Assembly (NCBI GenBank): GCA_002269645.1 | Contig: NIVC01001700.1 | Span: 77,923-141,922 of the forward strand | Source of the DNA: Macrostomum lignano | Taxonomy: Eukaryota | DNA: 64,000 nucleotides | Reading direction: 5' to 3' | Part shown: piece after piece, positions 1-64,000 of the stretch | Layout of the letters: every line of letters begins with the position of its first letter | How positions within the stretch are numbered: the stretch's first letter is position 1 | The notes under the pieces: generated by a model | Told to the model about the DNA's origin: nothing | The model's input: the letters and a program-made list of their open reading frames with translations, nothing else | Database searches by the model: none | Program-made: the position numbers and the translations under genes

Positions 1-459
1 TCCCCTATTAGAATGGAATTTATCAACACAATCTTGAATAGGTCTCTATGCCTCTATTCAAGTTTATGTGATAAATCAATCCCCATGAAGAATCTCCCCA
101 CCCTAAAACCCATTCCCATGCGCCTGCGCCGGTGGTTGGTTTAAGCTACAACCCCCCCCCTATTAGAATTGGAATTTATCAGCACAATCTTGAATAGGTC
201 TCTATGCCTCTATTCAAGTTTATGTTGATAAAATCAATCCCCATGAAGAATCTCCCCACTCTAAAACCCCATTCCCCATCCCGCCCGGTGGTTGGTTTTA
301 AGCTACAACCCCTCCCCTATTAGAATTGGAATTTATCAGCACAATCTTGAATAGGTCTCTATGCCTCTATTCAAGTTTATGTTGATAAAATCAATCCCAT
401 GAAGAATCTCCCCACCCTAAAACCCCCATTCCCCATGCCCCTGGTGGTTTTAAGCTACA
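1..459. repeat. Tandem repeat, ~156-bp unit, about 3 copies, runs off the left window edge
   Basis: The motif TATTAGAAT(T)GGAATTTATCA recurs at 6, 161 and 318, each followed by the same GAATAGGTCTCTATGCCTCTATTCAAG block. Copies differ mainly by single-base indels. Confidence 0.9.
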
Positions 460-751
460 TATAATTGGGTTAAAGCTACCTAAAAATGGAGCTCAAATTT
501 GAAATCAGCACCATCAAAAACCCTTATAGAGACAAAATTATGATCCTATCCGAATTGAAACTATTTTATCAACATAAACTTGAAGAAGTCCAGGCCAACT
601 ATTCAACTAACTGATTGACTTGAAGGTTAAAACAAAATCTAAGTCCTTACCAGTAGACAGTGTTGCAGATTACAGTTATAGTTAATAACACTAGGCCTCA
701 TGATTAGGCTAGTCTAGTTAAATCTCATGGTTTATGAATTTAAGACAGGGC

Positions 752-1000
752 CTACTTCTTATGAAGCTCTTTATGCAAAGACGTCACTTCATCATGTCGT
801 TTTTGCAAAATGTTTTGAAATTCTTCATCGGTGATGTCTTTCGATTGTATGTTGTATCCGATGGAGGCGGCATACTCTCGTTTCCAATAGTTTCGAATCT
901 TGTTTCCAAAGTAAGGTTCAGCAGCAAAGCCAAAACAAATCATTGGAAACGCAACATACCAAAACATGCGGCCTACTTCCAGCTTCCAGTTCGGTGCCAT
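752..1000 (-). CDS. PET100: PET100-like mitochondrial cytochrome c oxidase assembly factor (82 aa, intronless)
   Basis: N-terminus MAPNWKLEVGRMFWYVAFP matches my recollection of the PET100 pattern (M-G-x-W-K-L-E-V-x-x-M-x-x-Y-x-x-F-P). It has one TM helix, a KRE motif, a charged helical C-tail and the expected length. Confidence 0.75.
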   Translation of the reverse strand: MAPNWKLEVGRMFWYVAFPMICFGFAAEPYFGNKIRNYWKREYAASIGYNIQSKDITDEEFQNILQKRHDEVTSLHKELHKK

Positions 1001-1509
1001 TGAAATTTCGGTTTGGTTTGATCCAGCGATTATCGGTTCAGTTTTTCTTAATTATAATGTGTTGGGTGTGTCGCCGTTCAAGGTAAATCTGCAAGTTTTA
1101 GAATGATTCGAAGAAAGTTGACTATTAAAAAATACCGTGTTTTAACAATTTTGGGTAATAACATTTTCAGTACATTTAGTCAAAATGACCTGTATAGCTT
1201 GTTATAATATATATTTTAGCTGTTTATAAGCTTTTAGTTACAAAACGTAACATTTTAACTGTAAATCTATTAATTAAAATCTGAAAACCTGAATATTGCA
1301 ATTAATATAAATTACGCGTAAGGCAATTACTACTCTCCCTAAATACCCTTAGTTTCCTTTATAAAGAATTTTACAGGCGTAAGAGCAATTACAATAACGG
1401 CTGAAGCGCGGCCGGGACCTAGTTCCGGCTAGGTCATGGTGCCCTGGAAAACTTAATAATTAACGAATACGCTCGAGTCGTGGATGATCCGGGCATCGTC
1501 ACTTTTATG

Positions 1510-1930
1510 TAAGGACCACTGTAGTATAACAGGACGTAAAACTCAATAGGTCATGCATTTTTGGAAGCCAATTTCCTGTATGCAACTTTTTTTACAAATA
1601 TACATGTGACTGTAAACGTACTTGATTAAAAAATTCACATGTGAATATTTACAACTTTGGCTTGGACTCATGAAATAAAAAAATGAAAATGAAACTTTCA
1701 CGAAACAACTATACAGAATACAACAGAGAGCAACATGTTTTGCGTGTTAAATTAAAGAATGGTAATCTTCACTTCCCCATATCAAATACAATTGAGTTGT
1801 GTTATCAAAAATAGTGATTTTGTCCTATCGATCCGCGATGTATTTTTGAGGAAGTTGGCCCCCTAAAAATTAAACGATCTTTGAGTTTAAGTCCAGTTTA
1901 ATTATGCGTCGTGGCAGGCAGTGGTCCTTA
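1510..1930. mobile_element. Candidate MITE (~420 bp) with 12-bp perfect terminal inverted repeats
   Basis: TAAGGACCACTG at 1510-1521 and its exact reverse complement CAGTGGTCCTTA at 1919-1930. The outer TA may be the target duplication. The interior is AT-rich and non-coding. Confidence 0.45.
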
Positions 1931-3289
1931 GCCAAAACAAAAAGTAGTACTAATGATGCGTACTGTATACATGTACGTATAGGAACTACACATAAACGGT
2001 AGCCGCTCAGGGCTCAAAACAGTCTCTTATTTATACGCCTGAGATCAGATATGTGAGAGTGATAGATGCGTGATATTGAAGGCAGTACCTTGTCCCTGAC
2101 CTCCGTTATCAATTGCAACCCCGATGACGTCACCCGTCAGCCGCGCTGTGATTGGACGAGCAATTGGGGTGGGCGCAGCGGAGAAAAATGATTTATTGAT
2201 GAGTTCGGCCTTTTTAAGCCTATAGCTTCGGGCCTCAGAACTCAGAAATGAATCACTTAGAACTCTGGCCTCTCACTCCTGTCAGATGGTCAGCCCCATG
2301 GTAGCTAGACTGTGGGCGAGCAGCAAGGTCCTATAGCTAAGAGAAGACAGCGAGAGACAAGCAGGGAGAATTTGAAAGGTAGAGATTAGCTAATCCGCAG
2401 ATTAACTAACCCGCTGCCACCAGTCCGTGCGCCCCGGCTCACCATACCGGAGCTATCGAAATCGGACTTCCGGCTAGAGGGGCACTGCATTTACCTGCCA
2501 TCTAGTGTCTTTTAGCTGTCTAAATCTCGAAGTCATAGCCGAATAGAAGGGACGCTGCTGGGACTAAGATCGCATTGGCCATGCAGGGACAGAGAGGACT
2601 ACTGCAGGGGGTTCTTGCGCTGGCGAGCCTCTATACACTACTAACTGTACTATTTCTTTACCAAATTCCAAGAAGTACATGTATAAGTACACGCAACTGC
2701 ACGCTTTTGGCACTAAATCTGTTAACACGTCGACAGATAGCGATGATGTAGATGTATTGTTACTTTTGGAGACCTTCTGACTAATATTTATCTCGTTTTA
2801 GCCGCTTAGCTGCCTGAGACCGCGCGAAAGCGCCAGTCTGGCACTTAATGCAAATGCTTAACAAGATTTCTGAGAACGACTGATTGACTGGGAACTGCGC
2901 CGCTTCCGGTCCACTGTGACCTCTGCCCCCTAGATCTAGCCACTCATCTCAGCTGGCATTGCGAAAAAGAAAGAAAAAATGAAGCCTTTAACTTCCAGAT
3001 TCAACTTTCTCACTTAATCCGCAATCCTAAACGCCTTAGATTGAGTCAGAGCGAATGGCTACTTTTAGTATTAAATGAAACTTCTGCCTCGAGCTTGGCA
3101 CACAAAAGCTTCTCAGGGCGATGATGCTTCTCAGGGCGAACTTAGCTGCTGAAGCCGGAACTGCCGGGGGAAGGGGGACCAGACGTCGAAGACGCAGCAG
3201 GTGCCAAAGGGGCCGTCTAAGACGGGGTTAGGACCGTGCAAGAAGGGAGGTCCAAGCAGGCCTTTTCAAGCGCGGGTCGAGTTGCCGCC

Positions 3290-3421
3290 TTTTATAGCTC
3301 TGATGCGGCCGATTTGTTATAACGCGCGCCGAATTTTCTGATTGGCTGAGAGCTTTTGTTAATATAGGCGCCGAATTTTCTGATTGGTCGAGCCGGGGGC
3401 AGTCAGGTCGACTCTGATTGG
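3290..3421 (-). promoter_or_regulatory. LTR-U3-like promoter: three CCAAT boxes followed by TATAAAA
   Basis: Plus-strand ATTGG at 3341, 3383 and 3417 (CCAAT on minus), then TATAAAA on minus at 3296-3290. A 20-bp direct repeat GCGCCGAATTTTCTGATTGG occurs at 3326 and 3368. Confidence 0.45.
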
Positions 3422-5409
3422 CTGAGCTCAAGACCCCAAAACCCACCCCACCAGGTGGCCTTCAGACCCCAGGGAAGATGACAGGTGCAGTCATAAATCA
3501 TGCGCAAAACATAATAAAAGTCACTTGTCTAGACATCCTGGCGCCAAAAGTGACAGCAAAACACCCATAAATTAAAAGAGAAAGTAACAGAGCGAGTGGG
3601 GAGAAAGCTGGAAAGACCTCTTTGACCCAGACAGGCTGGAGCCAAAATTAACAGCTAGACCGCCATAAATCACTGAGAACAGTGAGAAAGCCACTAATCT
3701 GGGGGTCAGAATGGGGTTGAAACCATTCCTCCCAGACTTAGTGTCGCCCGTCTAGACTGCTAGAGGTCAATCCGTCTCAAACCCAGACAGTCTGACCTTC
3801 AAAGATGCGTAAACAATCCAAAATTAGAATCCTAAGAGAAGTACATTGAGTATTTATCATAATTAATAGTGATGGCATAAATTAATGTAGAACTTAGCCT
3901 GGATGAGAGAATGGAGAGAGATTCCTAAGCTAGCCTACTGACAGTAGGGGAAAAGCGCATCGAAGCGAAATGTGCGGTTTTAAGATTGCAAAAAGATGCG
4001 TCCTCATCATTATGATGGGGATTACGCAACAGGCAGGAAAAAGCTTGGGGAAATAGGGGGGGTCATAAAACTGTCTCACGCATGAATGATTTCGAACAAT
4101 ATGGAAAGGAGTTGGAGTTGGTGCGCAAGGGGTGGGGTGGGCGATAACCATGAGTCATCATGATGACTCATTCCAATTCAAGGAGTCATCACGGGGGTGC
4201 AGGAATCACAGGGAATGAAGGGATGATACGCAAAAATTAGTGGGGGGGGCAGCACGTGCCGAAACTTGATTCAAGAAAGAACGGAACAATCACAAGAACA
4301 AGCTAATGCCACTAGTGAAAATTTACAACTTGTACTTACGGAATAAAAAATGCTTTCTACAATATTGCACCATTTTCTCGGTTGGAAAACAAAAGCACTC
4401 ATGTATTTGCACCCTCTCTTTGATCCTGAGTTTTAGTCATCGACGCAAGCGGGCGAAGACGTCCGTGATTAAGAGACTCGACGCGACGACAGCCAATTCG
4501 ACGAGCATATATCTGAGAGCATTTCCACTGCTAATAATAATGACAAAAATGGGTGCGGACACGAATTTGGACAAGTTTTTTCTGACAAAGCCATATGCTA
4601 CACAACTTCTCTACAGTAGCGTGTGGGCATGCAAGCTGCTCGCTCAAACAAGTTGTTTCATTTCCTGTCCTAAACCCATAAAGATCTCATATCCGGTGTG
4701 TCTTTTCTCGCGCTTGGCATTTAACTTGTATCTATAGCGATTCTTTTATTGTACGCATAGTTTACTTTGGCCCCATTATAAGCGCGCAGCGTATTAATAA
4801 ATTGATGAGAAACTGGCATCAAGAAAGTGATGGTCTAAAAATAATATCCAAGGATGATCAAATCCATGAAACAAAGAAAAAAAGCGTTTAGTGAAAAGTC
4901 TGCAATACGACACTAAGTCACTATTAAGGTACTTTTTATCTAGCTGTGCACCCACTTATAGTGGATAAATTAAACAAGCGTTATCCATCAATTCGCAATC
5001 AATTTCACAGATTCTCTACCTCGTAATGCAGCTTAAGTTCATGGCGGTCAAGCCGAGTTTTAGAACTCATCCAGCATTTATTAATTTATGCAAACAAGCT
5101 CTCGATCTTGGCCCATAATTTCTTGGTTGAAGCAGCTGCTATGCCGGAATAGAACGCAGTGAAACTGGTATAAGCAAGTTTTCACCCCGATGATTGGCTG
5201 TTCAATTCTCTGGGGACGCGAACGACCGACTGCATTGGCACATGCAGGGCTTGACAGCAGCGGGATTCTCCCCAAAATCACATGAAGTCGAACCCGCTGC
5301 ACCAAGGGAACTCAGAGGTCAAAATGGAGCTGTGTTATTTATTATCATATTTTTTTCTCGTTGTCCATTGGTGTCGGATGATTGCTTCATTTTCTCCCAG
5401 CTGCTTCCG

Positions 5410-7252
5410 ATAAAGCTGCACATCTTCGCGCTGCAAGTGAGTCCCGCGTCCTTAAACACAGTCAGGACTTTCCGCAGGTTCCTTAAATGACTCGCTTCGT
5501 CTTGACCAGTAACGATGACGTCGTCAATGCAGGCTGCGCAGTGCTCGATGCCAACGAATAGACCGTCCATGACGCGCTGGAACATGCTGGGAGCCGTTGA
5601 AACCCCAAAAGGCAGTCATGTGTAGCGCAGCAGCCCCAGTGAGGTGTTGATAGTGCACAACTTTTGTGCGGCCTCGTCCAACGGAAGCTGTTGAAACGCC
5701 TGGCTGAGATCAATCTTCGAGAACTTCTTCCCGCCTGACAGTCGTGAGAAGAGCTCGTCAATGTTTGGCAGCGGGTATCCGTCCGGTTCTACGGCGGCGT
5801 TCACGGTCTGCTTGAAGTCGGCGCACACCTGGAGCCCGCCGTCAGACTTCATCACAGGGACGATCGGCGATGCCCAGTTGGACGACTTTACCGGTTGCAG
5901 AATCCCCTGGCTGATCTCCTTGCGTAGCTGTTGCTCCACCTTCTCTTTCAGTGCGAAGGGCACGGAGCGGGCCTTGAAAAACCGAGGATGCGCTCCTTCC
6001 TTGATGGCAATGGATAGAGGGGCGCCGTTGAATGTCCCCAGTTCCTTGAACACCTCGGGGAACTCACGCTGCACTTTTTCGATGTCGGAAGCCATTGAGG
6101 ACAGTCGTTGAACTGACCGCCAGTCCAGGCGCAGGCTGTGCAGCCAGTCCCTGCCGAGGAGATTCGGTCCGCTGCCGCCACAACTAGCAGTGGCAGCTGC
6201 AAGTGACTGTCCTGTGCCGCTACTTTGACATGGACAATCAATCTGCCAAGAATCTCGACGGCCTGGCCTGAATACGTGTTGAGACGGATGTCGGTTGATT
6301 CCAGCTGAGGTTCGCTCAGAAGCTTCTGGCGGTACGTCCGCTCGGAGACCAGTGACACGGAGGCGCCGGTGTCGATTTCCATCTTGCAGTCCTTCCCGTC
6401 GATCAGCAGACGAGTCGTGTAGGGCGGGACTTTACTTGGCTTCTTCGCATTGCCGATGTGATAGAGGGAGTAGGCGGTTCCGGGCGACTCCTGATCGCTT
6501 CCTTCCTCGACCTGGTGAGTTTGCTGATGCTGCTGCTGACGCGGCTGACGCGGTTGCTTCCATGCCTTGGATGCGTGCCCAGTCTTGTTGCAGTTGAAGC
6601 AGCGCCTGTTTAGAAACAGACATTGGCTAGGAAGGTGTCGAGATGACAGGCACCTGCTGCACGGCTTCCGGTCGCTATCAGACTGTTTCAGCTTCAGCAC
6701 AGCATCATCCGGCCGTCTATTCGTCTCTCCAGTCGCGCAGAGAACCTTACAGAAGCCCGCGGCCGACTCGTTAGTGAGTGTAATGTCTGTGGCGGACTGC
6801 AGCGTCAGAGATGCCTGAGATAGAAGCTGGCGCTGAATCTGCTGGTCGTTTATGCCACAGACGAGGCGATCACGCAGCATGTCGTCCAGCACGGTGCCGA
6901 AGTTGCAGTGCTCGGACAGCTTCCTGAGCTCCGCTATGTACGCAGACACGGACTCGTCCGACTGACGAACGCGGTTGTGGAACATGAAGCGCTGCACGAT
7001 TTCTGACTGCTTCGGGTTGAAATGTTTCTTTAGGAGCTCGCAGATCTGCGCATAGGACTTGTCTGTGAGCTTGTCTGGCGAGCACAGGTTCCTAGCTGCT
7101 TTGAATGTCTCACAGCCACATACGCTAAGCAGTAGAGCTCGCTTCTTGGTGTCATTTTCTACGTCGTTGGCTAGGAAATGCTGCTCAAGGCGTTCCTGAT
7201 ACTCAGGCCAGGATTCAACGGCGACGTCAAAAACGTCGAATCTAGAAGCCAT
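5410..7252 (-). pseudogene. Disabled gag-pol ORF
   Basis: A frameshift near 6180 (LPLLVV resumes as GGSGPNLLGRDWL in another frame). An in-frame TGA at 5618-5616 sits where RYT-R-LPFG expects Arg. YxDD reads CIDD, and the second zinc knuckle ends in W instead of C. Confidence 0.88.
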
Positions 7253-7256
7253 TAAG

Positions 7257-7274
7257 ATCCCATCCTCGTCGCCA
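7257..7274 (-). promoter_or_regulatory. Primer-binding site complementary to tRNA-Ser(GCU)
   Basis: Minus strand reads TGGCGACGAGGATGGGAT, an 18-nt match to the conserved metazoan tRNA-Ser(GCU) 3' end ...AUCCCAUCCUCGUCGCCA (recalled sequence). It lies 1 nt after the LTR end and 4 nt before the gag ATG. Confidence 0.88.
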
Positions 7275-7275
7275 C

Positions 7276-7471
7276 TGTAATAACTCACACGGACTCCACT
7301 GGTTAAGTAAGTTAGAACTTTCGAGAAAACTTGAGCGGCTGCACGCGCATATATATTTAATAAGCACGACGTACGTTAGTACACGATACACGTACACGCG
7401 AGGACGAGCAATCAATGAGGTGTAAATACGAGCTACTTAAACAAAAATCAACGTGCCCACGCAACCCTACA
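7276..7471 (-). repeat. 5' LTR (196 bp) of the Gypsy element
   Basis: On minus it starts TGTAGGG and ends TATTACA (TGTA...TACA inverted termini). It contains ATTAAA and a TATA-like tract and directly abuts the PBS. Confidence 0.75.
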
Positions 7472-8134
7472 CCCCCAAGCAACCTCAGATCAGTCCAGTG
7501 GCACTTTGCCACAGACTCAGTGTACCTTTTCTACCTTTTTTCTAGACAAGAGAAATGAAGAAATGAACGACTGGACTGAGATGATCATTTTTTCTTAGCA
7601 CATCTTGAGCGTAATCCCCAATTAAGGAGCGAACAAGTTTCCATGTGCTTTCTAATCCAATCGCTCATTGATGCTTGAGGCAAAGGGCTCTAGTGAGATG
7701 GATTAGTAACTTGTTGCGGTACGATTTAAGATGGACCATTTAAACAAATTCCTGCAGTCACTGTCCTCCAATTTATCCCCTCTGGCTCTGGTCTATCGCT
7801 GGCCACAGTGCATTTCGTGCCTGTTTATTTGTCCAGATTCTAAACATGGCAATTTCTACACAGACAACCCCGCGTCCGTCCCATTCCCTGAACATTTCTG
7901 ATTCCCAGAATTAACAAAATATTTACAAAAAAATCAAACCCAACTTGGTAGAAAAGCAACGTCCAAAATCTGCAGCAAAGAACAAGCTGAAGCCACAATG
8001 GGACAGAAATCCCCCCAGCAGGCAGATCCTGATTGGCTGAGAGCGCTTTCTCCGTCACTATAACATTTGGGCCTCGCTTCTGGGCCAGAAAATATTCTTA
8101 CAAGGACGATACAAAAACTGAAAAGCTTCAAGTT

Positions 8135-9294
8135 ATGATGAGCCAAGCGATACAGGAGGCTCCCATGAACTCAAGCGTCGGAGTTGAAAACGCCAGCAGC
8201 GCCGCTTACGGACTGCTAGAAGTTCAGCCGGAGGACGCCCTGATTGGCTGCCTGCTCGCACTGCTAGCCTGCGGCACAGTGCTAGGCAACGGCCTAGTGA
8301 TGCTGGCAGTGCTCAGCGAGCCCTGTCTCAGGACCGTTACTAACTACTTAATAGTTTCCCTAGCAACCGCCGACCTGCTCATGGGCGCAGTCGTGATGCC
8401 ATTCGCGGCCATCGCCCAGGCCACCCGCGAGCGCTGGCTGTTCGGACCGACCTGGTGCGATCTTTGGCACGCATTCGACGTGCTGAGCTCTACGGCCAGC
8501 ATCCTCAACCTGTGCATGATCGCGCTGGAGCGCTACTGGGCCGTGCGCAACCCGATGCGCTATCCCAGCCGCGTTACCAAGCGCCGCTGCGTGGCAATGA
8601 TCGCAGCCGTGTGGCTTTGCTCCAGCCTCATCAGCTTCCCCGCCATCGCTTGGTGGCGAGTCACCAGCCCGACCAGCCGCTTGCCCGGCGTGTGCAGCTT
8701 CACCAGCGACCCGGCCTACCTCATCTGCTCCTCCCTGGTGTCTTTCTATGCGCCCCTGTTAGTCATGGTGTTTGTCTATTGCAAAATCTACCGTACCGCC
8801 GCGCGTCTGGTCCGCAGCTGGCGCGACGGCGCCAAAGTCCTGCGCGGACACGGCGAGCAAGCAACCGTTGTGCTTCGAATTCACCGGGGCGGCGGCGGTC
8901 GCGGATTGGCTGAGGAGGTCGCCGACGACGCTGCAGACGATGCCGGAGCGGTAGAACATCACCGCGGCGGCGGCGGTGGCGGCTCGGCAACCCGGCGCAA
9001 GCAGTTCGCCAGATTCTCCCGCGAACGACGCGCCGCCAAGACTCTGGGCATTGTGATGGGCGTCTTCATCGCCTGCTGGCTGCCGTTCTTCGTCTGCAGC
9101 TCGCTGCTGGCGCTCAGCCTGAGCCTCGGCCCGCATGAGAAATCTCTTCTGGCCGTGGTGACCTGGCTGGGCTACTGCAACAGCGCCGTAAACCCAGTGA
9201 TCTACGCTCACTCGATGCGAGACTTCCGGCGCGCCTTCCTGCGCCTGCTGCGCTGCCGGCGGCGTCACCATCGGCCGGCGGTTTCAGCGACAAC

Positions 9295-9335
<41 letters not shown>

Positions 9336-9484
9336 TCAGACAGCGACAGCTCCTGCAGCATCGCCGAGCAGTTGAGGTTCAAAGCGGAGAGCTTCGCCAA
9401 TTGCGCACCTGCCCGGATCAAATTGCTGACGTCAGCAACTCGCTGACAGCTGGGGGAGCTGCAGAAGTCAGCGTTTCTCTGTGA
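8135..9484 (+). CDS. Dop1R2: Intronless biogenic-amine GPCR, invertebrate-type dopamine receptor (Dop1R2/DAMB class), ~449 aa, C-terminal Q13
   Basis: Seven TMs with class-typical motifs TNYLIVSLATADL, WCDLWHAFDVL (Asp3.32), LISFPAIAWWR, SSLVSFY (TM5 serines), LRIHRGG, AAKTLGIVMGVF, CWLPFF and NPVIY. N-terminal N-glycosylation sequons NSS and NAS. Start taken at ATG 8135, as the track start at 8033 is not ATG. Confidence 0.9.
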
Positions 9485-9769
9485 CTGCCTTATTATTTAC
9501 AGATATGGGCAGTAAATGTGTTTTTTATTTGCGGCTTTTAACTGATTTGACAGATACATTTTCTCACCCAACCGGGTCAATGGTTTTTCGCTCGCCGCAA
9601 GTTAAGCAGTGTTGCCTGCGGTTAGCAAGCAACTGATTAAGCTGTTTGCGTCACTCCTCAGAAGAGTCACCGTGAGCTGGCGGCAACTTTAGCGGAGCTG
9701 CTGGTCACCCTGTTTTGAATGCATTGCAACCTCTGAGCTGCACAAACTATACGAGCGTAGCCTTCTGCT

Positions 9770-10130
9770 GGGGCCGTCGCCCAGTGGTCTGGTGCGGCGC
9801 TCTGGTGTGCCAGCGGCCCAGACTCGATTCCAAGTGCAGTCAACATTGATTTGGGGCTAAATTGGAATCTCGGCTTGGCTCTGCTCGTGCAATTAACGCC
9901 CAGCTTGAAGGCCAACCCCCAAGGCACAGTGAAGTGTACATGCCTAACGATAAATAAAATTAGGACCGCTGTACACTCCTGTGTGAGTGTGTGCCTGTGC
10001 GATGACCGTACGTATCCGCGCGCTTGTGTGCCTGCTCAGGGGAGTCGGCGGAATGGGCAGTAATGCCTCTCGCCGGCTGTGTGACAATGTCGCTTCAAGT
10101 GCACCAGGGTGCACACGGCCCCCTACTGTT
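9770..10130 (+). mobile_element. tRNA-derived SINE, family A, copy 1
   Basis: A-box-like TCGCCCAGTGG and B-box-like GACTCGATTCC in the head. About 350 bp are near-identical to 20779-21136. Confidence 0.8.
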
Positions 10131-10827
10131 AATTAAAAATAACAGCCCTCTGATGCTCTCTTTGTTGCACACCGGGTCACCTTTTAGAGGGTCAGAATTT
10201 CTGTTTCTTCTATATTTTCGAAATAAAGCGAATTAATTATAGTTCAGGAAAAATTCTGCTAATGTCGATGCAAAAACTTTTTAAACTTCATAAAAACTTG
10301 TGCGAAGTCTGCGTTGGGAAGCCATAAAATCGCCTATCAGTTGAGAAATTTTACAGCAAGACTAAAATAGGCTAATTTTGCGCGAACACGAACGTAACGA
10401 ACAGCTTGATCACGTGATAGACTTTGTCAATGTAGCTCGCTATCATGCAACGAGATTCCTTTTTTATCCGCTATGATGCCCTCGAATTTTCGCCCAACCC
10501 GCCGTCAACCCAAGCACCTGGATGTAGCCAAACCGCTTTTTTACAATCATTTCCACCGCCTGCAAATCCATCACACGGATATTGACGCAGTGCTGGCATT
10601 CGCAGACCCTTTTCCGGGCTCATCCCTTACCATGGGGATGGGGGCAAGGCCTAAACGTGGGAGATTTTAAACATCCCCGAATCGCCACGGGAGCGGGGCA
10701 ATGCCTAAAAACCCGGTGTCTGGGCAAACAGACCTGTGCGCGATGAAAATGAAAACCCAGACCACTAGCCAGGATCCGGTGCGTCTGTTTGTCCGTCTGA
10801 CTACAACGTAGCCCGGGTAGCCCTGCA

Positions 10828-11337
10828 GACGCTTCAGCTGGGCCTTCCTGATGCTTCAGCTGGCCCTTCCTGATGCTTCAGCTGGCTCCCTTCCTGATGC
10901 TTCAGCTGGCTCCCTTCCTGATGCTTCAGCTGGCTCCCTTCCTGATGCTTCAGCTGGCTCCCTTCCTGATGCTTCAGCTGGCTCCCTTCCTGATGCTTCA
11001 GCTGGCTCCCTTCCTGATGCTTCAGCTGGCTCCCTTCCTGATGCTTCAGCTGGCTCCCTTCCTGATGCTTCAGCTGGCTCCCTTCCTGATGCTTCAGCTG
11101 GCTCCCTTCCTGATGCTTCAGCTGGCTCCCTTCCTGATGCTTCAGCTGGCTCCCTTCCTGATGCTTCAGCTGGCTCCCTTCCTGATGCTTCAGCTGGCTC
11201 CCTTCCTGATGCTTCAGCTGGCTCCCTTCCTGATGCTTCAGCTGGCTCCCTTCCTGATGCTTCAGCTGGCTCCCTTCCTGATGCTTCAGCTGGCTCTTCC
11301 TGATGCTTCAGCTGGCCCTTCCCGATGCTTCAGCTGC
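10828..11337. repeat. Minisatellite, 24-bp unit CTTCCTGATGCTTCAGCTGGCTCC, ~20 copies
   Basis: Direct reading; the central copies are identical. Confidence 0.95.
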
Positions 11338-11749
11338 TACCGCAGTTCCATCCAGTACCAATTTATTCACAGCACAACAGCAACTTCCATAGAAGACTAC
11401 ACAGTAGTTACTAAGCAGTCAGCCTAATGTAGGAAATTGTACTTTTACAAAGGCGAAATTGCTTGAGAGACTGAAAGCGACCAAAAAGGTCAGGCGTCAC
11501 AGGTAATGAGTCTCAAGGAAATTCAACCAGCCCCCCGGCTTCGTGAAATGAAAGGAAAAAATTGCACCAGCAATTAGCAGAATGGGACTCGCGAGATCGA
11601 TGTCGAAGAGCTGCTGAAAGTGGCAAAAATTTTAGGGGAACGCCAAATTCTCCGGCACCAGCTCGCTCCTCTCGAAGTCAGAAATTGCGCCTCGAGCGGG
11701 AATGAGCAGTTTTAGCAGCCGCTCGGAGTAATGGGGCTGGAGAATTCAG

Positions 11750-12440
11750 GCTCTCGCTTCTCTCCCTCTCCCCTTCTCTACCTCTCCCTCTTCTCTCCCT
11801 CTCCCCTTCTCTCCCTCTCCCCTTCTCTCCCTCTCCCCTTCTCTCCCTCTCCCCTTCTCTCCCTCTCCCCTTTTCTCCCTCTCCCCTTCTCTCCCTCTCC
11901 CCTTCTCTCCCTCTCTCTCTTCTCTCCCTCCCCCCTTCTCTTCCTCTCCCCTTCTCTCCCTCTCCCTTTCTTTTCCTATCCCCTTCTCTCCCTCTCCCCT
12001 TCTCTCCCTCTCTCTCTTCTCTCCCTCCCCCCTTCTCTTCCTCTCCCCTTCTCTCCCTCTCCCTTTCTTTTCCTATCCCCTTCTCTCCCTCTCCCCTTCT
12101 CTCCCTCTCCCCTTCTCTCCCTCTCCCCTTCTCTCCCTCTCCCTCTTCTCTCCCTCTCCCCTTCTCTCCCTGTCCCCTTCTCTCCCTCTCCCTCTTCTCT
12201 CCCTGTCCCCTTCTCTCCCTCTCCCCTTCTCTCCCTCTCCCCTTCTCTCCCTCTCCCCTTCTCTCCCTCTCCCCTTCTCTCCCTCTCCCCTTCTCTCCCT
12301 CTCCCCTTCTCTCCCTCTCCCTCTTCTCTCCCTCTCCCCTTCTCTCCCTCTCCCCTTCTCTCCCTCTCCCCTTCTCTCCCTCTCCCCTTCTCTTCCTCTC
12401 CCTCTTCTATCCCTCTCTTCTCCCCCTCTCCCTTTCACTT
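11750..12440. repeat. Polypyrimidine/polypurine tract, ~16-bp unit CCTTCTCTCCCTCTCC
   Basis: About 690 bp almost entirely C/T on the plus strand. Confidence 0.95.
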
Positions 12441-12903
12441 TGTTCTTATTCCACAGTTTCCGATAAATTTTCGATACATATTTTGCGTAAGAACTACCGC
12501 CATACCAGTTCGTCAGTAGTCTTGAGAGAAAATGGACTATATTCTTTGAAAATATCTAAATTTTGTCGACTAAATTGACTCCATTGTTTGAAGGAATTAA
12601 AAAATGATATCCATCAAAAGTTCTCACAGAAAATAAAGCAGTGCTAGTCTAGTCTAATCTTTAATTGAAACTGGTTCTGTATTTTTACAGCCAAAAACAA
12701 TGATTGAAAAAGCCATTATCAGTTTCTTAATCCTCAAATCGTTCGCAATTCGATTCCTCTATCGTCCTTTACCTATTTTGAAATTGTCTGAACCGCTAAC
12801 CCTAATGGGGTCCCTACGTGAGGACCTAACTTTTGTGTTGAGTGTCATTAATTGGCTTCTGACTTTGCCTGTGCGCCTCGTCTATTCCCCCAGTGTTAAA
12901 TGA

Positions 12904-13309
12904 GCGGAGATAATCAGTAGCGTAACTCCGCTACCATAGACAAAGCAACGCAAAGCAAAGCAACATGGCTAGGGGAGATAATTCATTGTTTAGCAATTTG
13001 ACGATCATTATTCACATTTTTAATGCAGAACAATCCATTACTACAAGCAATGCATTGTCTGTAGGATCGTCAAACAGAAAAACAATGCAAAGAATCAGCG
13101 GTCGCAGCACGTGACAACGATTTGTCTCGTTGTCTCGCTCGTCAGACAATCGTTGTCACGCACTGGGACCGCTGATTATTTATCCATTATCTCCGGCGGA
13201 GATAAGGCGTTATATTTGGGTCGCACATGCCGTGGATTACTTAACAAAGTATCGTCTGATACGAGGAGATGAGCCATAGACAATCTCCTCGTATCAGGCG
13301 ATTCTTGTT
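12904..13309. mobile_element. Cluster of palindromic MITE-like sequence with two long hairpins
   Basis: CGGAGATAAT (12905) and ATTATCTCCG (13186-13195) form inverted termini. Internal hairpin at 13093-13177 (~34-bp stem). Second hairpin at 13253-13300 (18-bp stem). Confidence 0.5.
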
Positions 13310-13763
13310 TATGTATTTATTTATATATTAACCAGAGAAATCATTCTTAGTTTGATTGAGTAGCTTTTTATTCAATTCAGGAGAATTTCTGGTAAATTCT
13401 CAAAAAATAGCGTCTATGTCCTTAAGAAACTGAACTCAAATTTACGAGCTATAAGCAACCCATGTCGGCTTTTTCGCACAAGTGCCGAAAAACAGCGGTC
13501 GCGCTTTCCCTATTACCGCCATACAAAGTGGCCTATCTAGGGAATATAAGATCTATGCCCACCCCTAACCATAGCAGCGCTTCCTCAAACTCCAAAATTA
13601 CTGTTAAGAATACTGCAGCCAATGGCCGTGTCTTGAGGACAGGTGACACTCTGATTGGGCAATAGTAAACAGCATAAAAAGGAAAAATATCAAAAAGCAG
13701 AGATTAAGCAAACAGGGCGATGTTTTGCGTTTGGACTGCTGCAAGACAACCGCCACAATTGCA

Positions 13764-16700
13764 ATGCTCTGCGCTTCGCTATTTTGGTCTGCCATCTCTG
13801 CTGCAGCTGCACTGACGACAGGTGATTTCGGATCTAATAGAAGGTGTTTAATCAAGGCAACGGATTAAAATGCATGCCCTTTGGAAGCTGATAGACAAAT
13901 ATACTTAGATTTCTGACTCTGCAAATATTAACAAAGTACCGCATTAGATTTGAATATCAGAAGTCAGTTTGACATTAGTTTGTGGAACAAATTATACCAC
14001 TATATATTAATTAATCTAGAGAACTTTCACGTTAGCCGTAGTAAGCCAGCCAGAGGCTTGGTGAAGCTTTGGTAAACAATTACAAACAGTATTGAGAAAT
14101 CATTGTATCTACACTTTTACCCAGACATAGTAGCAATCAATCAGATATCAGCTACATACTTAACAATCTGCCATTATTCAACTCAGCTACATACTTAACA
14201 ATCTGCCATTATTCAACTCAGCTTCCTACTGAACAATCTGCCATTATTCAACTCAGCTTCCTACTGAACAATCTGCCATTATTCAACTCAGCTACATACT
14301 GAAAAATCTGCCATTATTCAACTCAGCTACATACTGAACAATCTGCCATTATTCAACTCAGCTACATACTGAACAATCTGCCATTATTCAACTCAGCTAC
14401 ATACTGAACAATCTGCCATTATTCACTCAGCTACATACTGAACAATCTGCCATTATTCAACTCAGCTACATACTGAACAATCTGCCATTATTTAACTCAG
14501 CTACATACTGAACAATCTGCCATTATTCACTCAGCTACATACTGAACAATCTGCCATTATTCAACTCAGCTACATACTGAACAATCTGCCATTATTCAAC
14601 TCAGCTTCCTACTGAACAATCTGCCATTATTCAACTCAGCTACACACTTGAACAATCTGCCATTATTCAACTCAGCTACACACTGAACAATCTGCCATTA
14701 TTCACTCAGCTACATACTGAACAATCTGCCATTATTCACATCAGCTACATACTGAATAATCTGCAATTATTCAACTCAGCTACATACTGAACAATCTGCC
14801 ATTATTCACATCAGCTACATACTGAACAATCTGCAATTATTCAACTCAGCTACATACTGAACAATCTGCCATTATTCAACTCAGCTACATACTGAACAAT
14901 CTGCCATTATTCAACTCAGCTACACACTGAACAATCTGCCATTATTCAACTCAGCTACATACTGAACAATCTGCCATTATTCAACTCAGCTACATACTGA
15001 ACAATCTGCCATTATTCAACTCAGCTACATACTGAACAATCTGCCATTATTCAACTCAGCTACATACTGAACAATCTGCCATTATTTAACTCAGCTACAT
15101 ACTGAACAATCTGCCATTATTTAACTCAGCTACATACTGAACAATCTGCCATTATTCACTCAGCTACATACTGAACAATCTGCCATTATTCAACTCAGCT
15201 ACATACTGAACAATCTGCCATTATTCAACTCAGCTTCCTACTGAACAATCTGCCATTATTCAACTCAGCTACATACTGAAAAATCTGCCATTATTCAACT
15301 CAGCTACATACTGAACAATCTGCCATTATTCAACTCAGCTACATACTGAACAATCTGCCATTATTCAACTCAGCTACATACTGAACAATCTGCCATTATT
15401 CAACTCAGCTACATACTGAACAATCTGCCATTATTCACTCAGCTACATACTGAACAATCTGCCATTATTCAACTCAGCTACATACTGAACAATCTGCCAT
15501 TATTCAACTCAGCTACATACTGAACAATCTGCCATTATTCACTCAGCTACATACTGAACAATCTGCCATTATTCAACTCAGCTACATACTGAACAATCTG
15601 CCATTATTCAACTCAGCTTCCTACTGAACAATCTGCCATTATTCAACTCAGCTACACACTTGAACAATCTGCCATTATTCAACTCAGCTACACACTGAAC
15701 AATCTGCCATTATTCACTCAGCTACATACTGAACAATCTGCCATTATTCACATCAGCTACATACTGAATAATCTGCAATTATTCAACTCAGCTACATACT
15801 GAACAATCTGCCATTATTCACATCAGCTACATACTGAACAATCTGCAATTATTCAACTCAGCTACATACTGAACAATCTGCCATTATTCAACTCAGCTAC
15901 ATACTGAACAATCTGCCATTATTCAACTCAGCTACACACTGAACAATCTGCCATTATTCAACTCAGCTACATACTGAACAATCTGCCATTATTCAACTCA
16001 GCTACATACTGAACAATCTGCCATTATTCAACTCAGCTACATACTGAACAATCTGCCATTATTCAACTCAGCTACATACTGAACAATCTGCCATTATTTA
16101 ACTCAGCTACATACTGAACAATCTGCCATTATTTAACTCAGCTACATACTGAACAATCTGCCATTATTCACTCAGCTACATACTGAACAATCTGCCATTA
16201 TTCAACTCAGCTACATACTGAACAATCTGCCATTATTCAACTCAGCTTCCTACTGAACAATCTGCCATTATTCAACTCAGCTACATACTGAAAAATCTGC
16301 CATTATTCAACTCAGCTACATACTGAACAATCTGCCATTATTCAACTCAGCTACATACTGAACAATCTGCCATTATTCAACTCAGCTACATACTGAACAA
16401 TCTGCCATTATTCACTCAGCTACATACTGAACAATCTGCCATTATTCAACTCAGCTACATACTGAACAATCTGCCATTATTCAACTCAGCTACATACTGA
16501 ACAATCTGCCATTATTCAACTCAGCTACATACTGAACAATCTGCCATTATTCAACTCAGCTACATACTGAACAATCTGCCATTATTTACTCAGCTACACA
16601 CTGGAGGCTGTAAGACGTCAGTTGACAAACGTCTGGCTTATTCCAACCTTTCCAACCCCACTGTCACGAATCTTTTAAGTTACGGTGAGGTCAGGAAAAG

Positions 16701-19700
16701 AGCTGCTCATGACTGAGTTGCCCCAAAGAGGGTCGCGGATCTGTGAGCACAGAACCCATCTGGCTTGACCAGCCGGTGCCCTCTGACGAACAACTTCCGG
16801 GATAGTGAACTGGGGTTCAAGCGGAATCTGGGTCTGTACTATCAGCTTACATTCAACCCCATCAGCCCATGACATTTCCTTGAGGGAGTCCTACTCACAC
16901 GCCAGCTCTACTCAAGACCTGTCTGGGAGCTACTAGCTAGGCAGGCAACTCAACCCGAGAGCGCTTCCGGTTCTCATATATTGGCTCGATCGTATAGGAA
17001 AGCAACAGACCTTAGCAACCAGATCCCACTGAATTCTCCTCTCCCCATTCTTGCGCCCCACTCCACTCCACTCCACTCTATGGGATCAATTTACTCCCTT
17101 CTGACTGGGCGGTCTTCTTTCATCTATTATAATTCCCCGCTCTAATATGAGCTCTATCGCGTAGACTGGGAGTAATGGAAAGCGAATGCCCAATTTCAGC
17201 AAGAGAGAAAAAGGCCCCAGGGTACTCGGGTTTATTAGCACAAAGCCCTCTATAGGAACCTGCAGGTTAATTGTGCATAGAAGTTTTTGAACAAGTTCAG
17301 CTTGTACTTTAAAAGAACTCGTATTTAATTTTTAGCCCTCGCTGACAGCAACGGATGGCCCGAGTGCAGCCCAGGCTCCAGGGACACCTGCTTCGCCAAA
17401 TCCATGCCAAAAAGTTTAATAAGCCAGGAGTTGCAGCTGGTTGTGCTGCGCTGCGTTGTGCGAAACCTTGGCGGCAGAATGGTGAGAAATATTGCCGCAA
17501 TTGCTCAAATTCCAATGGCAGCTAATTGAAAACACAGCTCACTCTGGTTGCAGTCAGAAACATGCACAGCTCACTCTGTGTCGTATGACTGTCGCTCCGC
17601 AGGTCACCTGGATGAAGAACGATGGCGTGGACATCCCTCTGACGGTCGGCCGGTCCGTTTTCACCCCCGATAGACGCGTGTCGATTGACGCCGACATGGC
17701 AGAGGACGAATGGCGCCTGTTGATTCAGCGAGCCCAGCCCAGAGACTCGGGTAGATACCTGTGCCACGTGAGCGGCGGCGGCGCCAGGCCCTTGGTCGCC
17801 GAGTTTGCACTTTTAGTCACTGGTGGGCTGTCGAACTCTTTGTGTTTTTGAGAATTTATAAACTGCCAGAACCGAACCAAAGTCCCATATAACATCCGAA
17901 TTCCAAACCTCTTCAGAGATCAGCGGAAAAGAGAGTTCTGAAGTTGCGAGAAACTCCCAACAAAAAATTGAAGGTAAGTAAAACTTTTGAATGTGGAGAG
18001 ATGCATCAGGTGTATGACTGATGACTGCTCACAATGATGGGCTTTTGTTGATGCAAGAAGGCCGAATCTGACCCAACTGAGCCCAATGCACCCCTTTAGC
18101 AATCTATCCAGTAGTAAGTAAACCAGCTTCGATTTCAACAGATCTCTTAACTGCATCGATTCCAGTCTCCATCAACATCAGCGGCCCCTCGTCAGCTGAA
18201 ATTGGCGATCAGCACCTGTCATTTACCTGCACAGCGGCTGTAGCGCAATCAGGCAGCGGCAAAACTCTGTTCTGGCGACATCGCGGCGCCGACGCTCGGC
18301 ACCAGGCCGGGGTTGACATCTCCGAGAGCTGGAGCGTCGATGGGGGCCGCACTCTCACCAGCGTGCTTACCATCGCCGCTGTAGGGATAGAGCACGCGGG
18401 AGACTGGGCCTGCTGCTTGATGGAGCCGCCTGCGGCAGCGGTGCATTGGCTCACCGTCACAGGTTGGTGGTAAATTTCGTGGCATAGCACCAAAGATCAG
18501 AGAATATTGAGCATTTGATGCGAGCTAGATTTCTGCGCATATTCAACATCGGCATTTCCCGCAACTATCTGTACTTTCCGAATATGTTGCCGTTGGCGTT
18601 AGGTGCACGCAGCCCTTCTGAAGTTATTATTAATATAGTTTATTATTAATAAACTAGAAACCGCATATCACTTGCCAGTTGCCACTAGTAACTGTTTTTC
18701 TCCAATACATGTAGTGGAATTTTCTTAATTAAAATCGGCACACTTCTAAACCAATTTTTCCGAATAAGCGCGCACCAAATGTGCATATAAGTATTGGAAA
18801 ATTCAGATGGTCAGAAGTAGGCTTTTTAATGCAGTTTGCAGAATAATGCAAAAAACAGTTTGCGCCACATTACCATTCTCTTGATACTTTATTGACAGTA
18901 GAAGTTGCAGAATATTACATTCATAAAATTAATTATCCTAGGTTAGGAATAAATAAAGTACACCGACCTTTTAACCGATCAATTCTACTCAGTTTGGGTG
19001 GCTTTTCATCAAGATCTATGGTTTCGGTGGCTTTTCATCAAGATCTATGGTTTCGGTGGCTTTTCATCAAGATCGATGGTTTCGGTGGCTTTTCATCAAG
19101 ATCGATGGTTTCGGTGGCTTTTCATCAAGATCTATGGTTTCGGTGGCTTTTCATCAAGATCTATGGTTTCGGTGGCTTTTCATCAAGATCTATGGTTTCG
19201 GTGGCTTTTCATCAAGATCTATGGTTTCGGTGGCTTTTCATCAAGATCTATGGTTTCGGTGGCTTTTCATCAAGATCTATGGTTTCGGTGGCTTTTCATC
19301 AAGATCTATGGTTTCGGTGGCTTTTCATCAAGATCTATGGTTTCGGTGGCTTTTCATCAAGATCTATGGTTTCGGTGGCTTTTCATCAAGATCTATGGTT
19401 TCGGTGGCTTTTCATCAAGATCTATGGTTTCGGTGGCTTTTCATCAAGATCTATGGTTTCGGTGGCTTTTCATCAAGATCTATGGTTTCGGTGGCTTTTC
19501 ATCAAGATCTATGGTTTCGGTGGCTTTTCATCAAGATCGATGGTTTCGGTGGCTTTTCATCAAGATCTATGGTTTCGGTGGCTTTTCATCAAGATCTATG
19601 GTTTCGGTGGCTTTTCATCAAGATCTATGGTTTCGGTGGCTTTTGATCAAGATCTATGGTTTCGGTGGCTTTTCATCAAGATCTATGGTTTCGGTGGCTT

Positions 19701-20454
19701 TTCATCAAGATCTATGGTTTCGGTGGCTTTTCATCAAGATCTATGGTTTCGGTGGCTTTTCATCAAGATCTATGGTTTCGGTGGCTTTTCATCAAGATCG
19801 ATGGTTTCGGTGGCTTTATTCCGTTAGGCTGACAAAAGCAATAAATTACGTCGTAGAATAAGGAGATGAACGCTCGTGGGTCACTCACAAAAATGCACTT
19901 ATCTACCCTTTATAATAGTGATATTAAAATTGATGTAGTTTGACTAGATATTTAGTTCTTGAAGCTGCAAAAATCGTCTTTGCCTTTCTACAAGCAGACC
20001 CATTAAATTAACATCTCTGCCCTGTTTTACCAATTTAAAAAGAAATGAATTAAAGACTTACTTTTCATAATTTCAATTGTGAGTGACACATCTCGCTCGG
20101 TATTCTATTTATCTGTGGATTGGTCCAGAGCTTAAAGTTGAGCTTCATGCCCCCGGTGCTGAAGCTTTCGGAGATTTGGAGACAGAATATTCGGAGGTTA
20201 ACTACTCTAATAAAATGTTTAAGACTCTGCAAACTTATCTTTGGCGTTAATAACCTCACCGAAAAATGGAGTTTTAAGTAAACTTGCACTAATTGCATCA
20301 AATTATTTCAGAACTTCCGAAGAAGAGACAGCGCCATCAGCAGAGACACCAGTTTGCGCTCAGTTCAACGAATTTGAACCTGCACAGCATCTCTAAACTC
20401 CATTCTATTGTGGCCTGCCTGTGCTCACTACTGGCTTTGCTGCAGTGGTGTTAA
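13764..20454 (+). CDS. Dpr/DIP-like two-Ig-domain cell-surface protein, probably GPI-anchored; exons 13764-13821, 17336-17481, 17603-17822, 18166-18462, 20312-20454
   Basis: All junctions are GT-AG and phase-compatible (1,0,1,1). The join gives signal peptide MLCASLFWSAISAAAALTT, Ig1 (LRCVVRNLGGRM|VTW...LTVG...W.LLI...Q.RDSGRYLCHVS), Ig2 (LSFTC...LFW...SVLTI...HAGDWAC) and hydrophobic tail SIVACLCSLLALLQWC*. Exon 1 is the least certain. Confidence 0.8.
14146..16600. repeat. Satellite, 35-bp unit ACTCAGCTACATACTGAACAATCTGCCATTATTCA, ~70 copies, with ~1012-bp higher-order duplication (intron 1 of the Dpr-like gene)
   Basis: Monomer period 35. Rare variants recur about 1012 bp apart. Confidence 0.95.
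18997..19815. repeat. Minisatellite, 29-bp unit TTTTCATCAAGATCTATGGTTTCGGTGGC, ~28 copies (intronic)
   Basis: Direct reading; it lies between exons 4 and 5 of the Dpr-like gene. Confidence 0.95.
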
Positions 20455-20778
20455 ACTTCTCACAACTCAAATGAGGATTTATTAATTGAGGATTGCATTC
20501 TGTAAAAACCTCCCACTCTGTAATAATCTTGCTCTCTACTCGTAAAACTTTCTGGGAGGCAGTTTTATCAGAATCAAAACGATATGAGCTGCTACCTTAT
20601 TATGGCGTACTTGCCAAGACTGATGAATGATAGAGACCGATAGTAAAAGAAGAACGCTGTCCTATGCAATTTTACTTTTTGTAGTGTAAACGCTTTACAT
20701 CAAGTAGAGTTCACCATGGAGATAATCTCTGTAAAAAATAATCCGATTAGAAAAATTAACTGGCTATGAGTTCTATTA

Positions 20779-21136
20779 GGGGTCCGTAGCCCAGCTGTCT
20801 AGCGTGGCGCTCTGATGTGCCAGCGGCCCGGGCTCGATTCCCAGTGCAGTCAACATTAATTTAGGGCTGAATTGGAATCTCGGCTTGGCTCTGCTCGTGC
20901 AATTAAAGGCCTTGAGGGCCAACCCCCAAGGCACAGTGAAGTGTACATGCCTAACGATAAATAAAGTTAGGACCGCTGTGCACTCCTGTGTGAGTGTGTG
21001 CCTGTGCGTATGACTGCGTACGTATCCGCGCGCGCTTGTGTGCCTGCTCAGGGAAGTCGGCGGAATGGGCAGTAATGCCTCTCGCCGGCTGTGTGACAAT
21101 GTCGCTTAAAGTGCGCCAGGGTGCACACAACCCCCC
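20779..21136 (+). mobile_element. tRNA-derived SINE, family A, copy 2
   Basis: A-box TAGCCCAGCTG and B-box GGCTCGATTCC; the body matches 9770-10130. Confidence 0.8.
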
Positions 21137-21335
21137 TGCCTCTAATTACAAAATGAATTAATTCCATGTAAGTTGATGCGTTTCATTGTCTTAACTTAAC
21201 GTACTGCGATTGGTGGAAATGAATATTTAGAAGTCGAAAGAGTTGCAAAGATGGTCAAGCAACTACGAGCATATTTTGCGTGTAGAGATGCTTGCCTATG
21301 GCAGACAGAAGCTCCAAAGTGAAAATAATAGTATA

Positions 21336-23218
21336 CAGCATTTTACGTCCTATTTTGAACAAGTCTTGTTCAAAAGAAACGAGCAGAACTTCCATTCAAA
21401 AATTTAAAGAAATAACAGCCCTTGCGGAAATTCAAATCAATCAAAGTCCCTTTCTATTGAAACGGAAGAACTTCAATTCAGACTTGGCCAAAATTGTCGA
21501 GTGACGCGCATGCGCAGATTTGAAATTCAAAATAAACAAATGTAGTGACTGGCTGCTATCTGGCTATTCAGCAGCATTCACTAGCTTTCCTTAAGGGTGC
21601 TGTGATCCGCTGCACAGTATCTCAGTCCACCTGAGCTAGTGAGAGAGTTACCCTGTGCTGGGCCTAAGTGTTTACTGCCCAATGACTCATCGCCTGAGCG
21701 GGCGCGGGCAGCCACACTCAATGTCTTCCCACTCGCGCTGAGGAGGCGTAGCAGGATGACTCATCACCTGCGCGGAGTGTAAGGGCTGCCTAGAGGGAGT
21801 AAACAGGATGACTCATCCGCCCACGATTCTATTTTTAGCACAGACTAAGCACGTGACTGTGCACGCACTCTGTGCGTGACCACTGACCTTGAGTCACGCC
21901 ACTGCTGCGTGACAAGGTTGCCTTATTTGGAAGTTGGCCTTGGATCACGCGTCGTTCGCATGATTCCAATGCCCAAATAAGGAAGTTTCACGCGCTCACC
22001 GCATGAAACTCACGTGACTTTTGGGGGTCAGCTCGGCTATAAATACGGAGCATCTGCGAGCCATTTTTCTCCAGACTGCGTCGTCTCGCGGAGCATTGTG
22101 GCTAACTCGTGTAGCCTCTGCCTCTGAGCTCTCCTCTCTCATTTCAGGTTTTACAGGTTACAGGTTCGAGCAGCATTCAACTAAGACGATCGACTGTCGA
22201 GACATTTTTCAGATTTGCCTTTGCTCCGAGCGACTTTGTTAATTTTCTTTCAGGTGACGGATAGACAACTCTGCCGACGCGTCGAGTCCGCACACCAAGG
22301 TGGCAGCAACCCTACCAAGTAACGGCACGTTTTAGGTTCATTTTCAGGCAAATCGTTAGGACCGAAGCAAAGGGTCGATTGTTACACAAAGTCACATTCT
22401 ATTTCGACAAAGGGATAAAACACAGCATATCGACGGACATAAGAGTAAAATGAAAAACAGGAACAAGACAGTGTCAGTTGGCCAACTTGAGACACCTAAC
22501 CATCAATTGCCAGTTCTCTCTTCAGAGCGGCCTTCCAACAGGAGAGCGGCCTTCCACAGGACTGAAAAATGAACTGTATGGTGGAAGCCGCTTGACCTGA
22601 ATGGAGTCCGGAATCTCGTAGGTCCGGAATCTTTTCCGCTCTCCCTGACCTCAATCGTGTACGCTGTTGACCTCTTGACTCCAAGTTGGCGCGCCAGTTT
22701 CACAAAGTAATCCCCACGATCAGCAGCCCTGATGATACGGTCTCTGTCACTGTTGCTTAAACAATAGCGCACTGCCGAGGCTGCTGTTCCATGATATCTT
22801 CATCGAACTCTGCTTCAAATTCATCGATTCCATCTTCTTCCAGCAATTCATCGTCTTCTTCAATCTTATCTTCAGGATTCATATCGTTTCTTATTGCGCA
22901 ACGATTGTACAGTTATGCAGTACAGGAAAAAAAAGTTAGATTAATGTACTAAAAATGTACTCGTATCTAAATGTATGTGCAAAAATCACTGTCGAAACAG
23001 AATGTGACTTTCTTTTGAATTTCAAATCTGCGCATGCGCGTCACTCAGGGACAACTTTGGCCACAGACAGTCTGAATTGAAGTTCTTCCGTTTCAATAGA
23101 AAGGGACTTTGTTTGAATTGAATTTCCGCAAGGGCTGCTATTTCTTTAAATGTTTAAATGGAAGTTCTGCTTGTTTCTTTTGAACAAGACTTTGTTCAAA
23201 ATAGGAGGTAAAATGGTG
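21336..23218 (-). mobile_element. Tc1/mariner (IS630-Tc1-mariner)-like DNA transposon, internally deleted, ~200-bp TIRs, TA target duplication
   Basis: 21336-21531 is the reverse complement of about 23014-23218. The ends read TA|CAGCATTTTAC and GTAAAATGGTG|TA. A minus-strand remnant at 22503-22772 (SDRDRIIRAADRGDYFVKLARQLGVKRSTAYTI) is a transposase-type HTH; no DDE region is visible. Confidence 0.85.
21683..22045 (+). promoter_or_regulatory. Promoter-like cassette inside the transposon: 4 AP-1 sites, 2 CArG boxes, 2 E-boxes, CCAAT, TATA
   Basis: TGACTCA at 21683, 21757 and 21809; TGAGTCA at 21890; CACGTG at 21850 and 22011; CCTTATTTGG at 21921; CCAAATAAGG at 21973; CCAAT at 21966; TATAAATA at 22038. 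Confidence 0.6.
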
Positions 23219-23902
23219 TATTAGTTTGAATCTTTTGGCGAAAATGCGATGAAAATCGGTCAAGAATTGCAATCTCTAGAGCGTTATGGACAAGCTTTGT
23301 GCAAACAGTCATCTAGCGTTCCAACTGCCGTCACAATTATTGGCCAGCCTGATAAATCCGGCCCGACGATCGTTTTGGAGAAAAACGGGGCTAAATGTTA
23401 CGTTTATATGCGAGTGCGAAAAGGACGCTTTGCAAAAGTTGAGTTTGGCTCTGGACTCTGACTGCTTTGTTTGATTTGTTTGTTTTTTGTTTATTTGGTT
23501 GAAATACATGAAATGAAAATAATCCATTATAGGCCCGACTTTTCGGGTCAAAATGAAATCGTCTATGGCAATAATCGAATATCAGCCCGCCCGATAGCCA
23601 CGTAGTCATGGTACAATGAAGAAGTCTCATTTTCTACGATCCGTTATAATCACCAAAAATTAAGCTGTTTTCTGATTTTGACGACGCGAACTTACGCGAC
23701 AGAATGTCAACTGTGGCTCTACCCGACCAGCAGACGGTATTCCACTTGCCCAAGCAGCAGGAACGACCCGAGACTCCGTTAGGTAAGAATCGACTTGATA
23801 AAAAAATATGGAAGCACTTACCAACCAAGTTAAACTTCAATTCGATAGGTTCTGGTAAGTTCTTATGGCTTTATTAGTCGTAGTCTATATTATTTTCCTC
23901 AA

Positions 23903-23978
23903 ATACGTGTAGCTTAGTCGGTAGAGCATCAGACTTTTAATCTGAAGGTCCAGGGTTCGAGTTCCTGTTCGGGCGCCA
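23903..23978 (+). pseudogene. tRNA-Lys(UUU) pseudogene, 5' acceptor strand replaced, genomically encoded CCA
   Basis: From nt 8 it reads TAGCTTAGTCGGTAGAGCATCAGAC-TTT-TAATCTGAAGGTCCAGGGTTCGAGTTCCTGTTCGGGCG-CCA. This has about 4 differences from the canonical metazoan tRNA-Lys(UUU) as I recall it. The first 7 nt (ATACGTG) cannot pair with TTCGGGC. Confidence 0.85.
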
Positions 23979-24007
23979 TTTAGAAAAAAATTAGATAGAC
24001 TACTACT

Positions 24008-24324
24008 TGAGAGTTAAAACCAAAACAATGAAAACAGACAGTAAGTGGGGCTCAGGACCCAAATAAGTGTATTTATAGGACGGTAAAATAGGGGGCGGGG
24101 GTAGGGGAAGAAAGAAAAGGAGGGGCGAAGTGCGCGACTAAGGAAAGATGCGAGATTAAAGAGCCAATCAGAAGGCAGCGAGGGAGAGAGATAAGAAAAT
24201 AAAAAGATTAAACGAGAGAGAGAGAGAGAGAAAGAGAAAACTGAGTAGACAGAGACAAGTGCAGATGAGCTAAGAAACTTCTTAGAAAGTCGAGACATAA
24301 GTCGCTTAAATTTATTCTTTGTCA
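24008..24324 (-). mobile_element. Possible short LTR-like segment
   Basis: On minus it runs TGACA...CTCTCA with a GC box, ATTGG and TATAAATA (24077-24070). No TSD was found. Confidence 0.3.
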
Positions 24325-24589
24325 AATAATCTTCCCAACCTTAACCCTCTATTCCTCAGTCATTGTGGTTGCTTTTTAATCTACATTAAATTTTTCAAGT
24401 TTAACTTTAAGCTACGCGTGAAAGCTGGGTGGATTTCATGTGAAAACTACCACTAGTCCCTGTCACTGGGCTCTGCCTTAGTGCAGCATCATGCATGACT
24501 CAAGGTAGCCAGGTGTAAAAGTAACGCCTGCAGATGCAACCGCACCAACAACAACAGAGTCAATCAGGCGGTTCGGCACCTATCAGCAG

Positions 24590-25632
24590 TTGCTTGAGTC
24601 CTTTCAATTCGTCAATTCCCATCGAAAAATGGCCGGCGTTCTATTCCTCAGCGGCGTCGCCTTCCAGCTGCCATGCATCATATACTACTCGTGCTACTAT
24701 ATCAGCTACATGGCGAACATCTACTGCACTGTGATACCGGCTCTGTACACTCTGTTCAACTTCAAGGGTATCGATATGAAGCACTTCAAACCGCCGTGGC
24801 ATTATTTTCTATTTTGCTCGCTCAACGTTGTCGCCTCCTTCCTGAATCTGGTGTGCACCGTCACGTGCTTCTACCTGATGCTGCCAATTAAAGGCAGGTA
24901 CCTAGCCACCGTTAGAAAACAGTTAGAGAGACGCAAGCGGTACTGCGTATTCTTCATTGTCCTGTTGACAGTGTCCATACCCTATAATCTTATCCTATCT
25001 ATGCTGCGAAATATTCGCTTTTTGCGAGGCGAGATCGAGGTAATAAAATTAGTTTTGTCTTCTGGTAATAGCTATCATTGATATTTTATTATCATTATCC
25101 AGCCTGCACCGCTTAGATAGATTTCGCATTCAGAAGGTAGGTAGCATCTGATTGACAAATTCCGCATATTTTCTCTCCAAATTTGTTTCCATTCGAACAG
25201 GAAAACCACCAGGCGCTGATATCAACTGAAGTTAGTCGCTCGCTGATGCTCAGCCAGGGAACTTCCTCATTCTGGAGTCTTCACGCCTACCAGAACTTGC
25301 CCTGCTGCTTCAGCGACTTTTCTAGCTCAGAAGAAGCCAAGGTGCTGCCACCGGCTGAGTGCTGCCAGAGCTTCGGCCGCAACGAAGCCGCGACATTGTT
25401 CTGCACCATGTCCACTGACCGCAGCTTGCTGTGGCCCGACTGTTCCTCTGCCATCGCCAACATCACGGGTGACATCGAGGTAACTATGGACGCGCAGATG
25501 CAGATGAACCTGCTCCTAACCTGCGTCTCGATGGTTATCGCCAAATACGTGTTGCAACCGCACCTGAATATGCTGTGTGTGCGCTGCCAGCACACCTACG
25601 GCTGGCTTGGGATGAAGCGCCATGACAACTGA
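24590..25632 (+). CDS. Divergent tetraspanin-like protein; exons 24590 (or 24629)-25039 and 25201-25632
   Basis: Phase-0 GT-AG intron at 25040-25200. Three hydrophobic helices in exon 1. Exon 2 carries a large loop with PCCF, PAECC, an additional Cys and PDC, then a fourth TM (MNLLLTCVSMVIAKYVL) and a short tail. This is the EC2 Cys spacing of tetraspanins. Confidence 0.65.
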
Positions 25633-25999
25633 CTGATTACCTGTGCTAGGGGCCTTTACCTGACTGTTGCATTCTGTTAATTTTGTCAATCAGGGAGTTG
25701 CTCTTAACGCCTACTTGTTAATCCAGTGACTTCTCATCCCTAACTGAGAGCTGAGTTTAATCAATGGCATCTCAGACCTCACTAACTGAAGTTCCAATGA
25801 TTTCGGCAGTTTTACCTGTTTCTATTCAAAAATTTTCTGAGGCTAATTCAGCTTGCTCGTTGGTCAAAGATGTCAGCAATAAACAGTTTAGCACTGGTCA
25901 TTGAGTTTTAAAAGTTTTTTATTTATCAAATGTTGATGATTTTTGCTTTAGAAGCTTGGCATAACAATATCAGGGAACAACAGGAACAAGGAGTCCGAT

Positions 26000-26551
26000 T
26001 TATAGTTTTCCCAACCAGTGGGTCAGAGTGCAGCAGAGTCTCAGACAGAGTAGCGGTTTAATCAGAAGACTGATCCACTGCATATCGTTGTGCATCAGGT
26101 GCTCCATAGCGTACATGTTGGAGTAGGCCAGGTAGTAGGAAGTGCCGCAGGTGAATGCGGACAATAGCACCATGGCCTTGTACTGCATTAGCAGGGCCCA
26201 GGCTGCCACTAGGCTCTCGAACATGATGAACTCAATAATGACCCGATTAGAGGGAAGCTGGCGCAGCATCTCGTCGTTAGAGACGAAGAACATGTATGTT
26301 GCCCGCTGATTGATAACCAGATTCTCTAGAAGCAGAGACGCGGCGGCCATGTTGAAGGTGACGATGGAGCAGATGACAATACACACGCAGGAGAGGCCGT
26401 ACGCGCTGTCGGACTGTTCGTAGGCGCTGGACTTGTTTCTGGCGTGAGTGCTGGCGATTCCAGGGCCCGAGGTGGAAGTAGTAGCAGTCGTCTGCTCCAA
26501 ATCAGGCCCGAACACAAAGTCAAGGTTGACGCCCTGCTTTGTATTGCTCAT
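26000..26551 (-). CDS. Uncharacterised ~4-TM membrane protein (183 aa)
   Basis: An open 552-bp ORF with coding-like composition, a Ser/Thr-rich N-terminus and four hydrophobic stretches. Family not recognised. Confidence 0.55.
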   Translation of the reverse strand: MSNTKQGVNLDFVFGPDLEQTTATTSTSGPGIASTHARNKSSAYEQSDSAYGLSCVCIVICSIVTFNMAAASLLLENLVINQRATYMFFVSNDEMLRQLPSNRVIIEFIMFESLVAAWALLMQYKAMVLLSAFTCGTSYYLAYSNMYAMEHLMHNDMQWISLLIKPLLCLRLCCTLTHWLGKL

Positions 26552-26974
26552 ATTTTGCTTTTGAAACTGAGACAGATATTATATGGAATTCAGATTGCTA
26601 ATCACCAATGCTAAGCTGATTGAAACAAAAGGACAGACAAAACAATTTTCAAGTCAGCTTTACTCATTTCGAGCGATCCTCTTCGCCATCTCTATGGTAA
26701 CTTTTAACGTTTGGGTAGGAAAAATAGATAAAAATTCCCAAATTAAGCAAGAATTATGAGTTGAGTCGTAAAATTAAAACCAGGTTAAGAAATCTTACAA
26801 AAATGAAACTTGATTTGTACTCTGAACAGGATAAATTTACATGGGAACATGAGAGGACAGAGGCTTTGCAGCGACTTTTTATTACGCTCGTATCGTTTAT
26901 TAGCGTCTAGTGGATGTCAGGTAAATAAATTTATGCTGTAGCGTAATCACCCTCCTCGATCATTTCGATGCCCA

Positions 26975-28960
26975 TTGCTATGCACCACAGAACCACGAGC
27001 TGAATGGTGCTACTCGTACTCACAATTGATTCGGCTTACTTACAGGATCGAATTGAATGTTTTATCGAGACAACTCACAGAGGCGACCCACAGGGGACGA
27101 TGGAGTCAGGACTCCAAGCGCCGTCGGCAGCCCTTTAATGTGCGGCGCAAGGAGGTCCACGCCAATGCTCATCGAACCCATCAGGACTTGCGGCCTGCCG
27201 GAGCCTCTGGGGCCAGTGCTCCCACCCAACTCGGACCCCCAGCCACTCCTCAGGGAACTGGAGGCATCCTGCTCTGCCGCATTCAGAGCGCTGCAGGACA
27301 TCAAGTTCCCATCCGAGCGCCTGGGACACGCCTCTATTGCCGGGGAAGACAGGCGGATTCACATCATCTGCGCGTCTATATGCTCCAAAGGCCCCCCGGA
27401 CCAGCGAAGATCCATCTGAGACAGAAGCCATTTACGACACTCTGGGGTGCATGCTTGATTCTATCCCTGCTCGGGACTCTGTCATTGTTGCTGGTGATTT
27501 CATCTCGCTATTGCCAGCCTACGACCGCCAGGTGAAGAACAGCTGTGGCATCCTTAATGCCAACTCGATCATCTCTCCAACCAGTTTTATCCAGGCCATA
27601 GATATCTGATGGCTGTCAATGGCTCCATGCGATAGCGCCTCAGAAAGTTTCCAACTCTCTTTGGCCCCTTTACGGGCGAACCACTTGGCTGGACTGGATT
27701 CTCTGCCCAAGTGCATTGAGGTCCAAGGTGCGCAGAGTCCTCCTCAACATCCGCCCCGACTGAGTTCAATCTGATCACTGCCTGGTGGCAAGTGACTTCA
27801 ATCTGTTCTGGCAAAAGCTCCGGCCTGCGCCACCTCACCCGCTCTGGGCAGACTTCTGCAGTGCTTCTCCCACGGAGGCAGGCAAACCATCCAAAGGCCC
27901 TGTGGGACAGCGATCTCATCATCTCCCTGGCAAAGCGGGAGATGCAGAGCACTGCTGCACTCCACGGCCACGAAAGCGACCAGGCCAGTGCTGCCAGAGA
28001 CGAGCTGCAGCGCACCTGAAGCTGCCCGAGCGCACCACAATAATCACGACCCCGCTGAACAAGCAGTGCAGCTTTGGAGGCAACGAGACCGTTTGATCAA
28101 CTCCTCGGCAATGGCGCACCTCCAAGATTGTCTCTATCCCGTAGAAAGGCGTCCTGGAAATCTGGACAACCAGCGGGGCATCGCGCTAGAATGCACAACT
28201 CCGAAGCTGCTGAACGCAATTCTGCGCAACAGCCTCCTGCCCGGCCTCAGCCCGCTGCTGCTGAGCCTCCAAAGCAAGCGTCTTCTATAGATTCTATAGA
28301 TTAAATGCCACCATCCTCTTTGTCATCGAGGCCTGCAAGACGCGCCAGCCCTCCGTGGCAATCCTCTTTGTTGACTCCCGCAGGCGTTTGACTCGGTGTC
28401 CAGGCCTGACTCCAGGGCCTAATTTGTCATATCGAGCGATGATCCCACAGAAAGTTCAGCACCGCTCAGGCGTCCTTGGGTTCCTGTTTTGCTGCCCGCT
28501 CTCGCGTATTATGACGAATTACGTATTATGACGCTGCTGCTCTGCCGCGATTTAACTGCCGCCCAGCGCGCTCTCACAAGGCCTGCGCGAGGGCACCCTT
28601 GCTGGGCTGCTCACAAATCTCAAATACCACCACAACTCTCACGCTGCCCAATGGAGACGGCATCGCGGCGTGCGAGGATTTCCGTTACCTCAGCGCCCTG
28701 GCGCGCCACGTACCTCCTCAGAAACGTCTCAATCCAGCTGGCCAGAGACGACCCGAAGGTGCTCCTATTCCGCACGGCCGTAGAGCCGATTCTCCTTTAC
28801 GGCATGGAGACTGTGCCGCTGACCGAGACGCGAGAGAGAGCCCTGGATGCGCTCTACTGATCGCTGCTGCGCTCTTGCTGCACCGGCCGACTGAGCAACT
28901 GCGCTGCGGCCAGGCCCGCGCACTGCCAAGTGGGCCAAGGGTCTACTCTCTGCGTCCTAA
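26975..28960 (+). mobile_element. Decayed non-LTR retrotransposon (RTE-like LINE): endonuclease and RT fragments
   Basis: Fragments across shifting frames: SVIVAGDF (APE endonuclease), LDNQRGIAL...KLLNAILRN, ILFVDSRQAFDSV, FRYL, LFRTAVEPILLYGMET...LDALY. Confidence 0.8.
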
Positions 28961-30959
28961 TATATGATGACTAAATATATACGGAAGAACTGAAAGTACA
29001 ACAAAAAAACAAAAATACCATGATATATTAGTATGCAAACATTCTAAGTAATGTTTATTAACTTAGAGCAAACATAAAAATTGTGGTGAATTAACAAGAT
29101 AGCAATGATTTTAGACGACATATTTAAGTTCCTCGGTTCTTATAAATTGCGTCTCGATTCAATCTGACTATTAAATTATATTAATTTAAGCGCGCACACA
29201 CGCGACGGGAGCCTTAATCTACGGATTACTAGCACTGTTATAAAACGCCTTGTGCAGTTCTTTCTTTGTAAAATTTGTGCATAAGCCATTGTATTTAGGT
29301 TAATGGGTTGAAAAAGCGAACACCGTTTTTGCAAAAGTTTTACATAAAAACACAATCGTGGTCACTGGTCAAGGCCAAGGCCAAGGGTCGAATATTTTTG
29401 GCACTACTCACTGACCAGAGTACTATTGTGTCTAATTTGGCTCAAACAATGTCTGCATATTAATTTTATTTCAGGCAGCTGGTTTTGTAGTTACAAAAAC
29501 CAAGCTAGATTAAAGATTTATATAACTACCAACCAGGCTTAATAGGCCTGTATAGCCTATAAATACTAAAACAGTGAATAAAAAGATTGACATTGGCTAT
29601 TTAATTTACTTTTTGACAGCTTCTGCTTTTTGTCAGGCCTAGTTACTAATACTAATTTTTTAAGAAAAACTGGAATCATATATTTATTTCAACTTCAACT
29701 AGTGCCATCAACCATCATATCATGGATATTTCTTCAATTATAACACAAGTAAATGACCCTGACTTTGTTTCAACTGATGTTGAGAGGCCTAATTTAGAAG
29801 TAAAATCAAATCCTGAAAATAAAGCCTCTTCAAATAATGATGCTTCAAATATGGAACATTCAAATAATAGGCCTAATCATGGCCAAGGTAAGAAATCTTA
29901 GAGCTTGATATTATTTGGCATTATTTATACTAATAACAGACCCTTTGATAAGTCTATTTTTTTGAAAATAATATATAAGTAAAACTAATTTAAATTATTG
30001 GTGCAATAATAAAATTTTATAAACAGAAACAAATAATAATAAATTTAATAAATACAATATCTCTAATATTAATAATAATGCAAATAAAACAAAATCTTAA
30101 CTTAATTAATTATGAACTTTAATTAATAAACAAAAAATTTTATTCCTTGCACATGAGCATTACTTTGATTTACTTCTTTTCTAATCTTACAAAACTTTCT
30201 AATATGCCTACTATAATACAATCTATATACTTATGCCTATAATACCTATAAAAAATAGTACTTTGAAACAACCTTTATGTTTATTTTTTTATTAATTAAA
30301 CGACTTTCAAGTTTTAAGTAAATAATACTTTTAGCTTGTTTTTTCACTTTTAGTAGTATTTTAAATACAAGTTTTATTTATTTTTTGCTACTTTTTAGTA
30401 CATAAATTGCTTTGATGACCTTTCTATATTGGCCAAAAAGATAGAAAAGCAAAGACAGTGCATCATGAAACCTGTTTTGGAAAAAAGTGTAAATTTCCTA
30501 TATTTTTTTGTTATTATTAATAGATCAATGCTTATTAGTAAATATATCAGTTTTGCCATCAACAGAAGTTTAAGATTTTCATTAATAGTAAGAATACCAA
30601 GCCATTTTCCACCCATCAAACTACCAAGAAGGGGGGATTTCCCCCCTGACAATTTTTTTGCTATGCTAGAACAGAGCAACGCAGGCATGTGAAATTCAAG
30701 AACACAAGCCAACTTTTTGTTGCGCACCTTCTCAATAAGAATCAAGTTATCAACCCTCCGGACCATTGAGATATTCGACAATTCTGCCAAAAAGTCCCAA
30801 TTTTTCCTATAAGTGCCAATTTATTCAGTACACTTGTGCGCCAATCAGCACTGCACCTCAGTGCAGCTTTGCCAAGTCTCCAAATTTTATCAACACATCG
30901 ACCATATGTGTTTGCATCAGCTCTGACTTTGTTGGTCACTAGCCTTTGTCCTGGTAGAA

Positions 30960-31720
30960 CTTCTGGACCTTCAACAGGTGGTACTAGGTGACTATGGACA
31001 TGTTGTTGCAAATTTCTCTAGTTTTGCTGATCAAGCCTCGACAGTGGGCAAGCCTCAACTGCTGGACATCCTCAGCTAGTCTCTCAAGCATTCTGTCATC
31101 ACCCTGACACCATCGGCACCTTCAACAGATGACACCAAGTGACTATGAACATCCTATTGCAAATACATCAGATTTTTTTTATTAAGCTTCAATAATGGGC
31201 AAGCCTCAACTGGTAGACATTCTCAGCTAGTTTCTTGAACATTCTGTCATAACCCCAATGCCATTGGCACCTTCAACAGATGATACTAGGCAACAACTAT
31301 AAACACTCTGATATAAATTTCTCTAGTTTTGCCCATTAAGCCTCAACAGTGTTCAAGCCTTAATTGTCAGACACCCTCAACTAGTCTCCTAGGCATTCTG
31401 TCATCACCCTGACACTATCGGCACCTTCAACAGGTAGCATCAGGTGACTATGGACATCCTTTTGTAACTATGTCAGGTTTTTCTTATCAAGCTTCAATAA
31501 TGGGCAAACCTGAACTGCTACACATCCTCAACTAGTTTCTCAAGCATTCAATCATTGCCCCAACACCATTAGCTCCTTCAACAGATAATACCAGGTGACT
31601 GTGGACACATAATTCCGAATTTCTTTGATGTTGCTGACCAACATCAATAATTGGAAACTAACGAAACTTTAACTTCTGGTCATTCTCAGCTAGACTCTCA
31701 AACAGTCTATCATCACCGGA
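30960..31720. repeat. Degenerate ~151-bp tandem repeat, ~5 copies, CpG-depleted
   Basis: The anchor CTTCAACAG occurs at 30969, 31120, 31271, 31425 and 31576. Confidence 0.85.
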
Positions 31721-32535
31721 CATGATTATGTAAATGTGAGGACATAATTTGTTAATTAAACTGTAATTTGAACAGATTCTTTGCAAGGGAGATCGCCCAT
31801 TCTGCTAGCCCCTGGCAACCAAGGACTCCCATTAAAGTGATGTTGCTCAAGGGACCCACTGGTCTTGCCTCTAGTGTGGTCCTCCTCACTAATGATAGGG
31901 AAGAACTCAAATCATCCTATGTCCCTGAGGTACCAGGCAAGCAATAGTATGCTTTTAGGCCTGCAAATATTGGAGAAAACCAGGTTTGGCCCAAAGTGAG
32001 TAAGCCTGGTCCTGGTGAGAATTGGGCAGTGGCAAATAAGTTGCTTAGCATTGTACTGTCTAAATTACAAAAAGCATTACTCCTTAGGTACCTGGCCTTG
32101 GAGGAAGTAATAGCAAATGAAGTCAGCCATGCTGACTACTCTAAGATCCCTTTGGTTGAGCATAAAGAAGGTTCTATCTAGCTGGGGGTAGCAAGGGATG
32201 GCAGCACAGGATTGCCTGCGATTCCAAGTGTTGCACCACTTGGCAGATGCTTGGAGTCAGCCAAGCACTATGCACTTCACTAAGATTGAGAGGGGGCTAG
32301 GACAAGTGGTAGTAAGTCTATTCAAATACAATGCCATGTATTTTACATTAAATTTACAATTTTTACAAAACAAACTTGTTACATGTTCTATCTAATCAAT
32401 GCCATTTTATCTACTCATAACATTTTGTGCCTAGATATTTTCCATAAAATTAAGTCTTCTGTTTTGGTTTGGATCTTGAAAATTCAAAAAAACTATCCAG
32501 AAATGGGTTTCGGGTAGGGTACATGACCAAAACTT

Positions 32536-35500
32536 ATGATTTTCTTACCACCAGGTGATACTGCAGCAGCTTCGGATGAGGTCATCAGTCCGATTGTGCA
32601 GGACCCGGCAGAAAAAGCCGACACAGATGGGCCAACAGTTGATGTCGTTACTGTCAACGAGCCGTCAAAGCCTCGGCCGCTTCGAGAGCTGCTTTGCTGC
32701 TTCTGCTTTAATCGGCGCTCGTCCACTAGGAGGCGCCAACAACAGCAGCAGCAACAGCAGCACCACAACCATCACCATCATCACCATCACGGGCAGAATG
32801 GCCAGACATTCTCTATCGACCTGCTGGGACCGCGAGATCCCGACTTGGGCGATAAGATTTGTGCTGTTATTGACCTGGACGAAACTCTGGTGCACAGCTC
32901 ATTCAAGGTTGGGCATTGGCTTTGCTACCAGGTTTCCACTGGGCCAGCCTCCCAGATCCTCAGTTGCTGGGCCAGCCTCCCAGAGTGTCAGTTGCTGGGC
33001 CAGCCTCCCAGATCGTCAGTTGCTGGGCCAGACTCTCAGATCGTCAGTTGCTGGGCCAGCCTCCCAACTCTTCAGTTGCTGGGCCAGCCTCCCAAATCCT
33101 CAGTTGCTGGGCCAGCCTTCCAGATCCTCAGTTGCTGGGCCAGCTTCTCAGATCCCCAGTTGCTGGGCCAACCTCCCAGATCGTCAGTTGCTGGGCCAGC
33201 CTCCCAGACCCTCAGTTGCTGGGCCAGCCTCCCAGATCCTCAGTTGCTGGGCCAGCTTTTCAGATCCCCAGTTGCTAGGCCAGCTTCTCAGATCCCCAGT
33301 TGCTGGGCTAACCTCCCAGATCGTCAGTTGCTGGGCCAGCCTCCCAGATCGTCAGTTGCTGAGCCAGCCTCCCAGATCCTCAGTTGCTGAGCCATCCTCC
33401 CAGATCCTCAGTTGCTCAGCCACATCCTCCCAGATCGTCAGTTGCTGGGCCAGCCTCCCAGATCCTCAGTTGCTGGGCCAGCCTCCCAGATTCTCAGTTG
33501 CTGGGCCAGCCTCCCAGATCCTCAGTTGCTGGGCCAGCCTCTTAGATCCTCAGTTGCTCAGCCACATCCTCCCAGATCGTCAGTTGCTGGGCCAGCCTCC
33601 CAGATCCTCAGTTGCTGGGCCAGCCTCCCAGATTCTCAGTTGCTGGGCCAGCCTCCCAGATCCTCAGTTGCTGGGCCAGCCTCTTAGATCCTCAGTTGCT
33701 GGGCCAGCCTCTTAGATCCTCAGTTGCTGGGCCAGCCTCCCAGATCTTCAGTTGCTGGGCCAGCCTCCCAGATCCTCAGTTGCTGGGCAAACGTCCTTCA
33801 GGTCCTCAAAATAACATTTATATTCGACCTGAAATTAGCTCTCGACCTCGCTATATAATTTTTCTAACAGTTTGTCGATGAGCCGGACTTTGTCATCGAC
33901 GTTGAAATCGAAGGCCTGGTGCACCAGGTGTACGTGTTGAAGCGGCCATACGCGGACGAATTCCTGGAAAGAATGGGCCAGCTGTACGAATGCGTGCTCT
34001 TCACCGCCAGCCTCGCTAAGGTATTTCTTGCACCGTTAGCTCTCAATAGAACCTTTGTCCGCTGATTAGTGCTCAAGCCCCTAATTAATGTGGCCCCACG
34101 CGCGGAATCGAACCCGGGGTCACTGGCGATCGCGTTCTCCCAGAGTGTCATTTTAAACAGTAATATTTTCACCCGCAGTACGCAGACCCCGTGTCGGACC
34201 GTCTGGACCGGTGGTCCACATTCAAGCACCGCCTGTTTCGCGAGTCCTGCGTCCTTCACTGCGACAATTTCGTGAAGGACCTGGCCCAGCTGGGCCGGCC
34301 GGTTGACCGCTGCGTTATCATTGATAATTCGCCCGCGTCCTACATGTTCAATACGGAGAATGCGGTTCGTGTCCTTGGCTGGCTTGATTTACAGTCATCT
34401 GGATTGGAAAGCTCACAGACAGAAAACTGTAGTTCTTTAAGCTCTCATCTTTTTCAATTTTCGGGTCTGATGCTATCTGGATTTCAGAATCATTATATAA
34501 TCTTATTTCGACCTAGGTTTCGAGGTTTCAGAATCTTGATTTTAATGATTTGTGACCTGGATTTGATGATTTGTGACCTGGATTTGATGATTTGTGACCT
34601 GGATTTATTTAATTGTGACTTGAATTTGATGATTTGTGACCTGGATCTGATGATTTGTGACCTAGATTTGATGATTTGTGACCTGGATCTGATGATTTGT
34701 GACCTGGATTTGATGATTTGTGACCCGGATTTAATGATTTGTGACCTGGATTTGATGATTTTGACCTAGATTAGATGATTTGTGACCTGGATTTGATGAT
34801 TTTGACCTAGATTAGATGATTTGTGACCCGGGTTTGATGATTTTTGACCTGGATCTGATTATTTGTGACCTGGATTTGATTATTTGTGACCTGGATTTAT
34901 TTAACTGTGACTTGCATTTGATGATTTGTGACCTGGATTTAATGGTATGTGACCTGGATTTGGTGATTTGTGACCTGAATTTGATGATTTGTGACCTGGA
35001 TTTGATGATTTGTGACCTGGATTTAATGGTATGTGACCTGGATTTGGTGATTTGTGACCTGGATTTGATGATTTGTGACCTGGATTTGATGATTTGTGAC
35101 CTGGATTTGATTAGTTGTGAGCTGAATTTGGTGAGTCCTGACCTGGACTTGATCATTGTTACCTGAATTTATTGTTTTTTTACCTTCATTTGCTGATTGG
35201 TGCTCTAAATTTGATGACTTGTGATCCTTATTTAATCATAATTTGAGATCCGGATTAAAATGTTTTAGAATTATATGTCAAAATTAAGGTTCTAAATCTC
35301 ATTATTTTTGAAATTTGGGCTTCATGGTTTGCATCTTTGAATTACCATGACCCTGTCTGCTCCGCAGATCCGGGTGCACACCTGGGTGGGCGACCAGGCC
35401 GACACTGAGCTGCGCGACCTGCTACCTTATATGGAGCGGCTTGCTGCCGCGGCCTCCGTTCCTGAATTCCTTCGCGACTACCCGCCTCTGTCGCAGGCCC

Positions 35501-35871
35501 ATCAACTGCCGGCAACATTTGCTGGTCCGCCAGCCGACGTTGTCGCTGCTGTTAGCGACCGGGGAGACGCTGAAAATAGTTCCAATGTCGCTGCCGACGT
35601 CGCTAATGATGTCGCTAATGATGTCGCTGCCGACGTCGCTAATGATGTCGCTAATGATGTCGCTAATGATGTCGCTGCCGACGTCGCTAATGATGTCGCT
35701 GCCGACGTCGCTAATGATGTCGCTAATGATGTCGCTGCCGACGTCGCTAATAATGTCGCCGCCAATGTCGCAGGTACGGACGGCGATGCTGTCCAGCTGC
35801 AGGATATTCGGCCAGTTGTGGAAACCTCACCAAATTTGTTGGGCCTCTCGTCTCCGGATTCGTCACCCTAG
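32536..35871 (+). CDS. CTDSPL: CTD small phosphatase (SCP/CTDSP/CTDSPL family); exons 32536-32907, 33871-34020, 34179-34364, 35368-35871
   Basis: All introns are phase-0 GT-AG. Catalytic [11 protein letters not shown], then [18 protein letters not shown]|[24 protein letters not shown] and [10 protein letters not shown]-terminal LLCCFCF palmitoylation-like motif. The symbol is at family level; paralog identity is uncertain. Confidence 0.93.
32941..33790. repeat. Minisatellite, 28-bp unit CAGTTGCTGGGCCAGCCTCCCAGATCCT (CTDSP intron 1)
   Basis: Direct reading; period 28. Confidence 0.95.
34535..35160. repeat. Minisatellite, 21-bp unit GATTTGTGACCTGGATTTGAT (CTDSP intron 3)
   Basis: Direct reading. 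Confidence 0.93.
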
Positions 35872-35949
35872 ATATCACAATATACAATTAAACTGACTGT
35901 TTGTATGTGTCGCGCCGTTCTTTCAGATAACCAGTCTGTCAGGGGTCGG

Positions 35950-36200
35950 TTACTCAGTCTGTCAGATCTGTTACTCAGTCTGTCAGATCAGTTACTCAGT
36001 CTGTCAGATCTGTTACTCAGTCTGTCAGATCAGTTACTCAGTCTGTCAGATCAGTTACTCAGTCTGTCAGATCAGTTACTCAGTCTGTCAGATCAGTTAC
36101 TCAGTCTGTCCGTTCAGTTACTCAGTCTGTCAGATCAGTTACTCAGTCTGTCAGATCAGTTACTCAGTCTGTCAGATCAGTTACTCAGTCTGTCAGATCA
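35950..36200. repeat. Minisatellite, 21-bp unit TTACTCAGTCTGTCAGATCAG
   Basis: About 12 copies downstream of the CTDSP stop codon. Confidence 0.93.
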
Positions 36201-37164
36201 GGTAAACAGCCTGTCAGTTGGGCTAATTCATCCAAGCCTGGAATTTCGCTTCAAAGTTCCACTGGCCTTAAAATGGCGTCTTAGCAACTAGAATATATTT
36301 CTGTCTGTTAGTGCTAACTATGCTACTATCTTCTGTGTTAGTAGCGAGCTTTGAGCATGCTCTGAGAGAATGATCTCAATATTACTTGTGTATTGCAAAT
36401 AGACATTTATATCTGATGTGGCCAACGCCCCATGCATGTACAGCAAACCGTTTTTATATATTTATTAAGATAAATTAATCCTTGCATAGATATACTTTCG
36501 CTGATGTTTACTTGTCTTTATAAATTCGCTATTGCACATGAATCCTCCAAAATGTTTTCCGTCAAAATGCAGTGTGAAGAAGCTATAATAGAAAAAAATA
36601 ATTGCCTGAGTTGCTTCACTGCACTGCTGCTTCCAGCCAGTAAGTGTTTATTAATCGTGTTTGAAATTATCCCAACCTTATCAGGCCAACGATTCAATAT
36701 GGATCTGCTTGGACTCGTTCTTTTACCTGTGTCTGTACAGTTTTACTTGTGTTTTTTTAATGTCGCGTCTTTGCCAATAAATCTTCCTTCTTCTCTCGTG
36801 GCTTCTGTTAGTCTGCTTCTCTGTAAAATTGCTTCTTCTAAAAGCAAAATCGCAGCAAGTTGATTAACCCATGTTTAATAAAAGTTTTTTATATTAATAA
36901 TAACATTTTTATCGCTCGCATGACTGGCCTGGAATCTCTTGGCCTAACATCTGTGACCCAAGTATCTTCCTAGTTGCTTTTCACCGAATTTAAATACATT
37001 TTCGCAGCCCGCCCCCGGCTTTTTATATCTATTTTTGTCTGAATCCGTTTTTACTGTCTGTCGCAGTCTTGCTGCAAAAACTGCTTTGATTGTTTCCGCT
37101 ATTTTGTCTCGCTTTTACTCTGACTGGGAACTTCTCGTTGCGATGGTACTGTACCTCTCCTAAG

Positions 37165-38140
37165 TTCTCAGGCTGAGCAGCCAGCCTCCCAGATCCTCAT
37201 ACTGAGCAGCCAGCCTCCCAGAACCTCAGGCTGAGCAGTCACCCTCCCAGAACCTCAGGCTGAGCAGCCAGCCTCCCAGACCCTCAGGCTGTGCAGCCAG
37301 CCTCCCAGACCCTCAGGCTGATCAGCCAGCCTCCCAGATCCTCAGGCTGAGCAGTCACCCTCCCAGATCCTCAGGCTGAGCAGTCACCCTCCCAGAACCT
37401 CAGGCTGAGCAGCCAGCCTCCCAGACCCTCAGGCTGTGCAGCCAGCCTCCCAGACCCTCAGGCTGATCAGCCAGCCTCCCAGATCCTCAGGCTGAGCAGT
37501 CACCCTCCCAGAACCTCAGGCTGAGCAGCCAGCCTCCCAGACCCTCAGGCTGTGCAGCCAGCCTCCCAGACCCTCAGGCTGATCAGCCAGCCTCCCAGAT
37601 CCTCAGGCTGAGCAGTCACCCTCCCAGATCCTCAGGCTGAGCAGTCACCCTCCCAGAACCTCAGGCTGAGCAGCCAGCCTCCCAGACCCTCAGGCTGTGC
37701 AGCCAGCCTCCCAGACCCTCAGGCTGATCAGCCAGCCTCCCAGATCCTCAGGCTGAGCAGTCACCCTCCCAGATCCTCAGGCTGAGCAGTCACCCTCCCA
37801 GATCCTCAGGCTGAGCAGCCAGCCTCCCAGACCCTCAGGCTGTGCAGCCAGCCTCCCAGACCCTCAGGCTGATCAGCCAGCCTCCCAGATCCTCAGGCTG
37901 AGCAGTCACCCTCCCAGATCCTCAGGCTGAGCAGTCACCCTCCCAGAACCTCAGGCTGAGCAGCCAGCCTCCCAGACCCTCAGGCTGTGCAGCCAGCCTC
38001 CCAGACCGTCAGGCTGATCAGCCAGCCTCCCAGACCCTCAGGTTGAGCAGTCACCCACCCAGGCCCCCAGGTTGAGCAGTCACCCACCCAGGCCTCCAGG
38101 TTGAGCAGTCATTCTCGCAGATTCTTAGGTTGAGCAGTCA
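37165..38140. repeat. Minisatellite, 29-bp unit CAGGCTGAGCAGCCAGCCTCCCAGA(T/C)CCT with 4-5-mer higher-order pattern
   Basis: Period 29. Variants GAGCAGCCAG, GTGCAGCCAG, GATCAGCCAG and GAGCAGTCAC recur in a fixed order. Confidence 0.93.
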
Positions 38141-38802
38141 ACCCTCCCCATACTATCCTATATACTAAAAATGAGTTGTCTGTATCTATCTAGCTATGCG
38201 ATAGATTTCAGAAAAAACGGCTCAACCGATTTTCTTCAAACTTGCACCATTCGATCAGAAATTTTCCTGGGACGGTACATGCATCTTGGCTAAGAAATTG
38301 CTCAATGTTAAAGGGATTAAATATTCGAAAAACATGCTTTTTTGCAAGGGTCAAGCCAAATTTTCGACTTGAAATGCATTGTAAGAATGCTAGAGAAAAA
38401 ATTGACTGACTGAATTTCAATTCTGATAAGGATTGCATCACAACAAATTGAAAAGTGCCGAAGAAATGCACACACAACTTGATTGAAATTGCGTAACAAT
38501 ATTGCTAACTTAAATTGACACTGATACTGGCTGACTGAGAAATTGATTATGTCATAACTTTTTACTCTAACCGACTTGCTGTAAGAATTGAATTAAAAGG
38601 GCCACAATTCATGTTCTCCAATTGACAAGAGATAGCATAGATGCGAACAGACTGGACTGCTAATGCAGCGACCTGGGTTCGAATCTAAGTAGTGCAAAAA
38701 GATTTTTTTATTAAAACACCTTAAAAACACAAAATGCTAAACACAAAAAAGCAAAATGTCAAACATTAAAGAGCCACCATGTCTAACATTAAAGAGCCAT
38801 TA

Positions 38803-39099
38803 CATACATGCGCAACCTCCAAAATTCGGTCAGCCGTGCGACTTAGTTTTAACAAAAATGTGACGTAGTTTTTGGCCAAAAATGCGACTTACATGTAAAA
38901 AACCCTAAAGCAAAATTAACGCAACTTTGGGTAAACGGCAGGAGTAACTATAACAGTATTATTAAGCCAAAATGCTTCGTCAGCTACTTAGTACTACTAC
39001 TTTGGTATTTTTTTGGGTGGACATTTTTGCGACTTCCTTGGTTGGCCGCCAAATCGGTCGGCCGGATTGGCCGACTCGGCCGACTGTTGCGCATGTATG
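38803..39099. mobile_element. MITE (hAT or P superfamily), 297 bp, 14-bp perfect TIR, 8-bp TSD
   Basis: TIRs CATACATGCGCAAC and GTTGCGCATGTATG. Flanks are AGCCATTA at 38795-38802 and at 39100-39107. Confidence 0.92.
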
Positions 39100-39889
39100 A
39101 GCCATTATGTCGAACATTAAAGAGCCACCATGTCAAACATTAAAGAGCCACCATGTCTAACATTAACGAGTCACCATGTCAAGTATATTCGTGACTCCAT
39201 GTCAAACATAAAAGAGCCACCATGAAAAACATTAAAGAGCCACCACGTCAAACATTAAAGAGCCACCGTGTCAAACATAAAAGAGCCACCATGTCAAACA
39301 TTAAAGAGCCACAATGTCAAACATTAAAGAGCCACCATGTCGAACATTAAAGAGCCATCATGTCTAACATTAAAGAGCCACAATGTCAAACATTAAAGAG
39401 CCACCATGTCAGACATTAAAAAAACCCCGATTCAAACATAAAAGAGCTACCATGTAGAACATAAAAGAGCCAAAAGAGCCACAAACATAAAAGAGCCACC
39501 ATCTCAAACATATATGTGACTCCATGTCAAACATAAAAGAGCCATCATGATAAACATTAAAGAGCCACCATGTCAAACATAAAAGAGACACCATTTCGAA
39601 AATTAAAGAGCCACCATGTCAAACATAAAAGAGCCACCATGTCAAACATTGAAGAGCCACCATGTCAAACATTAAAGAGACACCATGTCAGACATTAAAA
39701 AAACCTCGATTCAAACATAAAAGAGCCACCATGTAGAACATAAAAGAGCCACCATGTCAAACATTAAAGAGCCACCATGTCAAACATAAAAGATACACAA
39801 TTTCAAACTTAAAAGTAAGCGTCATGCCAATTTTAAAGGAGCCACTATAGAGCTTAGGAAATTGTTGTACTAGCTACTTATTGTCTGGT

Positions 39890-40086
39890 GGATGCTTACT
39901 ATTTGGGGATGCTTGCTATCTGGGGGATGCTTGCTATCTGGGAGGGGGATGCTTCCTATCTGGGGGATGCTTGCTATCTGGGAGGGGGAATGCTTCCTAC
40001 CTGGGGGATGCTTGCTATCTGGGAGGGGGGATGATTCCTATTTGGGGGATGCTTGCTATCTGGGGGATGCTTGCTATCTGGGGGGA
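39890..40086. repeat. G-rich minisatellite, ~19-22-bp unit GATGCTTGCTATCTGGGGG; a second, shorter copy at 42418-42490
   Basis: Direct reading. Confidence 0.85.
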
Positions 40087-42973
40087 TATTAAAGAGCCAC
40101 TATGTCGAACATTAAAGAGCCATCATTACATTAAGGTGCCACCAGGTCAAACATTAAAGAGCCACCATGTCTAACATTAAAGAACCACCATGTCGAACAT
40201 TAAAGAGCCACCATGTCAAACATAAAACAGCCAACATTTCGAAAATTAAAGAGCCACCATGTCAAAAATTAAAGAGCCACCATGTCGAACATTAAAGAGC
40301 CACCATGTCAAAGATAAAAGAGCCACCATGTCAAACATTGAAGAGACCCCCTGTCAAACATTAAAGAGCCACCATGTCGAACATAAAGAGGCACCATGTA
40401 AAACATATACGTAACTCCATGTCAAACATTGAAGCGACACCATGTCGAACATAAAAGAGCCACCATGTCAAACATTAAAGAGCAACCATGTCAAACATTA
40501 AAGAGCAACCATGTCAAACATAAAAGAGCCAACATTTCGAAAATTAAAGAGCCACCATGTCAAACATTAAAGAGCCACCATGTCGAACATTAGAGAGCCA
40601 CCATGTCAAACATAAAACAGACACCATTAAGAACATTAAAGAGCCACCATGTAGAACATAAAACAGCCACCATTTCGAAAATTAAAGAGCCACTATGTCA
40701 AACATTAAAGAGCCACCATGTCAAACATTAAAGAGCCACCATGTCAAACATAAAACAGCCACCATTTCGAAAATTAAAGAGCCACTATTTCAAACATTAA
40801 AGAGCCACCTTGTCAAAAATTAAAGAGCCACCATGTCGAACATTAAAGAGCCACCTTATCAAACATTAAAGAGCCACCATGTCGAACATAAAAGAGCCAC
40901 CATGTAGAACATAAAATAGTCACCATTTTAAACATGAAAGTGCCACCATGTAAAACATTAAAGAGCTACCATGTCAAACATTAAAGAGCCACCAGGTCAA
41001 GCATATACATGACTCCATGTCAAACATTGAAGAGCCACCATGTCGAACATAAAAGGGCCACCATGTCAAATATTAAAGAGCCACCATGTCAAACATTAAA
41101 GAGCCACCAGGTCAAACATGAAAGTGCCACCATGTCAAATATTAAAGAGCCACCATGTCAAACATTAAAGAGCCACCAGGTCAAACATGAAAGTGCCACC
41201 ATGTAAAACAATAAAGAGCCACCATGTCGAACATTTAAGAACCACCATGTCAAACATAAAATAGCCACCATGTGAAACATATGCATGACTCCATGTAAAA
41301 CATTAAAGAGCTACCATATCAGACATATACATGACTCCATGTCAAACATATACGTGACTCCATGTTAGACATTAAAGAGCCACCATGTCGAACATTAAAG
41401 AGCTAACATGTTAAAAAAACAAGAGCCACCATGTCAAACAAATACATGACTCCATGTCAAACATTGAAGAGACACCATGTCTAACATTAAAGAGCCACCA
41501 TGGCAAACATATACATGACTCCATGTCAAACATTAAAGAGACACCATGTCTAACATTAAAGAGCCACCATGTCGAACATTAAAGAGCCACCATGTCAAAC
41601 ATTAAAGAGCCACCATGTCTAACATTAAAGAGCCACCATGTCGAACATTAAAGAGCCACCATGTCAAACATAAAACAGCCAACATTTCGAAAATTAAAGA
41701 GCCACCATGTCAAACATAAAAGAGCCACCATGTCGAACATTAGAGAGCCACCATGTCAAACATAAAACAGACACCGTTAAGAACATTAAAGAGCCACCAT
41801 GTCGAACATTAAAGAGCCACCATGTAGAACATAAAACAACCACCATTTCGAAAATTAAAGAGCCACTATGTCAAACATTAAAGAGCCACCATGTCAAACA
41901 TTAAAGAGCCACCATGTCAAACATAAACATGACTCCATGTCAAACATTGAAGAGACACCATGTCTAACATTAAAGAGCCACCATGGCAAACATATACATG
42001 ACTCCATGTCAAACATTAAAGAGACACCATGTCAAACATTAAAGAGACACCATGTCAAACATTAAAGAGCCATAATGTCAAACATTAAAGAGCCACCATG
42101 TCGAACATTAAAGAGCCACCATGTCGAACATTAAAGAGCCACCATGTCAAACATAAAAGAGCCACCATGTAAAACATAAAAGAGCCACTATGTCAAACAA
42201 TAAAGAGACACCATGTCAGACATTAAGAAAACCCCGAATCAAACATAAGAGAGCCACCATGTAGAACATAAAAGAGCCACTATGTCAAACATTAAAGAGC
42301 CACCAAGTCAAACATAAAATTTACACAATTTCAAACGTAAAAGTAAGCGTCATGCAAATTTTAAAGGAGCAACTATAGAGCTAAGGAAATTGTAGCACTA
42401 GCTACTTATTTTATGGTGGATGCTTACTTTTTCGGGATGCTTGCTATCTGGGGGATGCTTGCAATCTGGGGGATGCTTGCTGTCTTGGGATGATTTCTTT
42501 TTGCATTACACTTTATTTGAGCAGTTTGTCTGTCGTCTTTGTGAAGGCTTTATTTGGCTGTCTTTTTGTTACTTGTAGAGAACAGAGATTCTATCCAGAT
42601 GTCCCCCAACGGGGGGCGAAGATTGCTAGTCAGCCCTAAAAATTCAGCTGATCTACATAAATTCGAAAATACAAATGCATACATACGCTCGTATTTAAAT
42701 TAAAACTCCACCAGCCAACTAGACTTTGACCATCCGACCACAGTAAGTAAAGTGTCCCAGTGGTGCAATAGATTTCTATGGTGCTATTAATAGTTTCTGC
42801 AACAGCAAGCCCGCTGCTCTGCTACCAAAGGATTCGAGCGTCGTTATCTTCATTATATTGGAATTTGATCTCTGCGGTGCCAAGAGTTCGCCAGAGCAGC
42901 TCATGTTTGCGCAGAGCGTATTTAAAATTGAAATTCTACACTAGCGAAAGTTCCACCTATTTACTTGTATAGA

Positions 42974-44489
42974 ATGGGGAAATTTGCTGTGCAACAATTT
43001 CTGCTTCTGGCCCTGCCGCTTCTACACCTGGCAGCGCCGCCGGCCTCCGCTGCTGCCATCGACGCGCTGCGTTCGGCGGCCGCAGCGGCGGGCCACTCGC
43101 TCGACGCCTGGTGCATGGCCTACAGCTGCCCCGGCCAGTCCTACGCCTGCGCTGTGAACTCCGACTGCCGCGCCTGTCTCACCTGCCTGCACAGCTGCGG
43201 CGGCTCCGGCGACACCTGCTCTGCCGCCTGCCTCTACCGCTGCCGGGCTGAGCAACTGCTCACCGACTTTCTCACCTGCGCCGTGACTGAGCACAACTGC
43301 GTCGAGTTGAGTCCGCCTGCGGTGGCGGACGGGGTGAAGGATCGGGATGAGGATCAGGACGAATGCCGGCCTGAGCAGCTGCAGGTCTAAACTTAAGCAT
43401 AAACAATTAGAGATTTTAAAGATTGTCTTGATCTCATTAGATGTCTTATTAGGTGTCTCATTTGACGTCTCATTAGGAGCCTCATTTGACGTCTCATTAG
43501 GTGCCTCATTTGACGTCTCATTAGGTGTCTTTGTAGGTTCCATATTAGGTGTCTCATTATGCATCTCATTAGGCATCCCATTAGGTGTCTCATTAGGTGT
43601 CTCATCATGCATCTCATTAGGCACCTCATTAGGTGTCTCACTAGGTGCCTCATTAGGTGTCTCATTAGTAGGCGTCTCATTAGGTGCCTCATTAAGTGTC
43701 TCGTTAGGTGTCTCATTAGGTGTCTCATTAGGCGTCTCATTAGGTCCTTATTAGTGTTTCAATAGGTGCCTCATTCGGTATCTCATCAGGTGTCTCATTA
43801 GGTGCTCATTAGTGTCTCTTTAGGCATTTCATTAGGCGTCTCATTGGGTGTCTCATTAGGTGTCTAGTTGTGTTACCCATTAGACGCTTCATTAGGCGCC
43901 TCATTAGGTGTCTCATTAGGCGTCTCGTTAGGTTGTCCCAATATGTTTGGTGCAATCTAACAGGTTAAATTTACTTTATTCATCATGCTCGCAGGCCTGG
44001 GGCCCGCCAGCCACTCTGGCCGAAGCCGATGGCTTGTGGCTGGCCGTCCGCGGCGGCCACCCGTTCCACGACTGTCATCCGTGCCGCGGCGAGCTGCTGG
44101 AGGCCGAGTCCGGCCAGACCACCGGCGGCTTCTTATTCGAAGGCTCGCCAGTGAAGCTGCAGCGCCGGGTGGTGGCGGCCTGGCCGGAGAACGGCACCCT
44201 GCTGCTGGGCCTCACCAAGGTCGGCCAGGCGGTGACGGAGGCCTGGCGGCTCAGCTGGCCGTCCGAGGAGGCCAGAGGCCAGCGCTTGATGCTGAGCTAC
44301 TGCGGCTCGGCCGCCGGCGCCTGGCGCTACCGCGGCCGGCTGGAACTGGGCCGCCGGGCCGCCGGCCTCGGTGCCGGCCAGCGGCTGTCTCCGAGCGGCG
44401 GCGGCTTCGCCTGCTCTGTCCGGCTGGAAGGCGACGACTGCCGGCAGCTGTGGGGGCGGCCGGCGGAGCACGACGCCGACGAGCTCTGA
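42974..44489 (+). CDS. Secreted violaxanthin de-epoxidase-like (VDE/VDL/VDR-type) Cys-rich lipocalin; exons 42974-43384 and 43995-44489 (~301 aa)
   Basis: Signal peptide MGKFAVQQFLLLALPLLHLAAPPASA. Cys domain WCMAYSCPGQSYACAVNSDCRACLTCLHSCGGSGDTCSAACLYRCRAEQLLTDFLTCAVTEHNCV has the VDE N-domain spacing. Lipocalin SCR1-like GLWLAVRGGHPFHDCHPC, then TEAWRL and LSYCG...WRYRG. The intron is phase 0; its donor CAG|GTCTAA is weak. Confidence 0.8.
43430..43930. repeat. Minisatellite, 12-bp unit ATTAGGTGTCTC (intron of the VDE-like gene)
   Basis: Direct reading. Confidence 0.92.
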
Positions 44490-44919
44490 TTGGGTGGACA
44501 AGCTGGGCCGATCGTGACATGTCGGTTTTGGCCGCGGATACTGTATTTTCGAATTCCTTTTAATAATCCAGCATAGTAACCAAGGGCTGAGACTTAGTCC
44601 GACAGTACAATCGAATAAATTTCAAGGTCTTTTATGCCTTCGTTTAGTAGCAGCAACTACTTGTATTAGCTTGTATCAGATGAACTTGCCAATCTATGCT
44701 ATTCATTGCGCTGCCAAGGTCGCCATGACTCTGGCATTCGTGCTGCGCCAATATCCCTTTCAATCAAATTTACTGCAAAGGATTGGAAACTTGGAGTAGC
44801 AATTCAGTCTTTTAATTAGATCGAATAATGAGCTTCAGTTTATGTGAGTGCGTGACCAGAATGACTGATGGCGTTGCTTTGGCGACTGCTCGGCTTTTGT
44901 GTCTTGTAAGGCATGTATA

Positions 44920-45358
44920 GTGAGTAAGAAAATGAGTAAGTGAGTAAGTAAGTGAGTAAGTGAGTAAGTAAGTGAGTAAGTAAGTAAGTGAGTAAGTAAG
45001 TGAGTAAGTAAGTAAGTGAGTAAGTAAGTGAGTAAGAAAGTAAGTAAGTAAGTGAGTAAGTAAGTGAGTAAGAAAGTAAGTAAGTGAGTAAGAAAGTGAG
45101 TAAGTGAGTAAGTGAGTAAGAAAGTAAGTAAGTGAGTAAGAAAATGAGTAAGTGAGTAAGTAAGTGAGTAAGCGAGTAAGTAAGTGAGTAAGTAAGTGAG
45201 TGAGTAAGTAAGTGAGTAAGAAAATGAGTAAGTGAGTAAGTAAGTAAGTGAGTAAGTAAGTGAGTAAGAAAATGAGTAAGTGAGTAAGTAAGTGAGTAAG
45301 TAAGTAAGTGAGTAAGAATATGAGTGAGTGAGTAAGTAATTCATTAGGTAAGCGAGTC

Positions 45359-45397
<39 letters not shown>

Positions 45398-45425
45398 GAG
45401 TAAGTAGGTGAGTAATTAAGTGAGT
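44920..45425. repeat. Compound microsatellite (TAAG/TGAG)n
   Basis: Direct reading. Confidence 0.95.
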
Positions 45426-47142
45426 AATTATATGTACCATCGACAAATGTGCTCAGTATTCGTGAATCCTCTACAATCCGAAATAAAAATACTGGCAATA
45501 TTTCTCTTCCTAGCTTTTTAAATTTCTTGTTTTATGGGCCATAAATCCTTTTTGGCTTTGGCGCAAACTCCCGGGAAGGCGATAAAAAATCCGAGTGTTG
45601 CGAATGCTGGCGCACTTGCGGACACGATTGCAGTTTTTAATTGGGACACCCTTGCGTGTCTGCATCTGGGCCCATGTCCCCGCTGTCAGGTCAGCTCTGC
45701 ACTGTAAAATCCTCAAAATTATGAGCCCGCGGCAGTACAGAGCAGCTCTGTCGGACTGACTCTATCCACCAAACATCTTTCGAGATGAGCATGCTTAAGC
45801 TGGGCATAATTCGTGGCTTAAGATTGTCGAAGCAGTTATATTGCTTCTGGGAACCGAGTTTATTTGTGCTTCAATATCTGATGCCCTCTTGTGTTCTTGT
45901 ATGTATTCTTGGATGTTTTGCTATGTTTATCATGTTCATTCATGTTTATGTCATATTCAACCCGTACCTTGACGCTGAACTTCCTCACGAAATCAATTTG
46001 GTTTCAGAAAATCGCTTCGGAAATTGGTACTGAATCGGTCAGGTGAATTTGTTTACTTACGAAGTAATTTCGACTTCTCATCTGCTGTTCTGGCAGCTGC
46101 AGAGGCCACTCCAGTCCCCTGAGAGAGCCAGCAGGCAGATTGGCCAGCACAGGTGTATTAATAAGATGCAGATTTGAAGGCCTGGACAGGCTTTGTCCCT
46201 CGCATGAGCACTGGCTGACTTGAGGAATTCCAGAGCATTCAATGTGTACTTTTTTGAGCACAGATGAGGCGTACAGATCAGTGATTTGCTCCAGCAAAGA
46301 GCGGATTGAAGCTTCCGTATCCGATCTTCTTCTCCTAGTAACCGAGGGGTTAACTCGCTTTGCTGCTACCGCGAGCCCCAGGGGCAGAATTCCACTGACT
46401 CGAGACAAGAGACCAGGGACATGCTAAAGTGCTGCCTCTCCATAGAGATCACTGAGAGTTCAATGCTCCAGAGTTTAGAGTTCACGATGTCTTCTCACTC
46501 GCTTCAACTCAGTTTACAAATCAGAGTCTACAAAAATACCTATTGGTGTCCATTAATATCGATAAATATTCATTCATATTTATTAATATCCTTGAATATC
46601 CCTGAATATTCATGCTGCAGAACTTTAGAATTTTTGCTTTAAAATTTACTCTAGTCTGCATGTACTTTTGCGCCTTTTGGAACAGCAAAAACGGTAGCCA
46701 GCTATGCATGCAATATTCTCCTGGGTATACAAGTGCGAGGGAAGCTGATAGCTACTGGTTAATCCCAGTTCTCATTCATCTGAGGTCCTTGACCGCACCC
46801 CGATCTGATCTGATGCCCTGGGGCCGAAAACTTTCAGTGAGCTCTTGGGCAAGCGGTCAATACCGCTGCTTCTGGCGAAATAAGAAAAAAAGTTTAAAAC
46901 GAAGCATTGAATTCGTGCAAAATAACGATGAGTTCCAATTCGAATCGGCCTTCAAAAATTGATTGGCTGAAGGCTCGATGATCGTTGCTATATTTAGAGG
47001 CGAAGAACGCGCGTGACCAAAAGTTTTTCTTAAACGTAACAAAAGCTGTTCATTCGAGATGGTTGAGCCAGCCAGACTAACATAAGCGATGCCATCCTTC
47101 CACTATCACTAAGGCTGAGGGAGGCCGATCCACGTGGGCAGC

Positions 47143-48093
47143 CAGGGGCGTCGCCATGGATTTTATGGTGGGGGGACAAAGCCAAGAATTCAACATGTAC
47201 ATGTACATGACTAAATTCCTAAATTTCCATTATTTTGAAAATCGTGTTTTGGGCGCCCCAGGCACTCATTTTAGCGCCCCAGGCACTCATTTTAGCGCCG
47301 CAGGCACTCATTTTAGCGCCGCAGGCACTCATTTTAGCGCCGAAAGCACTCATTTTGGCGCTGCAGGCACTCATTTTAGCGCCGCAAGCACTCATTTTGG
47401 CGCCGCAGGCACTCATTTTAGCGCGGCAGGCACTCATTTTAGCGCCGCAAGCACTCATTTTGGCGCCGCAGGCACTCATTTTAGCGCCGCAGGCACTCAT
47501 TTTAGCGCCGCAAGCACTCATTTTGGCGCCGCAGGCACTCATTTTAGCGCCGCAAGCACTCATTTTAGCGCCGCAAGCACTCATTTTGGCGCCGCAGGCA
47601 CTCATTTTAGCGCCGCAAGCACTCATTTTGGCGCTGCAGGCACTCATTTTGGCGCCGCAGGCACTCATTTTAGCGCCGCAGGCACTCCTTTTAGCGCCGC
47701 AGGCACTCCTTTTAGCGCCGCAGGCACTCCTTTTGGCACCGCAGGCACTCATTTTGGCGCTGCAGGCACTCATTTTGGCGCTGCAGGCACTCATTTTAGC
47801 GCCGCAGGCACTCATTTTGGCGCCGCAGGCACTCATTTTGGCGCCGCAGGCACTCATTTTAGCGCTACAGGCACTCATTTTGGCGCCGCAGGCACTCATT
47901 TTGGCGCCGCAGGCACTCATTTTGGCGCTGCAGGCACTCATTTTTGCGCCGCAGACACTTATTTTGGCGCCAAAGGCGCTATATTTTGGCGCCCTGAAGA
48001 AAAATTTTTGATTACTACAACAGGTCACAAGGTGGGGTTGGGGGGACAAAGCATTGGCATATCCCCCCCTGTCCCCCGGTGGCGAGGTGCCTG
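47143..48093. mobile_element. hAT-type non-autonomous element (951 bp) with 8-bp TSD and internal 21-bp minisatellite
   Basis: Left end CAGGGGCGTCGCCA, right end TGGCGAGGTGCCTG (11/14 inverted match). TSD TGGGCAGC at 47135-47142 and 48094-48101. The unit GCAGGCACTCATTTTAGCGCC fills about 47250-47990. Confidence 0.88.
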
Positions 48094-48256
48094 TGGGCAG
48101 CACTCTCGCAGATTGAGCGATTTCCACCAGAGCTGAGCCCAGATTTTGCTGCGGCATCGAGATGGCGTTTTATTTCGTTTTCGGCTTGAGCTACGAGTAT
48201 AAAAACAGTGAAGACATCGCTGTCCACTGAACAGCAGCTGGCCTCTGCCCTGGCCT

Positions 48257-49318
48257 CTAGCGGCCCGCTCTATGGTAGGCGCAGCGCCGCTGACCTCCAG
48301 GCGACTTTCGCGAGTTCATCGCCGCGGCCAGGCGGCCCAGGCCGGACTCCAGCTTGGTGTCCTCCCTGCCCAGCCCGCCGAGGCCGCCGCCGCCGCTGCA
48401 GGCGTCAGCCAGCGCCTCGACAGGACCGCGGGACAGCAGGCAGCTGACCGCGATGAAGATTGACTGCAGCGCCTGCAGCATGTAGTGCGCGTACCACAGG
48501 CAGGGGCCGTCGCAGCCGCGGAACCGGGCCACGGACAGCAAGCCGCTCGCCTGCACCGCCAGGCTGGTGACGGCGAACTTTGACAGCGCCCGGCAGCGGA
48601 CGCAGGCGGCGGCGATGGCCGGCGCTGACAGCTCCGGCGCGTCCAGCTTCGCTGCCGAGGCTGCTGCGGAGGCGGGCAGCAGCGGCGCCAGCTGCAGCCC
48701 GTAGGCCAGCAGGGCAGGCAGGAAGAGCAGCCACGCGTGCGACATCGCTGCCCGCTGCAGCTCGTCCACCGCCTGCGGCGCCGGCTGCTGCTGCTGCTGC
48801 TCGCTGCAGTTCCGCTGGCGCCGGAAAATCTGCGGCAAGCTGGCGTTGTAGCGCGCCGTGTCCAGGCCGGCCGGGCCGCCCGCCAGGCCCGCGGCCAGGA
48901 AGGGAGCGGCGAACAGGGCGCTGATGGCCAGGCGGCGCAGCTTCGACAGCCAGCTGGCGTCGACATCAGCAGCCGATGCGTGCAAGTGGCGCCGCCACCG
49001 TCGGCGTTGTCGCCAGAAGCTCACGGCGATGCTGAGAGTCCAGGACGCGGTGAGCAGCCCGAACAGGTGAGCGCTGGCGTTGGCCGCCGTCAGCCAGTCG
49101 GTCCAGCCGGCACCGAGCCGCTCCGCGCCGCAGGCGACCAGCTGGGAGGCGCCACTGGCCAGGTGCAGCGACAGTGGCGACAGCAGCGGCCAGCTGTACA
49201 AGCGGCGCAGCTCCGAGATTGACGTCGCCAAGATCACGTGACAGCAGGTGACCAGCACGGAGACGGTCAGGCAGATCAGCGGCAGAGGTGCCGCAGCTTC
49301 GTCAGCAGCCTCCGCCAT
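48257..49318 (-). CDS. Class B2-like (Methuselah/adhesion-type) 7TM protein, intronless, essentially no ectodomain (353 aa)
   Basis: ICLTVSVLVTCCHVIL...SELRRLYSWPLLSPL (TM1-TM2, PELRNLPG-like), AHLFGLLTASWTLSIAVSFWR (TM3) and WYAHYMLQALQSIFI (TM7, LQG.FIF-like). Confidence 0.72.
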   Translation of the reverse strand: MAEAADEAAAPLPLICLTVSVLVTCCHVILATSISELRRLYSWPLLSPLSLHLASGASQLVACGAERLGAGWTDWLTAANASAHLFGLLTASWTLSIAVSFWRQRRRWRRHLHASAADVDASWLSKLRRLAISALFAAPFLAAGLAGGPAGLDTARYNASLPQIFRRQRNCSEQQQQQPAPQAVDELQRAAMSHAWLLFLPALLAYGLQLAPLLPASAAASAAKLDAPELSAPAIAAACVRCRALSKFAVTSLAVQASGLLSVARFRGCDGPCLWYAHYMLQALQSIFIAVSCLLSRGPVEALADACSGGGGLGGLGREDTKLESGLGRLAAAMNSRKSPGGQRRCAYHRAGR

Positions 49319-49759
49319 GGCTCAGTGCACCCAGAGGGCGCTGGCCGCCGAAGCCAGAGCGGTCTTTTGCCTCAGGGCCGAGTGGAGCAGCGGCCAATCA
49401 GATGTCGCCTTTGATTAGCGAATCTCCAGCTGAGACTGCTGGCTCCCGGGGGCTGCCGCTGCCAGCTGAGGGGGACTTCGAGCTGTGCCCTCGAGGTAGG
49501 GATCAGGAGAGAAGGGTTAATGCTGCAATGCTGGTGTATTCAACCCTTGATCTGCATTGCTGATTATTCAATACTGTCTGTCAGGTCGAATAGAATAGCT
49601 GACTGCAACCTGCAACTTTCCAAGGCTGGTGTGTACTTTTAGTGGGTAAAAGTTGTTTATTTACTTCTTATGAGCACTGCAGCTAGTTTGGGGTTCGGGG
49701 GGCATCACTGCTACGTTAGGGTTGAGGGGAACTTAGGGTACTTAGTGAATTTGCTTGGC

Positions 49760-50910
49760 GCACTGTAAGGTTTGAGGGCGCCACTGTAGGGCTTGGGCGC
49801 CACTGTAGGGTTTGGGGCGCCACTGTAGGGTTTGGGGGCGCCACTGTAGGGTTTGGGGGCGCCACTGTAGAGTTTGGGCGCGCCACTGTAGGGTTTGGGG
49901 GTGCCACTGTAGGGTTTGGGGCGCCACTGTAGGGTTTGGGGGCGCCACTGTAGTGTTTGGGGCGCCACTGTAGGGTTTGGGGGCGCCACTGTAGGGTTTG
50001 GGGGCGCCACTGTAGGGTTTGGGCGCGCCACTGTAGGGTTTGGGGGTGCCACTGTAGGGTTTGGGGCGCCACTGTAGGGTTTGGGGCGCCACTGTAGGGG
50101 TTGGGGGCGCCACTGTAGGGTTTGGGGGCGCCACTGTAGGGGTTGGGGGCGCCACTGTAGGGTTTGGGGGCGCCACTGTAGGGTTTGGGGGCGCCAATGT
50201 AGGGTTTGGGCGCGCCACTGTAGGGTTTGGGGTGCCACTGTAGGGTTTGGGGCGCCAATGTAGGGTTTGGGCACGCCACTGTAGGGTTTGGGGGCGCCAC
50301 TGTAGGGTTTGGGGCGCCAATGTAGGGTTTGGGGCGCCACTGTAGGGTTTGGGGCGCCACTGTAGGGTTTGGGGGCTCCACTGTAGGGCTTGGGGCGCCA
50401 CTGTAGGGCTTGGGGCGCCACTGTAGGGTTTGGGGCGCCACTGTAGGGTTTGGGGGCGCCACTGTAGGGCTTGGGGCGCCACTGTAGGGTTTGGGGCGCC
50501 ACTGTAGGGTTTGGGGGCGCCACTGTAGGGTTTGGGGGGCGCCACTGTAGGGTTTGGGGGCGCCAATGTAGGGTTTGGGCGCGCCACTGTAGGGTTTGGG
50601 GTTGCCACTGTAGGGCTTGGGGGGCCACTGTAGGGTTTGGGGCGCCACTGTAGGGTTTGGGGGCTCCACTGTAAGGTTTGAGGGCGCCACTGTAGGGTTT
50701 GGGGCGCCACTGTAGGGTTTGGGGGCGCCACTGTAGGGTTTGAGGGCGCCACTGTAGGGTTTGGGGCGCCACTGTAGGGGTTGGGGGCGCCACTGTAGGG
50801 TTTAGGGCTCCACTGTAGGGTTTGGGGCTCTACTGTAGGGTTTGGGGCGCCACTGTAGAGTTTGGGGGCGCCACTGTAAGGTTTCGGGTGCCACTGCACT
50901 GTAGGTTTTG
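49760..50910. repeat. G-rich minisatellite, 20-21-bp unit GGGCGCCACTGTAGGGTTTG(G)
   Basis: Direct reading. It is flanked by the 17-bp direct repeat CTTAGTGAATTTGCTTG at 49741 and 50983. Confidence 0.95.
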
Positions 50911-51904
50911 AGGCGTACGGCTGTAGAAATTTTCATTTCCGATATTTATGGACAGTTAACTTTCTAAGCCTACCGTTGACAGCTTAGTGAATTTGCTTGA
51001 GCGCAGACCAGACGAGGAACTGACTGAGTGGACTCGTTAAACCGGGCCTGCTAGCACTTCAAACAGACTTCACTAAGCGATCTAGAAATTTCTTTGACGC
51101 TCAAATTACCCAAGCGACCGCGCCGGAGTGTCCGTGAAGTAGTCGAGTTTTAAAAAACCCAGAACTAGCGTCTCAAAGAAAAAACGGTCGTTACTTGCCC
51201 GGAGGCCCAGTAGGGGGGCTTTGAGCAGGTCGGGGCGATGAGCTAAGATTCAATTACAGAGTGACTTCTCAGCCTCTTGGTTTTAAAATCTCCCCAGCTT
51301 TTATTGGGAGATTGGGAAGTACACAGGCTAACGACTTATCCCATAATAACGCTTGCTGGCGCTTATCCAGATAAATATAGAAGCTATATACACATATAGA
51401 TGCAAAAGGAATTTCAAAGAATTTCTTTAATAGACTCAATCAATGATCAGTCAGTCAGGTAAAAGAAAATGCAAATACTCGTAAATAAACGTAAAGGTTT
51501 TACTATTCTAGCCAGCTTAAAATCGAAGATTTTGTGCGATTTCCTTTGGTCCGAACCTGTTAGGGCTTCTGTTTATAGATGCTGTTTCTGGCTTCATCAA
51601 AGCAATTTCAACACAGAGGTCTGCCCTGACTGATTGATGTTGGTCCGGCTCCTACTGTACAAATTATTGCATACCAAAATATAAAATACAGTTTAATATT
51701 GTTTACAAAAATATACTTTGCTACTAACGTGAGTAGTTAAAAGGGACATGATTCCAAGCCTAATTAATTTTAACTTCTAAAAACTTATTCGAAAGTCGTA
51801 CGATACAGTTTCTGTACTGAATCACCTGTAATTCGCTGTAATTCGCTGTAATTCGCTGTACTCTTCAGCACCCCTGTTGTACTCGTAGCATCCTCTATTG
51901 TTAA

Positions 51905-52685
51905 CTGTAGCACAGGTGGTAGCATCCCCTGTTGCTCACTGCAGCACAGGTGGTAGCATCCCCTGTTATTCACTGCAGCACAGGTGGTAGCATCCCCTGT
52001 TGCTCACTGCAGCACAGGTGGTAGCATCCCCTGTTGCTCACTGCAGCACCGGTGGTAGCATCCCCTGTTATTCACTGCAGCACAGGTGGTAGCATCCCCT
52101 GTTGCTCACTGCAGCACCGGTGGTAGCATCCCCTGCTGCTCACTGCAGCACCGGTGGTAGCATCCCCTGTTGCTCACTGCAGCACCGGTGGTAGCATCCC
52201 CTGTTGCTCACTGCAGCACCGGTGGTAGCATCCCCTGTTGCTCACTGCAGCACCGGTGGTAGCATCCCCTGTTATTCACTGCAGCACCGGTGGTAGCATC
52301 CCCTGTTATTCACTGCAGCACCGGTGGTAGCATCCCCTGTTATTCACTGCAGCACAGGTGGTAGCATCCCCTGTTGCTCACTGCAGCACCGGTGGTAGCA
52401 TCCCCTGTTGCTCACTGCAGCACCGGTGGTAGCATCCCCTGTTGCTCACTGCAGCACCGGTGGTAGCATCCCCTGTTGCTCACTGCAGCACCGGTGGTAG
52501 CATCCCCTGTTATTCACTGCAGCACCGGTGGTAGCATCCCCTGTTATTCACTGCAGCACCGGTGGTAGCATCCCCTGTTATTCACTGCAGCACCGGTGGT
52601 AGCATCCCCTGTTATTCACTGCAGCACCGGTGGTAGCATCCCTGTTGTTCACTGTAGCACAGGTGGTAGCATCCCCTGTTTTCAC
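51905..52685. repeat. Minisatellite, 34-bp unit GCAC(A/C)GGTGGTAGCATCCCCTGTT(G/A)(C/T)TCACTGCA, ~23 copies
   Basis: Head-to-tail copies with no spacers. Confidence 0.95.
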
Positions 52686-53122
52686 AGGTACTGAAAACAC
52701 AGATTTCTATCATATTTCTATTTTTGCTACTTAGAAAATTGTTTATGCCTATTGTCAAACTTTAGAGATCCAACTAAAAAAGTTTATAAGTGCATGAAGA
52801 CCAATGAAGACCAAATGTCACGCAGTGCTGCAGTGACGATGAAATGCGCTTCCAAAGAGCCTAAATGTCTGTCACGTGTTTGGTCTTCCAAAAATTTCTA
52901 GTGCAACACATTTCCCACGCGTGTTTGCTGCGAGCTTTGATGAAAATGTCTTCCAAAAATAGACACTGCCTTGCGGTGTTGGCAGGCCTGAAAGTGCTGG
53001 TGGCTTGGGAATGCATCCGTTAGAGACTAAAATAAATTGGACTTAAAGCCCGGACATTTTTCTATCCGATCTTGGCCAGCTATCGGCAAGTATTCGAATA
53101 GATTCAACTCTGCCAGCCCACT

Positions 53123-54227
53123 CAGTCAGACACACGGTCAGACACACGGTCAGACACACGGTCAGACACACGGTCACACACACGGTCACACACACGGCCA
53201 GACACACGGCCAGACACACGGTCAGACACACGGCCAGACACACGGCCAGACACACGGTCAGACACACGGCCAGACACACGGCCAGACACACGGTCAGACA
53301 CACGGCCAGACACACGATCAGACACACGGTCAGACAAACGGTCAGACACACGGTCAGACACACGGTCAGACACACGGTCAGACACACAGTCAGACACACG
53401 GTAAGACACACGGTCACACACAGTCAGACACACAGTCACACACACGGTCAGACACACAGTCAGACACACAGTCAGACACAGTCAGACACACGGTCAGACA
53501 CACAGACACACAGTCAGAAACACAGACACACAGTCAGAAACACAGACACACAGTCAGAAACACAGACACACAGTCAGAAACACAGACACACAGTCAGAAA
53601 CACAGACACACAGTCAGAAACACAGACACACAGTCAGAAACACAGACACACAGTCAGAAACACAGACACACAGTCAGAAACACAGACACACAGTCAGAAA
53701 CCCAGACACACAGTCAGAAACACAGACACACAGTCAGAAACACAGACCCGCAGTCAGAAACACAGACACAGTCAGAAACACAGACCTGCAGTCAGAAACA
53801 CAGACACAGTCAGAAACACAGACACACAGTCAGAAACACAGACACACAGTCAGAAACACAGACACACAGTCAGAAACACAGACACACAGTCAGAAACACA
53901 GACACACAGTCAGAAACACAGACACACAGTCAGAAACACAGACACACAGTCAGAAACACGGTCAGACACACAGTCAGACACACGGTCAGACACACAGTCA
54001 GCCACACGATCAGACACACAGTCAGAAACACAGACACACAGTCAGAAACCCAGACACACAGTCAGAAACACAGACACACAGTCAGAAACCCAGACACACA
54101 GTCAGAAACACAGACCCGCAGTCAGAAACACAGACACAGTCAGAAACACAGACACACAGTCAGAAACACGGTCAGACACACAGTCAGGCACTCAGTCAGA
54201 CACACGGTCCGACACACGGTCCGACAC
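53123..54227. repeat. CA-rich minisatellite: 12-bp CAGACACACGGT grading into 20-bp CACAGACACACAGTCAGAAA
   Basis: Direct reading. Confidence 0.93.
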
Positions 54228-54680
54228 TAAATCACTTGCTAAACTCAACTCCTTCTCATAATCTTCAAATGACCTCAAACATTTTATAACCTTCTCATCT
54301 CTCCATCCCTTTCTCACTCGCTCACGCCCTGTCTTCTTCAATCACAATCTCATCTCACTTCCTCCACTTCAATTCCAAAGGAAGCTTCGAATCAGGGCAC
54401 TCTGCCCTCCCCTACCCCGTCTTCTCCTCGCCTTGCATCAGCTGTAGATAAGACCTATAAATTCGCGTGGGCGGGCAAAACTTCTGGGGGGGGGGCAGAC
54501 AGGAGGCCCGATCGAACCGCCCCCACCCCTCACCGCCTCTCCGCCCGATTTGGAAGTCCCTTTTCCCTTCGCCCTTCATTCAACCACGTAGCTTTATTTA
54601 AACCCTCGCCGTGAGTGGGAAGGACAGAGTAGGAAGCAGGAGGAAATTCTATTTCTGCATTCGTCAGGACAGCAAATAAA

Positions 54681-55876
54681 ATGGTCGAAGAATCGCCTGA
54701 GTCTGTTGAGGTGGCTGAGGCGGCCGCAGCGGCCGCGGCAGCTGACGGACCACCGCTGAGGATTTTCGGCTACGGTTCGCTGATCTGGCGGCCCGGATTT
54801 CCCTACAGCGGGCGCATTGTCGGCTTCGCTCCCGGGTTCAAGCGGCGCTTCTACAAGGGCAGCGTCTGGCACAGGGGCACCCCGGACCTGGTGAGTCGCT
54901 GGCCCTCTCTGTTTACCGCCACTGGTTGACCTCTGCTGACCCTGGTTGACCTTTGCTGACCCTGGTTGACCTCTGCTGACCCTGGTTGACCTCTGCTGAC
55001 CCTGGTTGACCTCTGCTGACCCTGGTTGACCTCTGCTGATCCAGACTGACCTCTGCTGACTCTGGTTGACCTTTGCTGACCCTGGTTGACCTTTGCTGAC
55101 CCTGGTTGACCTCTGCTGACCCTGGTTGACCTCTGCTGATCCAGACTGACCTCTGCTGGCCTTGGTTACACTTTGCTAAACTAGTTAACCTCTAACGACC
55201 CAGTTGACTTCCAACGGCTCTAGTTGACCTCTGCTGATCTTAATTGACCTCTGCTGACTATGGTTAACCTTTTAATGACTCAACTTGACCTTTTAGCGAC
55301 CTTTATGAACTAAAATTACTTCTTTCTTTTGAAATCCGCTCTCAACCACAGATAATAAATCTTTAGTATCTGTGCTCTCAACTGCAGCCCGGTCGAGTCG
55401 CTACCCTGCTGCCGGACCCCGAATGTTGCACATGGGGCGTCCTCTACGAGGTCAGCGGCGCCGAGAGCGTTTTAGCCGCAATGGCGCACCTTAGCGAGCG
55501 CGAAGCTCGCCTTGGCGGTTACCGACTTCGCCGCGTCACCTTCAGACCACTGTCGGCGCCTTCAACAACACCTCCGCCCGATATCACCGCCTTCACCTAC
55601 GTGGCGGAGCCCGACAACCCGCGCTACCTGGGCGAGGCCGGTCTTGATCGGCAGGCGCGTCAGGTTGCTATGGCAACGGGCCGAGCCGGAGCCAACGCCG
55701 ACTACGTGCGCGGAGTTGCGCGCTTCATGGCATGCGAAGTGCCTGATGGCCCGGCCCAAGATCGCCACGTTGCCGAGCTGGCGCGGCTCGCCGACACCGC
55801 TATGGTCGAGTTGACACGCCCATCTCCTATGCCGGCGCCATCAGCCCTAAGCTGCTCGCTGGCAATGGCGCCGTAG
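54681..55876 (+). CDS. CHAC1: Glutathione-specific gamma-glutamylcyclotransferase ChaC; exons 54681-54890 and 55388-55876
   Basis: IFGYGSLIW, RRFYKGSVWHRGTP|PGRVATL, TWGVLY, REARLGGY (catalytic Glu), G.AG.N..YV. Phase-0 GT-AG intron. Confidence 0.93.
54922..55260. repeat. Minisatellite, 20-bp unit GACCTCTGCTGACCCTGGTT (ChaC intron)
   Basis: Direct reading. Confidence 0.9.
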
Positions 55877-57632
55877 CTGCGACTGTTTGATTTGAAGCCT
55901 CGCACGTTCTTCATTGATTTTATCCGCAACTGTGGAGCCTCTCCGTGCTCTCCATTGATCTTGTCCTCAACTGGAAATTTCTTTCCTGATCTGAGGCGAT
56001 TAAGCCTTACCCAAGGAATATTTTGCTCGTTTGATCATTACTCACCTTGTTTTTATCTGCAGAGCTGAAAGAGTTTCTATTTGTTTTCAATGTAGATGGT
56101 ACATGTATGTGTAATTGTAAACAATAGTTAAAGTGCAAATAAAAAAGTTATTGAAAGTGAATTTACCTGCATATACTCGAATTTGCTTTGTAGATTTATT
56201 TTGTAAAAGACTAGCATAGTATTGTGTGGATAAAAATCTGTGGATAAGAATCAGTTGAATTGAGCCAGTAAAATAAGAAAATAGTTTTGTGAGGTGGAGG
56301 AATATATCCTTACATAATTAGCACTGCATTGCCATTTTATAAGTAAGACGGAATTATCTTCTTAAAGGCACAATAGGTAATGGATATGTACCTTTTATTT
56401 ATGAATAGTCTAAACTAAGAGACTCAAGAAGAGATCGACAAAAAGGAAATATTAAGGTTAGCTGAAAGTTAAAACAACATATGTTGCATGCTTCATCTTA
56501 ATAAAATAACATTAAGCCTGCAGTTTCTGCGAATTTAAAATGGCAAAGCAAATTACCGTAGTGTTGGTAAATGTATTTTGCTTTTTCGCACGAAAACACT
56601 CTCATTATACATGGATAGGCAATGAAGATCCGGCTTAGTTTGAAATATCGTGGTCTTGAATAAATCCATTTCATTTAGCTAAAAATCCAACAGTGATGAT
56701 TTTTTATTGAGCTTAATTTTTAAATAAACTTAAGTGAATACTTGCGTTTTTAATATGCAAAATTACATTTTTTGTTATAATATTTTAATTATTCATCGCA
56801 ATTACAAAACATTTATATTCAAGGAAACAGTTCAAACAGCGTGAATTGGTGAGCAACGTGCAGAAACGCTCAGGCATCTTCGCGCGAAAAAATACGACTT
56901 AAAAAGATTCCATGAGTGTTGGATTGCTACTATCTAGATCTGCCTAGATCTCGATTAATTTTTTTGTCATTAGAATTTGAGCTCTCGGTGTCATTGATTC
57001 GTTGTTCGTAGTCAATAGTATTAGTATGTATGTATGATTCATAAATACATTGATATATGTATATGATATATATGATTATGATCTATGATATAGCAAATGA
57101 TTAATTTTTATCGAACTGTGTGCAAAAGAGTTCTAGAATTAAAAGTCACTTTAACTCTTCAATCATTTTTTTGTTTGATAATGAACTAATAAAAATAGCC
57201 AAATCACTTTATTCTGGACACAAAGATTGTATTGATCGAATATACACATATAAGAACACCATCTGACACACTACTGGCATAGATAAATTAATTAAACTTA
57301 CATATACATTTTATATTCTAGTTTTTTTTATAAATTCAATTTAAATGCAGAATATAATAAGAATAATAGCTAAATAATTCTTATTTGCTTTCAAAACTAA
57401 AGTGAAGCTTTAAGCTTAGAGACTTAGTTAGAGACTTAGTTTAAGCTTCAATTCTACTGGGTTCCTAACTATTTATCTGAGACTTATCTTTAAAAACTAT
57501 TTTTAAGGTTTTATTAAAATAGTGCATTTTTTAATTATTAGGTTATGTAATGCCATATATTTATTTCAATTAGATTTATATTGTTCTACTTTGAACTCAC
57601 ACTATAAACCTGCAGCTCACACAAGAAATGCC

Positions 57633-60600
57633 ATGGAGGACGACTACGTGTTTCTTGCCACCTCCAGCCGGCCAGGCCGCAGCGCTGCGAAGGATGCAGC
57701 CGCACAGTCCATCTGGTGCGCCGTTGACCGTCTGTCCAGACGGACCTGGCTCGGCAAGACCGTGTCCACTCTGATTGGCCGCGGGCAGTCGTGCGACATT
57801 TTAGTGAAGGTGAGTGTCTTTAATTCACGATTTGCGTACTTTTTTAATATTGTTAACATAACACTTTAACACTTCAATTGATAGTCTTTGTTGACAGAAG
57901 AACAAGTTTCAAGTTGCAAGAATACTACGAACTATCAATAATTTTTTATTTCAGTCGCACAGCGTCGATCCGCAGCACGCGCTGCTGTCATTCGACTTCG
58001 GGCTGCAGCAGCACGTCATTCAAGACCTCGGCAGCGTCAACGGGGTAAAGTCATAGGGTGGGGTCTGGTGTTTTGTGTTAAAAATGTCACGTAAAAAGCT
58101 CTGTTCCACAAATAACCCGCAGACATTCGTGAACGAGTCTCGAATACCGGAGGAGACGCCGGTCCCTCTAGAGAGCGGAGACTCGCTGCGGTTTGGCTAC
58201 GACTCGAACGTGCTCCGGCTGGTGCGCTTCTCGCCAGACGCGGCCGCCCTGACCGCCAGCCCGCGGGACGGCGGCGACGGCGCAAAACGGCGACCGGCAG
58301 TCAGCGTCCGGCGCAAGCGATCCGAGGACTCCGGAGGCTACGAGTCGGACGTGTCAGTTGTCAGGGACTTGCCCGCCTGGGCCCGCAACTGCCGCGGTGG
58401 AGTCACCGTCATTGCCGAGTGCCCAGTGAGTGAAACGTCTGGTAGCGTTCTGATTGATCTGGTAGCGTTCTGATTGATCTGGTAGTGTTCTGATTGATCT
58501 GCTAGTGTTCTGATTGATCTGCTAGTGTTCTGATTGATCTGTTGGTGTTCTGATTGATCTGGTAGTGTTCTGATTGATCTGGTAGTGTTCTGATTGATCT
58601 GGTAGTGTTCTGATCGATCTGGTAGTGTTCTGATTGATCTGGTAGTGTTCTGATTGATCTGGTAGTGTTCTGATTGATCTGGTAGTGTTCTGATTGATCT
58701 GGTAGTGTTCTGATTGATCTGCTAGTGTTCTGATTGATCTGCTAGTGTTCTGATTGATCTGCTAGTGTTCTGATTGATCTGTTGGTGTTCTGATTGATCT
58801 GGTAGTGTTCTGATTGATCTGGTAGTGTTCTGATTGATCTGGTAGTGTTCTGATCGATCTGGTAGTGTTCTGATTGATCTGGTAGTGTTCTGATTGATCT
58901 GGTAGTGTTCTGATTGATCTGCTAGTGTTCTGATTGATCTGGTAGTGTTCTGATTGATCTGCTAGGGTTCTGAGGGATCTGGTAGTGTTCTGAAAGATCT
59001 GGTAGGGTTCTGAGGGATCTGGTAGGGTTCTGAGGGATCTGGTAGGGTTCTGAGGGATCTGGTAGGGTTCTGAGGGATCTGGTAGGGTTCTGAGGGATCT
59101 GGTAGGGTTCTGAGGGATCTGGTAGGGTTCTGAGGGATCTGGTAGGGTTCTGAGGGATCTGGTAGGGTTCTGAGGGATCTGGTAGGGTTCTGAGGGATCT
59201 GGTAGGGTTCTGAAAGATCTGGTAGGGTTCTGAGGGATCTGGTAGGGTTCTGAGGGATCTGGTAGGGTTCTGAGGGATCTGGTAGGGTTCTGAGGGATCT
59301 GGTAGGATTCTGAGGGATCTGGTAGGGTTCTGAGGGATCTGGTAGGGTTCTGAGGGATCTGGTAGGGTTCTGAGGGATCTGGTAGGATTCTGGGGAATCG
59401 TAAAAAAATTTGTATCATATTTAGTACATGTGTTGCCAGGTATTCGGCTCCCCGAACTGCATTAGAAACCAGTTGCAAAAAGAATCGAGCAATTAATGGC
59501 TTTTGTTGATAGGAATGTTCGAGAATGGGCAGCACAGGGGAGGCAGTATGCAATAGTACAGCACAGCACAGAATGCACAGTTTTCCATCTGTCCTGTCCG
59601 GCTGTATGAATCGCGTCTCTCTTGCCTTTTGCGTCTCCGTTGGAGCGAAAATCCTTGAGGCGCAGGGCCAGGAGGCCCACCCTGTCCTGAACGCATGGGC
59701 TAAATTTAGCCTGGCGGTGAGGGGGGGGGGGGCAGGTAGCAACTACAGGAAGCCAGAAAAGTTCCAAGATGCCCGCTTGTCTGACCGATCTAGCCGGCGA
59801 CAGCGCTAGACGAAAATATGAAACACAGTTTTTTGTACCTCCGTTTTTTGCGGAGGTGCAATTTTTACTCGTAGTTTACTGGCTATTTTTTAGCAACCGA
59901 ATAGTGAAGTATTGGTCCCGGTCACCCAACTGGCTTGGCCTTTACCTAATTGGATTTAGTTTCTAATTAGTTTTCTTGGCCAGCTTGTACTTACATATTT
60001 TACTCGATGCTGCAAAATGCTACAGGTGTAGTTGAAAAAGATTGACGAACTTTGCGTCGCATTCTTAGACCTGTTTCGCTCTCTTGCCTCGATGACTCAC
60101 ACGCTTAATTCTCAAACTACCGCGTAGTTAAGGGAGGAATCGGGGCCAGCTTGGAGTTACCAAAACATTTCCTCAATCTCTCATTTTCAGACAGACTGCA
60201 GGCTCACTGGGTTTTTGTGAATCCGACTAATTTTAAAGCTGAATAAAATTTTTGTATGTTATTGAGTAATATGCTATGAACTTGTCTTGACACCAGTCTT
60301 GAAAAAGCAATTAGTTCATTTTCAATTTTTTAAAATGTGACGCAATAAGCCGACAACTTTAAAAACCTGTGGTGTGAAATCCATTATCTTTGGGCCATAG
60401 ACTATAGATTAAACGATTTTTATCACTATAAGGCGGGTTGCTTGGGGTTGTCGTGCGACTCACACCCTGTGCGAGCGTGTGTATGGGGTGCGTGCCTGCG
60501 ATTGTATGTGTTCTCAGGAGCCAGCGAAATGGGCAGAACTGCCTCACAGCGCTGATTGTGGGACAATGTCCGGCAAGTATTTATTAATTATATACACAAC

Positions 60601-63359
60601 TTTAAGAGGACCTCCTTCTTGACAGGCCCTGCCCGCCGCAAGGCGCAGATTTGATCTTGATTCTGACTTCGATACAAGCTCTGATTTGAGTCTTTTATTT
60701 CCTTTCAGTCTGCCTATAAAAACTCACTCTGCTCTCTAATGCGATGGGGTTGTAGCTTATTTGTTAGAGCATCTGACTCACAACTTGAAGGTCGGGGGTT
60801 CGATTCCCGGTCTTACTCGAACAATTTGTGTCCTTGAGCAAGACACTTAACTCTGCATTGCTTCAGTTCACCCAGCTGTAAAATGGGTGCCTGCATTAGC
60901 TGGGGTAACTGAGGTGTGTGTGGCGACCCCCCAGTCCTTGGACTGAACAGCCGTACGCAGCCTTCAGATGCGCCGCTCAATAGCTGCGGCTGAGCTGTCG
61001 GTTGCACATCTGCCCATGGGGCAGGTGTGATCAATTATTATTATTATTATTATCCGTAATTCCAATCCTGATGCTGGGGTTTCTTAGAAGCAGTCCGCTC
61101 TCAAAAATGAGTTTGCGCTCCAGATTGTTCCACAAAATCAGTAATTTCTGCGTAGCGCAAATTTCCGAAAGCAGAATGCGTCACTTCACTCGGCCCGACG
61201 GCAACAGCCGGCCCTGTTGCACCCTTCGCATTCCGGATGCGTCACCCGTGTTTCTGCTTCTGCTGTTCCTGACTCATTTTTCCCCTGCGCTAAAACCCCT
61301 GCTGCTGCTACAGACTGATTTGCACTTTTCTTCCCTTTTGTGCACGGCTGCGGATTCCCTTGAAGCCCCCCCCCAAGTAGCCATGCGGGTGAGTCACAGC
61401 CTGAGCAGCAGAGTTCATTTCTTCCAACTGTCGCCCTGTAGCCTTTCTCTAAAGGGATTTCCCCGCTGTGAGTCATTCGGTAAACTGCGTGCCTGCCCGG
61501 CCTACTCAGCTGTTTGACTGAAGCGATTTTAATTTGCTAATTAGCCTACTAGTGAGTAGCTAGTATGGAGTCCTGACGGTGTCATGTCGTCAAACATGGT
61601 TGACATTGTGTATTTGTGCTTTATTATCTCACTATCTATCGAGTGAATGGCAAGTGTGGCTTCATTAACTGAGTACTGCAAGCCAAACAAAGCGCTTATC
61701 AGATGTAAATGTTTAATAATATACCGTATAATGTCATATAATAATAATTGATGATAATAATTGATTAGGCAGATGGGCAACCGACAGCTCAGCCGCAGCT
61801 ATTGCGCGGCGCATCTGAAGGCTGCGTACGGCTGTTCAGTCCAAGGACTGGGGGGTCGCCACACACAGCCTCAATTACCCCAGCTAATGCTGGCACCCAT
61901 TTTACAGCTGGGTGAACTGAAGCAATGCGGAGTTAAGTGCCTTGCTCAAGGACACAAGTTGTTTCGAGTGGGTCGAGAATCGAACCTCCGACCTTTCAGT
62001 CGTGAGTCCAATGCTCTAACCACTAGGCTACAACCCCTTCATTTTTAAATCTAAAATATCATATAGATTATAGATTAAAAAGGCCAATGGAAATTTGGGT
62101 GTTTAAATAATATTCAAATTCATAATCTTATCAACTTACGTAATAATTACTGTATTGACAACGCAGTCAAAATCATATTAATAAAGCCGATGAGTCACGC
62201 CATTTTTATGATTTCCAGACACAGGACATGTATGTAGGATATGAAATTAGCATAGAATCCTTATTTTATAAACTAGAAGGTCTATGAAAATCCACAGAAC
62301 TATGAGAAAGGCCAGACATATCAAAAGCTGGACATTGGGTCTGCCTCCCATCAATTGCAATAACAATTTTCGTGCTGAAAAAATGAAAACATTCTATCTC
62401 TCCGTAATGTATTTTTTGGTAAAACCAGCCCTTTAAAATTTTACAAAAAATCTTTGTTTCTCGTCAATTTATATTTATAACCGCAAGCATATTCATATTC
62501 ATTATAATTACTCGTATTCATATAATAATATTCATAATTATTCATTCGTAGGCTTGCGTGAGCGACAGCAACCTGGACTGGAGCCGGCTGGACAGAGACA
62601 GGCTCTGCACCTATCACGAGAAGGAGCTGCTAAACTTCAATACGGATTCTGGGGCAGCAGAGTTTGAAATTAAAAGCAAGCAGCTTCCAGCTAGCAAGGA
62701 ACCCGATAGAAAGTCGTCGACTGTGTCCGAGGCCGCCTATTCGATGGGACAGTCCATGGCGACCATGGATTCTGGTCGAGAAGGTCAGCCGAGGATGTCC
62801 GCTGCTGCCTGTCCAGACAGCCAATCAAAGGTGTCCGCTGCTGCCTGTCCAGACAGCCAATCAAAAGTGTCAGCTGCTGCCTGTCCAGACAGCCAGTCAA
62901 AAGTGTCAGCTGCTGCCTGTCCAGACAGCCAGTCGAGGGTGTCCGCTGCTGCCTGTCCAGACAGCCAATCAAAGGTGTCAGCTGCTGCCTGTCCAGACAG
63001 CCAATCAAAGGTGTCCGCTGCTGCCTGTCCAAACAGCCAGTCGAGGGTGTCCGCTGCTGCCTGTCCAGTCAGCCAGTCGAGGGTGTCCGCTGCTGCCTGT
63101 CCAGACAGCCAGTCGAGGGTGTCCGCTGCTGCCTGTCCAGACAGCCAGTCGAGGGTGTCCGCTGCTGCCTGTCCAGACAGCCAGTCGAGGGTGTCCGCTG
63201 CTGCCTGTCCAGACAGCCAGTCGAGGGTGTCCGCTGCTGCCTGTCCAGACAGCCAGTCGAGGGTGTCCGCTGCTGCCTGTCCAGACGATCAGCCAAGGGT
63301 GTCCACCGACTCAAATATGACGGTTGCCAACGAAGCCACTCGAAGGCGAAAAATTCGAG
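57633..63359 (+). CDS. CEP170-like FHA-domain protein, 5' part; exons 57633-57809, 57955-58044, 58123-58425, 62552-63359; continues downstream
   Basis: IGRGQSCDILVK|SHSVDPQHALL...IQDLGSVNG|TFVNESRIPE...LRFGYDSN matches the CEP170/CEP170B FHA pattern. Introns are GT-AG phase 0. The exon 3-4 join is inferred. Confidence 0.8.
58438..59390. repeat. Minisatellite, 20-bp unit GATCTGGTAGTGTTCTGATT switching to GATCTGGTAGGGTTCTGAGG at about 58970
   Basis: Direct reading; it begins about 12 nt after the exon 3 donor. Confidence 0.95.
60746..61053 (+). mobile_element. tRNA-derived SINE, family B, with (ATT)n tail
   Basis: tRNA-like head GGGGTTGTAGCTTA...GGTTCGATTCCC, central GTGTCCTTGAGCAAG(A/G)CACTTAAC...TTCACCCAGCTGTAAA and an ATT tail. 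Confidence 0.88.
61741..62037 (-). mobile_element. tRNA-derived SINE, family B, inverted copy
   Basis: The reverse complement matches 60746-61053 along most of its length. Confidence 0.88.
62795..63305 (+). repeat. Coding 36-bp repeat (VSAAACPDSQS[R/K]) x ~14 in exon 4 of the CEP170-like gene
   Basis: The period is a multiple of 3 and the reading frame is open from the acceptor at 62552 to the donor at 63359. Confidence 0.85.
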
Positions 63360-64000
63360 GTTAATTTTCTGCGATTTCATAAAATTTTCTCTGCCCGGTG
63401 TAGTTAATTAAGATTGCGCATATTTTAGTATTTTGGCCTCACCCGCCCCCGCCTACATCAGCCCTGACGAACAGGATGATAATGGTGATTGCAGTGATTA
63501 GCCAGCGGCTTACCGAACCACCGTACAAATGACAGCTCTTGTCGCCTCAAATTGCCTGAGCAGCTCGCACCGAGCCTTCAGGACAAGAAAAAGCTAATTT
63601 AGGCGGCGGGTTATTTTCTTCGGGGGAAAATTAGATGAGGCGAGTTAAAGATGCTACGCGTTGGGAGATGCGAAGGGATGCCGTGCAAGTCACCTGCCTA
63701 TTTGCCTGTCATTATCAACTCTTATAGCCCTTGACGCGGCTGACTGCAAGCAGCCTTCTTCTTCTAGGAGAGAGTTTCAGTCTTGGCTCCTGTTATTACG
63801 GATTGCCTCTTCAGGTGGGACAGAGCTCAGAAGAGCTAATTACATGTCTGGCCTTAAACTATCTCTCTAGCAAGCCGTGCCTCTATTTCAGGCACATGTT
63901 GACTCTGAGGCACTCAGTATTGAATTCTCGGTTGAGGCCCCCATGTCTCAAGTCAAGGTTTAGGTGCCGGGGTTCGATTCTGTGCGCATTAGTTGGCCTG

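What the first reader, a model, noticed from the sequence alone, without database searches (positions are those of the whole stretch)
42974..44489. Animal gene with the architecture of plant/algal violaxanthin de-epoxidase (VDE/VDL/VDR): secreted Cys-rich lipocalin
Seen: joining two exons gives signal peptide + Cys-rich domain (C-x4-C-x6-C-x5-C-x5-C-x3-C-x6-C-x3-C...C-x6-CV) + lipocalin starting GLWLAVRGGHPFHDCHPC. Known: this Cys spacing followed by a G-x-W-x3-G-x-N-P-x-F/Y-D-x3-C lipocalin is the hallmark of VDE and its algal relatives VDL/VDR, which act on xanthophylls in the thylakoid lumen. My hand alignment to Arabidopsis VDE (recalled) keeps the Asp of FDA (HDC) and Tyr198 (SYCG vs YYRG). 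The QDDWY Asp177/Asp178 pair becomes TEAWR, and the Glu-rich tail is missing. Inference: a secreted carotenoid/xanthophyll-binding or -modifying protein in an animal, from algal horizontal transfer or a patchy ancient family. It has a host-style GT-AG intron filled with minisatellite and sits among clearly metazoan genes, which argues against algal contamination. Similar genes may already be auto-annotated in other invertebrates, but I know of no functional description.
Basis: partly seen in the sequence, partly recalled or inferred. Interest (0 to 1): 0.85.

Follow-up and report, generated by a model that had tools for sequence, protein, structure and literature searches.

The report
Flatworm gene of the violaxanthin de-epoxidase family
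A diatom-eating flatworm (Macrostomum lignano) carries in its own genome a transcribed two-exon gene of the enzyme family that plants and algae use to open carotenoid epoxides; other alga-eating animals have uncharacterised relatives, which may be the unknown enzymes that remodel dietary algal pigments.

Summary
Exons 42974-43384 and 43995-44489 (+) splice in phase 0 to a 301-aa protein. It is identical to the GenBank protein BOX15_Mlig011564g1 of Macrostomum lignano, whose annotation was built from RNA-seq. It passes the Pfam VDE model (55.7 bits, cut-off 25.7). All 10 N-terminal cysteines of plant VDE are kept. The predicted fold is a helical Cys-rich domain plus an 8-strand lipocalin barrel, and its best PDB matches are the VDE lipocalin structures.

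The equivalents of the catalytic Asp177/Trp179/Tyr198 are Glu219/Trp221/Tyr239, the state seen in the algal VDL and VDR proteins. The pH-switch residues and the Glu-rich tail of VDE are absent. The C-terminus ADEL fits the ER-retention pattern.

It is not diatom contamination. It lies on a 326-kb contig with an animal GPCR, has host-like GC3, and has a syntenic second copy on a 1.1-Mb contig. Its closest relatives are short, signal-peptide-bearing VDE-like proteins of bivalves, abalone, chiton and amphioxus, not diatom VDE, VDL or VDR.

Homologues are already auto-annotated, but I found no functional study. A 2026 review still treats the family as one of photosynthetic eukaryotes. The most likely role, inferred and not shown, is conversion of dietary epoxy-xanthophylls in the secretory pathway.

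The parts
42919..42927 (+). TATA-like element TATTTAAAA, about 50 nt upstream of the ATG (candidate core promoter)
   Evidence: Read directly from the sequence. Not tested.
42974..43384 (+). Exon 1 (aa 1-137): signal-peptide-like N-terminus (aa 1 to about 26, with ASA|A), the Cys-rich helical domain and an acidic linker
   Evidence: Identical to the annotated protein.
43112..43300 (+). Cys-rich domain core, C47 to C109. These ten cysteines align with Arabidopsis VDE C9, C14, C21, C27, C33, C37, C46, C50, C65 and C72.
   Evidence: Alignments. AF2 predicts helices 45-106 with pLDDT 76-95.
43385..43994 (+). GT-AG intron, phase 0, 610 bp, 41% GC
   Evidence: Junction supported by the RNA-seq-based annotation.
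43432..43933 (+). 12-bp minisatellite (TCTCATTAGGTG, about 42 copies) filling the intron
   Evidence: TRF and pattern scan. The intron of the second copy is longer (822 against 610 bp) and only 89.5% identical where it aligns.
43995..44489 (+). Exon 2 (aa 138-301 plus stop): lipocalin domain and C-terminal tail
44031..44351 (+). Eight-strand lipocalin beta-barrel (aa 150-256)
   Evidence: AF2 strands 150-157, 169-173, 178-185, 188-200, 205-212, 215-224, 234-243 and 247-256. The top Foldseek hits are 3cqn/3cqr.
44238..44246 (+). Codons for E219-A220-W221, equivalent to VDE D177-D178-W179 (proton donor and carotenoid-stacking Trp)
   Evidence: Residue roles from PMC13181403.
44298..44300 (+). 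Codon for Y239, equivalent to the catalytic Tyr198 of VDE
   Evidence: PMC13181403.
44475..44486 (+). C-terminal ADEL. It fits the ER-retention pattern [KRHQSA]-[DENQ]-E-L.
   Evidence: regular-expression test; the pattern itself is recalled from PROSITE PS00014. Present in both worm proteins with a complete C-terminus and in none of the other 24 relatives checked.
44614..44619 (+). AATAAA polyadenylation signal, 125 nt after the stop codon
   Evidence: Read directly from the sequence.

Best explanation
This is a genuine, transcribed Macrostomum lignano gene. It encodes a divergent member of the violaxanthin de-epoxidase (VDE) family and belongs to a short form found in animals and other heterotrophs.

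Architecture: signal peptide, a 10-Cys helical domain, an 8-strand lipocalin barrel, no Glu-rich tail, and in the worm an ER-retention-like ADEL end.

Likely mechanism (inferred): the protein folds with disulfides in the ER or secretory pathway of cells that handle ingested diatoms. It binds an epoxy-xanthophyll such as diadinoxanthin, violaxanthin or fucoxanthin(ol) in the barrel, stacked on Trp221. Glu219 protonates the 5,6-epoxide with help from Tyr239.

The outcome would be either a cofactor-free tautomerisation like that of algal VDL or an ascorbate-dependent de-epoxidation like that of VDE. The Glu-for-Asp state and the lack of the VDE pH switch make the VDL-like, constitutive mode more likely.

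Shown: the gene model, the host location, family membership, the fold, and retention of the catalytic-position residues. Inferred: the substrate, the chemistry, the compartment and the tissue.
For: Gene and host:
- The spliced product is identical to the RNA-seq-derived GenBank model.
- The locus is on a 326-kb contig. An NIF phosphatase gene lies about 7 kb upstream and a rhodopsin-type GPCR (E=1.5e-73) about 33 kb upstream.
- A syntenic second copy sits on a 1.13-Mb contig.
- GC3 is 0.85, against 0.80 for the GPCR and 0.89 for another ORF in the window.

Family:
- Pfam VDE scores 55.7 bits.
- The profile of the short forms hits the VDE lipocalin sequence 3cqn at E=1.1e-30. Other lipocalins score 1e-6 or worse.
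- The AF2 model has pLDDT 78.7 and pTM 0.71. Its top four PDB matches are 3cqn/3cqr.

Catalytic apparatus:
- All 10 N-terminal Cys are kept, plus C167 (VDE C118) and C286 (VDE C249).
- D114, W179 and Y198 are kept and D177 is Glu. That is the state described for VDL and VDR (PMC13181403).
- VDL1 is a cofactor-free violaxanthin/neoxanthin tautomerase (PMC7056318).

Ecology:
- The named animal relatives are oysters, ark clam, pearl oyster, abalone, chiton and amphioxus, which are filter feeders or algal grazers by general knowledge. Named protist relatives include a vampyrellid and a chytrid.
- The worm is cultured on the diatom Nitzschia.
- Bivalves and tunicates convert dietary fucoxanthin by allene-to-acetylene conversion and by epoxide opening (PMC6949322). 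To my knowledge the enzymes responsible are unknown.
Against: - There is no biochemical or expression-pattern evidence.
- The worm protein is the most divergent member. Pfam matches only half of the domain. Conserved motifs have changed: NP.YDCF.CQ has become HPFHDCHPCR, and YEG has become YRG.
- The two worm copies differ by 7 non-synonymous and 3 synonymous changes (pN/pS 0.81). Constraint since the duplication is therefore not demonstrable.
- The second copy carries a 1-nt deletion.
- No transcript-derived contig encoding the exact protein is on record in the protein collection. The oyster homologue has over a hundred.
- Oysters have Ser at the Asp177 position, so catalysis is not obviously conserved across the animal forms.
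- A related short form also occurs in a green alga, so the link with alga-eating is not exclusive.
Confidence: 0.5

Rival explanations
1. The protein is a non-catalytic carrier. It would be a secreted or ER lipocalin that only binds and transports a hydrophobic ligand (a carotenoid, retinoid, sterol or fatty acid), as crustacyanin or apolipoprotein D do.
For: Most lipocalins are binders (PMC13181403). The short-form profile also hits ApoD, bilin-binding protein and crustacyanin at E 1e-6 to 1e-4. Oyster homologues lack an acidic residue at the Asp177 position. The worm sequence has lost several family-conserved motifs.
Against: The VDE-specific 10-Cys domain is fully retained, and ordinary lipocalins lack it. 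The polar Glu219 and Tyr239 are kept inside an otherwise hydrophobic barrel; the review reads this pattern as a sign of enzymatic activity in VDL and VDR. Every characterised member of the family (VDE, VDL1, VDL2) is an enzyme.
Confidence: 0.25
2. The gene is a decaying or neutral relic. A VDE-like gene acquired long ago is now drifting in the worm without a selected function.
For: pN/pS is 0.81 between the two copies. There is a frameshifting 1-nt deletion in the second copy. P0001 has the longest branch among the animal-type forms in the tree. The Pfam match is half-length. No transcript-derived contigs are on record.
Against: The 301-codon ORF is intact. All 12 structural cysteines shared with VDE and the four active-site-position residues are retained, although identity to any relative is only about 25-30%. 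The gene is in the RNA-seq-based annotation with a correctly spliced intron. Ten substitutions are too few to estimate pN/pS. The deletion may be an assembly error; an older assembly gave a full-length product for that copy, though through a different splice model (P0002).
Confidence: 0.12
3. The locus is contamination from the food diatom, or a very recent transfer from it (or from another culture-associated eukaryote such as a thraustochytrid).
For: The worms are fed Nitzschia curvilineata. Diatoms carry VDE, VDL and VDR genes (PMC2483416). An oyster EST of this family was once dismissed as algal contamination.
Against: The locus is embedded in 326-kb and 1.13-Mb worm contigs with the same NIF neighbour on both and, in the window, an animal GPCR. 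GC3 is host-like. The clade HMMs give animal-type 96.9 bits over the full length, against VDL 68 (N-terminal part only), VDR 43 and plant-like VDE 38. VDE or VDL forms (alone or together) are the sister group in 9 of 200 NJ bootstraps and VDR in none.
Confidence: 0.01

Closest known systems
Short VDE-like proteins of other animals. RefSeq names some of them 'violaxanthin de-epoxidase, chloroplastic-like': Crassostrea gigas XP_034326102, Haliotis rufescens XP_046346709, Branchiostoma floridae XP_035689847. Others occur in Saccostrea, Pinctada, Tegillarca and the chiton Liolophura.
   Same: Signal peptide, 10-Cys domain, lipocalin and no Glu-rich tail, at about 260-300 aa. Extra conserved cysteines are shared (worm C131, C164, C240). 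This group's HMM gives the best score, 96.9 bits over residues 41-257.
   Different: Identity is only 21-27% in the A1 alignment. The worm has an inserted acidic linker, an intron, a C-terminal ADEL and many changed motif residues. The mollusc genes are intronless and match the whole Pfam domain at 147-169 bits. None has been characterised.
VDL1 and VDL2 of chromalveolate algae (violaxanthin/neoxanthin and diadinoxanthin/allenoxanthin tautomerases)
   Same: Same three-part fold family. Glu at the Asp177 position, with Trp179 and Tyr198 kept. A Glu-rich tail that is weak or absent. VDL1 needs no cofactor, which is a plausible model for an animal enzyme.
   Different: VDLs are plastid-targeted and about 450-550 aa long, and they carry the FWENWY and YYTG motifs. 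The worm matches the VDL HMM only up to residue 179, at 68 bits. VDL alone is the NJ sister group in 3 of 200 bootstraps.
Plant violaxanthin de-epoxidase (Arabidopsis NPQ1; PDB 3cqn/3cqr)
   Same: Identical order of the 10 N-terminal Cys, differing only in one spacer (x8 in VDE, x6 in the worm). Lipocalin barrel; top structural match. D114, W179 and Y198 conserved.
   Different: Asp177 is Glu. The pH-switch or dimerisation residues D98, D117, H121, H124, H168 and D206 are replaced and R138 falls in a gap. There is no Glu-rich C-terminal domain and no transit peptide.
VDR (VDE-related protein of plants and algae; function unknown)
   Same: Glu at the Asp177 position, conserved Cys-rich domain, no Glu-rich tail.
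   Different: The VDR representatives found here are long. Complete ones are about 490-600 aa, with the Cys-rich domain starting near position 226 of a 510-position group HMM, and they carry a VLDNG motif. The worm matches only the Cys-rich part of the VDR HMM (42.6 bits), and VDR is never its sister group in the bootstraps.
Carotenoid-binding animal lipocalins (crustacyanin) and apolipoprotein D
   Same: Eight-strand lipocalin barrel, secretory pathway, hydrophobic ligand.
   Different: They have no Cys-rich N-terminal domain. The sequence relation is only marginal (E 1e-6 to 1e-4, against 1e-30 for VDE).

Membership tests
VDE family in the broad sense (Pfam PF07137) | Scores above the curated Pfam gathering threshold | tested here: met
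   55.7 bits against a cut-off of 25.7, E=6.4e-15. The match covers profile positions 3-125 of 242 only.
VDE family in the broad sense (Pfam PF07137) | N-terminal domain with the 10 conserved cysteines | tested here: met
   C47, 52, 59, 65, 71, 75, 82, 86, 102 and 109 align with AtVDE C9, 14, 21, 27, 33, 37, 46, 50, 65 and 72. These positions are Cys in all 21 sequences compared.
VDE family in the broad sense (Pfam PF07137) | Central lipocalin barrel related to the solved VDE domain | tested here: met
   Short-form profile against 3cqn_A: E=1.1e-30. AF2 predicts 8 strands plus a C-terminal helix. Foldseek ranks 1-4 are 3cqn/3cqr, at E about 1e-4 and target TM-score 0.46-0.57; the margin over other lipocalins is small.
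VDE family in the broad sense (Pfam PF07137) | Polar catalytic-position residues in the barrel (Asp/Glu177, Trp179, Tyr198) | tested here: met
   E219, W221 and Y239 by alignment. Their position inside the modelled barrel was not inspected.
Canonical xanthophyll-cycle VDE (EC 1.23.5.1) | Asp at position 177 | tested here: not met
   Glu219.
Canonical xanthophyll-cycle VDE (EC 1.23.5.1) | pH-activation and dimerisation residues (D98, D117, H121, H124, R138, H168, D206) | tested here: not met
   The worm has E, P, E, E, gap, G and W at these positions.
Canonical xanthophyll-cycle VDE (EC 1.23.5.1) | Glu-rich C-terminal domain | tested here: not met
   The protein ends 15 residues after the last conserved Cys (C286).
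Canonical xanthophyll-cycle VDE (EC 1.23.5.1) | Thylakoid-lumen targeting | tested here: not met
   The N-terminus is a short hydrophobic signal-peptide-like stretch (MGK, a hydrophobic core, then ASA|A), and the organism has no plastid. No signal-peptide predictor was available.
Canonical xanthophyll-cycle VDE (EC 1.23.5.1) | Ascorbate-dependent de-epoxidation of violaxanthin | not testable with these tools
   Needs an enzyme assay.
VDL (algal tautomerases) | Groups with the VDL clade | tested here: not met
   The VDL HMM gives 68 bits, N-terminal part only, against 96.9 for the animal short forms. VDL alone is the NJ sister group in 3 of 200 bootstraps.
VDL (algal tautomerases) | Glu at position 177 with Tyr198 kept | tested here: met
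   PMC13181403.
VDR (VDE-related) | Groups with the VDR clade and has the long N-terminal extension | tested here: not met
   The VDR HMM matches only residues 34-113 (42.6 bits). VDR is never the sister group. The worm has no N-terminal extension.
Short signal-peptide VDE-like forms of animals and other heterotrophs (undescribed group) | Signal peptide, 10-Cys domain, lipocalin with the extra Cys of the 'YCG' and 'DC' motifs, no tail, about 260-300 aa | tested here: met
   The A1 alignment gives near-invariant C131, C167 and C240, and the A2 alignment makes the column of worm C164 invariant. This group gives the best HMM score. Monophyly of the group is not resolved: the NJ backbone is unsupported.

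The most novel reading that the evidence does not exclude
The short VDE-like proteins of alga-eating animals, including this flatworm gene, are the long-sought enzymes that open or tautomerise the 5,6-epoxide of dietary algal xanthophylls. Such reactions would include fucoxanthinol to halocynthiaxanthin or mytiloxanthin, and conversions of diadinoxanthin and violaxanthin. On this reading the animals acquired the genes as intronless copies by ancient transfer from an algal or protist donor.
Probability: 0.3. Interest if true: 0.8.

Novelty: new variant of a known kind. Interest (0 to 1): 0.62.

Why it matters
The VDE family is treated as an invention of photosynthetic eukaryotes. A 2026 review discusses it only for them, and the one animal sequence noticed in 2008 was dismissed as contamination.

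Chromosome-scale assemblies now show bona fide copies in molluscs, amphioxus and this flatworm. Marine invertebrates are known to remodel dietary fucoxanthin, peridinin and related pigments by allene/acetylene conversion and epoxide opening. To my knowledge the enzymes are unknown, and the VDE family performs just this kind of chemistry.

Macrostomum lignano is transparent, is fed on a single diatom, and has RNAi and transgenesis. The hypothesis can therefore be tested directly in it. It would also be a clean case for studying how a 'plastid' enzyme family came to work in an animal secretory pathway.

Tried and rejected
- A single-sequence search of PDB gave only spurious WD40 matches. The family profile was needed.
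- The word-indexed homologue search found only the worm's own proteins with the single sequence. With alignment A1 it found only 9 proteins and missed even the alignment's own mollusc and amphioxus members, apparently because low-complexity words filled the capped list of 8,000 candidates. A trimmed alignment worked better.
- The exhaustive representative search supplied the real relatives.
- The first tree run timed out. The second left out the query by mistake. It was redone with the query.
- Shared-intron test for vertical descent: rejected. Five mollusc genes are intronless. The three amphioxus introns fall after aa 81.67, 125 and 173.33. The worm intron lies 12 codons upstream of the conserved Gly, against 2 codons for the nearest amphioxus intron.
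- Shared synteny among animals: none seen. The neighbours are NIF in the worm, IPK in amphioxus, PX/Vps5 in Pinctada, and glycosyltransferase 92 and a kinase in the chiton.
- Compositional test for foreign origin: negative, because GC3 is host-like.
- Selection test between the two worm copies: uninformative, with only 10 substitutions.
- Further copies in the window: none.
- Literature searches for functional work on animal VDE-like proteins, or for Macrostomum carotenoid metabolism or gene transfer, found nothing relevant.
Full report
**1. What is there**

The + strand between 42974 and 44489 holds a two-exon gene. Exon 1 runs from the ATG at 42974 to 43384 and is followed by GT. Exon 2 starts at 43995 after a pyrimidine-rich tract and AG, and ends with TGA at 44487-44489. 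The junction is phase 0 and the product has 301 residues.

The 610-bp intron is 41% GC, against 67% and 75% for the exons. It is almost wholly a 12-bp minisatellite, TCTCATTAGGTG, with about 42 copies. A TATA-like TATTTAAAA lies about 50 nt upstream of the ATG. An AATAAA lies 125 nt after the stop.

**2. Whose gene it is**

The spliced product is 100% identical over its full length to GenBank BOX15_Mlig011564g1 of the free-living flatworm Macrostomum lignano. UniRef already names it 'VDE lipocalin domain-containing protein'.

The locus is on contig NIVC01001700.1 (326 kb) of assembly GCA_002269645.1. From the coordinates, the window corresponds to about 77,923-141,922 of that contig.

The GenBank annotation of this assembly is a genome-guided transcriptome built from RNA-seq (PMC5730564). 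The annotated 43384/43995 junction is therefore transcript-derived.

The window also holds these features:
- a rhodopsin-family GPCR ORF at 8033-9484 (7tm_1, E=1.5e-73);
- a retrotransposon gag on the minus strand at 5948-7288;
- an exon of an NIF/CTD-phosphatase-like gene at 34191-34769.

A second copy lies on a 1.13-Mb contig with the same NIF neighbour.
- Its exons are 98.8-99.0% identical to the window copy and its unique flanks 97.7-98.0%.
- Its intron is 822 bp against 610 bp, and only 89.5% identical where it aligns.
- It has a 1-nt deletion at the position of window 44006 that shifts the frame.
- An older assembly gave a full-length product for this copy, but only through a different splice model (P0002). 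The deletion may therefore be an assembly error; this is unresolved.

**3. Not contamination**

The worms are fed the diatom Nitzschia curvilineata, and diatoms have VDE, VDL and VDR. Four observations nevertheless exclude contamination or recent transfer:
- The gene sits in long worm contigs at two syntenic loci.
- Its GC3 (0.85) is like that of the neighbouring animal GPCR (0.80) and of another ORF in the window (0.89).
- HMMs built from each clade score the worm protein as follows: animal short forms 96.9 bits and other short forms 90.2 bits, both over the whole domain; algal VDL 68 bits (N-terminal part only); VDR 43 bits; plant-like VDE 38 bits.
- In 200 neighbour-joining bootstraps its sister group is a short form of unknown origin (mainly P0004, from a metagenome) in 126 and named animals in 26. 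VDE or VDL forms, alone or together, are the sister in 9, and VDR in none.

**4. Family membership and fold**

- Pfam PF07137 (VDE) is passed at 55.7 bits against a cut-off of 25.7, but only over profile positions 3-125 of 242.
- The exhaustive search of 1.84 billion representatives found 97 relatives at E of 1e-3 or better. Apart from the worm's own copies, all have E above 1e-13 and 23-38% identity.
- An alignment with 16 short forms covers the whole protein. Invariant residues are C47, C52, C59, C65, C71, C86, C102, C109, W152, D163 and G251.
- The profile of that alignment hits the Arabidopsis VDE lipocalin sequence 3cqn at E=1.1e-30. Other lipocalins (sandercyanin, ApoD, bilin-binding protein, crustacyanin) score 1e-6 or worse.
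- AlphaFold2 on the alignment gives pLDDT 78.7 and pTM 0.71. The model has a helical Cys-rich domain (residues 45-106), eight strands (150-256) and a C-terminal helix.
- The four best PDB matches by Foldseek are the VDE lipocalin structures 3cqn and 3cqr (E about 1e-4, target TM-score 0.46-0.57). Ordinary lipocalins follow closely.

**5. Functional residues**

I aligned the worm protein with Arabidopsis VDE. The plant sequence was recalled from memory. Its numbering reproduces the residues named in the literature, and its lipocalin part agrees with the 3cqn alignment.

Retained:
- all ten N-terminal cysteines;
- C167 (VDE C118) and C286 (VDE C249);
- D163 (D114), W221 (W179) and Y239 (Y198).

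Asp177 is Glu219. According to a 2026 review, D177 and Y198 are the catalytic residues and W179 holds the carotenoid. In VDL and VDR, D177 is replaced by Glu while Y198 is kept (PMC13181403).

The residues behind the pH-dependent activation of VDE are not conserved. D98, D117, H121, H124, H168 and D206 are E, P, E, E, G and W in the worm, and R138 falls in a gap. There is no Glu-rich tail.

Other features:
- The N-terminus looks like a signal peptide (MGK, a hydrophobic core, then ASA|A). This is by eye; no predictor was available.
- There is one NGT sequon at N203.
- The C-terminus ADEL fits the ER-retention pattern [KRHQSA]-[DENQ]-E-L. The pattern itself is recalled from PROSITE PS00014. It occurs in both worm proteins that have a complete C-terminus and in none of the other 24 relatives checked.

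**6. Relatives in other organisms**

Named members of the short form:
- bivalves: Crassostrea/Magallana, Saccostrea, Pinctada, and Tegillarca with three genes;
- other molluscs: Haliotis and the chiton Liolophura;
- cephalochordates: Branchiostoma;
- protists and fungi: the vampyrellid Leptophrys and the chytrid Quaeritorhiza haematococci.

Other related short forms come from Tara Oceans metatranscriptomes and from the green alga Micractinium.

RefSeq calls some of the animal proteins 'violaxanthin de-epoxidase, chloroplastic-like'. The mollusc proteins match the entire Pfam domain at 147-169 bits.

Gene structure differs between lineages. The coding sequence is intronless in Saccostrea, Pinctada, Tegillarca, Haliotis and Liolophura. 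Branchiostoma lanceolatum has three introns, none at the worm's position. No synteny is shared. The deep branches of my neighbour-joining trees are unsupported.

The pattern suggests an ancestrally intronless gene with later, independent intron gains. I read that as favouring an old transfer (or transfers) from a eukaryotic donor. It does not exclude an ancient eukaryotic paralogue with many losses.

**7. What it most likely does**

All characterised members of the family act on 5,6-epoxy-xanthophylls:
- VDE removes the epoxide reductively, using ascorbate.
- VDL1 tautomerises violaxanthin to neoxanthin without a cofactor. It keeps about 20% of its activity at neutral pH (PMC7056318).
- VDL2 is proposed to convert diadinoxanthin to allenoxanthin.

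Bivalves and tunicates convert dietary fucoxanthin by allene-to-acetylene conversion and by opening of the epoxide (PMC6949322). To my knowledge the enzymes are not known.

By general knowledge, the animals that carry the gene feed on algae. The chytrid's species name suggests the green alga Haematococcus as host, and vampyrellids are known as algal predators.

I therefore propose that the worm protein binds a diatom epoxy-xanthophyll in its barrel within the ER or secretory pathway. Glu219 and Tyr239 would open the epoxide, more likely in the constitutive VDL-like manner than in the pH-gated, ascorbate-dependent VDE manner. This is inference from homology and ecology and has not been demonstrated.

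**8. Caveats**

- The worm protein is the most divergent animal member. It has lost conserved motifs: NP.YDCF.CQ has become HPFHDCHPCR.
- pN/pS between the two copies is 0.81, on only ten changes.
- No transcript-derived contig with the exact protein is in the protein collection. The oyster cluster has 111 members, most of them about 1-kb contigs from sequencing-run assemblies.
- Oysters carry Ser at the Asp177 position.

A binding-only role or a drifting relic therefore remain real alternatives.

**9. Novelty**

The gene and its animal homologues are already in the databases under automatic names. In the searchable literature I found only two mentions of animal sequences:
- a 2008 remark that an oyster EST of this family was probably algal contamination (PMC2483416);
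- a passing mention of a VDE family in the Manila clam genome (PMC5499747).

The 2026 review still describes VDE, VDL and VDR as proteins of photosynthetic eukaryotes. The finding is thus a real, undescribed variant of a known enzyme family, sitting in a genetically tractable animal that eats a single diatom species.

Noticed in passing
window 40088-42319 (flanked by 40026-40084 and 42434-42489): A 2.2-kb satellite of a 23-bp unit (ATTAAAGAGCCACCATGTCAAAC, about 97 copies, 80% matches) lies directly upstream of the gene. It is bracketed on both sides by about 3 copies of an 18-bp repeat (GGGGGATGCTTGCTATCT).
   Followed up: no
window 44919-45427: An AGTGAGTAAGTA-type tandem array (periods 12, 20 and 48) lies about 430 bp downstream of the stop codon. 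It creates long spurious ORFs on the minus strand.
   Followed up: no
window 47253-47993: A 21-bp tandem repeat (GCGCCGCAGGCACTCATTTTA, 35 copies, 91% matches) lies inside open reading frames of about 260-330 aa on both strands. The unit is a multiple of three, so it could encode a 7-residue peptide repeat.
   Followed up: no
window 8033-9484 (+): An uninterrupted 483-aa ORF encodes a rhodopsin-family GPCR (7tm_1, E=1.5e-73, GC3 0.80 in the 7TM part). It is the clearest animal gene in the window.
   Followed up: partly
window 5948-7288 (-): A retrotransposon gag / aspartyl-protease-like ORF of 446 aa.
   Followed up: no
window 48257-49318 (-) and 49742-50899 (-): Two long GC-rich ORFs of 353 and 385 aa; the first has GC3 0.89. 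Neither has a Pfam match at E of 1e-3 or better. They may be exons of an uncharacterised host gene.
   Followed up: no
L002 10001-11727 (contig NIVC01000067.1): The second worm copy has a 1-nt deletion at the position of window 44006, which truncates the annotated product to 189 aa. A protein from an older assembly (P0002) carries this copy's substitutions but avoids the frameshift through a different splice model. It is open whether the deletion is real or an assembly error.
   Followed up: partly
protein P0008 (KAJ3084678.1, Quaeritorhiza haematococci): This chytrid VDE-family protein (Pfam VDE, 144.5 bits) is named 'Vitamin D3 receptor' in GenBank. That is almost certainly a wrong expansion of the abbreviation VDR (VDE-related).
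   Followed up: partly
proteins P0012, P0130, P0137, P0010: The oyster, pearl-oyster and related forms have Ser at the position of the catalytic Asp177/Glu. Abalone, chiton, amphioxus and the worm have Glu. The bivalve lineage may use the neighbouring residue or may have changed function.
   Followed up: no
L005 and proteins P0005, P0139, P0140 (Tegillarca granosa, CM056612.1): The ark clam has at least three VDE-like genes on one chromosome, two of them numbered consecutively (KUTeg_010742 and KUTeg_010743). This points to local duplication in bivalves.
   Followed up: no
protein P0098 (550 aa; ENA and Logan, contig of 7.9 kb): A VDE-like domain is fused behind an unrelated N-terminal region of about 290 aa. 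The organism is unknown.
   Followed up: no
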